Shown here: piece by piece, positions 1-64,000 of the stretch
Layout of the letters: the number at the start of each line of letters is the position of its first letter
How positions within the stretch are numbered: position 1 is the stretch's first letter
DNA from: Alloascoidea hylecoeti
Taxonomy: Eukaryota
Length of the DNA: 64,000 nucleotides
Direction of reading: 5' to 3'
NCBI GenBank assembly: GCA_001600815.1
Contig: BCKZ01000002.1
Location: forward strand, 1,124,294-1,188,293
Position numbers and translations under genes: made by a program
Notes under the pieces: model-generated
What the model saw: only the letters and a program-made list of their open reading frames with translations
Told to the model about the DNA's origin: nothing
The model's database searches: none

Positions 1-1187
1 CATCCCCAAAGATCAGACGGCCAAGAAGTATTAGTGCATAAGGTGGTGTGGTTGAGACTTTCTTCTTTCATTAATATTCTATTCTTTTATATAAGGAGAT
101 ACATACCATAGCGGGTTGTACAGATCGTCTAATTGTCACAATTTGTCAGAGATGTTCTGGCTAGACTATTATTTCTACTAAAGACAGGTTTCCGGGAGCA
201 AGCTTATTAAATGATAAAAAATATTTCAAATTCCTTCTTTGAAAAGTTACAATTATCAAGGGTCTTGCAATTCGATTCGGAAGAGTTATGATATTTAGAA
301 ATATAATGTAGAACATTAGATACGGAATTATAAATTCGGGATTTTTCATTAATACCGTTAACGTTATTGTATTTTAGGCGGTACCTTCAAGGTAATGGCA
401 TCCCCATTATGAAAATTTGCAATTATCAGAACAATAATTATAAATTTTAAATGAAACCAATTTAAATATGAATATTAATGCACGTTAAAATTTCGACTTA
501 TTATAATAAGGGGCCGGGGCTATTTTAAATTTTGCTGGAGACTTTGACACAAAATGAAACCGAAACGCCGAGACTGAATGAAAAATGTTTACTATTGTTT
601 AGAGAAAGACGATAAACCTACAGATGAGAATAAATATTTAAATACCAGCGCACTCCACTATCAAATTAGTACCAGTTTTGTTGTGTAAATGGAGCCATGG
701 AGTTACTAATTAGTTTTGCAATTGTTGTGTAAATGTAAGTGGGGGTTATGCTATGGAGTTATTAATTAATATCAGAGCAAAGGAATTCGTGAGTATGGCT
801 GATTATGAGCAAATTAATTGCAATCTCAAAATATATATATATATGATTTCGAAATTCCAACAACGGTTGCACCAAAGCACACAAAAGCACACGAAGCTGG
901 CACGAAGCGTGTCCGTCTGTTCTGGAATATATTTACAAGGCAAACATGCACCACTGCATACATTCCGTCAGCACCCGTGATGCGCTCGGTTGCGGGTGTC
1001 TGCGGCGGGTGTCTGCGGCGGGCCCCTGCCGCCACACGCGGGCGGCATTTGACCAGAACACGTGCGGGCGATTATTCAGCGGGTGGTCCAGCAAATAATT
1101 AAATATTGGCAGCCTGGCAGACGGAATATATATTTGGGTGCTCCTGCTGTTTCCTGCCTCTCTTGTATCCTCCAAATTTCAAAATCA

Positions 1188-1814
1188 ATGATGTCCTCTC
1201 CACACGTCTCTGACTCCTCCGAAGACTACCTCGGCCTCTGCTTCCACGACTACTGCATCATCTGTGACACCCAGTGCGCCCCCGGCGGTGTCTACTGCTC
1301 CTCCAAATGCCGCCATATAGATGAAGACAACTCCAGAAAAGCCAGCCCTTCGTTGTTCTCCCAAATGGAATCCCCAGACTTTTCTCCCGAGGCTCAGCGC
1401 AGGTCTTCCTACCCCAGTCCCATCTTCTCCATCGATTCTAACGAAAGAGTCGACGAGGACCTGGATCTGACTGATGATTACTCGGACTCAATTTATACTT
1501 ATGAAGTGCCTACTTTAGAACATTCAACTTCTGTATCTTCTACTTCTACAGGCTCCTCCTGGACAAATCTAGAGAATTTTGCCCGTGCTTATAATTTCAA
1601 TACATCTTCATCTTTACTGTCCAACTCAACCTTGGAAAATCACAAAGTTTCACCTACACACAATGCCCCAAGGTTAATACTATCGGAGTTAGAAGAATCG
1701 ACTAAGATCCCACAAAAACAACTGCAACAACAACCGCAATTCCAACAGCCTAGATCTAATCTTTCTGTCTCGAACTCAGACACATACAAGCGATGGTTAA
1801 ATGTTGTCTTATAA
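1188..1814 (+). CDS. ECL1: Ecl1/2/3-family zinc-binding protein (extender of chronological lifespan)
   Basis: N-terminal F-x-x-YCIICD...YCSSKCRHID Cys motif typical of the Ecl1 family, followed by a Ser-rich tail. ATG at 1188 follows an A-rich context and a TATA-like element near 1127. The ORF-track start at 1062 is a GTG. Confidence 0.75.
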   Translation: MMSSPHVSDSSEDYLGLCFHDYCIICDTQCAPGGVYCSSKCRHIDEDNSRKASPSLFSQMESPDFSPEAQRRSSYPSPIFSIDSNERVDEDLDLTDDYSDSIYTYEVPTLEHSTSVSSTSTGSSWTNLENFARAYNFNTSSSLLSNSTLENHKVSPTHNAPRLILSELEESTKIPQKQLQQQPQFQQPRSNLSVSNSDTYKRWLNVVL

Positions 1815-4800
1815 ATTATTTAATATTATAAATACTCCGCTTACAGGTAAAGCGTGTTCGTATTCCAGTTTAATTATCAAAAACAACAACAGTATACTAT
1901 GATTGGCTAATGATTTTATCTTTTTCACTTCATATTTCATCTTATCTCATGGTTAAAAAGTTTATGGTGTCATTTTATTTATGCTATGATGAACAACGAC
2001 ACACATTTATAGATTTCATTTATTTGTCTCTTTTTATTGTTACTATTTCAATTGCAACTACCATTTGTATTGCTTTTTACATAACTTTTTCTCTTTTCTA
2101 TATACTTTTTTTTTTGGGTTGTTTTTACATTACTAATATTTATTGAAACCATGTTGGCGTCATTATTTTTTATCCTTTATCTTTTTGAATATTTACTTCA
2201 ATTAACTTGTAATTAGCCTCAAATGATTTAACTTGAGATTATATTGGATAATATTTTTATTACAAATCTTTTTTATATACTTAGCTATTTATTCTGGTGT
2301 TTTATTATATACAATGGACAATTTAAAAAATCCAAATATAAAAGCTATAGCATTATATATGTGAAAAAATAAAAAAAAAATACACAAAAACTATAAAATA
2401 TTTATAAAAAATTACATATGTAAACATTTTATAAATTTACACTTTTTTACTCATCTTTCAAATTAATTAGATATATGTCAATTGCTGAATAAAATTTGTA
2501 TAACCTTTTAAGATTTAAATTTAGATTAAATCTCTCATGATCAATCAATCAAATCACTACAACAATTTTCTCTAATGCAAATTAACGTTTAATCATCCGG
2601 GAAATGAAAAGTACAATAAAAAATGACGCTTTTTCAGGATTAATTGTATGTTTTGTAAAACATAAACATTGAATATTATCATGACTCTAAATTATGATCT
2701 ATTTACAATAGTGAATTGATTGTTTGAACTGGAATAGCTCCTTACAGTTCAGTTTGTGGCTAAGTAGTGACAGCTGACTCAATAGAAAACCTTAATTATA
2801 ACGTCAATTACAAGTATAAGAAAGACGAAAGAACATTTGTAAGTAAGATTAAATTAAAACACAATATTGCGATTGAAATAATTGTGTCATTTAGAATTTT
2901 ATTATTATATTACTTTAAAAATCAACTTTGTAGGTGTGACAGCATAGAATTTCAATAGAATAAAATATTGACACAATTGCAAAATCTTAATTATATAACA
3001 TGACAATGACATCACTATTAGGAATATGACCTTATCTTTAATATTCATGACTCTAATTGAAATTATTTTCAATAATATTCTGTAGCATTTTTAAACTTGA
3101 CCTGAGAGGCACGTGAGATACCATCTTCGCGAACCTATACTCAATTCAATATCATTGTTCATCATTAATATTGTAGAAAATCCTAGATTCGTGCATATGT
3201 CATAATTATTATTATTATTATATAATTAATGATGAATAATTACAAATTTACAAATTTATATTGCTCCATATATTCTACCTCTGCCTGGAGTCTCCCACAT
3301 AATTATTAACATATCTAATCCTTTCACTATAAATAGTCTATAATTAATAAGGTACTGCCCATGGTATCTATGGCTCACGTGCACGAGAACCTGACATGTA
3401 TGACTTATATCCATTATAATTACAATCAAGAATCCAAACTCAGATCTAGAATCAAAAATGCAGCGGGATTTTTTCAAATGTTGAATTTGAAGCAAGCATT
3501 CTAGGAACAGATCAAGATAAAGAATTGGGGGCGGCTCCTCGGCACCATTTTATTACACGTGTTGAGCTTTTTAATCTCAATTTTACTATTCATATGCTTG
3601 TACTTTATACTTTAATTATGTTTCTCTTTTTAGTTTTATCTGCGTAATCAACAAATAACTAAACAATACCACAAATTCACACAATGTGCTTTTGGAATTC
3701 TCAGCTGAACCAGCGTTATATCTATAGATAAGATATTGATATTAGTGAATATTAATATGATAACGCATTAACTAGGTTATTTGTTATCAACCGTTTTTTT
3801 TTTTACCAGCGCCAGTAATAAGTTTGATCACGTAGGCATAGCACTTTAATTGTACATGTAGTAATATCTCTAATTATATTAAATGTAATATTTTATAATT
3901 GTAAATTTACACCATTAATTACTATCGATCAGAATCATATTATTATTACATTAAAGATAACAAATTTCTTGTCTATTAGAAATCTAGATCAATATCTTAA
4001 TTAGACAGTAACTTTTTTGAAAATAACTCAACTATAGCTATGGATTCTCTGGAAGTATACCAAGACTCACACTACAATTGGTTAAATTATAAGGCTTACA
4101 CTTTTATTTTATAATTATGGTGTTCTTTACTCTCGATTTAATTGAGCCACCAAAAAGCGCATCATCATTGAACTAACGTTGATTTCAACACAGGTACCTG
4201 ATAACCGTGATTAAACATACTTTTAAAACTTATGATAAGTAAGTTTATGCTGAATATGCTCAGTCTAGTTTAGTAGGATCATATGGGCTTAAAATGCCAA
4301 TACAGTAATATCCCTCGCCGATTTTCGGACAGAGTCTCAGCCTCTCTTACAGAATATTCAATAGCCAGTAGAGAAACTATCGCCATAAAACCACAGACAG
4401 CTGAGCCAACTAAATAATCCCCGCCACAGGAAAAAGAGAATTATTTAAAATTTAGCAACCATTTTTCACACGTGTTTAATCGACATTCAAGATTCTATAT
4501 TTATGTTCCTATTCTATAGTTGTTATTTAGTGTAGTCTGCCTTTCATTTATGTCTGATAGAATAGGAAATAAGCGGGGCATAAAAATGTAATGCGAATAT
4601 TAATGCACATATGCATGAAACTGAACAATGAATTGAATAATCATTTGAAGTTCTGAACATACATCCAAAAACAGTTGTCACTTTTCTGATCTAATAAATA
4701 ATTGTCTGGATTAGATCTAGATTCAGATTTAAAATTTAATTGATGATGGCCCAAAGCAATTATATCCATATTTAATGAATAAATATCGAGATGGAATCCG

Positions 4801-6610
4801 TATAATTATAATCATGCGTGTATCGGTAGATGCGTTGTGGAAGCATCACAGCTCTTCCAGAATCAAATAAGTTATAGATGTTTATGCTTATATTATATAG
4901 TTATACTCTATAAGCTTATACGATCGCAAATCAATATCGCAAAACGCTACGATTTCATTGAATTTAGTACTGACTGTACTGAAAAGTTCTCCCAAGTGCA
5001 TAGAGATGTCTTTAATCTTGCCATGGCCAGTTCAATGTACAGCATTCCAAAAAAGAATTTCTCTGTCGAGCTTACTTTATAATCGACTGTCTTTAAATTG
5101 AATATTCTCATAAACTTTGTACATTCTTAATCGACTGAAATCACTACGTGTCACAATATTCAGCGTTTAAAAATAGTATAATTCAAAGAGTATGCACAGC
5201 TGTGTTGCTCATGATTCTTTGCATTTTGTTGGACCATTAAAATTGAAGACAGAGGAATGTTAGAATAATAAGCCCAATATTAAGGACCTAATAATGATAA
5301 TAATTGTAGGGTACTAGGTGATGCCACTTTTCTTTGGAGAACGGAGATATATAGGGATTAATGACAAGAATAGTGGCCGTGGTACTTTGCTATTGAAAAT
5401 GTTGCAACACTTTAATTCAAACATAAGTATATAGCTACATAAAGAGATTAGTGATAGATATTGTATAATTTATGGCTAATGATAAAACCAATATTAATGT
5501 ATATAGTAAATTATATAAGTTGTACCGGCTTATTCATATCGGTACAAACATACACTTTAAAATTGCCCTCCCATGGAACTAAGATATCTATAGCCAGAAT
5601 AAATCTGAAATTATTTCCAAAATATTAGGAGCAAATAAATAGCGTAACGTAGGTAATACATGGGCCTATTACCCATCTTCTCATTCGGCGCTTATATGGT
5701 GGTCAAACATCAAAGAAAATGTTTTAACGGGAAAATTATTTAAATAATATTGCTTCACCCATGTCACTAACTAATTCTCAAACCTTTTACTAACATTTCT
5801 TTAAAATAGCTACAAATATATGGGAAAACTATGTATAACACTTTTTAAAAGTTAACGCGCCTAATACATACTTAAATAGTGAACTAAGTATGGTGCAATT
5901 ATACAAATTTAAATTGCCACTTTAAATAATTACAATTCGCAGATGTAAGCCAAATTATTCGCTGCATAATTTAACTGCTATGAAACAAACTCTTTCTCTT
6001 CATATAATAAGGTCTAAATAATTTCTAGCAATACGCGAATTGTTATATGACTGCTAAGTTCAAGTCTTTCTGACTACTCACTACTGTATTAAATAGCTAA
6101 CGCTAAGTAAATTGGAAACATGTGCTAATTTTTTCAATATTGGAAGGCGAATATTTAGTGACACTCTACAACACAAAAGAGGCCAAAATACCAGCGCCAG
6201 TTGTAACCAATTCTACTACCCTAAAAGTTTATTCTCATTAATATTGTTTGGTTACAATTAGACTAGAATGTAAAATATTCGGTGCTTGATAGCTGTAAGT
6301 TGCAATTGGGAATGGCAGATATCAAAATACAATTCTACGGGAACAGTAAGCGGTAAAAATGTATTTGTAACTCAAAACATTAAATTTCAAAAACAAAAAT
6401 ACATTTGAAAATATCACACATCAAGGTTTGTATTGTAATGTACCAGCCTTTCCACTTCAAAAATATACACAATAAAGTGACGAAATTATCCCTCTAACAT
6501 GGCTAATTTAGTGGTAAAACTGGAATTAACGTAGAAAAATGGCATTTGTCCGGGTAACAACAAGCATAAGAGCGGCGCAGTTAAACTACTCTAGAAAAGT
6601 AAGTTTCAAA

Positions 6611-7366
6611 ATGGCTAACTCTAGAAGAACTCGCTCCCGTTCCCATCGTACAGCATCTCCAATCACATCTAACCTCATCGCACAACCCCAATATAGGCAG
6701 ATGGATCAGATACTCAACTTTGCCCCACAGCAACCCGTGATTCCGGCCCCTCAGCCCAATGGGAAACAACCTCCAGCCTCTTATAACTTTGGGTTTGATA
6801 ATGAGAAATTTGTCAACGCGTCTTTGAAAACTGTTGAGACAGTCAAGTATGTCAGGTATGATGAATGGTTACGTGCTGCCTTGGGGGTTTTGAAATTTCC
6901 TATTTCAAGCCCTAAATTATTGGATTCGTCAGCTTCTGTTGATGATCGGAAAAGAAAGATTGAAGAACTAAAAAAAGAACTTGATGAGATATCAGCCAAA
7001 CCCCACCCAAAGAAGTATAGAAGTGAACTTGATGAATTCGTAACGAAAGGAACTATAAAATTACAGCAAGAATTTGGTTCTATTCCTTCAAACCTACCAT
7101 TAGAACAAATAATTAGTGATTTTGAACAACAATATGAATCTAAATTAGCCGATTTTAATGTGGCTATAACAAATGAAGTTAGAATACAACCAGCGAAAGC
7201 TCTAATGAATTTACCAGATGTTGAACGAAAACCTGATAATTTTGTTGAAGTTAAAAGCGCTCCTAATGTTCTTGAACAACCTGTTCTTGCTTCTCAAACT
7301 CTTACTTATTCACATTCTGCGACTCCTGTCCCACAAATTTCAAATCAACCTTTGAATGATGCCTAA
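6611..7366 (+). CDS. Hypothetical protein with basic N-terminus and coiled coil; weak resemblance in layout to SWI/SNF subunit Snf6
   Basis: Open 251-codon frame from ATG 6611 (caaaATG). A Reb1-type site CCGGGTAAC at 6550-6558 favours this start over 6539. Family not securely recognised. Confidence 0.6.
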   Translation: MANSRRTRSRSHRTASPITSNLIAQPQYRQMDQILNFAPQQPVIPAPQPNGKQPPASYNFGFDNEKFVNASLKTVETVKYVRYDEWLRAALGVLKFPISSPKLLDSSASVDDRKRKIEELKKELDEISAKPHPKKYRSELDEFVTKGTIKLQQEFGSIPSNLPLEQIISDFEQQYESKLADFNVAITNEVRIQPAKALMNLPDVERKPDNFVEVKSAPNVLEQPVLASQTLTYSHSATPVPQISNQPLNDA

Positions 7367-7540
7367 CTTATTTATTGAAGGAAGTGCTATTTGTATTGTA
7401 TCAATAACCAAATAATGTATATTAATATTTCAGATTCATGACAATAAAATATAAAACATTCTATATAATTATGAACAGTTTAATATTATATCGTCTTAAA
7501 CATCTATATCCAGATCAATACTATTTTATTTTACAATCAG

Positions 7541-8652
7541 CTATGCTTTGTAATCATGCAGTCTTTCTCTATAATTATGAATTCTTTGATCTCCGGAAAT
7601 ACCATTCCATATTTCCTCACCGTCCCTATACTCTAGCTTTGGTGTCCCTATTTGTTCGATTGCCAATCCAGCAGCAACATTTCCATATATTGCTGCAGTT
7701 TCTAAATCTCCATTAGAAAGTACTAGACCTGCGGAAAACCCACCAATAAAAGAATTTCCACCACCAGTTGGATCAATAACTTTACTAGAATCCGAGTGAT
7801 AAGCTGGAAACCATTTTTTATAGCCTGTAGAATTCATTATAACACAACCTTGCTTACCAGCCCTAATACATATTGAAGCAGTAAAGTCACCCTTAGTTTT
7901 GGTTAAATATGGGAGGAATTTCTCGCCCACTTTCTCGATCTCAGGTTTTGTATCTGGCTCAGTTAACCCAAAGAAACTAGCAGCCTCTTCCGCATTTGGG
8001 GATAAAATGTCGACGTAGTCCAATGATGACAGACACATCTCAAGGTTCTCTGGTATACACTCATTGGGGACAGGTTCCCAGACAATGAAAGGTTCTGGTT
8101 CATCGGGTATATTTTTCTTTCTTGCAGTTGATAAACGGCTGAGGATTTTATAGAAACGGTTTGGGGAGCAGATAAGATGATACGATTGAGAGGATAAAAG
8201 AGACGAGTTTGCTATCCAATCATCAACTTCAATTCTTTTCTTTGGTGCTAAATATTTGAAATCTATTATTTTGTTAGAATGAAAAGAAGCATCTGAAATA
8301 TAACTAATGAAAACTTACCACGATGTTCTCGTTCTGCATACATATTCCAACCTCTAGTTGTTTTTCTCTCAGGAGTATCTCTTAAGATAACACCCGTATT
8401 CCACTTCTCAATATCCATTAGGGCACTTTGTGGGAAATCACTCCCTATATCAATAATCCATTCTAGCTTTTTACTTTGTATTGGAGCTTTACAGAAAACT
8501 CTAGCACCAAGGATCGCCCAGGTTCCACCGCCTCCAATAACGTCTAATTGAGGTTGAAGCTTCATATATTCTGGAAAATAGATATCATCAATGATGAACA
8601 TTCCCATCGTTGTAAAGATAGTATTGTTGGATGTTGGATTTGTTAGTGTCAT
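7541..8652 (-). CDS. MAK32: PfkB/ribokinase-family protein Mak32; exons 8652-8319 and 8262-7541 (351 aa)
   Basis: GMFIIDDI, GGGGTWAILGA and DPTGGGNSFIGG motifs. Intron 8318-8263 (GTAAGT...TTCTAAC...TAG, 56 nt) restores DFKYLAPKKRIEVDDW. Confidence 0.88.
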
Positions 8653-9953
8653 ATTGAAATCTCAACGAAGTTCATATAGTGTTGAAATTTTATTATATCT
8701 ATGCTGATATCTGATTATTGAAAATATTGGTACTAATAGACAAAGGGTACCTGTCAGCTTTCCAGTAATACTTGGTATTTAACAGGTTGTACCTCTGGAG
8801 AATTTTCCCTCTAATTGTGTAAGGATTATAGAGATCAATAAGGTTTTGAGCTAAATCCGATAAGATTTCAAGCACGTGAATGTGTTTGACGAAGCCATTA
8901 ATGCTAGTTAAACAGCTTTTCCCCGCTGTTTATATATGATGCCAAAGGTTTACGAATTAAATAAATAGCAGAAGGTTATTCAATAATATTTATAGTAAAT
9001 GTTATTAGCGCCAACTAGGTAATAAAATAATTAGAGGTTTCTTAGTTAATATACTGATCAGTTCGATGAAGACATAGAAATTTATTAAGCTTAAACTTCA
9101 AAGATTAATTAGCATATATCAATGTAGAGTTATTTAATGATCATGATGCTGGTTTTCATAACTCAAAGAGGTGAACTTCAACAATAATAAATATCAGTGA
9201 TCTCTCAACAGCTCAGCTACGTTTGGCCATTTCCTGAGTGTACGTAATCATCCTCCTGAAACCCCCAAAGTTTTTGTTTTGTGTTAGTAAACTCATTGAT
9301 TTGAAGAAGTTTTATTTGATCGGTACCTATTCTGCGCTTCGGGAAGATCTGGGAACGGCAAAGTCTTTTACAAACTTGCTACAGGATACTTGACGGTTCA
9401 GCTGCGTATGAAAAGTAATTTAATGTAATCTCAACGTCGATTATCCTATTCCCAGTTTGAGCTGGAATTTTTGGGGATGGTGGTGAGTAGTGATTAGTTA
9501 AAAATATAGCAAATTTTACGCGCCACATTTTTTTGATTTTTGATTTTCCCTTATCAGGGAACATTCACTCGATATGGTATAGTAAATCATGATGCAAAAA
9601 TACAAAATATTTTCGTCTCGTAAAACAAATTTAAAATGGCAATTCGTCCACTTTGTTTCGGTGCATAATTCGTTTAATGTCGAACCTATCGTGTCTCCAA
9701 TAAGAACAATTTCATTGTTTGTACAAGAAGTTCTTTTCCTTTGAATATATAGGAGCTGAGAATTTCCTGTTTGGTGAAGCGCTTTCAATTTCAGCTTTTT
9801 CAATATCAAAATCAGATCCTTCGCACTCATGATCATAAATACATCGCTATGGCAGGAATATCTCATTATAAATTATAATATTTATATGCACCGATACACC
9901 CGAACATCAAAGTTATATGCAATTATTAAAGATTCTGAGAATTTAAGTTTGAG

Positions 9954-12308
9954 ATGGACAAAAAAGTTAATAAGCTAAGAAGCAGATTAAAGTATAAAAA
10001 GTCCCATTTTGACACCGATAAGGAGAATAATAATGATGATGAAAATGGTGATTTAGAAGCCTTTCATGTCAATGAAACTATCGACCATCATCGTTTGGCT
10101 TTTGATCCAAATCTTCCTGCTGATAGCTTTCTAGGGGAGTATGAATATTCAGGCCTAGATAATGATTCACCTTATCCAGAAGTGAGAGCGGCTGTACCAA
10201 ACACAGATGATCCGTCTCTTCCTGTATCGACTATACGGGTGTGGGTTTTAGGAATGCTGGTGACTACAATTTTTAGTGCCTTGAATGTCTTATTTTCCTT
10301 GCATACACCAACTTTTACTATATCTTCATTTGTTGGAAGTCTTGTGGTTTGGCCTATGGGAAGAGCTTGGGAGAAATACATGCCTCATAAGAAGTTTTGG
10401 GGGATGGAATTAAATCCTGGCCCTTTTAATATGAAGGAGCATGCCCTAATAACTATAATGGGAAATATTAGTTTTGGAGAAGGTCCAACCTATGCCGCGG
10501 ACATAACAGTAACTTTAAGAAAGTTTTATAAAGTCAACTATGGGATATTGTTTGAACTAATGTGCGCAGTTACCATTCAATCATGTGGATATAGTATGGC
10601 TGGCCTAATGAAGAAATTGTTGATTTATCCTGCTTCAATGATTTGGCCTTCAAATTTGGCAACCTCGACCTTCCTAACAAATATTCACATGAATATAAAT
10701 CATGTTGCTAATGGTTGGAATGTTTCGCGACTGCGGTTCTTTTTTTATGTTTGGGTGTTTTCTGCATTGTGGTATTGGATCCCAGGTTATTTGGCAACCT
10801 TTTTATCTTATACTGCCTTTCCTACTTGGTTCGCACCAAAAAATGTTATTGTTAATCAACTATTTGGAGCCCAAACTGGTCTTGGTTTTGTTCCCATGAC
10901 TTTTGATTGGAATGTAGTATCTGGTTACATAGGATCTCCATTGATAACACCAGCTTTCTCAATTGCTAATATGCTAACTTCCACAGTATTATTCTTTTGG
11001 GTGTTAACTCCAATCTGTTATTATTCGAATTGGGCATATTCAAAATATTTACCTATATCAGATTCAAATTCTTATGATAGATTTGCAAATCAATATAATG
11101 CATCAAGAATATTAGGTGACAGTTTAAACTTTGATTTGGAAAAGTATAAAAATTATTCTCCGATTTTCATTTCAGCAACATTTGCTTTATCATATGGATT
11201 AAGTTTTGCATCCATTACTGCAGCTTTCGTCCATACTATACTATATCATGGTAAGGATATAATTTATTATTTTAAAACCTCAAGAAATGAACCTGATGAT
11301 ATACACTTAAAATTAATGAGGAATTATAAAGAAGTTCCCGCTTGGTGGTATGTTATTGTTTTTGTTGCAAGTTTTTCTTTTGCCATTGTAACTATATTAT
11401 GTTGGAAAACTGAATTACCAGTGTGGGCATTAATATTTGCTTTACTTATAGCGTTTGTCTTTTTAATACCTGTTGGAATGATTTATGCTATCACTAATAT
11501 TGAAATTGGTCTTAACGTAATTACTGAATTTATAATTGGTTATTTAATTCCTGGAAAACCATTAGCAATGATGTTATTTAAATCATATGGTTATATTACA
11601 AATGGTACTGCCGTTATTTTTTTACAAGATATGAAATTGGGTCATTATTTAAAAATACCACCAAAGACTTTATTTGCAGCACAATTAATTTCATCTTTAT
11701 GGGGAGGAATAGTACAAATTCTTTTCCTTACTTTAGCTGATGAAACAATTGCAGATTTATGCATTGAAGGTCAAAAGGCGAGATTTACTTGTCATTATCC
11801 ATTGGTGTTTTTCAATGCTAGTATTATATGGGGTGCGATTGGACCAAGAAGACAGTTTGGTGAAAATGGAATTTATAAAGACTTACTTTGGTTTTTTTTA
11901 ATTGGGGCTATATTACCAGTTTTTACATGGCTTATTATGTTAAAATGGCCAAAAAGTTGGGTACGATATATACACTGGCCAGTTTTTTTCAATGGTAGTG
12001 ATATGATTCCACCGGCTACTCCGTTTAACTATGGTACATATGGGATGGTTGGATTAATTTTTGGATATTATATTAAAAGAAAATATTTCTCATGGTGGGC
12101 CAAATATAACTATACATTATCTGCAGGGTTGGATATAGGACTGGCCATTGGATCTCTTATCATTTTCTTAACGATTACCTTAACTTCAACGGGAACGCCT
12201 AATTGGTGGGGGAATAATATTGTTGATAATACGTTAGATACAAAAAATACAGCGATTATGATAGGCTTGAAAGATGGAGAAGCATTTGGGCCTAAAAGTT
12301 GGAGTTAA
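9954..12308 (+). CDS. OPT-family oligopeptide transporter (Isp4/Opt-like)
   Basis: SPYPEVRAAV, NPGPFNMKEH and KLGHYLKIPP signature motifs; many hydrophobic segments; 784 aa. Confidence 0.95.
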   Translation: MDKKVNKLRSRLKYKKSHFDTDKENNNDDENGDLEAFHVNETIDHHRLAFDPNLPADSFLGEYEYSGLDNDSPYPEVRAAVPNTDDPSLPVSTIRVWVLGMLVTTIFSALNVLFSLHTPTFTISSFVGSLVVWPMGRAWEKYMPHKKFWGMELNPGPFNMKEHALITIMGNISFGEGPTYAADITVTLRKFYKVNYGILFELMCAVTIQSCGYSMAGLMKKLLIYPASMIWPSNLATSTFLTNIHMNINHVANGWNVSRLRFFFYVWVFSALWYWIPGYLATFLSYTAFPTWFAPKNVIVNQLFGAQTGLGFVPMTFDWNVVSGYIGSPLITPAFSIANMLTSTVLFFWVLTPICYYSNWAYSKYLPISDSNSYDRFANQYNASRILGDSLNFDLEKYKNYSPIFISATFALSYGLSFASITAAFVHTILYHGKDIIYYFKTSRNEPDDIHLKLMRNYKEVPAWWYVIVFVASFSFAIVTILCWKTELPVWALIFALLIAFVFLIPVGMIYAITNIEIGLNVITEFIIGYLIPGKPLAMMLFKSYGYITNGTAVIFLQDMKLGHYLKIPPKTLFAAQLISSLWGGIVQILFLTLADETIADLCIEGQKARFTCHYPLVFFNASIIWGAIGPRRQFGENGIYKDLLWFFLIGAILPVFTWLIMLKWPKSWVRYIHWPVFFNGSDMIPPATPFNYGTYGMVGLIFGYYIKRKYFSWWAKYNYTLSAGLDIGLAIGSLIIFLTITLTSTGTPNWWGNNIVDNTLDTKNTAIMIGLKDGEAFGPKSWS

Positions 12309-13284
12309 GAAGAACCAGAGAGGTAATCCTACATTGTATCAAATCTAAGGGACATACATGTACTTCCAGGTCCGACTTGTGGGTGGCACCTGCGAGCTGA
12401 ACAAGAGCTGTTTTTTTCTAGATTTTACCAGTATGCATAGATTTGTAGGAGAAAATAATAATTAAGGTTCATAGAACATGGAAATAGGGTTCATTTGAGT
12501 GACGTAACCAAGTAAATATAGATTGCCAACAAGCCTGCCATTCTCCAGATAATGTATCACTTGTAATGTCCGATGATTTGATTAGAGCACTTATTTCCCG
12601 GAACATTGCACTAGAACACACTCAAAATTTCGGCACGATGTCATGGATGTAGGCCTATAATCAGATTATTCAGTATTAATCAGTGTCATTGTTGTAGCAA
12701 TATTCATATTCTACGGAAAAAATAATCGAGTGCAGATCGTTTGTAAATCGTAATTTTTAATCGGATTAGGTAATTTTCTGTTAAACTCAAGCTCAAAGAC
12801 ATAAAGCTTAAATATTGACCCCGTGGAAAAATTACTCAAATAGTATTCTCAAGAGCAGAATATATTGTAAAACAATAGAGTCAATTCTACTTTATGAAGT
12901 GTTTCTTTCCCAGAGGTTCCTAATAAAGAGCACAATAAAGACGTCAATTTATTTGGTTTCACTTATAATTATTGACAAACATACGATATCTTTAATCTCC
13001 CATCCCTCAAAGTTACGGATATTCGTATATTGTAAATTTATACCACTGCACCGAGAATGATCTTACATATAATTTAAACTCAATAATAAAGCTTGAATTT
13101 CCAAATTTCGAGGCATTAAATTAGATTTTCGGAAATATGCTAAAAATAGATTGTCATACTAGTTTCTAGTTTTATAGATTGTTCTCCTTATAAATAGTAA
13201 TCATGTCCCTTCTTAATTCTTCATCCTTGTTCTATCCTTACTCTAGGTTGATATACTTTCGTTTTGTCATAATCTACTTTTACA

Positions 13285-13983
13285 ATGAAATTCTCTACAA
13301 TCGCTTCTATCTTGCCATTTTCAGCAATTGCCTCTGCTGCAACAACTAATATTACCTTGTGGGTTAACTCCGATGACTCTTCCATTGCTGGAAAAGGTCT
13401 CGCCTCAATCCATGAGGGTGCTGCAATAAACTACTACTTTTTACGCAGTGGTGCTGAAACCCTTCATTATGATTCTTCCACTGGTTATATTACTGCTGAT
13501 TTCATCTCTGGTACCCCTTTTAGCTTCCAAATCGATGACCATTTAGTTGAAAATTTCCCCGGTCCTGATGAGACAACCTCCTATACTTTTGAGGATGATA
13601 TTTTAAACATTAACGGTTCTTCAAGTGGATTTTACGCATGCAAAAACACTGGTGACCCTTATCGTTACTCTCAAAGCGCCTATCAAGCTCTTTACTATGA
13701 AGAGTCTAGTGATGCCCCAGCTGATTGTATTCCTTTTACTATTGAAAAGCAAGATGCCTCCTCTGTTGGTTCTGCTTCTGCTTCGTCTTCCATCCCAGCA
13801 ACAGCTTCAGCAACCTATAATACTACTGCTCCAATCGCAACAAGTACTGTTGAATATGTTGCAACTACGACTGCTCAAAATTCATCATCTCCTGTCGTCA
13901 CTCCCATCAATGGTGCCTCTTATTTAGGAAGATCAACCGCTTCATTAATTGGAGCAATTGCTCTTGCATTATTTGCTCTTTAA
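13285..13983 (+). CDS. GPI-anchored cell wall protein (Rhd3/Pga29-Pga31-like)
   Basis: Signal peptide MKFSTIASILPFSAIASA; HEGAAINY and FYACKN...DPY motifs; Ser/Thr stalk; hydrophobic GPI-signal tail. TATAAATA near 13189. Confidence 0.8.
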   Translation: MKFSTIASILPFSAIASAATTNITLWVNSDDSSIAGKGLASIHEGAAINYYFLRSGAETLHYDSSTGYITADFISGTPFSFQIDDHLVENFPGPDETTSYTFEDDILNINGSSSGFYACKNTGDPYRYSQSAYQALYYEESSDAPADCIPFTIEKQDASSVGSASASSSIPATASATYNTTAPIATSTVEYVATTTAQNSSSPVVTPINGASYLGRSTASLIGAIALALFAL

Positions 13984-14611
13984 GCTGGCATATGAAGATT
14001 TGATATTTAACAATAAAATGTTAGATTTTGCGGTATTATGTTCTCATTCACTGTCTTGAACTTGAACTTGATTTTTATTTTGTTTCTTAAAACTTCCATT
14101 TACTGATGTCCATTCCTTTGCATTTATGTATTACTACAGCTGATATACTAATATTTTTATTTCATCGTTTTTTTTTAAATCAGCATATATACTATCTTTA
14201 ATGAAAGTTAACTAATTGATCTACCATTATATGACATAGAAAGTAAATTTAGACTTCGCTAATTTGGTGTGTTCCACTTAGAATCCAGATCTATTTATAG
14301 TGGGATCTATGAATTTTAAGTTGACAAGGCCAATCCTTTGAGGCCATCCATAATATTACGCCTTCGTAATGAGTAATTTAGTCCAATGGTGTTAAGTTTT
14401 AAAATGTCTTAATCATGGGTTTCATATTACTATATAATATAAACTAATTACGATTTATATTGTTCAAATTCGTTATTCTCAGGAATATTGGTATTAGTAA
14501 GATATTAATAGTTTTAGAAACAGGGCTACTCTACACCTATACACCCACCTCCTTTAAAACGTGTATGTTGGAAAAAAATACATCTCCAAACACTTTCGTA
14601 CCACTAACGAG

Positions 14612-16318
14612 ATGAGTGCCTCTCCTCAAGAAAACTCCTCCATTTACCCTGGGGCCCATCCCCATGGTCATACTATGTCTTCCTCCTCCCTCGGTAACTT
14701 CCAACCTGCACATGCAGCCTCACAGTCTATGTACTTGCAGACAAATAACTCCGCTAGACGTGTTTCATCCCGTCCCATGAGTATGAGATCCGTCGATATG
14801 TCCTCTATTTATCAAGGCTCAGGAGGTGAAGTGGACTCTTCTGCAACAAATGCGGCTTTCGATCTTTCACAGGGCTATATTTCCTCATATCTAGGTGACA
14901 ATAATCAATCTTTAATGCCAAGAATGAAAACCATAGAATTGTACCGAAAAAATGCTAAAAAGTCAAATGACCCACAAATCCAGTTTCAGTTCGCCCAATA
15001 TATGCTACAAACTGCTCTAATGGCCAAAGCACAGCTTGCTATGATTCAACAACAACAGAAAAATCAAGATCAACCTCTTGCTGCTGATGCCTTAGGTTTA
15101 GGAGCTAATTATACAAGTGTCAGAACACCTAGTATGTATCAAGTCGGATCGTCCAGTGAATTGGACCAGTTGGACCAATTATCTATAAATCCCCCAAATG
15201 TCAACTTGGGTGGAGCGGGTAACAGGCAAAGTAATGGTTCATCTTTAAACGTAAACAGTCGGCCAGGCACACCAACAGACTCAAATGCAAACAATCGAAA
15301 ATCTAGTTATTTAAATATTCAGCCAATTTCAAATGACTCAGTTGCATTGGATGATCAAAAAGTTATTTTGGGTTTACTTCGAGAAGCTGTTCATAATTTA
15401 AGAAAATTATCTGATAAAGGTTTTGCAGAAGCTCAATATTTATTAGGTGATGCTTATTCTTCCGGTGTTTTGGGAAAGAAAGATATGAAAGAATCTTTCT
15501 CATTATTTCATCAGGCTGCTAAACATGGGCATGCCGAGTCATGTTATCGTGTTGCTTTATGTTTCGAAGAAGGATGGGGAACTTCAAAGGATCCTAAGAA
15601 ATGTGTTCAGTTTTTACGTAAAGCTAGTTCTCAAAATCATCCATCTGCAATGTTTAGATTGGCTCTTATCATGTATAATGGGCATATGGGATTCCGTAAA
15701 ATAACTACTGTCCAACAAGAAGGTATTAAATGGTTAACTAGAGCTTCTGAGGTTGCTAATAAATTAACTGCTGCAGCTCCATATCAATTGGCTAAGATTT
15801 ATGAAACTGGTTATAAAGATATCGTCATTCAAGACTATTCATATTCTGTTCAATTATATGTTCAATCTGCCGGTTTAGGATATATACCTGCTGCCGGAAG
15901 ATTAGGAAAATGTTATGAATTAGGCCTTTTGAATTGTCCACAAGATCCACCTCTATCGGTTCATTATTATACGATCGCTGCTTTAGGCGGTGATGCAGAG
16001 TCAATGATGGCGATGTGTGCTTGGTATCTTGTTGGTGCTGATCCAATATTACCTCAAAACGAGGAGGAAGCTTTCGAATGGGCTAAGAGAAGTGCTATGA
16101 AGGGTTTCCCAAAGGCCTGTTATGCCGTCGGCCACTTTTTGGAAAATGGAATAGGTACAGATAGGGATATGGTAGAGGCTACAAAATGGTTCACCAAAGC
16201 TGTTGAAGCTGGTGATGAAAGGGCAATTAAAAGACAGCAGAAAATTGAAGGATTAAATAGTGGTAAGGCTAAAACGAAGAAGAATAGAAAGAAGGGCAGT
16301 GGTTGCATTATTATGTAA
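14612..16318 (+). CDS. SKT5: Chitin synthase III activator, Sel1-repeat protein (Skt5/Chs4 family)
   Basis: KTIELYRKNAKKSND motif, multiple SEL1 repeats and a C-terminal CaaX box (CIIM). First ATG at 14612. Confidence 0.88.
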   Translation: MSASPQENSSIYPGAHPHGHTMSSSSLGNFQPAHAASQSMYLQTNNSARRVSSRPMSMRSVDMSSIYQGSGGEVDSSATNAAFDLSQGYISSYLGDNNQSLMPRMKTIELYRKNAKKSNDPQIQFQFAQYMLQTALMAKAQLAMIQQQQKNQDQPLAADALGLGANYTSVRTPSMYQVGSSSELDQLDQLSINPPNVNLGGAGNRQSNGSSLNVNSRPGTPTDSNANNRKSSYLNIQPISNDSVALDDQKVILGLLREAVHNLRKLSDKGFAEAQYLLGDAYSSGVLGKKDMKESFSLFHQAAKHGHAESCYRVALCFEEGWGTSKDPKKCVQFLRKASSQNHPSAMFRLALIMYNGHMGFRKITTVQQEGIKWLTRASEVANKLTAAAPYQLAKIYETGYKDIVIQDYSYSVQLYVQSAGLGYIPAAGRLGKCYELGLLNCPQDPPLSVHYYTIAALGGDAESMMAMCAWYLVGADPILPQNEEEAFEWAKRSAMKGFPKACYAVGHFLENGIGTDRDMVEATKWFTKAVEAGDERAIKRQQKIEGLNSGKAKTKKNRKKGSGCIIM

Positions 16319-16889
16319 CTTTTGAAGTTTATCTTTTAGTACTTTTTTCCTACTTATGAGTTCATCTTATTTTTAATAGTGTTCATCACCATCCTTTTTA
16401 TTAGACTTTTCGTTTTTTCTTTAATTTTATTTATAATATTCCATTTTGTTAAACAAATCTATTTTCCATTCTTGTTAATTAAATGAAAAAAAAGCATCTT
16501 TTATCATAATATTTATAAAATAATACATTTGTCTGTATAAATATTCAATGTGCTTTTAAAATTACCTATTTGTATTAACGTTAGAACACTCCTTTCATAT
16601 ATTAAAGTATACCTTTGAAGTTGGTCCTGATGAGTTCATTTGATGGTTTCATATTTGTTTTATATGATTCGATATTATTAATTCTAATTTGATCTATAAA
16701 TTATATTTTCTTACCAGTAACGTTTTAGTTTATAATATTAATATACTCAAGCTACTTGTACGTTAATAAAATGTATATTCTAAACTTCCCAAAAGTGAAA
16801 AAGATAAATATTAGAAGTCTCAATCACTTAACAGACAAACTGAGAGCAATTTGAAAATAACTTTCTTTATCTCTTTCAGGAATCAACCT

Positions 16890-17036
16890 TCAACCATCAC
16901 CTTCATCATCTGAATCTAAATCATTGATATTGCGATTCTTGGTAAACTTTATGATTACAAAATCTAAAATCTCACCACGATTGTACCTCTCAATAAATCG
17001 CCATGCCCTCCTTTCAAACCGCTTCATATGAACCAT
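16890..17036 (-). pseudogene. Possible remnant of the C-terminus of a DDE (Tc1/mariner-superfamily) transposase
   Basis: 48-aa frame MVHMKRFERRAWRFIERYNRGEILDF... preceded by FFLDWCVSN, then an upstream stop. It resembles the recalled 'ALD...IRRFARRxWRFMDAY' tail of fungal DDE transposases. Confidence 0.35.
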
Positions 17037-17549
17037 ATTCGACACGCACCAATCCAAGAAAAATTAAAAGAGCATAATAAATTTAATTTAGCATTTATCT
17101 TTCCGGTTACGTCTTTAAGTTTGCCAATTATTGCTGTTGGTAGTGGGTTGTTTTAAATTCATAAAATGTGTCGAGAAAAATTCATTTTGATCATGATCAT
17201 AATAAATCCATATTTGAACTCAACACACCGCCTCAATGGAATCCGATAAAAAAATTAAGAATTTAGTATGTAGATCTTGCAAAACATGGATACGTACAGT
17301 ATATTCTGGCTTTAACAAAAGCGGCGGCGTCTAATTAACATTGAAAATTTGAGAACAATGTGGATGGAGCTAGAAAGTTGGTGACGTAATTATATTTTAC
17401 CGTAGGGCTAACGGAAAGCTCTTACAAAATCATAAAACAGGTAACATTTCTTTTGACTTCATACAATATATTGATTTCCTTGTACAGGGATTGTGAAATG
17501 AGTTTTCAACTGCCCATATTTCAAAAAAATATAAATTCAAAAGAAGATA

Positions 17550-17621
17550 AGGTCGTGCCCGGGATCGAACCGGGATCGCCAGAATCAAAATCTGATGTGC
17601 TAGCCATTACACTACACAACC
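17550..17621 (-). tRNA. tRNA-Gln(UUG), intronless
   Basis: Minus strand reads GGTTGTGTAGTGTAATGGCTAGCACATCAGATTTTGATTCTGGCGATCCCGGTTCGATCCCGGGCACGACC: acceptor stem, A box, TCAGA/TCTGG anticodon stem with TTG, and GGTTCGATCCC B box. A T-run lies about 20 nt downstream. Confidence 0.95.
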
Positions 17622-17897
17622 AACTCTTTCCGTTTGGTGAAAATTAGTCATAGAGATAATCTTGGTTGAAAGCACGGTGGCCGTAGCCTGACGTCCATGC
17701 TCACGTGTATTGATAGGCACATAAGAATTATAAACTGCAATCTTCCCGATCCTATAAAGAATACGATCGAGGCCATTGAAAACGGTTAACCACCATTTTT
17801 AAGACCATTTCCCCTTGTTTATCTTTCTTATTCTTCTTTTGGAATTCACTTTCAATATCTCACAAAAAAAAAAAGCAGCTGTGGAAAATTTATTATT

Positions 17898-19850
17898 ATG
17901 GGCATAAAACGTTCTTCGGCCACCAATAATTCTCATAATCCAACTTTATTCGACATCAGACTTAAATCCAGTCATAAGAATGTTATTTTGTTAAAAGGCA
18001 CACGTTCTGAAGCACCTTCCGTTCTTCTTTCTGGCTCTGTCGTATTATCACTTCATTCTCCAATGTCTGTCAAGAAACTTCATCTTAAATTGTCTGGAAC
18101 TTTAAGGCTTGAATTTCAAGAGACTTATGCAACTTCCACTCAATCTTATACATTACCTGTAAAATATGAAAGAACTGTTTTTCTTTATGAATGGGATGAT
18201 TTATTAAAAGATTCTTCTGGATCATTAAAAACTGGACCCAATCTTGGTAGAGCGACAGAAAGTGATTTAATCCCATTACCAACTTCTTCAAAAAATAATT
18301 TTGAGCGTCATGGTCAAAATACAATACTGCCATCTGGTAATCACGTCTTACCTTTTACTCTTGTCATATCTGGAAATACCCTAGAATCCATTGAAGGTTT
18401 AATTGGTGGTAGCTTAATTTATCAATTTGAATCTAATCTAGAAAGAGGTAGGTTTCAAACCCCTTATATTTCAAGAAAGCATGTTAGAATTATTAGAACT
18501 TTATCTTCTGATGCTTTTGATTTATCAGAGTCAGTTTTTATCGAAAACATTTGGCCAGGAAAGTTACAATATCAGGTGGAAATACCAGTTAAAGCAATTC
18601 CAATAGGTGGTTCAACTCCTGTTAAAATAATGCTGATACCAATGGTTAAAGGTTTAGAATTGGTTGATATTAAAGTAAATTTAGTCCAATATTATGTTTT
18701 TCAAGACTCAAATGGTAGAAGCTTCTCTAGTGAAAAAAAGATTTTTGATTTTCAATTACCACATATTGATCCTGAGACTTTACGGGTCGATAAATGGGAT
18801 ATCAATGGTACGATTGTAATGCCTGATACTTTACGTGATGTTACTCAGAAAACTGATATTGATAGCTTTATTAAAGTAAGGCATAAATTAAAATTTAGAA
18901 TTATTCTAAAAAATAATGATGGCCATACTTCTGAAGTTAGAGCCTCACTACCAATTACCTTATTTATTTCTCCACAATATCAATTAAAAGCAAGACAAGT
19001 TACTGAACGAGATGGTGCTTTTTATTTCACATCTATTGATGAAAATATCTTCACAAATGCTGGTTCCAATAGTGCAACTGTTAGTGGTATAACCTCACCT
19101 GTTGATGATGCTCCTCCAAATTATGAAAATCGAATTTACGATCAATTATATTCACAATCTGCTCCTGTATCGGGAGCTCAAACTCCAGCTATCAATATAA
19201 ATGATCTTTCTATTACGAACCCTATTACGAACCCTGGTTATTTTGATATTCCAATAGCCAATGAGTCAACTTCAACACCTCTAAATATTACTCTTGAAAC
19301 CCCTCTTGGTTCACCCACTGGGATTCCTTTACAAACTCCAGCAGGATCCACTCCGCAAACTCCCTCTTTTGTTGGGCATCCTCCTTCAGCTAGTGATGAT
19401 TTCAGAGCATTTCAAAATATACCCCACTCTTCTGAAATTGAAAATGGTTTGAATTTAGAATCATTATCAAGAGTTCCATCCTATTCAACGGCTGTTAATG
19501 AGAATGATTTTTTGGATGAATTTGGTCTAGCACCTGTTTATGATAATGATGATTCAACATCAACTTCGACTTCTTTAAACAATCAACAATCAAATCCAAC
19601 TACATCAAATAATAGAGATTCAACAACTTCAAACCATCAACGATCAATCTCAGCTTCAGCTTCAACCTCAAATGGTACTTCTATTGTTTCGTCATTATTA
19701 AAATCAAGACATTCTTCGGGGTTAAAATTAAATGATTTAAGACCATCATTGGACAGATCAACTTCTTTTGGTAACTTATCTAATTCTTTACAACAAAGCT
19801 TTGGACTAAAGAAAAATAATAAGAAGAAAGAAAAAGTTACTATTTCTTAA
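17898..19850 (+). CDS. Alpha-arrestin / ART ubiquitin-ligase adaptor (Rod1/Rog3-like)
   Basis: FDIRLK...LLSGSVVLS arrestin N-domain, ENIWPGKLQY and VRHKLKF; PPNY and VPSY Rsp5-binding-type motifs in the tail. Confidence 0.88.
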   Translation: MGIKRSSATNNSHNPTLFDIRLKSSHKNVILLKGTRSEAPSVLLSGSVVLSLHSPMSVKKLHLKLSGTLRLEFQETYATSTQSYTLPVKYERTVFLYEWDDLLKDSSGSLKTGPNLGRATESDLIPLPTSSKNNFERHGQNTILPSGNHVLPFTLVISGNTLESIEGLIGGSLIYQFESNLERGRFQTPYISRKHVRIIRTLSSDAFDLSESVFIENIWPGKLQYQVEIPVKAIPIGGSTPVKIMLIPMVKGLELVDIKVNLVQYYVFQDSNGRSFSSEKKIFDFQLPHIDPETLRVDKWDINGTIVMPDTLRDVTQKTDIDSFIKVRHKLKFRIILKNNDGHTSEVRASLPITLFISPQYQLKARQVTERDGAFYFTSIDENIFTNAGSNSATVSGITSPVDDAPPNYENRIYDQLYSQSAPVSGAQTPAININDLSITNPITNPGYFDIPIANESTSTPLNITLETPLGSPTGIPLQTPAGSTPQTPSFVGHPPSASDDFRAFQNIPHSSEIENGLNLESLSRVPSYSTAVNENDFLDEFGLAPVYDNDDSTSTSTSLNNQQSNPTTSNNRDSTTSNHQRSISASASTSNGTSIVSSLLKSRHSSGLKLNDLRPSLDRSTSFGNLSNSLQQSFGLKKNNKKKEKVTIS

Positions 19851-20320
19851 TTAATAGCAAGTATAGTTATAGGTGCTATTTTCACGTTCTTAGCTATTGG
19901 ATACACAACAACAACTGCTGCTACAAAAACCGCTGCTAATGATCATAAAAAAAACTAATGATGATGATGGGGATTTTCTTTAAATTTCAAATAGAGCTAG
20001 AAATTAATACATAAACGAAACTAATTTCACTCACTTATCAAATTTGTTCCATTTTATGTTTATCTGTTATAATAAACTTCAATTAATTACAATTGTTTGA
20101 TTAATATTATGTTGAACATTTTTGATTTTACAACAATAAATATAGATCTAGATATTAGACAATTACTACAATTTTTATTCTTTTTATTTTGTTTTTTTGT
20201 GCGTTTAGGATGACTAATCACAATTTTCTTATAATTAATTATATTAGACTATGTACCTATATAGAAAAAAGTAAGCTTAAATGATTTTGAAAAGAAATAT
20301 TAATATGAATATGATATTAA

Positions 20321-22192
20321 TTATACCAGAATAATTTCTTTCTCGGATCTTGAATTTATACTATCTTCAAGATCTAACTTTAAATTCGATTTTCTCTTGA
20401 TCATTGAATTAAATTTAGAAAAATATTGCGGTATGAAAGTACAAATAATTCCTAATGGAAATCCAATACAAATTAACAAAATTGAGTTTATGGTAGTTGA
20501 TGATGATTCAATAGATCTAATAATAATCCCTTCAATTTGATCGTGATTAACATTTGATTTATTCTGAGAATAGAACAATAAGAAAATGCTGCCAAGAGAT
20601 TTTAATTTAAACCCGGTTATTAATATTATTGTGGTAATAAATATAGAAAGTAATGTTTTAGATTTTTTCAAATTTCTAACTGATAGAGCATTAGCACTTT
20701 TACTCAAAACAGTGATTATTGCCATCACTAATCCAAAAATAGGTATAATTAGATATAATCGAGATAATATATGTTGAAAGTTCTTAAATAATTGAATTGG
20801 ATTTCCTATCCAATCAACCCATTCTGTAAAAAGTTCTAGCCTTTCTTGAAATTGTAGTAGCTTATTTTCATTTATATGAATGATTTCAGTAAAATTATCC
20901 ATTCTTATCATTACCCAATCTAAATGATCTAAATGTGTTTTCTGTCTCTGTTCCAGTATAGTACCCATTTTATTTACCCATATCGAAAAGTTCTCTGCTT
21001 GAGTTTCCATGTTTTCTTGTATCTTATCCTGTCTATCAACTATTGTAGCAGTAATTTTGTGCAATTCTTGATGAATGTTTAGAATATTCTTCGTCGTATC
21101 CTGAATTGTTCCTAATAATTCCGTTATGTTTTCAGATGTAGTTAATGTATCCATTATAGATAAAGACATCTAGATATTAAAAGTTATATAGTTAGAAACT
21201 AAAATGTAGCTATAGTAAAACATGATATAACTTACCTGTCTGATAACGATCCCAAGATAATTAGATAAATTTTCAGCTGACTTTATTTGTTGTTTTTCAA
21301 CAATTTCTAATTCGGTTTTAAAACCATCAAATTCGGTTCTAAAACTATCAAATTCATTACTGAAACTTTTTTTTTGATTATCACTAATATTTCTTATAGC
21401 ATGATTCAATTCATTTTGAAAATTGATTGTTGCATTATTAATAATAATAGAGATCTTCTTGCCTAATGATACATCAACTTCATCAATAAAGTCCTTAAAT
21501 AAATGCATTTTAGAAAAGATATTAGTTATCATTGGATTAACCTTAGATAAAATACTATGACTTTGTTTATTGAGCTTTGTGATGTTAGAGAAGAGATTTA
21601 TTAATTGATCTATTAAAGTATCATATCGTTAGTAAATTTAAAGACAATAAAGGATAATCATATAGATATACTTACCTTTTTCATATGGTAATGATTCTTG
21701 CTTGCAAAAATGACTTATGGATTGAAAATTCCCACTATACGTGGTCCATAATTGAGGAATTTGCTGAAACTCATCAACACACTGATAAATGTTTTTCTCA
21801 TTATTCCAATCATGATTACTAACCAAAAAATTGCACGTAGCAGGGTATGGTACTTGGCTTAGTTCAAATTCACAGACGGAAAGTTTGATTGTGACAATGA
21901 TTTTCATGAGTGGGTCAAGTCCTTCAATCCCTTCATGTGCACAATTTGGCAAGATTGTATCAAGAGATGAGCGAAGACATGAAAACGATGGTTTTAATGT
22001 GCCATAAGTATCAATAGCATTGTCAAATAGAGTGCTTAAATCATCGGGTATGGAATTGTGGTGTGGGTTAGAATATTGTTCAAGCTTAAGATTGTCATTA
22101 TTAACTCCAACTTGTCTTCGCTCTTTAAACAGAAATGCAAATGATAAAGCAACAAATGTCAATTGCAGGATAATTTTCATCACATATACCAT
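20321..22192 (-). CDS. KAR5: Nuclear fusion protein Kar5/Tht1; exons 22192-21676, 21609-21236, 21169-20321 (579 aa)
   Basis: Signal peptide; Cys-rich domain (KLSVCEFE...YPATC...CVDEF...WTTYSGNF...C); coiled coil; C-terminal TM segments. Two 66-nt GTAAGT...TAG introns (21675-21610 with TACTAAC, and 21235-21170) join three ORFs in frame. Confidence 0.88.
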
Positions 22193-22493
22193 CTCTAGTG
22201 TATAGTATTCTTATGATGTATCATAAAATAAAATGGAATCTATCACATATTTATAGTGAAAGACCAGAAATATTTAAGTTTGGTATCTTTTCCTATTTTG
22301 TAAAAAACCCGTCTATATTGCAATTAGATGCATACACGAGTAGATTTAAAGCTATATAAATTATAAATATTCCGGGGATTTTATTATAATCAGCTATAGT
22401 TATAATTAAATAGGTTTAAGTGTATATATACTATAATTATAAGCTTAAAGACATACACAAAAAAACATTGAGCAACTATATCGACCATGATTA

Positions 22494-24014
22494 TTAGAAT
22501 CTGGCCCAGAGGGCGATAATAGGAATAGTAAATACCAGAAAAGCAACAAATGTAACCAACCCTTCCGAATGAGTAACCTCCTTTGCCGTATTTGAGTTAG
22601 CTGTATGTGTCGATTTAACACTCTCATTCTTTTTAGTGAATGGTCTCAAGTTTGTAAATTTCTTTTCGGAATCTTTTTCATTTGCCTTATCAATCTGATT
22701 AACCTTATTCATATTCTTAAGAGCTTTAGTATTTATATTCTGTCCCGTCTCACATTTAATCAATTCTCCTTGAATTAAACCACGAGATTTAGTATTTAAC
22801 CAAGAAGAGCAATCGAAATTAGCTGAAGTGGATCTAAGATTTGTGCTACCCTTAATAAGTTCTAATTCGTTAAATTGAATGTAATCAAAGTCCCCTTCTA
22901 AATTAACTGCTCCGTTTATAGTTTGTAAGTTATTAAAACCATCAATACTCTTAATATTATCATTATCAACAATAATTAAAGCACCACCAATATTTTCAAG
23001 CTTGGGGAAATATGTGTTGGATAAATATTCGTTTCCATTGATGGTTAAAGTACTACCAATTAACTTTAATTCTGGGGCAGAAAGATTTGTCAAGGAATTA
23101 TGAAAAAGTTCCAAAGATCTTGTTACTATTTGTAAAGAGTCAAGGTTTAATTCAGAGACACTTTTAATGATAATATTATCTACTTGAATAAGCTTTGGAA
23201 GTGAGAGTTTCATAGACCAAGAATTATCAGTAACATCAATAGAACCTTTAACTATCTTTAATGGTAAATCAGCACTGGTCATATATCTATTATTTCTCAG
23301 ATAAAAAGAATCGATTCGTTCCATAGTAAACATTCCAGAAACACTTTGCAAAGAAGTATCAACGATCCTCACTTCTTTTGCCCCGGATATTCCACCACCT
23401 AATATAAGTTTATCCAATAACGGAAGAATCAAAAGCTCAAATGATTCAACTGTACTTAATTTCGGCATATCAATCTTTACCAAATCAGTTGCTTTTTCAA
23501 TTCTCACAGTACCTGCAACTGTTTCCAAATTTGGAGCTTTGAAAATATAAGTATTTCTAATATTGCTCACAATTAAATCACCTTCAACATGTCTTAAATC
23601 GTTTAGATTGATTTCTCTCCCCTTGAACTCGGGAGAAATAACTAAATTTCCTTGAAAATTACCACAAGCAGAAACTCGATTCAGATCCCCTTCATGCATT
23701 GCAACAAATAAACCACTACTCTGGCAAAATTCATCGACAACTCCAGCGCTGGCGGAAACGACATTTTCAGCTTTATTAGAGCCAAATACCAATCCATTAA
23801 GTTGATTGAAGTCAGTAATTTTGACTGGGAATTGCCCTTGAAAATCATAATCTAGAACGTCTTCTCAAATAACAAAATTAGAATATATATAAGCAATTAA
23901 TATGCATATGGCTATGCTTGTGTTGTACCAACCTTTATCAAATTCCAGACTTTTTGCAATCGAAACTCCGGCCAAACATAAAGTGAGAATGACTTTGTTT
24001 AAGTTTTTCTTCAT
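22494..24014 (-). CDS. SPS2: Sps2/Ecm33-family GPI spore-wall protein; exons 24014-23933 and about 23851-22494 (about 479 aa)
   Basis: Receptor-L-domain-like repeats (FPKLENIGGALII, NFDC) and a hydrophobic C-terminus. An upstream exon supplies the signal peptide MKKNLNKVILTLCLAGVSIA via an intron beginning GTTGGT. Adjacent to SPS1, as in S. cerevisiae. Confidence 0.8.
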
Positions 24015-24330
24015 TATTCTATTCTGGAAATAATCTGATTCGGTTAATTGGTTGTGACATAAGATATTTATTTCTTCTTTTTTTACTCGGCGCTTATATT
24101 TATGTCCAACTTAGAAGCATACCTTAAGAGAAATTAAAATGATGGAGATTATAAAACCGATATCAGTAAAAACAAGAAATAGAAGAATTCTTTTTTTGTA
24201 ATTGTGATGGCGAAGAACAGAGTGTAAAAAGGTAAAGAAAAAAGAAAAAAAGAGTTGAATTGTTTTTATATAAGGTATACATTACCTGCTGCAAGGATGA
24301 ATTTTTATATCTATATTGATACATGCCTGT

Positions 24331-26152
24331 TTAGTTATAATTTATTGATATTTTGTACATTAGGTTCCAAATTTCTTCTAGAAAAACTTCTGAAAATCCC
24401 GGAATTTCTTCTTCATAGCTTTCAATGTCGTTTGCTAAAACTTCTATTTTTTGTCTTGTCGCTGCGCTATAACTTCTCTTAGAAATATTTCTCAGGCTTC
24501 TTTGTAAAACCGCAGCCATATCATATTCCTTAAACTTATGATTTTTTTGGTAACTAGAATTTCGTGTAGATAGCGTAATGAATGATTTCGACATTTTACA
24601 ATCTTTTACCATATTTGCATCTGGATCCGGAGAGGCGCTTGATATTAGTGTTTCCGGCGAACCTTCCGGTTGGCTGTTAATCGGAGAAAATTGTGACGAA
24701 ACAAATGATTCAGCTGATGTCAATGGTGTTTTATTCTCAATATAAGGAGAGATTCTTGATTTTGTTGGTGATTGCCTCATTAACATCATGGATATTTTTG
24801 ATTTTAAATCTAGCCGCGGTTTAAGCGATTTTGGAGTGCTAGTTGGCTTGTTAGCATTAATCACAGGAGCAGCTATGGAGGAAATGTGTTCTATATTGTG
24901 AGTACGAGTACGCTTTCTGCCTTCTTCTAACTTATTGCAATCATAATTTGGTGTAGTACATGGTGTGGCTGGTACTATGGTTGGGAAGTCCCAAGATACA
25001 CCTTCACCTTGATGGATATCCAGTAAATATTTTAGATGTCTTGGTTTTCTAACCTGATCTTTAAATCTCGAACATTCATCTCTCTCCTTTATTATAGGAA
25101 CAAGATCAATGTGCTTCTTTACTGATTTTATAAATTTTGTTCGTAAAAGCTGGGAAGCTGAAAATCTTTTAATGGGGTCTTTTGTCAAACAACAGCTCAC
25201 AAAATCTTTACACGCTTGACTAAATTCATCACCAGATAATGTAGGAGCTGGTCTAGCAGGGACTAAAACAACGGCTCTCATTGGATCTTCCCTTGAATGT
25301 GGCGGTTTTCCTGTTAACAATTCAATTGTAGTGATGCCCAAAGACCATAAATCGGCCTTTTCATCGTATCCATTTGTTCTAGTAACGATCTCTGGTGCCA
25401 TCCAAAAGGGGGTCCCAACAAAAGTTTGCATTTTTGGGACTGTTTCTGTGATTTCTCCACTAACTCCAAAATCCCCAAGTTTCACCTTCCCATCCGCTGT
25501 TAGTAAAATATTTGCTGCTTTAATATCACGATGGATTTTGTTTTCAGAATGAAGATATTGCAACCCCAAAAGTGCTTCTCTTATGATATAAGCAACATGA
25601 TTTTCTTGTAATTTTCCATGATATTTCAGCTTTTTAGAATTCTTAGTAAATCATTATATATACGGTTTTTTGAGTATAATTTTGAAGGTCTTACCAAATC
25701 AGCACAAGAACCACCACCACAATATTCCATGATGACCCATAATGATGAGTTTCTCACGTATGTTTTAATATATCTAACAGTTGGAATAGTTAATTTGGCT
25801 ATCCACTTTATTTATGATTCTCATTTCATAGAACGAAATATATTAAATAAATTTACCGCTGTTTTTATCATACCTTGTTATATATTGGGATTTTAACCGT
25901 CTCAGAAAATTGATTTCCTGGATCAAGACATCAACATCTTCATCTGTTTCTTCCAACGATATAGTTTTTATAGCAACTATCTTATCATTATTGAGATCCT
26001 GTCTATAGATCATACATATTCATATGAAAATTTGTTAATGTTTAGCAATTTTTTTCTTTTTGTGTTTCTTCTTACGCTTTGTAGACATCACCAAAATTGC
26101 CGCTTCCAATACACTTTTCGATTTTGTATAGTTTAGTTGGATCTTCAGTCAT
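24331..26152 (-). CDS. SPS1: Ste20/GCK-III-family kinase Sps1; exons 26152-26076, 26002-25874, 25773-25695, 25629-24331 (527 aa)
   Basis: Three introns rebuild IGSGNFGDVYKA...VAIK...EINFL...WVIMEYCGGGSCADLLK, continuing into HRDIKAANIL, DFG and GTPFWMAPE. Lies between SPS2 and AGE1. Confidence 0.85.
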
Positions 26153-26725
26153 TGTTTATTTAGGGTTCACCAGTTATTTTTTTTTTGTTTATTGTATTAG
26201 CAAATTGATTCAATTGTGATCCTCAATTTTGGTTTAGTATACTAGGAAGCGATACTTGTAAGTAAGGTTAAAAGAAAAGAAATAATTTAAAAAGGATGCA
26301 TAATAGTTCGACAATTATATATTTAAATTGATGTCATATTTCAAGCTACAAAAAGTTTATACGATCTGTCAGTAATATTCATTATATGTGACACATTATT
26401 CCTCGCATTATAGTCCGTTTTCTCCTTTATCTTTATTTTCTCTTTTTTTAATCCAAACAATAAAGTGATTATGATATTTCCAAAAAGCATATACCCGTTA
26501 AATAGATAAACATTACATAAAAAGACATAAAGACAAAACAATAGCAATAACGAAAAGCGGTTAATCTCAATAATATGATTAATTAAATGAATAAACCAAA
26601 ACAAACAGAAGTAGAAAAGAAAATTAGTATAAATTAGTAATGTAAACAATAATATAATTAACACAAAAACATAAACTATAATTTTATATAGTTATAAGAC
26701 AGTTAGGATGTATAATATGAAATGA

Positions 26726-29700
26726 TTATGAAGGAAGCGTCTTCAATTTTGCATCTTTGGGTATTAAAGAGCTATATCTCTGATGGGAATTAGCAGAACC
26801 ATCTACAACTTTAGGATCCAAAGATGACCGTCTACTATGATGAATGGCGGTATTTGCTCCTGGTGTTGATAATGGTGGTGGTAAAGGAGGTGATATTTGT
26901 GGTTCTGGAGGGGCCAATGTTGGCTTGTTTTGAGATATTGATAATAATCTGGTAGGGGTTTCAATTGACCCTATACTCTTCCTTTCAGTCGAAGATGATT
27001 GACTTGGTACAGTTAAATTAGGTCTAGTACTAGGACTATGAGTTGTTAATGTTGTTGTTCCACTTGTGCTCGGTAATCTAGCTCTTTTAATTTCTCTTGA
27101 AAAATTTTCATTTCCTGTATTCCCATTTAATCTATTAATTTTCAATGTCCAAAAAGCTTTTGCAGCTTCTGGTAAATTATTAACTTCAGGAATTTTATCA
27201 GGAACATTTGCACCATTTAATATTAAAAATTCAACAATTGGAAAAATATATAAATTTTTTTTATTCTCTAATAATTCACATCTTTTGGATTCTTCAATTA
27301 ATGCATATTCAATCAATGATAAAATATTTCTTTTTGAATTTATAACTTGTTGGGTAACCTTTGCACCACATGCAAGAGATGCTAAAATATTATAAACATC
27401 AAAAGCTTTAATTGATTTAATAAGTGTAATATCAGCATCATTAACCGATTTAGCAAACATTTTAAATTCATATTTTTTAGAAATATAAGTGAAACGTTCT
27501 TCTGGTGTACAATTTGGTTCTAATTTTGGTGTTCCTAATTTTGCTTCAAATACATCATTTAATTTTTTATTTGAAACATGATTAAGCAACTCAACAACAT
27601 CAACAGTAAATGATTTGACATCTAAAAGCAATGATCTGATTTTAGTGATATGTGTTCCTAAGGATCTATGAGCACCACTGCATTCGATACAAATAACTGC
27701 TAGTAGATTTAAGGAAATCCATTCCACTTTTTTGGTTGACCCGCAATCAGCACAACGGGAATTACTGGGATCTGCATTTCTCACTGACTGTAAAAAAGGT
27801 GATGTACTGTTGGAAGATGTAATAAGTGAAGTTGTTGGGGAAATAATAGGAGATTGAATAGTTGGAGAAATAGGTGTTGGAATATAAGCACTATGAGAAT
27901 GGTTATGAGAAGCATGCCCTAAAGAGTAAGAATGCCCAGGACCATTGGTTTGAATTTTCATTTGTCTTTTTTTACCAGAAGTTCCATAATCTGATTTCAA
28001 TGAATTTGATTTAGTTTTTGAACTTGAAACAACTCTTTTAATACCTGTGGCTCTTGCAAACGATGCAGCATGACTTTCAGTTTTGTTGAATATTGCTTGA
28101 ATACTATGACTACCATTATCACTATGAGAATTTTTATTGACAGTTAAAGGCGAATCTTTTATTTTTGAATCTTCTAAACTTGTAGAGATAGCATTTGTAA
28201 TTGAGTTTATCCAACCATTCATATCAGCTTCTGAAACAGCTTGAAAAACTCTTTTAAAACTTGGTGTAACAACTTCAAAACAAAATCTTCTATCTGAATT
28301 TCTTGCTTCACGAACTAACGCCATTTTTAATTCAATTGGTTCATTATGTAAATCAACTGTACCTTGTTTCCAATTACTATATTCACATAATTTCCCATCT
28401 GCAACAACAACCCAATATTTATGCCAATTGATTTTATTCAAACTTAATGGATCATTTATACCACCTGGTTTTGACAAGGCCCATAATAGACCTTCTTTTA
28501 GTGTTGACTGTCCAATTGTTTTTTCGTCGTCCTGTGATGTATTATCGTTATTTACATTAGAAGTAATATTAGTGTTATTGCTATTATTATTGTTGCTATT
28601 ATTATTACTGGTATTGTTATTGCTAATATTAATATTGCTATTGGTATTAGTAATGTTATTATTATTAGTATCACTATTGGTATTACAATCATCTTCATTT
28701 GATTTTAAGAATTCTGTTCCAATTATTGTTATTCTTCTACTGTCTTTCTTATCCTTCGAAGTTGTTAGTGATGATGTGTTTTCAATGTTGCTTTCTCTTC
28801 TTCCATTATGGTCTGCTGTATCATCCTTACCCGAGTTATTATTATTCGTAATAGTTATAGTAGTAGTAGTAGTAGTAGTATTAGCATTTGTATTGGTATT
28901 ATTATTTGAATTAGTGTAAGTGCTAACAGCGCTACTATTATTATTGTTGTCCGATCCAATAACAGCAATAATTTCACCCATTGTAGTAGATCTTTCTAAA
29001 GCACGTCTTTTAATTTCTCTATCACTTCTAATTTTAATCCAATTTTTATTATGATCAGAAATATCATTAAAAATTGAAATTAATCTAGTTGAATTTAATT
29101 TTAATTGATCATTTAATGTTGAAAATCTTTTTAAACGAGTTTCAGCATATTTTGAACAATTAAATATAACATTATCAATTTTTCTACCATCTGTTATATC
29201 ATACATGAATAATAAATAATCCATTCTTCTTAATTCGAAATTTCTTCTCTTTTCGACATTTTTTGTATCATTTGATTTTTTTCTGATTTGTCCTCCCATA
29301 TTATTAGCATTATTTATGCTTCCTCCAATTCCATTAGTATTTGGATTAGCATTTGATGAGATATTTGAAGTAGTAGCGTTACTAGTAGTAGTAGTATTGT
29401 TATTGGAACTATTATTAATATTATAAACTGTGTTACTATTATTGTTATTATTGCCAGAGTGATGATGTAAATCATTGTCTTGATAACCCGAAGTTTCATT
29501 TTTAGTTGACAGATATCTACTAACCCAATTATAATATTCTCTTGATTCATCTTCAAAATCTCTTTTATGTTGATCAAAAGATTTTATATCGGAATAATAT
29601 AATCTTTTAAATGGCTCAACAATAAATTCAGACAAAGATCTTGTATCCATTTCAGTTAATTTCATTAATTCTGCTTCATAAGAGTTAAAAAATTCTTTGA

Positions 29701-30880
29701 TTAATTCGTGTAATAAAGGTATTCCATCAGGATTTGATAATTCATTCAACGAATTAACTAAATCACGTTGTAATTTTGATGTTTCTAATTCGTGTTCATA
29801 TAAGGTAGTTGATTTTTTTAATACTTTTTTAACTAATGGTTTAATTGTATTTAATTTTTTCTCTAATGAAGAAATTGTTGCTCTAAAAACAGGGCCATCT
29901 TCAAGATTATCAAGGGATGAAGAAACCATTTTTTTTGTTGATGATAAAGGAGTTTTAATTGAGGACGATGGATCTTTAGGTGTTGTTTGATGTGATAATG
30001 GTACCGGTAAAGTTTTATTTAATGAAATTGGAGTTGGGAATTGAGCCCTTGAATCGTTTATCCAGAATGAAAACCTAACAAGGGTTTGTAATCTATGCTC
30101 TCGTTTATCATATTCAGCGAACTTGAATTAGGACAGTTAGTTTATATTCGGATGTAAATATATATATGTATATATATAAAAAGAAGAACTTACGCAACAA
30201 GTATTTCTCCATCCACATTTAATTTTCCTATTTAAATTTTCTTCCAATTTCCAAGTCCAACACCATTCAAATTCAACAGAACCGTCTTTGAAGACAATAT
30301 TTGAAATTTTACCATTACTATTATTATTATGATTTGAAGAAGAGGAGTTTGTAGTTGAATTTGAATTTGAAATCTTTAATTCTTGTCGTTCAGGAGTTCG
30401 AATGTATTTAACGTCACCTAATAGTTCAACACTTGTTTCATTTTGTATGTTTGGATTATGAAGTAGTTCGTTTGATATGAAATCTTCCAGATCTTGCGAA
30501 GTATCTTTATTAACAAAAGTTAAGCCTTCAATTAGATGTGGATTTGAGCTATCTAGCTGTATGGCAATTTTGAATTTAAACTGTAAAACATTGCGCGACA
30601 GTGGGATTTTTAGTAGAATTTCGTTCCCATCATTATTATCATTATTATTCATGGTGTTTTTATCATCATTTTGAGACTTTTGTTTTTGTTGTTGCGAATT
30701 TTTATTATTATTGGTAAGAGGAGGCTGAATATATTCGACCAAACCGTCGTGAGGATCAATGCCCTGGCTGTTTATGGTGTAAATAACATTGTTATCCTGC
30801 GACACCTCCACCTGGGCTATTTGAAATAGGGAATTTCTGTGAAACCAAGTTTTACTGAGAGAGCTGTGATTATTTCCCAT
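26726..30880 (-). CDS. AGE1: BAR-PH-ArfGAP protein (Age1/Csx2, centaurin-beta-like); exons 30880-30194 and 30121-26726 (1360 aa)
   Basis: MGNxxS myristoylation-type start; EDGPVFRATI BAR start; PH domain (WHKYWVV...RRFCFEVVTP); CADC-x16-CIEC zinc finger. Intron 30193-30122 (GTAAGT...AACTAAC...AAG) gives WRNTCCFAEYDKREHRL. Confidence 0.88.
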
Positions 30881-31091
30881 ATTTCCGGCGAAAGCAGTGA
30901 GGCAAATAAATAAACAAAACACGGGAAGACTCAGTACTGAAACCGGGGGACGGTCGGACGCGTACCACAGTTACCCCATGATCACATTTGCTCATTCACA
31001 CACACACACGTCCGAACATCAAACAACACACATAAACATCCGTACGTCCAGTTGCTATAAATCTATTCATTAACATTGATTTTGCATCAAA

Positions 31092-32900
31092 ATGGATTTT
31101 TTCATCTCAGATATTGTGGAACATGATCCAGCTCCACCTTCATCACTAGTGGAGTCCTCTATTGGAACCAAAAAACCTTCTTCATCAAGGTTTAAACAAA
31201 AACTGAGAGAAAATAATAACGGTATGACTGATAATGGGTTTCCTGCACATGTTAAAAGAACACCATCAAATTGGCAAACCAGATTGAGAAAAAGAGGATT
31301 GGTCCCTCAAAACATTTCAGAAGAGAAGAAATCTACTACAGCCACAACAAATAAAAGTAATACAAAAACACCCGAACAATCTAAAAGAATTGATAATGTT
31401 TTAAATAATTTCAGTAAAAAAGATCCAACGAATTTGTCTGAAGCTGAAAAAATTCATTTAGAAAATTTAACTTTATTAGCATCAATGACAGCATCTGAAA
31501 TTGAAGATGAAAGACAAGAATTATTAAATAAATTAGATCCAAAAGTTTTAAAAAGTCTTTTATTACGTGGGGAAAGAAGAGAACGAGAATTGAAAACCAA
31601 AACTAAAAATAAAAATAAAACATCTAATAATAATAATCACAATGATGAAGATAATTATCACGAGGATTCTGATCCTGGTTTTGGAGACTGGATAGGAGGT
31701 TATAGAAATGGTGTAAATCGAAATATTAATAATAATAATGTAATGGCTAAAGAATTAGAAATGGAAAAAATGGTGGGTATGGGATTGGGAAAGTACGATG
31801 TCGATAAAGCTTTGAATATTAAATCGGAAAAATCAACCATTCACCAAAATCAAATAGAATCACAGCCACAAATTCAACGAAATGATAAGGATATTGACGG
31901 AAACAATAAGAAAAATAAAAAGAAAGTCTCTTTCAAATATGATAATTCTTTTACCCCTGAGTCAAAACCTATTAAAAATGATGATAATAATGATGATAAT
32001 GGTTATGATGATTTAGCACCATCTTACAATATCGCATTAGAATTAGATTCTAAGCCAACAAGAGACTATATTTCAACTGTTCATTTCACAAAACCTCTTT
32101 CTACTGATGATGATGATGATTGGAAACTTGATTTAGATGATCCTATGTTTATGGAAAAATTACACGATAAATATTATCCGGATTTACCTGTTGATCCTGA
32201 TCAACTAAAATGGATGAAATCTAGTAATAATAAAAATAAATCATTTTCGAATTCTTCAGAAGAAAATCAAAACGAATCAGAAAAAGAAAAAGAAAAAGAT
32301 GAATCCATATATGGACAAAGTGGTGTGAAATCTAAAAATCACACTCCCAATAATCAAAAAATAAATGAAGATGACTATCAGGTGGAAAAAGAAAAGGGCG
32401 ATGATGATTATAATGATAATGATAATATCTATAATACCATTGCCGATATAAGGTTTGATTTTAATGGTGATATGATATCTTTGAAGGCTGGTAAGGCTAT
32501 CCCATCGTACCTGGGATTACATCATCACGGGAGTAACCCAGATATAGCTGGATATACCATCTCGGAGCTGGCACATCTGGCAAGAAGTAGCTTTGCCGGA
32601 CAAAGATGTATTGCTATACGAACACTAGGACGAATATTATATAAATTGGGGAAGAAGGTTTACACAAAAGTCGAAGGTTCACCAGAAGAAGGAGTGCCAT
32701 CAGGGGACGTTGAGGCAAATAAACTTGAGGTAGAATTTGAAATGACGATATGGGCTATATTTGATGAATTGCGGATTATTGAGACAATACAGGATGCAGC
32801 AGATGAAAAGGTAACGACGAATCTCAGTGTGAGGAATTATGCTATTGACGCTATTTGGTTATGGAAGAAAGGTGGTGGGAACAGACGAAGAGCCAATTAG
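31092..32900 (+). CDS. RBA50: RNA polymerase II assembly factor Rba50 (RPAP1-like)
   Basis: IHLENLTLLASMT...ERQELL (RPAP1 N domain), LHDKYYPDLP...LKWM, RFDFNG, LGLHHH and GYTISELAHLARS...QRCIAIRTLGRIL. Confidence 0.92.
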   Translation: MDFFISDIVEHDPAPPSSLVESSIGTKKPSSSRFKQKLRENNNGMTDNGFPAHVKRTPSNWQTRLRKRGLVPQNISEEKKSTTATTNKSNTKTPEQSKRIDNVLNNFSKKDPTNLSEAEKIHLENLTLLASMTASEIEDERQELLNKLDPKVLKSLLLRGERRERELKTKTKNKNKTSNNNNHNDEDNYHEDSDPGFGDWIGGYRNGVNRNINNNNVMAKELEMEKMVGMGLGKYDVDKALNIKSEKSTIHQNQIESQPQIQRNDKDIDGNNKKNKKKVSFKYDNSFTPESKPIKNDDNNDDNGYDDLAPSYNIALELDSKPTRDYISTVHFTKPLSTDDDDDWKLDLDDPMFMEKLHDKYYPDLPVDPDQLKWMKSSNNKNKSFSNSSEENQNESEKEKEKDESIYGQSGVKSKNHTPNNQKINEDDYQVEKEKGDDDYNDNDNIYNTIADIRFDFNGDMISLKAGKAIPSYLGLHHHGSNPDIAGYTISELAHLARSSFAGQRCIAIRTLGRILYKLGKKVYTKVEGSPEEGVPSGDVEANKLEVEFEMTIWAIFDELRIIETIQDAADEKVTTNLSVRNYAIDAIWLWKKGGGNRRRAN

Positions 32901-33510
32901 CTAAAACAGTTAGAAAAAGTAGTCATGCGGGATCCGCTAATTATAAAATAACATGTTCGAAGAATCAATATCCGTTATAATCTTTGTTATTGCAATATGT
33001 ATATTAGAATAGATTAGAACAGAACGTGTAATACAAGATCCAAAACAGCAAAACGCTAGATTGAAAGTTATGAAGAGTCAGTCAAGTTAATATTTGCATT
33101 GAGACACATCGAAAAGACGGTTCGGCTCGCTAGAGTGGTCCTTCGACTTAAGAAAAAATGCAGTTATATAATCAGAAATGAAATATTGTAAAAAACAAAA
33201 TTCTCTAAAAGCTAAACAACTCAAGTAGTTTGAAGGTTTAAAGAGCAATATATTATATATTTAGGTATATTTATACATTTATGAGGAAGAATATAATAGA
33301 GGAGACAGAGATAGAAAGTGGAAAATTTGCATAAAAAGATCGGGATCCGGGTAATTGTTTCTGAAGAATCCAACTGGTGATCCATTTAATATTCAAAAGT
33401 ACAGGGACTTATTATTCCTCTTCTAGTACATATATTTGGATATTTATACATATAACATATAAATAACCAAGCTGATCTCTTCAAATACACGCAGATACAT
33501 TTATTTATCA

Positions 33511-35409
33511 ATGGACCCACTTTTACCCCAGAATACTCCACAAGAAAAACAAAGTTGGTTTCAGCGTTACTCTGCTGATGGTACATCTATTCCAAGCCTT
33601 GACCCAAACCAACTAACTTTCCACCTAAATTTGGACGATTTGGACGACATGTTCCCCGAGATTCGTAATTATGAAAAGCCCTCCGAACGCTCTAGTGCCC
33701 TTCCTGTGTCACCTCTTTTGCCTATCCAAACCCCACAATCCTTAATCATTGATCTTGGTACTAATACCAGAAGTACACTAGGAGAGGATATCGATACAAA
33801 CTCACAGATCTCTTGCAATTGGTCTTCCTCCATCAATTCTATGACCATTCCTCATGATCAGTTGTCATCTACATATATTTCACACTCAAACTCTTCAGCC
33901 TCTGCCTATGACTACGAATCTCCGCATAGTCCATTTTCTCCCACCATTCAATATGGTTCTAATGCTCCCTTAACTGACTCTAAGAATGCTCAACTCAATA
34001 GTGATTTAAAATCCAATTCCCCTCTTTTCAATTGGTCCTGTTTTCTTCCTTCACCCCAATCTCTGAATGAAAGTCAAAATCTCGGGGTTCATAATTTTCC
34101 ATCTGTCCGAAATCCAAACATCAATAATAATGCACAGCAACAGAATCAAAGTCTTAACTTAAAAAATCAAAATCAAAATCAAAATCAAAATCAAAATTTA
34201 CCACATATGCAATTTGACTCAATTGAAATCCCGAGTAGAAATAATGATAATATTATAATTAAAACTGAAACTGAAAATGAAAATGAAAATGAATTGATTG
34301 ATGAAAATATTCAAGTTGATCCAATGACTTTAATTCAAGAACAATTAACAGCCCTTGCAAAAGAAGAAGCTTGTTCTAGTTCTTCTGTACCTAAACGAAA
34401 AAGGAAATCCTCCAAACAAGACTCTTCTTCAAAATTTAACTCTGGTGATAATCAACCAAATATTAATAATAATCGCATTAATTCTATTAATATTAAGAAT
34501 AAGTGGTCTGTTGAAGAGACTAATAACTTGATTATTGGATGCAAAATTGTAAGTAATTAACTCCTAAATTTTTTTTTAACCCTCATATATAAAAATTTGC
34601 ATGATGTTCATTCAATTGATTATGAAAAAAACGTGTAAAGATTCATATGCAATATTATTTGTTTTTTGAATTTACTAACTTTATTACCTTTTAATTACTT
34701 TTAGTGGGGAGTTGGTAATTGGAAAAAAATATTAAATGATTCAACATTATCATTTAATAATAGAACCGCTACCGATTTAAAAGATCGATTTAGATATTCA
34801 TTTCCTAATGAATATCATAAATTATATCCAAATGCAAGAACTCATAAAAGAAAAAGAGCATCATCTTGTTGTGTAATTGATACTAATGGTACTGGTTCCG
34901 ATGTGACTATTGATAGTAGTGATTCCAGATCATCCTCAATTTCAGCAGGTTCATATTCGAACTCATTTTTTTACTCACCTGTTTCAAGTTGCTCTCCTTT
35001 AACAGACACTCCATCTCCAGATCCATTGTTTATGATCACACCATCACAACAACAGCAACAACATCATCATCATCAACAACAGCGTCAAGCCATTTGTCAA
35101 ACTATTCATTTAGGTATCATACCACCAACTCAATTGTCAAGAGTTGTTCGCAGAACAAGACATGCTTTCACCCCTGAAGAAGATAAGCATATACTTCTTG
35201 GATTTAAAAAGTATGGAACATCGTGGAATAGTATTCAATCAGATGCTTCTTTAAAATTAGGTCATAGAAATAGAACTGATATAAGAGATCGATTTAGAAA
35301 TAAATATACCGAATTGTATGATTTATTAATTAGAAATCGAAAGAAGAAAGGAAGATCAACATCTATTATAAAACCTCAAGTTCAAAATTCAAAGATTTCA
35401 AAACAATAA
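33511..35409 (+). CDS. Double Myb/telobox DNA-binding protein, Tay1/Teb1(Mug152)-like; exons 33511-34548 and 34705-35409 (580 aa)
   Basis: Intron 34549-34704 (GTAAGT...TACTAAC...TAG) completes Myb1 KWSVEETNNLIIGCKIWGVGNWKKIL...RTATDLKDRFR. Myb2 is RHAFTPEEDKHILLGFKKYGTSW...RNRTDIRDRFRNKY. Confidence 0.8.
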
Positions 35410-36535
35410 TAAAAAGATGTTCAAGATTGAAGGTTACTCATTTTATTTGATTAATTGACTTCTTATATATACTTGTTGGACCTAACCTATAAGGTTCTCA
35501 AATAATTTGGTCGATAATTTGGTATGAATGGAACCACATAACACTCATCTGCAGATTATTTATTTATTGAAAGACTTGAAATATACCAATTGTAAGTTTT
35601 TTACTTACAATTGTGTATCTATTTATTATACAAATATTATATTTATGTTTTGTCTTATCCATATCATGAAAATTATTTATTTATTATTATTTATTATTAT
35701 TTATAATCATTTATATATATATTTATTTATTATCCATTTATTATATTTATTTATTATTTATTTATCATTTATATATTTATTATCCATTTATCATTATGTT
35801 ATGATTATGATTTTCTTTTACTATTATTTTTTATTTAAATTTAAATTATCAAATGAAAATAAGATTTTCTAGATTTATCATCTCAAGTTTGAAATTGTAA
35901 TTGTGAAGTCATGGAATTCTTTTCTGGATCCGAAATGAGGTTTGAATTTATAGACACCATATATTAATATCGGTTATAGTAGTTACTAATGTTACAAACA
36001 AAAATCAATCACGTGAGATATGTTTATGTAATTTCGCTCCGAGCAACATCACGTGTCAGACTGAAATCAAAAAAGAAACGATGTAGTCGCAATGCAATTA
36101 CGCCAAGGAATAAATACGCGGCTTGAAAACGTGCGCGGTATGCGTGTGCTAAATATAGATAAAAGAATTTTTCTACGATCTCGACTATAATTAGCAGCAT
36201 AGATAAGAAAAATATATCTCGACCGAGCAATTACAGTTTACAATTATGAAAATTTTTTAGAATAGCAAAAGGAAAAGGTTGGTGAGAGTTTTTTAGCAAA
36301 CACGTCCCCTATGATAATTAATTAAATTAAGGTAACCCAAGTTTCTTTCTAGCATACCAATTTTTATGAAAACAAATCAAAATGAAAATGATAGAAAAAA
36401 CAAATTAATAAATTAAACCAAGGAAATTATAGCAAATCAATGTAGAAAAATATAGAATATAATATAACAAGAAATAACATAACCGTCAATAAACTTTGCA
36501 GTCATATTCCAGTGTATATGAATAAATTTCTAGTC

Positions 36536-36783
36536 TTATAAGAGAAGGGCAACGACACCAGCGACGGCGGCTCCGGCAACACCAGCACTGACCAAGTTGT
36601 TGGAAGCACCTGAAGAGGATCCACCAGTTGTGCCATTTGTGCTATTTGAACTAGAAAAAATATCTTCATTAGTACCGCAAAACCAAAACCAAATCAAAAG
36701 AGGTTAAGTTAAAGGACATACGAGTTGGCAGCAGAGACGGCGGTAGCAGCGGCTAAAGCGATAATAACGTTCTTGAATTGCAT
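36536..36783 (-). CDS. 58-aa secreted/GPI microprotein, YDR524C-B/YCL048W-A-like; exons 36783-36722 and 36650-36536
   Basis: Spliced product MQFKNVIIALAAATAVSAANSSNSTNGTTGGSSSGASNNLVSAGVAGAAVAGVVALLL. Intron 36721-36651 is GTATGT...TACTAAT...TAG. TATAAATA on the minus strand near 36874-36881. Confidence 0.85.
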
Positions 36784-37042
36784 TTTTGAATATTAAGAGA
36801 AGGAGTTATAAACGACTGTGAACAACAAATGTGTATAATAGAAGAGAAGAAGAGAAATCGGGATGAGTTGCAGTATTTATATCCCAAACAAGGGACACGC
36901 CTTCCCGATCCGGAAACGACCGTAGTGCATGGCGGTGCGCGGCCTTGCATGCGAGCGAGGTCCAGAATCTTCCATTGCTCCCTCAGCTACTACGTTACAA
37001 CCACACTACTGCACTACTCCACCACTCTACTACCTACTCCCG

Positions 37043-37340
37043 ATGCACGCCCAAGATTGGTTCCTCGCCATCGTCGCTATTTTACTGCCTCCTGTTGCCG
37101 TTGCAATCAAGCGTGGTATCTGTTCTGCTGACTGTATGTATTTCCCTCTCGCCATTGGATTGCTATTAGTATTATACCAAACGCTAATCTTACTCAGTTC
37201 TCATCAACGTTGCCCTGTCCATCCTAGGGTTCATTCCAGGTCTGATCCATGCCTTCTGGATAATTGCCAGTTATCCATACGATGAACAAAAGAAGACACA
37301 CTATGTTGCCCCTCAACAGAGCTATGGGTCCATCAATTAG
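37043..37340 (+). CDS. SNA2: Pmp3/Sna-family proteolipid (77 aa); exons 37043-37133 and 37198-37340
   Basis: MHAQDWFLAIVAILLPPVAVAIKRG...FLINVALSILGFIPGLIHAFWIIASYPY...YGSI. Intron 37134-37197 is GTATGT...GCTAAT...CAG. Confidence 0.85.
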
Positions 37341-37858
37341 ATCCATCAATTAGAATAATATACATAAATCTTTAATATAATATCCATTCTTATGGTTGCT
37401 GCTGTGTGGCACGTGCTCTGTGATAGCAGATGTGCGGTGTAAATGTGAGAATGGAACGTCACGTGACGTTTGCCGGGGCAACCGGGAGCCGCAAGAAAAA
37501 AAGAGATTTTCTGAATTCTGCCACTTTTTTTTTAATTTGAGCGATTAACAGGAGTTTTCCGAGCATCTTTTTGTGTCACGCATTCTCAGAGACAAACACA
37601 CACAAACATCCACAGGTTTTTTTCAACACAACACACTTTTCTCGCGTTTCCACCTCTTTTCTGCCCTTTTATCTATTTATATTCATATTAGAATCCAAAT
37701 CGCCTTTTTTATTCAGAAGTCCTGTGTTTTTTTGCCACCCTTTGCGACGAACACACACGCCTCAGTCCCGACTTACGGTTTTAACTGCACACAACTCCAC
37801 TCCACTTGTGCCATAAACCTCACCTAAAAGCTAACTGCCACGTTGGTATAAACACATA

Positions 37859-38840
37859 ATGATTAGTAATCCTTCCTGTTACATGACTCAGCACAACAAC
37901 ACGTGCCGCAAGAGAAGTTGTATGGATGCAACTGACGAACAGACGCTGAAAAGGCAGAGATCTTCTTCTTCGAGTTATAAGAATGTGAACGATCCTAAAA
38001 TACGGCAGACATTCGTCCGTTTCAGTAATAATATTTCATCTTCGGAGGAAGAAGAGGAATATGACGATTATTCGTTCACTCCTTATCGCAGTCGTATAGG
38101 TTTTAACCGATCTAGAAACCCATCTTCTAATCATTTCCATAAATTATCTTATGAAAAGGCTTTGGCAAAGGCTGTTGCAAAATACAGTGATGATGATGAT
38201 GATGATGAAGAAAATGAAAATGGTAAAAATAAAAATAAGAATAAGAATAAAAATAACTTCCCGATAAGGCACAATGATAATGGTTATCGTTTCAAATTAT
38301 TCACTGATAATAATCAAAATACTGTCGTTAGTCCTGCTCCCACAGCTCATGGTCATTCGTCTGGTGCTGCTAGATGCAGAGGTCGTCCTACTATTCCATC
38401 TGCTGACCAAGCCGCTCGTACAAGATGTTTCGAATATCTCATTCAAGCAATTGATGAAGCATGGGCTCGTTATTGTGATTGTTATTCGTATCCAGATGAA
38501 GATGATGAAGAAGATGACGATGATAATGAAATGCCAAATACTCCATCAAGTTTAAAATCTTCTGATGATGAAAGTGATAACTATTCATATTGTTCAAAAA
38601 AATTAATAGATAAACAAAATAAAAAAGATGAAAAAAGAAAAAAAATACCTGAAAAATCTTCAACTATTCATTTACAACAATTAAAAGATCGTTTATTAAA
38701 ATCCAAATATTATTTACAAGATTTTATTGATGCTGATGATTCAGAAGAAGTTGAATTATTTTGGAAAAGATGGGACTTGATTAAATATTCTGCAATTGAA
38801 TTATTAATTAATGAGGATGATACCAATGGTACTAGTAGTA

Positions 38841-38899
<59 letters not shown>

Positions 38900-38977
38900 G
38901 ATAATGATAATGAAGATGTTATTGAATCAATTATTGATGATTTGGAAGATGGCAGATATTACGGAATTTGTTTTTGA
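37859..38977 (+). CDS. Conserved yeast protein of unknown function (resembles recalled YDL129W)
   Basis: Conserved-looking blocks ARTRCFEYLIQAIDEAWARYCD and LKDRL...FWKRWDLIKYSAIE...IESIIDDLEDGR, separated by acidic and poly-Asn tracts. Confidence 0.6.
38843..38897 (+). repeat. (AAT)n coding microsatellite (poly-Asn)
   Basis: About 18 perfect AAT units, seen directly. Confidence 0.95.
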
Positions 38978-39394
38978 ATTTTTATTTTTTTTTTATTTTT
39001 TTTTAAAAATTAATTGTTTTGTTTGGTTTTTCTCTTATTCAATTATTATACAGGTATGACAAAGGAAAAGGAAAAGATATATATTTATAGTTTGACTTTA
39101 GTTTAGGTGCTTAGTGTAAATATATTTATAATGGAAATAACTGATTTACACATGTCTTAGTTCGATATGATAAACTTAATTATAAAATTATCACTATGTA
39201 AAAATGTAAAAATGTAAATTTAAAAGTAAAAAATTTCATGATTATCTTTATAACTTTAGATGGCCATAAGAAGCATGAGTCTGACTAGAATACTAGTATC
39301 AAAAGTATAAATAAATACATAACACTTTAAATTTTCCTCTCCACAATTTCTTCTTCTTTTTGAATCTTCTTGTATTTTTATCCCTCCGAGAAAA

Positions 39395-42300
39395 ATGGCT
39401 TATAGGGATAAATCAAAGAAAAAAGAACTAGAACCACTTCTTTCTGCTCAAACTCCCCGATACCTTTCAACGTACCCCTCCCTCGCCTCAGTTAGATCTC
39501 CCATTCAAAACTCAACTATTTTACCTGCCATAGATCATGACGTGGATGACTTACAACAAAAAAGACCTGTCGCTAGAAATTTCTATGATGATTTTACCAC
39601 TATAGATTGGTCAAATGATTATCTAAAACAATCTTCTCATTTGTACAATATTAATGAAAACAATAAAAAAAAGGGTTTACGTGGGAAACTTTTAAAATTA
39701 TATGATGATTTACAAGGTTGGATTTTGATCACTGTTATCGCCTTGATATTCTCTATAATTGCATATTTTATAGATATTGCTGAATCCTTTTTAGTTGATA
39801 TCAAAAGAGGATTTTGTACCACACACTATCTCTCAAAAGAATCGGAGTGTTGTATTGCATCATCATTATCCAAACCGGAAACAAGAACCGGACATAATTA
39901 TAACATTAATTCAATAAACAATGACATTTTCAACCAATTCTCAATCCATGAAACTTGCAAGGATTGGAAAAATTGGTCCGAAGTATTTGAAGATGTTGAA
40001 ACCTCTTTTTTAAACCCTTCAATCTTAGAGTTTGCTATTTATGTCTTGTTAACATGTTGTTTCGCCTTTGTTTCTGTATGGATCACTTTAAATACAAAAA
40101 CTGAAAATCCCTTAGCACATCAAAATACAAATAAAATCCCCGAGAAAAGTATGATCCATGTTCAAAATACTTTACAAGTTTTAGAAGAAGAAGAAGATCA
40201 AGATCAAGATACTGAAGATTATAAAGAAAATGAAGATCAAAGAAAAGCTATATCAAAATTACAGTCAAAATTACATCAAGCTCTAGAATATTCTCGTTCA
40301 AATTTAAGCACAACACTTCCAAATCCTTTAAATTCAATTAGAAAACCAAGAGTTTTTTATACTGCTTATGGTAGTGGTGTACCAGAAGTTAAAACTATTC
40401 TATCTGGTTTTGTTATTAGAGGATTTTTAGGTACAAAAACATTAATTTTAAAAAGTATTGCTTTAGTATTTGCAATTTGTTCTGGTTTACATTTAGGTAA
40501 AGAAGGTCCTTATGTTCATTTAGCAACTTGTGTTGGTAATATTTCTTGTAGATTATTTAAAAAATTTACCGAAAATGATTTAGAAAGAAGACAAATTTTA
40601 TCTGCTGCTGCAAGTGCTGGAGTTTCTTTAGCTTTTGGTTCTCCATTAGGTGGTGTTTTATTTAGTATTGAAGAAGTAAGTTATTATTTCCCTTCATCAC
40701 AATTATTTAAAGTATTTTTTTGTGCTATATTATCATCATTATTTTTAAAATTTTTAAATCCTTATGGTACTGGGAAAATTGTTTTATTTGAAGTTGCTTA
40801 TACTTCTGATTGGAGACCAGTTGAATTAATTATTTTTGCATTTATTGGTATAATTGGTGGAATTTATGGCGCTTTATTTTGTAAATTTACTGTTTATTGG
40901 TGGCCAAAACATTTTAGAGAACTAAAATGGATTAAAAATTCTGCTAAAAATGAAGTTTTATTAATTGCTTTAATAACTGGTTTATTAACTTATTTAAATC
41001 ATTATACCCGTGAATCAGTACCTGAATTATTATATCAATTGGCAAGTCCTTGTCATTCACGTGGTGATAAATATGGTTATTTGTGTCCTTCAGATTATGA
41101 GCTACTACCATCAGTTATATTTGATTTATTTATTGCAATTTTTATAAAAATTGGTTTAACTTCAATTACTTATGGTTTAAAAGTTCCTTCTGGAATTTAT
41201 GTACCATCAATGGTAATTGGTGCATTTTTTGGTAGAATTGTTGGCACTTCTTTACAATATTTACAATATAAACATCCAAATTTTATATTTTTTAATACTT
41301 GTGTTAATGGTGATAATGGATTTTGTACAGATTCTGGAATTTATGCAATGATTTCAGCTGGTGCTTTTATGGCTGGTGTTACAAGAATGAATATAACTTT
41401 GGCAACAATTTTATTTGAAATTACTTCAAGTATGAACTATGTTGTACCAATTTCAGTTTCTATTTTAATTTCAAATTGGATTGCAAATATAATTGAACCA
41501 AAATCTATTTATGAATTAATGATTATTAAAAATGATTTCCCATTGTTAGATAACAGAAATCCACCAGTATTTTCAGAATTTACAACTTTAGGTGATTTAT
41601 TATCAGTTAATTCTTATACTTCACTGGATCCTTCACCAACACCAATTAAAGAATTACCTGAATTTCATGAAGTTATTGATATTACAAATTCTCAATATAT
41701 TTCAGTATTAAAATTAAATCGAAGTTTAAGAAGATTACAAGAACGTGGTATGGTTGATGGTGGTATATCATTAACAAAAATTGATTCAGAAAAAAATGAA
41801 ATATTTGTTGGTATTATATCTGCTCCAGAATTGGAATTTACTTTAGATAAAATTGCACAAATTTGTAAAGAATTTTTAATTTCACCTGATAAGATATTCT
41901 GTAAACTTACAGAAGATAGTCCTGATATTAAAAATGTTAATAATTATAGTGAAGTTTCAAGTATTAATGATCATGAAGCTTTTGATGATGAACAACAATA
42001 CTATATTGAAAATATTGGTACAAAAGCAACAACATCATCTACTCCTCCATATAAATATTTATCAAGAGCGAATACAAGAGATCAATTATTTTCAAATCAA
42101 CCTTCTATAACAGGTACTCCAATTGCAAATGAGTTAAGTAAATCATTGTCAAAAGAAAATTCAAAAATATTTAATACTATAAATAGTAAATTTACACAAA
42201 AATCAACTATCAATAATAGAATGAAAACTCCATTAATATTAAATTCAAATGAAAATGAAAATGGAGATTCTAATTATGATATTATTACTGCAAATGAAAT

Positions 42301-42517
42301 GATTAATCAATTAACAGATTTAACATCATTAATTAATAAACATCCAACATTTTTAGATGAATCAACACCAATTACTTTAGTTCAAATGATGTTTTCAAAA
42401 ATTGGAATGAGGATTATTGTTTGTTTACATGAAGGTAAATTTATTGGAGTTTTACATAAAAAAGTTTTTATTGATTATTGTAATAATGAATCAAAGAGAA
42501 AAATAAACAAAGACTAA
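39395..42517 (+). CDS. CLC-family chloride channel / Cl-/H+ exchanger (Gef1-related)
   Basis: YDDFTTIDW, GSGVPE, GKEGP, FGSPLGGVLFSIEE and GIYVPSM motifs; C-terminal CBS-like region. Confidence 0.93.
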   Translation: MAYRDKSKKKELEPLLSAQTPRYLSTYPSLASVRSPIQNSTILPAIDHDVDDLQQKRPVARNFYDDFTTIDWSNDYLKQSSHLYNINENNKKKGLRGKLLKLYDDLQGWILITVIALIFSIIAYFIDIAESFLVDIKRGFCTTHYLSKESECCIASSLSKPETRTGHNYNINSINNDIFNQFSIHETCKDWKNWSEVFEDVETSFLNPSILEFAIYVLLTCCFAFVSVWITLNTKTENPLAHQNTNKIPEKSMIHVQNTLQVLEEEEDQDQDTEDYKENEDQRKAISKLQSKLHQALEYSRSNLSTTLPNPLNSIRKPRVFYTAYGSGVPEVKTILSGFVIRGFLGTKTLILKSIALVFAICSGLHLGKEGPYVHLATCVGNISCRLFKKFTENDLERRQILSAAASAGVSLAFGSPLGGVLFSIEEVSYYFPSSQLFKVFFCAILSSLFLKFLNPYGTGKIVLFEVAYTSDWRPVELIIFAFIGIIGGIYGALFCKFTVYWWPKHFRELKWIKNSAKNEVLLIALITGLLTYLNHYTRESVPELLYQLASPCHSRGDKYGYLCPSDYELLPSVIFDLFIAIFIKIGLTSITYGLKVPSGIYVPSMVIGAFFGRIVGTSLQYLQYKHPNFIFFNTCVNGDNGFCTDSGIYAMISAGAFMAGVTRMNITLATILFEITSSMNYVVPISVSILISNWIANIIEPKSIYELMIIKNDFPLLDNRNPPVFSEFTTLGDLLSVNSYTSLDPSPTPIKELPEFHEVIDITNSQYISVLKLNRSLRRLQERGMVDGGISLTKIDSEKNEIFVGIISAPELEFTLDKIAQICKEFLISPDKIFCKLTEDSPDIKNVNNYSEVSSINDHEAFDDEQQYYIENIGTKATTSSTPPYKYLSRANTRDQLFSNQPSITGTPIANELSKSLSKENSKIFNTINSKFTQKSTINNRMKTPLILNSNENENGDSNYDIITANEMINQLTDLTSLINKHPTFLDESTPITLVQMMFSKIGMRIIVCLHEGKFIGVLHKKVFIDYCNNESKRKINKD

Positions 42518-42897
42518 ATATATTATTGATACAGATATCTGTATTATTAAAAGAACTTTGATAACATGTTTTAATTGTTATATGGAATTTCAAAAGCATA
42601 TGTTTTATCATTATATTACTATTTATTTTTATTATTATTTTTTGTTGTTATATTTTACATAAAATTTTGAATTTTATTTTGAAATTGTATCTCTTAGCAT
42701 TAATTAATTATATATCATTGAATTTAACTGAATTGAAGTTTACCATAGAAAAATATATATTTATATTTCATTTCCTCGTATTATAAATTTGGCCGTGGAG
42801 TTTTTAAAGTTGACCCCTTTCTTTTTCTTCTGTCAACTTAATTTTGAAAACAAAGAAAAGTTTATATTTGAATTTAATTTCAAAGTTATATATTAAT

Positions 42898-43842
42898 ATG
42901 TCATTTTATTCTGATCGCAACAATATTAATAATAATAATAACCTTATCAACTCAAACGATTATTCTAATCGTTATTTACATACAGATCTTCTACCTCAAT
43001 CCCATGTCCGTAACATAACAAATCCATTACAAGGATATCCAAAACTTCAAAAATTAACTGGTTTAAAAAAGCAACAGATTTTGAAATATCAAATTAAACC
43101 ATTTGGTATTAGAATTCAACCATCAAACATTATTAATAAATTAAATGAATTAACAAATAATTATAAATTATGTTTTGATGTTATAATGTTAGGATGTTTA
43201 GATAAAAATCAAACAAAATCAATTTATCAAATTTTAAATAAATTACCAATTGATAAATTATGTTCAAAACCAGGATTTTTATTTATTTGGTCAACAACTG
43301 AAAATATATCAGAATTAACAAAATTATTAAATAATAATAATAATAATTGGGGGAAAAAATTTAGAAGAAGTGAAGAATTGGTATTTGTACCAGTTTCTAA
43401 AGAAAAATCATATTATTACCCAGGAGATTTTGTTTTTCAACAAGACACAATTTTAGAATCAACCCAATGGCATTGTTGGATGTGTATTACTGGAACTGTT
43501 AGAAGAGCAACTGATGGACATTTAATTCACTGTAATATCGATACTGATTTACAAATTGAAAACATTTCATCAGCTTCAAATAATGCTGTACCACCAAATA
43601 TTTATCAAGTAGCAGAGAATTTTTCATCATCTACTAGAAGATTACATATTATTCCAACATCTTTAGGAATGGATCATCCAATTAAAATGAGACCTGGTTG
43701 GGTCATTATGAGTCCTGATGTTTTATTAGATAATTTTAATGTTGTTGATTATAAAGCTGAACTAGATAGAGTTGGTTCAAATTTACCAACTGATATGAGA
43801 ATTGAAAGTTTAAGACCAAAGAGTCCACCTCCTAAAAATTAA
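42898..43842 (+). CDS. KAR4: Karyogamy protein Kar4 (MT-A70/METTL14-like)
   Basis: NDYSNRYLHTDLLPQSHVRNI, LCSKPGFLFIW, FRRSEELVF, HCWMCITGTVRR...HLIHCNIDTDL and LRPKSP motifs. First ATG at 42898. Confidence 0.92.
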   Translation: MSFYSDRNNINNNNNLINSNDYSNRYLHTDLLPQSHVRNITNPLQGYPKLQKLTGLKKQQILKYQIKPFGIRIQPSNIINKLNELTNNYKLCFDVIMLGCLDKNQTKSIYQILNKLPIDKLCSKPGFLFIWSTTENISELTKLLNNNNNNWGKKFRRSEELVFVPVSKEKSYYYPGDFVFQQDTILESTQWHCWMCITGTVRRATDGHLIHCNIDTDLQIENISSASNNAVPPNIYQVAENFSSSTRRLHIIPTSLGMDHPIKMRPGWVIMSPDVLLDNFNVVDYKAELDRVGSNLPTDMRIESLRPKSPPPKN

Positions 43843-44398
43843 ATATATACCGGTATATAATTGCTATATAAAATTGAATTCTAATTTTGCTTTGTACCAA
43901 GTTTAAGTTTAACCACAAAAACGATAGAAATTAATTTACTAAATCCGTGTATTGTTTTCAAAAAAAAAAAAAAAAACTCTTTTAAATTAAATCCTCTTGA
44001 ATATAAAACTTCTAGATTTGTAAAACGTATCATTAAACTGGATGGGGGATAATTCATAGATATTTTATGATCATAATCTTCATTGTGATGTGCTGTTTTT
44101 GACAAACACAATTGCAAGTTTAAATTTGTTTATTTGACGAAATAGTTACTCATTGTTAGTTTACTGAAGAATTCCGGTAGCTCAACTTATGGCTGGCAGA
44201 GGTATAAATGCATAGAAGGAACTTGAATACTTATCAGATCTGTGTTGAAATGGAACTACGGAACTAGTCTACAGCCGTTATTAAAATAATCTCTTGGAAT
44301 CATAATTCCGATGATGTATTGGCACAGTTTTTTTTTCTGGAGCATGTTCATTTAATTTTACTTTTTATCTTAATTATAAAAGTATATAAAATTAAATT

Positions 44399-45971
44399 CT
44401 AATTCTGTTTTAACCATTTTGAACCAAGTTCCAAAGGTTTTAATAAACCACTTTGTTTTGGAACATAATCAATTCTATGAGTACTATTTAAATTCTTTCT
44501 CATAACGATTTGAAAACAAGTTGCTCCACCTTGTCTTGAAGTAATTGTAGAAGTTGCTAAGAAATATTCCCAAATATTATACCATCTTGAACCATATTTT
44601 TCAACAACTTTTTCTTTGTTACCAACCCAATTTCTATACCATCTCCATAAAGTAGCTGAATAGTGAACACCAATTGTATCAACACTAGTAATTTCAAAAC
44701 CAGCACCTTCTAATTTATCAATAACCCAACCTAAAGGAGTTGAAGCATCAGCACCTGGAAAGATATATTTATTCATGAATAAACCCCAAATTAAATCCTC
44801 ATATTGCCAACATTTTCTTAACCCAGCATATTGTAAATAAAAAACACCATCATCATCCAGCATATTATAAACTTGATTTAAAAATGTACTAAAATGTCTA
44901 ACACCAACATGTTCAGCCATTTCAAGACAAGTAATCTTATTATATTTACCATCGTTTGTTGATGGTAAAGGAGTATCTCTATAATCTAAACATAAAATTT
45001 TTGATTGACTTTCTTCAATTCCAGATCTTGCTAAAACATCATTACCCCATTTAGTTTGATTTTTACCAAGAGTTATACCAGTTACATTTGCACCATAAAC
45101 AGTTGAAGCATAATTTGCTAAAGTTCCCCAACCACAACCTAATTCTAACAATAAATCATTTTTTTGTAAATCAATTTTTTCACAAACAATTCTTAATTTA
45201 TTATCTTGAATTTCTTCCAATGTTTCTTCTTTATTAATATCAGAAACAATACCTGAAGTATAAATCATTCTTGGACCTAAAAACCAAGAGTAAAAATCAT
45301 CACCACGATCATAATGATCTCTAACTTGTTCTTCATCTTGGGATCTTGAATGCATTATAACTTCAGGAATCATACCCAATAAGAAATATTTAAATAAACT
45401 ATAAGTAAAATTAAAAGTAGCCCAATCATGTTTCAATTCAAGAACATCTAAAGCATCACCTTTAAATTCAATTTCACCATTGAAGAATAATTCTTGAAAA
45501 GTTTCCAATGGAATTTTTGAATTTTTATACTTGGCTTCCAATTGCTTATTATTAAATTTAAGATAATAATCAATTGGACGATTTGGTAATTTAACTTTTT
45601 CATTTAATCGTGGAGTATACGTTGATAATACCGTCCAGTAGGCTACTAATATTGGTAAAGCCAATAAAATGGTGAAAAATAACCAGGTATAAAAACCAAG
45701 ACCAAATATTCTTCTAGTAATAAGGTATGGAATTCCAGCAATCAAAGAAAACAATAATAGATTTGAAAAATGTCTTGAACTTGGACCATCGGCCGGAAGA
45801 GGGGCATTATGAATTGCCGGAGACTATCAATTGAGTTAATATATATATATATTTATTATAATATTGGTGACGGTTGGGACTTACATCAGTTGTTCTAACA
45901 CCACTTTTGGTGCTCGAAGGCTCCGGGGGAGACGTTGGAGGAGTTGAGATAAACTTAATTTGATCTGACAT
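44399..45971 (-). CDS. MTS1: Sphingolipid C9-methyltransferase (CFA-synthase-like); exons 45971-45885 and 45823-44399 (503 aa)
   Basis: HNAPLPADG, QVRDHYDRGDDFY, ELGCGWG SAM motif, CLEMAEHVG and KYIFPGADAS. Intron 45884-45824 is GTAAGT...TAG. Confidence 0.9.
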
Positions 45972-47279
45972 TTTTTATATTTTTAATGTTTTAAGATCTT
46001 TTTCAAGATGTTTTCAATTCAATTCAAATCTAAATCTCTTTCGTGGAAAAGAAAAGAAAAAAGAAAAGGAAAAGAGGAAAATCGGAAGATTTATAAAACT
46101 TTTAAATTTCACCAATCAGGAAATTATCCAATTGCAAAACCGAAATACATAATAAGTAGTTTACTCCGGCGGCACGTGCTATCCACTCATATTTGGCCAC
46201 GCGGTGTACCATATAATCGGCTATATTGTGATCTAATTATCGACACGATGGATAAATAACTTAATCCCAAGTGAATATACTGTAGTTTAATGTGATGAAT
46301 AATAGCAAACAGTCATATAGAAAATATAAAGGAGTTCAGATCATATATATGAAGTCTAATACTCAATTGCAATATATAATATTTAGATCTTGTAATCGGA
46401 TTAAGCAATTGTCCTTTAAACTGAGACACACAATCGCAACGCTTATATCAGACTCTAGCGGAATAGAAAAGTCACCTAAACACCATTTCTGATATTTACC
46501 AGTCAATCCCAAAAGATATATTAAAAGAAAACTAGTAGATCAAATACCACAAAAAAAACCGTTTAATCAACCGTCATATCTCACTCGGAATATTTGACAA
46601 AACTTTTCGTTCCCTCTTCCACGTGTCTTCCTCTAGGAGTTCCATTGGTCTCATAGGGTGCTGCCCTCAATAATACCCGCTATAAATGATCAAATGAACC
46701 CATATATAAGTTTTATGGACTACAATTATTATTCTTAATTGATCTCCCGGTCTAGAGTCCCTTAGCTATATTCCATCAAAACAACCACCTCCATGCGAAT
46801 TTACCCCAATTGTACCAATTACCAGATACCATCTTAAGTAGCTTATACAAATGAATTTGTAAGTTTTCTCAGCTGAGAATTTATATTTAAGGGGTCCTTG
46901 AAATGATAGTATTAACTATTTTATATAATACCACTTTATTAGTTATGTGCTCAATGGTATACGTATACGTGTGTGTTCATATCACAACAATTTTATTACT
47001 CAATTCTTAATAAATAGCCAATTAATTCAATTAGAACACAAAAATTAATAGGATAATGTTTCCGAGTACTAGTTTTCATTCCAACAAGTACATGTATTTA
47101 TTTATATCAGCCTATCTATTTATATCTTTTTTCAGGTGTAAAGCTTAGCTATTATATACAATATTAATTTATAATTATAGCTACTGAAAAAGTTATTATA
47201 TCATATATCAGTATTCGTATTCGTATTAACGCGTAACTAGCGTTCCTTAATTGAACCTATTCACATGTACAGAAGAATA

Positions 47280-49523
47280 TTATACAAATGCATTAGTGAG
47301 TAAATTCAACTCTCTATTTAAATGAGATTCATCTTTCATTTCTAACAAGAGTTCAGTGATAAATTTGTTGGCTAAATTCCTTTTATCTTTTTCTATGTTA
47401 ATAGCTTTGCTAGAACGGAATCCTTTACTTTTGATAAATTTAAGAATTTCTTTTGAATTAGTTATCATTTCTGCGTCTATTTTCATAGTGGATTTTAATG
47501 AAGTAAGTTCTTTGAATGGTAAAAATAATGCGACGAGTTCTTCTTTGGACCATTTATCTCGATTTTTGATGAGGTATGAAGCAATTTCTACTATATTTTT
47601 TGTATAGGCAAAATCTGAATTTTGTAGAACTTTTCTCAAATATTGGAGCCCATCAGAGGCAGTATTGGCTTCTAAAAGATACCCAATCGAATCAGAACAT
47701 TCTTTACCACGTCCAGCAATTGATATTACTATTGGGAATATGTGTCTAAACTTAACAGAGAGATTTATCTCTTTTTGTAGCATTTTTAACGATTCAATAT
47801 TGCCATAGTATGCAGTAGAAATTAGGTATAACCCCAATGTATCTTTATCAGTGATCATAGAAATTAATGTTTCGAAGAACTCAATTTCCATAGATTTATC
47901 AAATGCTATACTTGATGTGAAAGAAAAGTCGACTGATTTGCTTTCATTAATGTTGTTTAAAGGTAACAACCTAAAAAGTGTCCGTAAGCATTCTGTTGAA
48001 AGTCGTTGATTTCCATTACTTTCTAGTAATTTCATTGCACCACTCAGGTTATCAAAATATACTAACCAGATTAGTGATGCTTCTAATGCCTGCTGGTTTA
48101 ATTTTTTTCGGCCTGTATTGTCGAGGATCCTTGTGATAAGGCCAAATAATTCTGAAGACCGAGTTAGACTTCCGACTTTATTTTTCACTGCCTTTTCAAA
48201 TACTGTACCCTTTTGATTTGAAGAACATAATTTATTAATAAACCCAAGTTGATTATCCTCATATATCTGTTTACGAACTTTTGGTTGACATTTATCTGTG
48301 ATTTCCAGTAAGCCTTCCAGTTCTAGCTCTGTTTTCGTACAAAAGTTCAATAAGATAGACACAATTTTGGGTGTACAATTCGTTGATATACATCGTGTTA
48401 TAACATTGACATAATCTTTAGGCGTTTTCCCGCTAATATATTTTGCAGAATTTTCTGTCAGCGCTTTATTCACTGCGTTAAGGTATGTTTCTATTGATAT
48501 AATCGATGGAGATATACCTTTATTTACAAACAAAGGTATGAACATTCTAGCTTGGTCAATATTCCCAATTTCAGAACAACATCTGATTAATTTATCAAGA
48601 AGTAGAGCGCCTTCAACCTTATCAGGGAGATTATTCATGGGTTGTGTTGTGCCTTGTAATAAATCTCCTAGATCAGAGCTAATTAAATACTGTGAAATTA
48701 ATTGTACAGTTTCAGGTGTTAATTCAAGTTCAGTACAACCAAGTATAGTATTTAGCCAAGCTTCGTACGAGAAAGATCCGTTTAGACTTGGAATCCCTCT
48801 AAGAATGTCCACTAAACCAAAAAGTGATTTTAATGATTTGTGATTTTTAATATAATTTGCTGCGATGTATTGTATCATAGGTGATATTTTATTTATATGT
48901 TGTTTGACACCGGTTGAAAATCTAGATAATGATTGTTTTTCTCTAGTTAATCTGTGAACTTCCATCGCATTGCTTGATCGGAGGTCATGGATAGTGATCC
49001 CTATTATTTTGAAAAAAAGTTGTTGGAGTTGTACTTGTGTAACATTGGGGTCAGATAGGGTCTCATCAATCAATCGCTGCGAAATTTTATCAAGTTCCTC
49101 TGGTTTATATGATTCTTGTACTCTTGTTATGGGATATAACGGAGACGTTTTCTGTGAAATATCCCTTAAAAACTGTAAAGCTTCACCAGTATCATGGAAA
49201 GCCGATAATTTGGTAAATTTAGGTGTCAGGATGCTTTCTAAGACAATTGAATCATTAATACGTATCAGCGGTTTACTCCTTAGCATGTAATCATCTTGAG
49301 CAGTATTCTTCTTATTCCCAGGCTGTAATTGCTGTCTACCTCTGTTTCCAAACCGGAATTCTGGTTTCGAGATATTTATGGGATCGACAGTTGTGGATGT
49401 AGTTGTAGTTGTAGAAGTGCGAACGTGGTTTGAAAAGTGGGTAGAAGCCAAACGAACCCCAGCGATTCCAGCAGTAACCGAAGAAGGTCCCTTGGATCGC
49501 GGAGTAGCAATATATCGTCTCAT
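47280..49523 (-). CDS. Probable mitochondrial helical-repeat (PPR-like) protein
   Basis: Arg/Ser-rich, acid-free N-terminus like a presequence; PPR-like segment (LIRCCSEIGNIDQARMFIPLFVNKGISP); Puf3-type TGTATATA in the 3' region at 47153-47160. Confidence 0.6.
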   Translation of the reverse strand: MRRYIATPRSKGPSSVTAGIAGVRLASTHFSNHVRTSTTTTTSTTVDPINISKPEFRFGNRGRQQLQPGNKKNTAQDDYMLRSKPLIRINDSIVLESILTPKFTKLSAFHDTGEALQFLRDISQKTSPLYPITRVQESYKPEELDKISQRLIDETLSDPNVTQVQLQQLFFKIIGITIHDLRSSNAMEVHRLTREKQSLSRFSTGVKQHINKISPMIQYIAANYIKNHKSLKSLFGLVDILRGIPSLNGSFSYEAWLNTILGCTELELTPETVQLISQYLISSDLGDLLQGTTQPMNNLPDKVEGALLLDKLIRCCSEIGNIDQARMFIPLFVNKGISPSIISIETYLNAVNKALTENSAKYISGKTPKDYVNVITRCISTNCTPKIVSILLNFCTKTELELEGLLEITDKCQPKVRKQIYEDNQLGFINKLCSSNQKGTVFEKAVKNKVGSLTRSSELFGLITRILDNTGRKKLNQQALEASLIWLVYFDNLSGAMKLLESNGNQRLSTECLRTLFRLLPLNNINESKSVDFSFTSSIAFDKSMEIEFFETLISMITDKDTLGLYLISTAYYGNIESLKMLQKEINLSVKFRHIFPIVISIAGRGKECSDSIGYLLEANTASDGLQYLRKVLQNSDFAYTKNIVEIASYLIKNRDKWSKEELVALFLPFKELTSLKSTMKIDAEMITNSKEILKFIKSKGFRSSKAINIEKDKRNLANKFITELLLEMKDESHLNRELNLLTNAFV

Positions 49524-49580
49524 AGGTCCATATATAGAGATGTGAATAGATTTGAATATTCAATTTTTCAGTCTTGTTGG

Positions 49581-49646
49581 GTTACCCGGTGTCAACGAAT
49601 CCCTTTTCCCGGGTAACTCGCATCTTGAAGAAAAAACAGCCAATCA
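49581..49646. promoter_or_regulatory. Bidirectional promoter with two inverted Reb1-type sites and a CCAAT box
   Basis: GTTACCCGG at 49581-49589, CCGGGTAAC at 49609-49617 and AGCCAATCA near 49638-49646, between two divergent mitochondrial-protein genes. Confidence 0.65.
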
Positions 49647-49700
49647 TAAAGTATATTATCTTCTAAAACTCACTTAACAAATCAATAGATTTCATCAAAA

Positions 49701-50020
49701 ATGGAAGAAAAGGCACCAATATACTTCAAAACCCCCATCCGTGTATGTTACTTGCTAGAATGTTTGAATTGGTTAAGAAATTCTTGTCTCTGAACTATTT
49801 TAACAATTTTTTTTTTCATATATAGTGGATGAGATATCATGCTCATACTCGACCTCACTTATTCTTTCCGGTAGTCATTGCTTTAGCAAGTCCTTTGCTT
49901 TTAGGAGTATTTACACCAGACAGAAAGAGACGTTGGATAGGAGAAGATGCTCCTCTTCTTCCAGAAACTTACCCAATACCAAACCGCAAAAGAGAGCAGC
50001 TAACAGGCTACGATGATTAA
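49701..50020 (+). CDS. NADH:ubiquinone oxidoreductase 9.5-kDa accessory subunit (NI9M-like, 78 aa); exons 49701-49742 and 49826-50020
   Basis: Spliced product MEEKAPIYFKTPIRWMRYHAHTRPHLFF...PETYPIPNRKREQLTGYDD. Intron 49743-49825 is GTATGT...TTTAAC...TAG. Confidence 0.85.
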
Positions 50021-50304
50021 ACAGCATTTCTACCAAAAACATAAAGCATCGATGATGAGAAGGGATATATATTACTTGTTACACTATCCAATTAGCATAT
50101 ATTTTATTAAATATTCATTTTTATTATGATCATAATTTGGGTACGCATCTAATATACTTCACACTTAATATAATAAATGCAGTAAAAGTAGCTTATAAAA
50201 CATGAATAAGTATAAAGGTTCTATTGTTCTATATACAGAGAGACACTTTTTCAGGTCTAGTCTTTACAACAGCAAACATAAGTTTATCTTTAAGTTTTGT
50301 TTAT

Positions 50305-51219
50305 TTACCATCGATAGTAACCAGGTGCTTTGTAACGAATAGGAGTTGATGGTAAATGTACTTTTACCTTCCTCTTAGCGAGTCGAGCTTTGTTTTCATA
50401 CTCAAGTCGCTTTTTGGTCACAATTGACTTTAAAATAACACGAACATGAACCTCTCTCATGGTAATAATCCCCACTCTGCCTCTTGCCTTAAAATCGGGC
50501 TTCTTTTGAATGCTTCCATCAGATCCAGTCCATATTTGAGCAATATAAAGGTCCTTTGGATCCATCCCTAACTTTTTAGCATCCTCTTTACCTCTAGTTA
50601 ACATTTCACCAACCTCTCTTGTAATTCTCCTTTGTCCAAAATGACATTGTGTAATAGCGTTATCAAGATCAAGCCCACGTAAATGTCTAGTTGCAACCAT
50701 GGCTTTCTTCGTACTACCTTTAATTCTGTATGATTTGAGATACATTGAAGGTTCTATTGCCTCTATTTCCTTTTTGGTCAAGTAAAATTTGTATCTTGAA
50801 CCATTATACTCCACTTCACTATTGTTGACAAAGTATCCATTTTTGGCTACATTAGCTTTATATAGAGCTCCTTTCAATGGTGAAAAGTATTGAATACCAG
50901 ATCTTGGAGTAGGGTTGACGAATCTCTGTAATAATTTATCATTTTTGGTAGTGATATCCTTTGGATCAATATTAGCATCAGTAGCATTCGCTGTGTCAGT
51001 AGTTGACACATCGGTCTGCAATTCTGTGTTTAAATCTTCGGTATGTTGTATAGTTGGAACCTCTGGTTTTTTGAACCTATTGAAAATCGAATTTGCTGGT
51101 GATTGATTGTGAAATTCTCGAAGACCATAGCTAATATTAGATAGCTTAATACCAGGATTCTGATATTTTAATAAGCCTGACCGCACGGGCGTAACAAATC
51201 TAACAAATGAAGCCATCAT
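50305..51219 (-). CDS. MRPL22: Mitochondrial ribosomal protein uL22m
   Basis: LTKKEIEAIEPSMYLKSYRIKGSTKKA...AITQCHF...LYIAQIW...DFKARGRVG; presequence-like N-terminus. Confidence 0.92.
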   Translation of the reverse strand: MMASFVRFVTPVRSGLLKYQNPGIKLSNISYGLREFHNQSPANSIFNRFKKPEVPTIQHTEDLNTELQTDVSTTDTANATDANIDPKDITTKNDKLLQRFVNPTPRSGIQYFSPLKGALYKANVAKNGYFVNNSEVEYNGSRYKFYLTKKEIEAIEPSMYLKSYRIKGSTKKAMVATRHLRGLDLDNAITQCHFGQRRITREVGEMLTRGKEDAKKLGMDPKDLYIAQIWTGSDGSIQKKPDFKARGRVGIITMREVHVRVILKSIVTKKRLEYENKARLAKRKVKVHLPSTPIRYKAPGYYRW

Positions 51220-51601
51220 TTGCGAATAAGAATCAAGACTATTTCAGCAAAAAGTGGTTGAAAATTACAACAACATCACGTGTGTATCCCGTAACTATTT
51301 CTGAATGGCTTCCGGGAGAATCAGTCCTCATTTTATCAATGAAATGGATTAAAAGTGTAGCTAACTTTGAAAGATTTTTTTACTGGATGATACCTTATAC
51401 TCTTTAATTCGCTGGCTAATTCAGACCTAAATTTCAATTTCAAAAAAATCCCATATAATTTTTGAGTTGTTGCGTTTCGGTTACAATTAGTGTTTTTGAT
51501 GAGGACTAAAACATTAATTAATTATGACTTCATTCTCTATCTTACAATTTCCAAATTTTTCAATTTTACAGCTCATCGGTTAATCATAACTTCTGTTTAC
51601 T

Positions 51602-52089
51602 ATGGGTCGGCTGTATACAACATATCTGGAATCTAATGACGAAGAGACAACTATTTTTGGCTGCAAAAAATGTTTGACACATTTATCACTAAGCACCTCT
51701 ATAACACCAGACGTAAGTGGAAATTACTATAGACAACTTTTTGTCTACAGAATATTAATACAATAAACTAATCTGCTTTCGGATATTAGACATTTCGTGG
51801 TCGATATGGTGCAGCTTTTCTGGTCAGTAAAGTGTAAGTTTACTTCCCCTTTTATATATAGAATTATTCATGGGCCTTAGTAACCTTTCTTTAATTTAGT
51901 ATTAATGTCGAAGAAGGCAAACTAGAGGCTAAAAGTATGGTTACTGGACATTATAAAATAAGGGATATTAAATGTCCGCAATGTGAAACTATAGTTGGTT
52001 GGAAATTTATTGAAGCTATGACTGAAGAAGAAAAGTACAAAGAAGGAAAGTATGTTCTTGAATCAACATTAATAGGTCCTGTCAAATGA
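51602..52089 (+). CDS. Yippee/Moh1-family zinc-binding protein (114 aa); exons 51602-51712, 51790-51833, 51900-52089
   Basis: Spliced product MGRLYTTYL...FGCKKCLTHL...FRGRYGAAFL...VINV...MVTGHYKIRDIKCPQCETIVGWKF...KYKEGKYVLE. Two GTAAGT...TAG introns. Absent from the ORF track. Confidence 0.9.
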
Positions 52090-52864
52090 ACTAAGAACAC
52101 AAAACTTCAAATTTAAATTTGAACCGATTACAATATTAATAGTATACAATTACTAAATATACGAAAACCACAGTTTGTTATTGAAAAAAAGAGAAAACTT
52201 TAAAGATTATACTTATTCATGATCATGATCATGATCACAGTAAGGGGTATAACCTTCAATTATAACTAATTATAAATTTAATATGAACTTATTGTTACAT
52301 TTATAAATACATAAATTAATTACTTTAAATTTACTATGATATATGAATATAGGCCAATATATCTCTAGCTGCATTTACTAATATAGTACCACATCAACTC
52401 TGTCACAAAACAGTTACTTTGTATTAAATTGTGCAGCTATAAGTATTTATAGGAACTAAAACAATCTTCATTTTTCTTCATACGTTTCATAGTGTTAAGT
52501 CTAAGATCAAAATCCCAAGGTTCCCCGTAACCGTTATCATTGAATATGATTAGACAACTCCTGAAACTTGATGGTATTTTCCCCTGTGAGTTCACTAAAA
52601 TTAAGTCTGGCCAACATTCAAACAGATCTATATACATGTACGTATAAGTATATGATTACGATATAGTTATTTGGTATATTTGTGAATATCTATGTTGACA
52701 AGTTGTATCCGTTCGTTGTTCATTATATAATAATCTTTAGCAACATGCGTATATACTATATGGGCTTCGACATTATATATTGATAGCATTTGAAACAACT
52801 TAAAAAAGAAACAAAGAAAAATTACATTAAAATAAGAACAAAAACTAGTATAAACAAACACAAA

Positions 52865-52908
52865 CATATATATATATATATAGAAAGAAAGAAAGAAAGA
52901 AAGAAAGA
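52865..52908 (+). repeat. Compound (TA)n(GAAA)n microsatellite
   Basis: Seen directly. Confidence 0.9.
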
Positions 52909-53170
52909 ACTTTAAATTTGATTTGAGGTGTTAACAAAACGTCGTTGAAATTATCACGAATACTAGTCAAAATAAGAGAGATCAGTGTTAATTATTATAT
53001 AAAGATGAACTTGAAAATAAAAAATAAAAAACTATTAACAGCATATTAATTAAAATTGAAGTATTGGTAAGCATTGAATATAATAAAATATTGTATAGCT
53101 CACAGTATTTTTTATATTCAGTAATTATAAGTTTGAGTATACTCTCAAAGTTTTTATTTGTTCAGGAAAG

Positions 53171-55783
53171 TTAATTATCATAGCCGGTCATTGTATCGCT
53201 TCTAGTTAACAGCTGACTTCTTGAACTTCTTGAACTCCTCGAGGTGTTACTAGACCTTGTGCTTGTGGAATTTGTGGTGTTACTCCGTTCTACATTAGCT
53301 TTGGACTGGTATAGTGAACCGGATCTTGAGAATCTTGAAACTGAATTTTGACGATCAAAGTAATCTTCTAACTCACTGGTGGACATAGAAGCAAGAGAAG
53401 GATGATTACTGTAAATGCAAACATTGCCAGATGCACTGTTTAGTGAAACTAAAGAAATGCATTTACCTTCTCTGGCTTCCGCATGCAAATCAACTGATGA
53501 CCTATCAGAGTTTAAAAAAGGATTGGATTTGTTAGTGCATGGTTTTATTGGAGGGCCAATTGAAATATTAATATCTTCAGAATCAGCCGGTATGTCAAGA
53601 TCTTGACTTGGCTTTTCAGTTAGATTAGATAGCCTTCCAAGTAGTTGCTTGTTAGTATTTACCTTTCCCTTATTTGACCTTTTACTATACGTAGACAGTC
53701 CATCTTCATCAATTTCAAATAAAGTCTCGAATGCACCGGGGACAAAAGCTGGAATATCCATATTTTCAAGCTCTTCATCCAAACTATCACTGTCCTCATC
53801 ATCATCTCTATTGTAATATGAATCTATTCCTCCGGAATTTATTGAATGATATGAATTTCTAGCATCGGGTAATTCAGAAATATCACCAATTCCAATCGAA
53901 ACATTATCTCGTGAATAATAATTGTTTGATGGGATACCTTCATCTCTAGAATCAGAACTAGATGACATCTTAGTTCGGGATTCATTTCGGAAAATACTAA
54001 GATCTGATAATCCTTTTGATTTTCTTAATGGATTACTATCTCTAGATTTCTGTAGATATACCATAGGTGGTGGAGGAGGCGCTTTCCTTTTAATTGTTGG
54101 TATAATTGCTTGACGTGAAGTAATTTTTGAAGAATCAACACTACCAATGCTATTCTTAGCGGTATGAGTAAGTTGGTCAGTATTAGTATTTGATAAAGCT
54201 TTCAAGTTAAGCCATGAACCCACCATGGAAGCCAATGAACGATTTTGACCTGCACCTTCACCTGCTAAGGAAAAACTTCGTAATTCCTTATCTCCTAGGC
54301 CTGCGCCCTTATTATCACCAGAATGTTTAATAATTGGTATTATAGTTACGATACCATCATTGTTACGTTTTCCTTTTTTCCCGTAGATAATGACAAGCGC
54401 TACCAAAAGTACACCACCACAAACTGAACCAACTGCAGCTCCACTTTTCTCGGCTGTAGACAGACCTCCAGAACCCGATCCTGCATCTGATCCAGAGGAG
54501 GATGTTGCAGCAGCGGAAGACGTAGTAGTACCAGTCCCAGTATCAGTTGTAGAAGTAGCTTCACCTCCTAACTGAGATGTATAATAATTATAATCTGTTG
54601 TTCGAGTAGTCAACTCATCAGTGACTGAGACCGTATTTTGTCTTGTCCTAGTAACGATAGTGGTTGTAAAGGTATTCCTTGATGCAGTGATCACCCATAC
54701 TGCAGTATCTCCAGCCTCAGTAATATGAGTATTCATCGTAGAATCTACTTTGCCACTTTCAGTCTGTTCATACTCACCACCATCACTAGTGTCCGATATA
54801 AACCCGCTAGAGGTATAGTCACTGCTCGAATGAATATGATGGAGATGGGAAATATATGATGATATTGTTTGATATTGTGAAGAATCTGAAAATTTAATTG
54901 AACTGGGTTTTTCTGACCAGAATATCTGAGGTGCAGAGGTTATTACCACATTAGGATAGTTTTCAACTGACGAAGTCGATGATAAAGCAGCAGACGTGGA
55001 AATTGAATTAGTTGATGACAATCGTGACACATCTACAGAAGAAGAGGGTCCCACATGCTCAGAGCTTTCAGATAGTAATGCAGAATGTATACTGGATGAT
55101 GCATGAGAACCTGAAGATGGGTAAGCAGAATATGAGGATTGTGATGCATCTGAAGATGAACGTGTATTTGATGATATTTGTGATCTTAAACCTGATGAGG
55201 TAGAATATGAGAGTTGAGATCCGCCAGAAGATAAACGTTCATTCGATGATATTTGTGATTCAAGGCTCGAAGAAGAAAATGTTGAAGATGAAAGTTGGAA
55301 AGAAGAGGTTGGATATGAGATTTGAGATTGCACTGAAGATATCTGAGACGAAGCTTGAGAAGTAGACGATAAGATACTAGAAGAAGACAGAGCTGGCAAT
55401 GAAGCAACTGACGAAACATATGATGAAGAAGTTTGAGACAAAGATGAGACTCCCAAAACGGATATAGTTGGAGCTGATGCCGCAATACTTGGCGATGTTG
55501 GAGAAGATGATATTAATGCTGAAACTGTCGCTAATGATAAAATAGATGAGAAAGAGGATGATTGTGTTGAAAATATCGGATAATAAGGACTTAATTTTAG
55601 TGATAAATGTTGTACTTCAGAGGACGATTCTCCATAGCTAAAATAATTAGAAGGCGTAACAGTTGAAAATTGACTGTCACAAACAGAAGCTGAACATGAA
55701 CTTATAGAAGAACCTATACTCCCTGTTGATTGATATATTGACGATGATATACTAGAATTATTAGCCAGTTGGCTGGAGATCAT
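53171..55783 (-). CDS. Ser/Thr-rich single-pass membrane protein (mucin/sensor-like; Fus1/Prm5/Mid2-type architecture)
   Basis: About 440-aa Ser/Thr-rich N-terminal region; GLSTAEKSGAAVGSVCGGVLLVALVIIYGKKGKR TM with basic stop-transfer; long cytosolic tail with RKAPPPPP. Confidence 0.75.
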   Translation of the reverse strand: MISSQLANNSSISSSIYQSTGSIGSSISSCSASVCDSQFSTVTPSNYFSYGESSSEVQHLSLKLSPYYPIFSTQSSSFSSILSLATVSALISSSPTSPSIAASAPTISVLGVSSLSQTSSSYVSSVASLPALSSSSILSSTSQASSQISSVQSQISYPTSSFQLSSSTFSSSSLESQISSNERLSSGGSQLSYSTSSGLRSQISSNTRSSSDASQSSYSAYPSSGSHASSSIHSALLSESSEHVGPSSSVDVSRLSSTNSISTSAALSSTSSVENYPNVVITSAPQIFWSEKPSSIKFSDSSQYQTISSYISHLHHIHSSSDYTSSGFISDTSDGGEYEQTESGKVDSTMNTHITEAGDTAVWVITASRNTFTTTIVTRTRQNTVSVTDELTTRTTDYNYYTSQLGGEATSTTDTGTGTTTSSAAATSSSGSDAGSGSGGLSTAEKSGAAVGSVCGGVLLVALVIIYGKKGKRNNDGIVTIIPIIKHSGDNKGAGLGDKELRSFSLAGEGAGQNRSLASMVGSWLNLKALSNTNTDQLTHTAKNSIGSVDSSKITSRQAIIPTIKRKAPPPPPMVYLQKSRDSNPLRKSKGLSDLSIFRNESRTKMSSSSDSRDEGIPSNNYYSRDNVSIGIGDISELPDARNSYHSINSGGIDSYYNRDDDEDSDSLDEELENMDIPAFVPGAFETLFEIDEDGLSTYSKRSNKGKVNTNKQLLGRLSNLTEKPSQDLDIPADSEDINISIGPPIKPCTNKSNPFLNSDRSSVDLHAEAREGKCISLVSLNSASGNVCIYSNHPSLASMSTSELEDYFDRQNSVSRFSRSGSLYQSKANVERSNTTNSTSTRSSNTSRSSRSSRSQLLTRSDTMTGYDN

Positions 55784-56469
55784 ATTTAACTTTAGTTCTT
55801 AATATTGTTATAAATGGTTTTGGCACTTTAGATTTGAATTTAATGTTATTCAATCAATAAATCGAATAAAAGTCCAAAATATTATAACGAAATAGTCGAT
55901 TTCAAGAACTGAAACTTTTTCTGGTTTTGTTGGTTTGAGATTAAAAGCGGCTGTAACTTTATTAGGCGGATTCTAGATTTCCTCCTAGACTCTTTTTTTG
56001 AAGGTATATAATATAAATGAGTGACAGAAGTAAGTTAAAAGGAGTTTGTCAAGTTCGCAAAAAGCGAATGATAAGTAAATGGCTATTCACAAATTTACTA
56101 GTAATAATGAAGGAGAAAGTCTAGAGTTGAAGAAGAGAAAACGAATTGGAAGGAGTAAAATACTGGATATCGAATGGTGTGTATAATTATCAACTGCAGA
56201 AATGTAATACAGATCTAGAAGGGCTTATTTAGTTCCAAGGCACGTACATATCTTCTAAATAATATGACTATTGAAGTATATCTAAACAGCGTTGTTAATG
56301 TAATGATGATTCTAAATTTAAGCTAATTATAATGTTTGCAATTGGTGTTATAATTATGCCTCATCCTCCAATATTGATACAATTGAATCAACCTTGAGGG
56401 ATCATAAAAATAGACGCTACATGGTACTTAGCTTATCATACCGAAGTCAAATTCTGGGATTTTCCTGTT

Positions 56470-56509
56470 TGAAACACTCTGACATGGAGGGTGAATCTCG
56501 TATGTTTCA
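56470..56509. promoter_or_regulatory. Pair of Ste12-type pheromone response elements
   Basis: TGAAACA at 56470-56476 and TGTTTCA at 56503-56509; near-match TGAAACC at about 56579. Confidence 0.35.
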
Positions 56510-57191
56510 CAACCCTATTCAGAATACTAAATACAACATGCAGTTTTCCCATTGGTTGTCAAATACCCTAGCCGGGGCTGAAACCATGTCTGAAAAATTA
56601 TGAGGGTAATTGCTTTATTCGCCTAAGCTTTCTAAGCCCATATTTATATGTTAAATTCGACCTGAGGGTAATATTAATCAGTGGGCGATAAACTTATGAT
56701 TTACCACAACATGTTGCATAATATGTACATAAACAGAAAACGGCATAATTATATGGAACATCAAAATAAAGGTCTGTATGTCTCAGTTTGTAAGCTTGAA
56801 TTGCCGATAATCGTGGACATCAGCCATTTTAGTGAGCTGTAAGTATCAATTAGATACACGCTGATTCTCCTTTTGCTCACCACAGTTTAATTTTGTTTTA
56901 TAGAAATTGATGATTATAATTATTATATGGGAGCTTCTGCAGGTTTGCATATAATAATTGAAAACTACAATTATATAATATTAACAAATAGTACTATAGT
57001 AGTATAGTGTATATTAGAGCCATAACATTTTTAATTTTACTATATAGAATAGAATAGCATTTTTCATTAATCAACAGTATACTAGCATACGAATGAATCA
57101 TTGTATTTGCGTATAGTTGCTCATTACTCAGCTTGCCCCATTCAAGAATATTATAATATGTTGCATGCATATGTCTTCATAATTCTAATTA

Positions 57192-57367
57192 CATTTTTTC
57201 CACTCTAAATTCGCTTTTTTGTAGAGAAGATTTCGCCACAACTCCCCACTGACTGCATGGCCTGCGCTGAAGATAGAGGAGTTTACTAAGCTACCCCGGT
57301 TTAAGCCCCGTATTACGGAGTGGCGAAATCCACCCTACAAAATAGTGAATTCAGAGCGGAAAAACTG
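57192..57367. mobile_element. Degenerate MITE-like element with about 49-bp imperfect terminal inverted repeats
   Basis: 57191-57239 versus the reverse complement of 57320-57368 matches at 41 of 49 positions by hand alignment. Ends are CA(G/T)T...ACTG with TA on the left. Confidence 0.6.
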
Positions 57368-57823
57368 TCACTAAATATAATATAATATTAATTATAATTT
57401 TAATGTAGTATATTTCATTTTCTGGATATTTATATATGAAATAGATATATCAAATAGAGAATCCAAGTTATCATATCAATTTCTTGCAATTGGAACTCAA
57501 GTTTGACTATATATGATCGATCTTATAATCATTTTCATACCTAAAAGATACTGACAGCTAGTATATTTATATACTATATAGTATACGTATACTTTCTTGA
57601 CCCGATTTATTCTCAGCATATATATTTCTACATTACTATGCATACAACTATCATTTATTAGATGTATAATATTACATAACTATAGGGTGTGAGTTGAATG
57701 GCAGCCGTTCGCTTAGAAAATCATTTCTGCTGAGTGAGATCGATCTATAGCTATAAGAAAACTACCTAATTCTCTTGTTTCTCATCTAAGATGAGTATCG
57801 ATATCTTTTATATAGGAAATATA

Positions 57824-57984
57824 CCGTAGTAGAAGACCACTTGTGCAAACTACCTCTTAACTATGTTAAAGTTTTAATGCCTCGTTTTAAGCCAATCAAT
57901 TTTTGACCCCGATGACCGATACCCCTTAGCGCCAATACTTTTCATAGTTAAGAGGTAGTTTGCACAAGTGGTCTTCTACTACGG
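57824..57984. mobile_element. MITE-like element with perfect 43-bp inverted repeat
   Basis: 57823-57865 (ACCGTAGTAGAAGACCACTTGTGCAAACTACCTCTTAACTATG) is the exact reverse complement of 57943-57985, with a 77-bp spacer. TA|CCGT on the left. Confidence 0.75.
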
Positions 57985-60900
57985 TGTATATTTAATAAGT
58001 AAATTTGTTTCAGTTATGTGTGGCTCGCCCATAAGCGCTGGCGCTTAATTGAACTTCTGCTTATTATCCATGAATAAAGCTATTGCATATATCCACTTTT
58101 TAAATATATGAGAACTGTAACGACTTTTGACCCTATAATATATTATAGACTAAATATATATTATATATTTTTATTAATAGATGTCCATATGCATTTAAAA
58201 CATCAACTTCTGTTGTTCTGAGTTAGTTCCGTGCTGATTGAGAGGGTAATTACATGATGTTGTATATACCAATTAAGTTCGAAAATTTGGAAATCAGAAC
58301 TTATTAAAGTGCCTGTTGGAACCAATTACACCAAAAAGCCAAACTATTTTTGGTTGACTGTCCAAGAGTGCCAATAACCAACGTTAACAGAACTAGTGTA
58401 ATTGACTATAGATATTAGATATAACAGTATGGCTTCGTATATGTGGTATTGCCTCCAAAAAAAATCAATTGCATCATATATTATATTTTGTCCAGATTAG
58501 AGGGCGTTTTTCATGATGGTTTTTGGAGATAAGATATTCTAATACTCGATAGTTATATGATTATGAGCTTATATCGATATGTTATAAAAAATATGTATAA
58601 TTTTTCAATTTTTTCTACATATAGGGAGCGCGATCCGAGAATTACCTTAATGCGGCGTCTATATTAATATTACTGTACTTAACTTCCATATAACATCATA
58701 TCAGTTTTAGCATGTCCCGATTGTGTCCTTCATTTTATAGCTATATTTCGTTGTAATATAGAATTTGAATGGACTCAACCATATAAGCTTATGAGTGCGT
58801 ACATATATATATACTCAACTTGGTATTTATAGAATAATGTATGAGTACATATATCTCCAAGAAGATATGCATATTCATACCTGCATAATTATAACTGACA
58901 TTTAATACCACAATCCTAAACTTGTAATAAGTATCAATCAATTAATATAATATATATTTATATAATAATACTAATTATATGAAATATTACAATTATATTG
59001 TTTATCATGAATCACTCTATGTCTAGTAAATAAAAATTGCTTCATGTGATCAATTGTAGTACTAGTAGTATGTCTTTAGTAACAATATATTTATAATTAA
59101 TTAGATAGTTAACGTTATAGATATCGATGAGACGATTGAATAATAGTATTTATATCGGAAGGCTCGGTACATAACATTATCTTTAAATTACATTTAAGAG
59201 AAATAACCACACATCTGATGATAGTGATCGCGAAGTTCGTTATATTTCTCTTGCAATTAAATATGATTTGATAATTCAATTAAAATATCTAATTCTGACC
59301 AAGGGTAGAGAACCTTGGTACCATACTCCCAAAAAGAAAAATGCATAGCGACATATTTATCTATATCTAATAACGTCAACGAAATATAATGATTATATAA
59401 TTATATATGTGTTCTAAAGTGGGTTTCCTTCAATTGTGACAGTAGCTAAAAGGCTAATTAGATGTGCAACTTTGTGTCAAGTGGGATATGTGATCTCTAG
59501 GTATATAATAATATATAACTTATATATGAACTGAATCATTCAAATCAACTATATATATAATATATCATTATATCCATTTGTAAATAAAACATTTAAAATG
59601 AAAATTTTAAAGGGTTAAGATTTATATTTTTATGGAGATTCAAATGACTGATCATAATTCATGATCATGATATACATATATATCCAAGCATTATAATTAG
59701 CTATATATGTATTTCTAATGATATATATGTTAAACAATTGCAACCTCGCAATAATATTAATATTTAATATAATTGAAATTATGAAAATGAACAATGTGCT
59801 ATATGATATTAGCATTATTATTGTACTTGTATGAAACGCATATGCATATTTTTTTTTATACTATGTTGATATTAATATTATAAGTTTATACTAGTTATAA
59901 TTAACAGTTTTTAAAGATCAAAGAAAATTCTAGGTTGAATGTATATTATTAAGTGCACCAAATAGCCGGAGAATGTTACGATATTGCTGTACGTATATAT
60001 AATATATATATATATATATATACATACATATATCCACTATTGTGTCTATTTATAATTAATTGAAGTAGACAGTATAGTTTTTGATCATGAAGAGTTTTAT
60101 GTAGGCCCTATATATAAATAAGTTATAAACTTACATCTTATAATTCATGTATGGAAAGTTTTATTGACGCAACAGACTAATATATGATTTTAAATATCTT
60201 TTTAAGAAACGAAACAATGAGTTTTAATTATCTTAAGAAATATATTTGTTCAAATCATACTCTAGTATCAAATGTCTTTTAATTAGTATTAGCTTTAATT
60301 GGAAGCGCCAGTGATTATTTTTTTCATTTATATTTTTTGTTGAGATATGTTTTTGTTGAATATTTTAGTTATACTCAAACTCTAATATTACTTCGAGGAT
60401 CGACATCTTTATATAACATTCTAACTGCTTGATCTAAGCTTGATTATCATTGAACAAAGTCACAATAGTCTAGATGTAATACGCACATATGTGATTTCCA
60501 GAATTCATACAAATTGAAACATATAATCATGATATATACATTAGCGGTACGAAAGGATGGAATGTTTTTATTTATAGTTATGAACTCATTTATGCATTAA
60601 GAAATACATCTGAACCAGTACTTATACCAATTTATCGATGAATATACCTTCGTGATCGGAGTCAACCTCCTCTGAACACCAAACAATTAGTCCTATTGTG
60701 TATGAAATAAATAGCACATTTTCACACCTAGGAACTGTTTTATTTGACTATCTATAAATCGAGACCAGTTTTATTAAACACATCAAAGTCAATTGTTTAA
60801 ACTGTGTGTGAGATGGAACATAATATTTGATACATTCATTATCACCTACATATGGTAATAACGTAAATGCTACATCTATATATATATGAGACCTTATTTC

Positions 60901-62009
60901 TTGTTTAAGGTTATTGAAAATAAGGTTATAACAATTACACCTGTGAATAGGTAGAAAGACTGTACAATCAATATTTTTACTATCATCACTCTCCATATAT
61001 TTAGAGCTTCGACTGTAGGATATTAGGAGGATCTAATTATAGCAATGATCAATCTATTTACCATGTGTTATCTACACAGAGCGAATAGTAGACAAGGGTA
61101 TTGCCCTTATTTACATCACAGCAAAAAATTCAACTCTTTTGATTTATTAGAAATGATTAAAAATAATGTTATGACTCACGGAATTTATTTATAAGATAGA
61201 TAAACTAGCTCTAGATCTGTTCCACTTAAAATGTCTTGGAAGGCTGAGAACCTTTAACAAAGTTTGTGCCAGTTAGTTGTACCTTACTCGATAAAAGGGG
61301 GAAAAATGGATAGAACCATCCATATAATCATGACTGGTGAAATATGTAAGATCCATAAGAACTTTTGAATGTCTTAGGTTATGTTTTGATAATTTGTCAA
61401 TTGTGTACTGAAAGCTTTTGTTGATTTGGCCGACATTATAATCAGACTTTTTTAATGCATCGAAATAAGAAATTTAGGTTGTGTCCCTGCAGGTATTAAA
61501 AACTGATAGAAGTATAAAATTATATAATTGCTATTAATAGATTCTCCCAAGCTTAAGGATTGGAGGAAAAAACGGTTATTGAATTTTCATATTTTATAAG
61601 TTATTATATATATTCAGTTATCATGATAAGATTCCATAATAATAATCTTAAGCTCTGGTAAAAGATACGTTTGTTTTCGTTCAATCTTAATATTTTAGGT
61701 TTTAAATGACTATCATACAATGAAGATCGGCCTATAGCTACACTCATTATTTCACTATCGTTAATTGAAATTTTTGAGTTTGAGATGGAGTATATTGCAA
61801 TTGCATAGACAAACTTCGAGCATAAAATGGATACACGTGATCTACTTTTTCGATATGCTAGGTTTATCTTTTTTACTTTTTGTCTCTTCGAATTTCTTAG
61901 TTTCAACATTTTTGACTGTTCTCCCATTATTCTGAAAAGTGCTTGAGCCCTCTGGCAGGTACCAGAAACCACATTGTTATAATATACTCATCATTATTTT
62001 CACATTCTA

Positions 62010-63584
62010 ATGAATCTAGATTATAAATCTCAGATGGGATTTTCAAATCTTCCACCGAAACATCGTTCTAAACCCTTTTACTTAGGTAGCTTCCTAGTCT
62101 CTCCTTTATCTTTGTTTGCCCTGATATCCTTTTATGTTTTCATATTTCTAACAAATTTTCATTTGAAGATTGATGGTTATGATATATCAAAAGTGCTTAC
62201 TTTGGGACTTATCCCTAAAGAACACTATTACCCAGACTTCCCTTCGGGCAACCAGGTCTATATCAATGAAAAAGGACTAGTAGAATATCAAACACCTGCT
62301 GTTGAATTTTTTGATATGTATGACTATAGATCGACTGCTGGAGGTTGGAAAAGAAATGAAAGGATTTTATTTTTGGTTCCTTTGAGAGATGCTGCTGCCC
62401 ATTTACCAATGTTTTTCAATCATATGAGAAATTTAACATATCCACATAACTTAATTGACCTGGCATTTTTAGTATCCGATTCAAAAGATGATACAATGGG
62501 TCATTTAAAATCTCATCTAAGAAAAGTTCAAGGAGATGGCGACCCTTCTATGAGATTTGGTAGAATTGAAATTTATGAAAAAGATTTTGGACAAAATATT
62601 GGACAAGGGTTTTCAGATAGACATGGTTTTGCAGCTCAAGGCCCACGAAGGAAACTAATGGCGAGAGCTAGAAATTGGTTATTATCTGTTGCGTTGAGGC
62701 CTGACCATTCATGGGTATATTGGAGAGATGCTGATGTTGAAACTGTTCCAGCCTCTATCTTACAAGATTTAATGCATCATAATAAAGATGTAATTGTGCC
62801 TAATATTTGGCGTCCTCTTCCTGATTGGCTCGGTTATGTTCAGCCGTATGATTTGAATTCATGGCAAGAGAGTGAAGGTGCTCTACAACTAGCAGATACT
62901 TTAGATGAAGATGCTGTTATTGTTGAAGGTTATGTCGAATATGCAACATGGCGACCACATTTAGCATATCTTCGAGATCCTTACGGTGATCCTGAAGTTG
63001 AAATTGATTTGGATGGTATAGGAGGTGTTTCTATTCTTGCTAAAGCTTCAGCGTTTCGTCAAGGAGCTCATTTCCCAGCCTTTTCTTTTGAAAAACACGC
63101 TGAAACTGAAGGATTTGGTAAAATGTGTGTAAGAATGGGACTTTCTGTAATTGGATTACCACATTATGTCATTTGGCATATATATGAACCTTCAAATGAT
63201 GATTTAAAGCATATGGAATGGATGGCCCAAGAAGAAGAGAAGAGGAAAGAATATGAAAAAGTTAAAGCTATTTATGATAAAGCTTGGGATGTTGCATTTG
63301 AAGACGTTATTCCTGATTGGCGACAAGAAAAGGTTGATGTTTTTAAGAATACGGATTTGGGCAGGTTGCAAAATATTTACAATGATTGGAGTTCTGATGA
63401 TGATAATAATAATAATAATGATAATAATAATGATAATAATAATAATGATAATAATAACGATAATAGCAATGATAATAACAACATCGATAACATTGAAGAT
63501 AACATAGGAAATAAAAAGGATAATAACAATGATAATAATATTGAAAATAACAATGATAACAGCAACTTAGATAACTCTAAATAG
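62010..63584 (+). CDS. ANP1: Golgi mannan polymerase II subunit Anp1 (GT62)
   Basis: Type II TM; LPMFFNH...TYPHNLIDLAFLVSDS; DRHGFAAQGPRRKLMARARNWL; WRDADV DxD motif; HIYEPSNDDLKHMEWMAQEE tail characteristic of Anp1 rather than Van1. Confidence 0.92.
   Translation: MNLDYKSQMGFSNLPPKHRSKPFYLGSFLVSPLSLFALISFYVFIFLTNFHLKIDGYDISKVLTLGLIPKEHYYPDFPSGNQVYINEKGLVEYQTPAVEFFDMYDYRSTAGGWKRNERILFLVPLRDAAAHLPMFFNHMRNLTYPHNLIDLAFLVSDSKDDTMGHLKSHLRKVQGDGDPSMRFGRIEIYEKDFGQNIGQGFSDRHGFAAQGPRRKLMARARNWLLSVALRPDHSWVYWRDADVETVPASILQDLMHHNKDVIVPNIWRPLPDWLGYVQPYDLNSWQESEGALQLADTLDEDAVIVEGYVEYATWRPHLAYLRDPYGDPEVEIDLDGIGGVSILAKASAFRQGAHFPAFSFEKHAETEGFGKMCVRMGLSVIGLPHYVIWHIYEPSNDDLKHMEWMAQEEEKRKEYEKVKAIYDKAWDVAFEDVIPDWRQEKVDVFKNTDLGRLQNIYNDWSSDDDNNNNNDNNNDNNNNDNNNDNSNDNNNIDNIEDNIGNKKDNNNDNNIENNNDNSNLDNSK
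63398..63562 (+). repeat. GAT/AAT trinucleotide low-complexity tract (Asn/Asp tail of Anp1)
   Basis: Seen directly. Confidence 0.85.
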
Positions 63585-64000
63585 TTAAACAAAAGGCGGT
63601 TTTGTATTGATTATTGGAGTTATATTCTTTAAAAACTTATCATCAATCCTATATCTTTTTCCTCGGTCATTAGTTCCTTATCAAAAGAAGATAGAATTAA
63701 ATTTAGAATCATCATGAAAGGAATTATGATAATTCTAGTTATCAAAAATCACATTTTCACGACTTATTATTATTCCATTTGATTTTTGTATTATGCATAT
63801 AAAGTATCCATTTCCCATTCCCCATTTCCCATTTCCTATTTCATTGCTTTCCATTTGCATATAACTAATACACATCACAGGTATTTCTTAACTTAAAGTT
63901 TTGGGATTTGAATCATTTATAAAAATATAACATATATTTAGTCGTTATTTTGTTTTTGCTTTTGCTTAAATTTTTGTTTTATAATATTACATTTTTTATA

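Follow-up and report, generated by a model that had tools for sequence, protein, structure and literature searches.

The four introns of two adjacent genes of Alloascoidea hylecoeti, an SPS1-like kinase gene and an SPS2/ECM33-family gene, carry splice signals that are collectively sub-optimal by the standard of the 64-kb stretch in which they lie (the window, 64,000 nucleotides in all). The explanation that we tentatively prefer, at slightly less than an even chance, is that they are real but sub-optimal, are tolerated because the two genes see little use, and are served by no dedicated switch. The window belongs to an AT-rich, intron-rich budding yeast, and of its roughly 25 genes 11 contain introns. 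Anp1 shows 64-83% identity across many budding-yeast orders, which does not resolve the placement of the yeast among them. De novo intron scans proved too noisy and intron models were made gene by gene instead; a Pfam scan of 125 gap ORFs added no further genes to the window, and an Rfam scan of it returned tRNA-Gln only, so the window is without an snRNA gene.

The SPS1-like gene (24331..26152, minus strand, ATG at 26152) has four exons encoding a STE20/GCK-type kinase of 527 aa when spliced, and three short introns must be removed for a continuous frame. Exon 2 corresponds to Pfam Pkinase positions 22-60 and exon 4 to positions 90-263, and the named homology matches include "SPS1" and "sporulation-specific protein 1". 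In a MAFFT alignment of the spliced protein with 15 homologues, no gap falls at any of the three junctions, as judged from the 11 homologues that reach the N-terminus (the remaining four are N-terminally cut ORF calls). With an N-terminal STE20-type kinase domain, a length of about 500 aa, SPS1 proteins as its best named relatives and an SPS2-family neighbour, the gene has the marks of an SPS1 orthologue. That neighbour (22494..24014, minus strand), located 320 bp downstream, encodes a receptor L domain protein whose length varies with the acceptor (480-484 aa), with a match to Pfam Recep_L_domain and to Atlas clusters named Ecm33 or Receptor L-domain from Ascomycota. Its exon 1 (24014..23933) codes for a signal-peptide-like start that joins in frame after splicing, and the protein ends in a hydrophobic (GPI-type) tail; receptor L domain, signal peptide and hydrophobic C-terminal tail together place it in the SPS2/ECM33 family. 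A word-based homology search gave just four weak relatives, and the assignment to SPS2, as opposed to an ECM33 or PST1 paralogue, would follow from synteny only: the gene lies beside SPS1 and an AGE1-like gene, as in the gene order of S. cerevisiae.

All four introns are on the minus strand. SPS1 intron 1 (26003..26075, 73 nt, phase 2) begins agc/GTAAGA, has the branch candidate CATTAAC 32 nt before its 3' end and ends in TAG; intron 2 (25774..25873, 100 nt, phase 2) begins aag/GTATGA, with AATTAAC as branch candidate and TAG as acceptor; intron 3 (25630..25694, 65 nt, phase 0) begins ttg/GTAAGA, with the candidate TACTAAG, and ends in AAG. The SPS2 intron (23852..23932) begins aag/GTTGGT at 23932, contains the branch candidates TATTAAT and TTCTAAT, and offers three in-frame acceptors (GAG at 23864, AAG at 23861 and TAG at 23852). 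The position of this TAG is also the left coordinate given in the sequence-only reading. Each of the four introns has the boundaries and branch-like motif of a GT-AG spliceosomal intron and restores the frame on removal. Retention of SPS1 intron 1, 2 or 3 leads to a stop after 26, 78 or 117 aa, respectively, and unspliced SPS2 RNA reaches a stop after 49 codons. Because the spliced SPS1 protein aligns gaplessly at its junctions and retention gives early stops, the introns are required, and we take all four to be true U2-type introns whose removal is obligatory in these orthologues of SPS1 and SPS2.

Eleven introns in nine genes serve as controls, 10 of them complete and one truncated where the window ends. 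A pfkB-family kinase gene has an intron at 8263..8318 (minus strand; GTAAGT, TTCTAAC, TAG), and KAR5 (Tht1) has two on the minus strand, intron 1 at 21610..21675 (aag/GTAAGTAT, TACTAAC, TAG) and intron 2 at 21170..21235 (cag/GTAAGT, TTCTAAC, TAG), which match U1 at 10/11 and 9/11 positions. The others are in an AGE1-like BAR-PH-ArfGAP gene (30122..30193, minus; GTAAGT, AACTAAC, AAG), a Myb-domain gene (34549..34704, plus; GTAAGT, TACTAAC, TAG), a small secreted/GPI-like gene of 58 aa (36651..36721, minus; GTATGT, TACTAAT, TAG), a Pmp3-family gene (37134..37197, plus; GTATGT, CGCTAAT, CAG) whose exons 1 and 2 correspond to positions 1-25 and 27-48 of the Pfam profile, a CMAS-type methyltransferase gene (45824..45884, minus; GTAAGT, TATTAAC, TAG) and a Yippee/MOH1-like gene with two introns on the plus strand (51713..51789, GTAAGT, AACTAAT, TAG; 51834..51899, GTAAGT, TAGTAAC, TAG). 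The intron at the window edge (1..106, minus) begins atg/GTATGT right after the start codon and has the candidate branch CACTAAT, its acceptor lying outside the window.

The claim of the sequence-only reading that non-consensus donors are confined to SPS1 and SPS2 holds for this set: all four SPS donors deviate, against none of the 11 controls (8 GTAAGT and 3 GTATGT, a tally identical to that of the earlier reading). In Fisher tests the contrast has p=0.0007 when introns are counted and p=0.018 when genes are (2/2 vs 0/9), both of them post hoc and with the two SPS genes adjacent to each other. A +6A donor is found in 3/3 SPS1 introns and in 0/11 controls; the SPS1 donors are thereby without the +6 U, and the SPS2 donor has U/G at +3/+4. 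Sampling chance would produce this contrast if variant donors (GTAAGA, GTATGA) were common, say 15-25% of introns, and happened to fall in two neighbouring genes. The sample is of 15 introns only, the pattern was chosen after the fact and neighbours are not independent; additionally, the variable branch sites of the controls suggest a tolerant spliceosome, which usually goes with a looser donor consensus. However, 0/11 deviant controls set a 95% upper bound of about 0.24, under which three of three in one gene would have a probability of about 0.014 or less, and a separate compositional difference (described below) marks the same four introns, so that we consider chance an unlikely explanation.

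The weakness of the SPS donors is modest. Complementarity to U1 over positions -3 to +8 is 6, 6, 6 and 7 of 11 in the SPS introns and overlaps the range of 6-10 in the controls, two of which are at 6, and a compensating G occupies position -1 in three of the four weak donors, two of them reading AAG at the exon end, as expected from selection for adequate constitutive U1 pairing. The sequence-only reading had also described the SPS branch sites as poor, which is correct insofar as CTAAC occurs in 0/4, but this is not distinctive, CTAAC being present in only 5/10 complete controls; the control branches are of the types CTAAC, CTAAT, TTAAC and GTAAC, with TATTAAC (CMAS-type gene) and TAGTAAC (MOH1-like intron 2) among the variants. 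The AAG acceptor reported for SPS1 intron 3 is likewise present, but the AGE1-like control intron (30122) ends in AAG as well. A +6A donor is combined with a non-canonical branch in all three SPS1 introns, "non-canonical" being judged against a CTAAC core that half of the complete controls have.

A difference beyond the donors lies in the first part of the introns. From +7 to +30 all four SPS introns are A-rich and U-poor in comparison with the U-rich controls (Mann-Whitney test, p=0.005 for A, p=0.010 for T), and A-runs occur within this segment in all three SPS1 introns (at +15 and +21 in intron 1, +8 in intron 2 and +24 in intron 3). The SPS1 introns resemble the exons of their gene in composition (A 0.41-0.52, T 0.26-0.33), with A>T as in the surrounding exons, whereas 8/10 control introns show T>A; the intergenic DNA on either side has no such richness in A. 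This exon-like composition next to intergenic DNA that lacks the bias fits introns that are unoptimised and not specially built. Such introns could be young, that is, gained recently in the lineage and not yet optimised, hence their exon-like A-rich composition and imperfect signals. Several homologues, P0012 and P0026 for example, are continuous ORFs across the SPS1 intron positions and SPS1 of S. cerevisiae is not known to contain introns, both of which would suit a recent gain. Nevertheless, the homology of two ORF-called relatives, P0016 and P0019, disappears exactly upstream of the position of intron 1, which weakly suggests, from protein comparison only, an intron at or near this site in another lineage; intron 1 may then be old, and we regard recent gain as very unlikely. 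A metagenome scan with SPS1 exon 4 found 45 loci, all through the generic word PFWMAPEI and at most 50% identical, none of them with SPS2 or AGE1 relatives, and there were therefore no orthologous introns for comparison.

Regulated, meiosis-enhanced splicing is possible but doubtful. U1/commitment-complex formation on the weak SPS donors, with their weak branch sites and U-poor flanks, would be inefficient in vegetative cells, any transcripts would stay unspliced and be degraded, and a factor or a changed spliceosome load would free splicing in sporulation. The gene-specific deviation (4/4 vs 0/11), the weak leaning of all three signals, the separate A-rich, U-poor signature after the donors and the early stop upon retention of every SPS intron are consistent with it, and S. 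cerevisiae offers analogous precedents in the Mer1/Nam8 regulon, SUS1 and ribosomal protein gene (RPG) repression. On the other hand, the Mer1 enhancer AYACCCUY, whose absence from the SPS introns had been noted from the sequence, has no match on the sense strand of any of the four at 0 or 1 mismatch. The search for a shared intronic motif that had been proposed alongside came to nothing, as no k-mer recurs in at least three of the four except AT-rich words; on inspection the introns also lack a TACC motif, and the U-poor flanks offer no TIA-1/Nam8-type U-rich site. Also against a switch are the overlap of U1 pairing with the controls, the -1 G compensation in 3/4 donors, the small effect of GUAUGA in short S. 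cerevisiae introns, and the near-perfect donors of KAR5, itself presumably a rarely used sexual-cycle gene; furthermore, sporulation-specific expression of SPS1 and SPS2 in A. hylecoeti is presumed from their orthology only. Ndt80-type MSE sites (GNCRCAAAW) gave 5 matches vs 8 expected, with none in the SPS promoters, and the MSE core CRCAAAW, present a single time in the upstream region of SPS1 and missing from that of SPS2, is at the density of the background.

Weak meiotic introns are already known as a kind. The hosts in A. hylecoeti are spore-morphogenesis genes, not known to have introns in S. cerevisiae, and differ in this from the Mer1/Nam8 regulon, which also carries the AYACCCUY enhancer that the SPS introns lack; the SPS donors deviate at +6 or +3/+4, whereas those of the regulon are of the GUAUAU, GUAGUA and GUUCGU types. 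In PMC3082912, the regulon (AMA1, MER2, MER3 and SPO22) is made up, like the SPS1/SPS2 pair, of meiosis or sporulation genes with non-consensus 5' splice sites, which dictate Mer1/Nam8 dependence in SPO22 and MER3; in the SPO22 intron given there, as in SPS1 intron 3, donor and branch both deviate and the acceptor is AAG, and TIA-1 is described there as binding U-rich flanks. SUS1 resembles SPS1 in having a +6A donor, a non-canonical branch and several introns: both SUS1 introns begin with GUAUGA in 4/11 of the species tabulated in PMC3201862, and in its intron 1 GUAUGA and a non-canonical branch reduce removal, the retained form going to NMD (PMC3201863). Unlike SPS1, SUS1 is a constitutive mRNA-export/SAGA gene under stress regulation and not a meiotic one, and conservation of its weak donor is documented. 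Fission yeast, a different lineage, shows meiotic intron retention in transcripts bound by the YTH protein Mmi1, a system that works by way of the motif UNAAAC; no cluster of UNAAAC-type motifs was seen by eye in the four SPS introns. A factor-free route is given by "hungry spliceosome" competition, in which weak introns are better spliced once ribosomal-protein pre-mRNAs fall, as in meiosis, and RPG repression does improve meiotic splicing in S. cerevisiae (PMC6726248). This route needs RPG introns to dominate the spliceosome load, which is uncertain in A. hylecoeti given the spread of introns among the genes of the window.

A broader proposal, which we hold to be decidedly unlikely, is that intron-rich budding yeasts have a lineage-wide, Mer1-independent meiotic splicing programme: a class of introns in spore-morphogenesis genes such as SPS1 and SPS2, with a deviant donor and then an A-rich, U-poor tract, would elude U1 recruitment in growth and be rescued in sporulation by a putative A-tract-binding or U1-associated factor. 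If the SPS signals do serve regulation, budding yeasts would have had splicing control linked to meiosis for longer, and more widely, than the four-gene Mer1 regulon of S. cerevisiae suggests. This control would target late genes of the spore wall and of spore morphogenesis through a different intron signature, and the locus would be a simple comparative system for the rise and loss of splicing regulons together with introns.

Under the preferred explanation of tolerated sub-optimal introns, the general spliceosome would remove the SPS introns, probably somewhat less efficiently than the neighbouring ones, and the RNAs left unspliced would meet early stop codons. Selection would tolerate this because the two genes, if used specifically in sporulation as their orthology suggests, are needed only briefly and at a modest level in spore formation; both the lower efficiency and its tolerance we infer. 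Should the SPS introns be spliced better in meiosis, this would be a side effect, for instance of reduced competition for splicing factors in the spliceosome. Library measurements in S. cerevisiae show a significant loss of efficiency with GUAUGA only where the intron exceeds 120 nt (PMC8496845, S2 Fig legend). The SPS1 donors deviate at that same position, +6, and the SPS introns have 65-100 nt, which supports tolerance. Low expression alone does not force such decay, because KAR5, presumably needed in the sexual cycle only, keeps donors matching U1 at 10 and 9 of 11 positions. One change common to 3/3 SPS1 donors and an A-rich, U-poor start in 4/4 introns are also more orderly than simple drift predicts. 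By analogy, the conservation of the weak GUAUGA of S. cerevisiae SUS1 and the decisive role of non-consensus 5' sites in Mer1/Nam8 control may likewise speak against tolerance. If the signals are not regulatory, the locus would show, as a small and clean case, what drift of splice signals is possible when genes are seldom used, in a yeast with otherwise strict GTAWGT donors.

DNA contigs from three runs confirm the sequence, those listed for X4 leaving the SPS1 intron-3 donor unspanned. Strain divergence is about 0.1% (7 substitutions and 3 indels in 10.2 kb for X3), and therefore too little for judging constraint; the X3 contigs, from a metagenome strain, show zero differences within any of the four SPS introns.

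The kinase gene SPS1 (STE20/GCK type, minus strand) starts at 26152 and has an intact frame only when three introns, at 26075..26003, 25873..25774 and 25694..25630 (all on the minus strand), are removed. The spliced product is 527 aa long, and its MAFFT alignment shows no gap at any of the three junctions in the 11 of 15 homologues that reach the N-terminus (the remaining four are N-terminally truncated ORF calls). The Pfam Pkinase profile places positions 22-60 on exon 2 and 90-263 on exon 4, and retention of intron 1, 2 or 3 leads to a stop after 26, 78 or 117 aa respectively. In the neighboring receptor-L-domain gene SPS2, an 82-nt exon 1 codes for a signal-peptide-like start and is followed by the donor GTTGGT at 23932 (retention gives a stop after 49 aa); alternative nearby GT sites were ruled out, as their use would either disrupt the frame or truncate the hydrophobic core. 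Three tandem acceptors, all in frame, are candidates here (GAG 23864, AAG 23861 and TAG 23852, minus strand), and the choice among them would shift the product by 1 and 4 residues directly after the signal peptide; the disfavoured GAG is the first AG past the branch. All four SPS introns are real, and their removal as spliceosomal GT-AG introns restores the frame. A second GTATGA inside SPS1 intron 1 (26010-26015, minus strand, 12 nt before its 3' end) is probably a chance occurrence.

The SPS donors were compared with every other intron of the window whose presence is implied by a broken frame or an absent start codon, each of them rebuilt: two each in KAR5 and a Yippee/MOH1-like gene, and one each in genes for a pfkB-family kinase, an AGE1-like protein, a Myb-domain protein, a 58-aa secreted/GPI-like protein, a Pmp3-family protein and a CMAS-type methyltransferase, plus one cut by the window edge in the left-edge gene (1-108, minus strand), where the ATG is directly followed by GTATGT, a layout typical of ribosomal-protein genes. 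No complete control model holds an internal stop, the Pfam Pmp3 and Yippee profiles run on across their introns, and a Pfam scan of 125 further gap ORFs added no genes. Of the control donors, 8 read GTAAGT and 3 GTATGT, the tally of the sequence-only reading, and the deviation of the SPS donors (GTAAGA, GTATGA and GTAAGA in SPS1) was confirmed: 4/4 SPS introns against 0/11 controls (post hoc Fisher p=0.0007), or 2/2 against 0/9 by gene (p=0.018, also post hoc, the two genes being adjacent). That variant donors are common in the genome and were sampled by chance would explain the set too, since 0/11 leaves a background rate of up to ~0.24; 3/3 deviant donors in one gene have a chance of at most ~0.014 even at that rate (hand arithmetic), so that the deviation is accepted as gene-specific and sampling chance appears improbable. 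The other signals first read as poor distinguish the SPS introns less well: the CTAAC branch core is missing from all four and present in only 5/10 complete controls (others have TATTAAC in one case and TAGTAAC in another), and the AAG acceptor of SPS1 intron 3 recurs in the AGE1-like control.

The donors are no assembly slips, since contigs of the metagenome run X3 are identical inside all four introns, one contig spanning 23115-28831; none of the X4 contigs listed lies over the SPS1 intron-3 donor, and strain divergence is too low to bear on constraint. The X3 contigs cover 20200-30400 at ~99.9% identity (7 substitutions, 3 indels), so that the wood-decay sample contains a strain of the same species; the single contig takes in 5.7 kb of the stretch.

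Scored as matches to an ideal donor from -3 to +8, with a template not derived from A. hylecoeti, the SPS donors reach 6, 6, 6 and 7 of 11 and the controls 6-10 (one-sided Mann-Whitney p 0.027), two controls also scoring 6. A G at -1 is found in 3/4 SPS donors and 4/11 controls, which looks like partial compensation. Among the introns of a large library tested in S. cerevisiae, a GUAUGA donor lowers efficiency significantly only in those above 120 nt (PMC8496845); the +6A introns of SPS1 are 65-100 nt long. In SUS1, on the other hand, GUAUGA occurs together with a non-canonical branch; this pairing is conserved across species (PMC3201862) and lowers intron removal (PMC3201863). The SPS introns may well be tolerated, sub-optimal and constitutively removed, which is our tentative preference.

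Over positions +7..+30 the SPS introns carry 11-17 A and 2-8 T, and the ten complete controls 3-9 A and 6-14 T (post hoc two-sided Mann-Whitney p 0.005 for A and 0.010 for T, similar at other interval sizes); a run of at least 5 A in the first 30 bases occurs in 3/3 SPS1 introns and 0/10 controls. Because SPS1 exons are A-rich and same-strand flanking intergenic DNA is not, the SPS introns look exon-like, without the U-rich start of their neighbors. This fits unoptimised or young introns, the lack of a U-rich TIA-1/Nam8-type aid to splicing (PMC3082912), or an A-tract signal. Recent intron gain is very unlikely. Hints from protein sequence alone suggest that some relatives (P0012, P0026) are without these introns; in two others (P0016, P0019) the site of intron 1 may be occupied by an intron.

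The proposal that these introns stay unspliced in vegetative cells and are spliced in meiosis is a reasonable analogy to S. cerevisiae, since Mer1/Nam8 dependence there turns on non-consensus 5' sites (PMC3082912) and meiotic splicing improves with reduced competition (PMC6726248). The non-consensus 5' sites are shared, whereas the Mer1 enhancer AYACCCUY, not seen at first reading either, has no match in any of the four introns when up to one mismatch is allowed. No k-mers beyond AT-rich words are common to at least three SPS introns, neither promoter shows enrichment of Ndt80-type MSE motifs (with no firm bearing on transcription), and the hits of a metagenome scan were all distant STE20 kinases that lack SPS2 or AGE1 neighbors. 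Regulated meiotic splicing would be a credible but unlikely explanation.

The locus is AT-rich (GC 0.23-0.40 in 2-kb bins) with typical budding-yeast gene content, its Anp1 sharing 64-83% identity with members of many budding-yeast orders. The minus-strand order is Tht1/KAR5, the receptor-L-domain gene, the STE20-type kinase gene and a BAR-PH-ArfGAP gene. The best named relatives of the kinase bear the annotation SPS1 or 'sporulation-specific protein 1' at a full-length identity of only 34-38%, and the L-domain gene is named SPS2, rather than another ECM33-family member, solely because SPS2-SPS1-AGE1 is also the order on S. cerevisiae chromosome IV. With identity at this level and naming by gene order, we infer sporulation-specific use of both genes in A. 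hylecoeti. The AGE1-position gene (26726-30880, minus strand) has a BAR-PH-ArfGAP product of 1361 aa, far larger than S. cerevisiae Age1, in which long low-complexity tracts are rich in Asn and Thr; in X4 contigs, 6 bases of its repeat region are deleted at 29383. KAR5 (20321-22192, minus strand), presumably a rarely used sexual-cycle gene, has two 66-nt introns with donors at 10 and 9/11 against the ideal U1 partner, the top of the window. For a budding yeast the window has many introns (15, spread over 11 of ~25 recognisable genes), all of them short (56-156 nt) with varying branch cores (CTAAC, CTAAT, TTAAC, GTAAC), and a GC-richer island (~0.40) at 36534-37340 contains a back-to-back pair of tiny genes, each with an intron: that for the 58-aa secreted/GPI-like protein and that for the Pmp3-family proteolipid of 77 aa.
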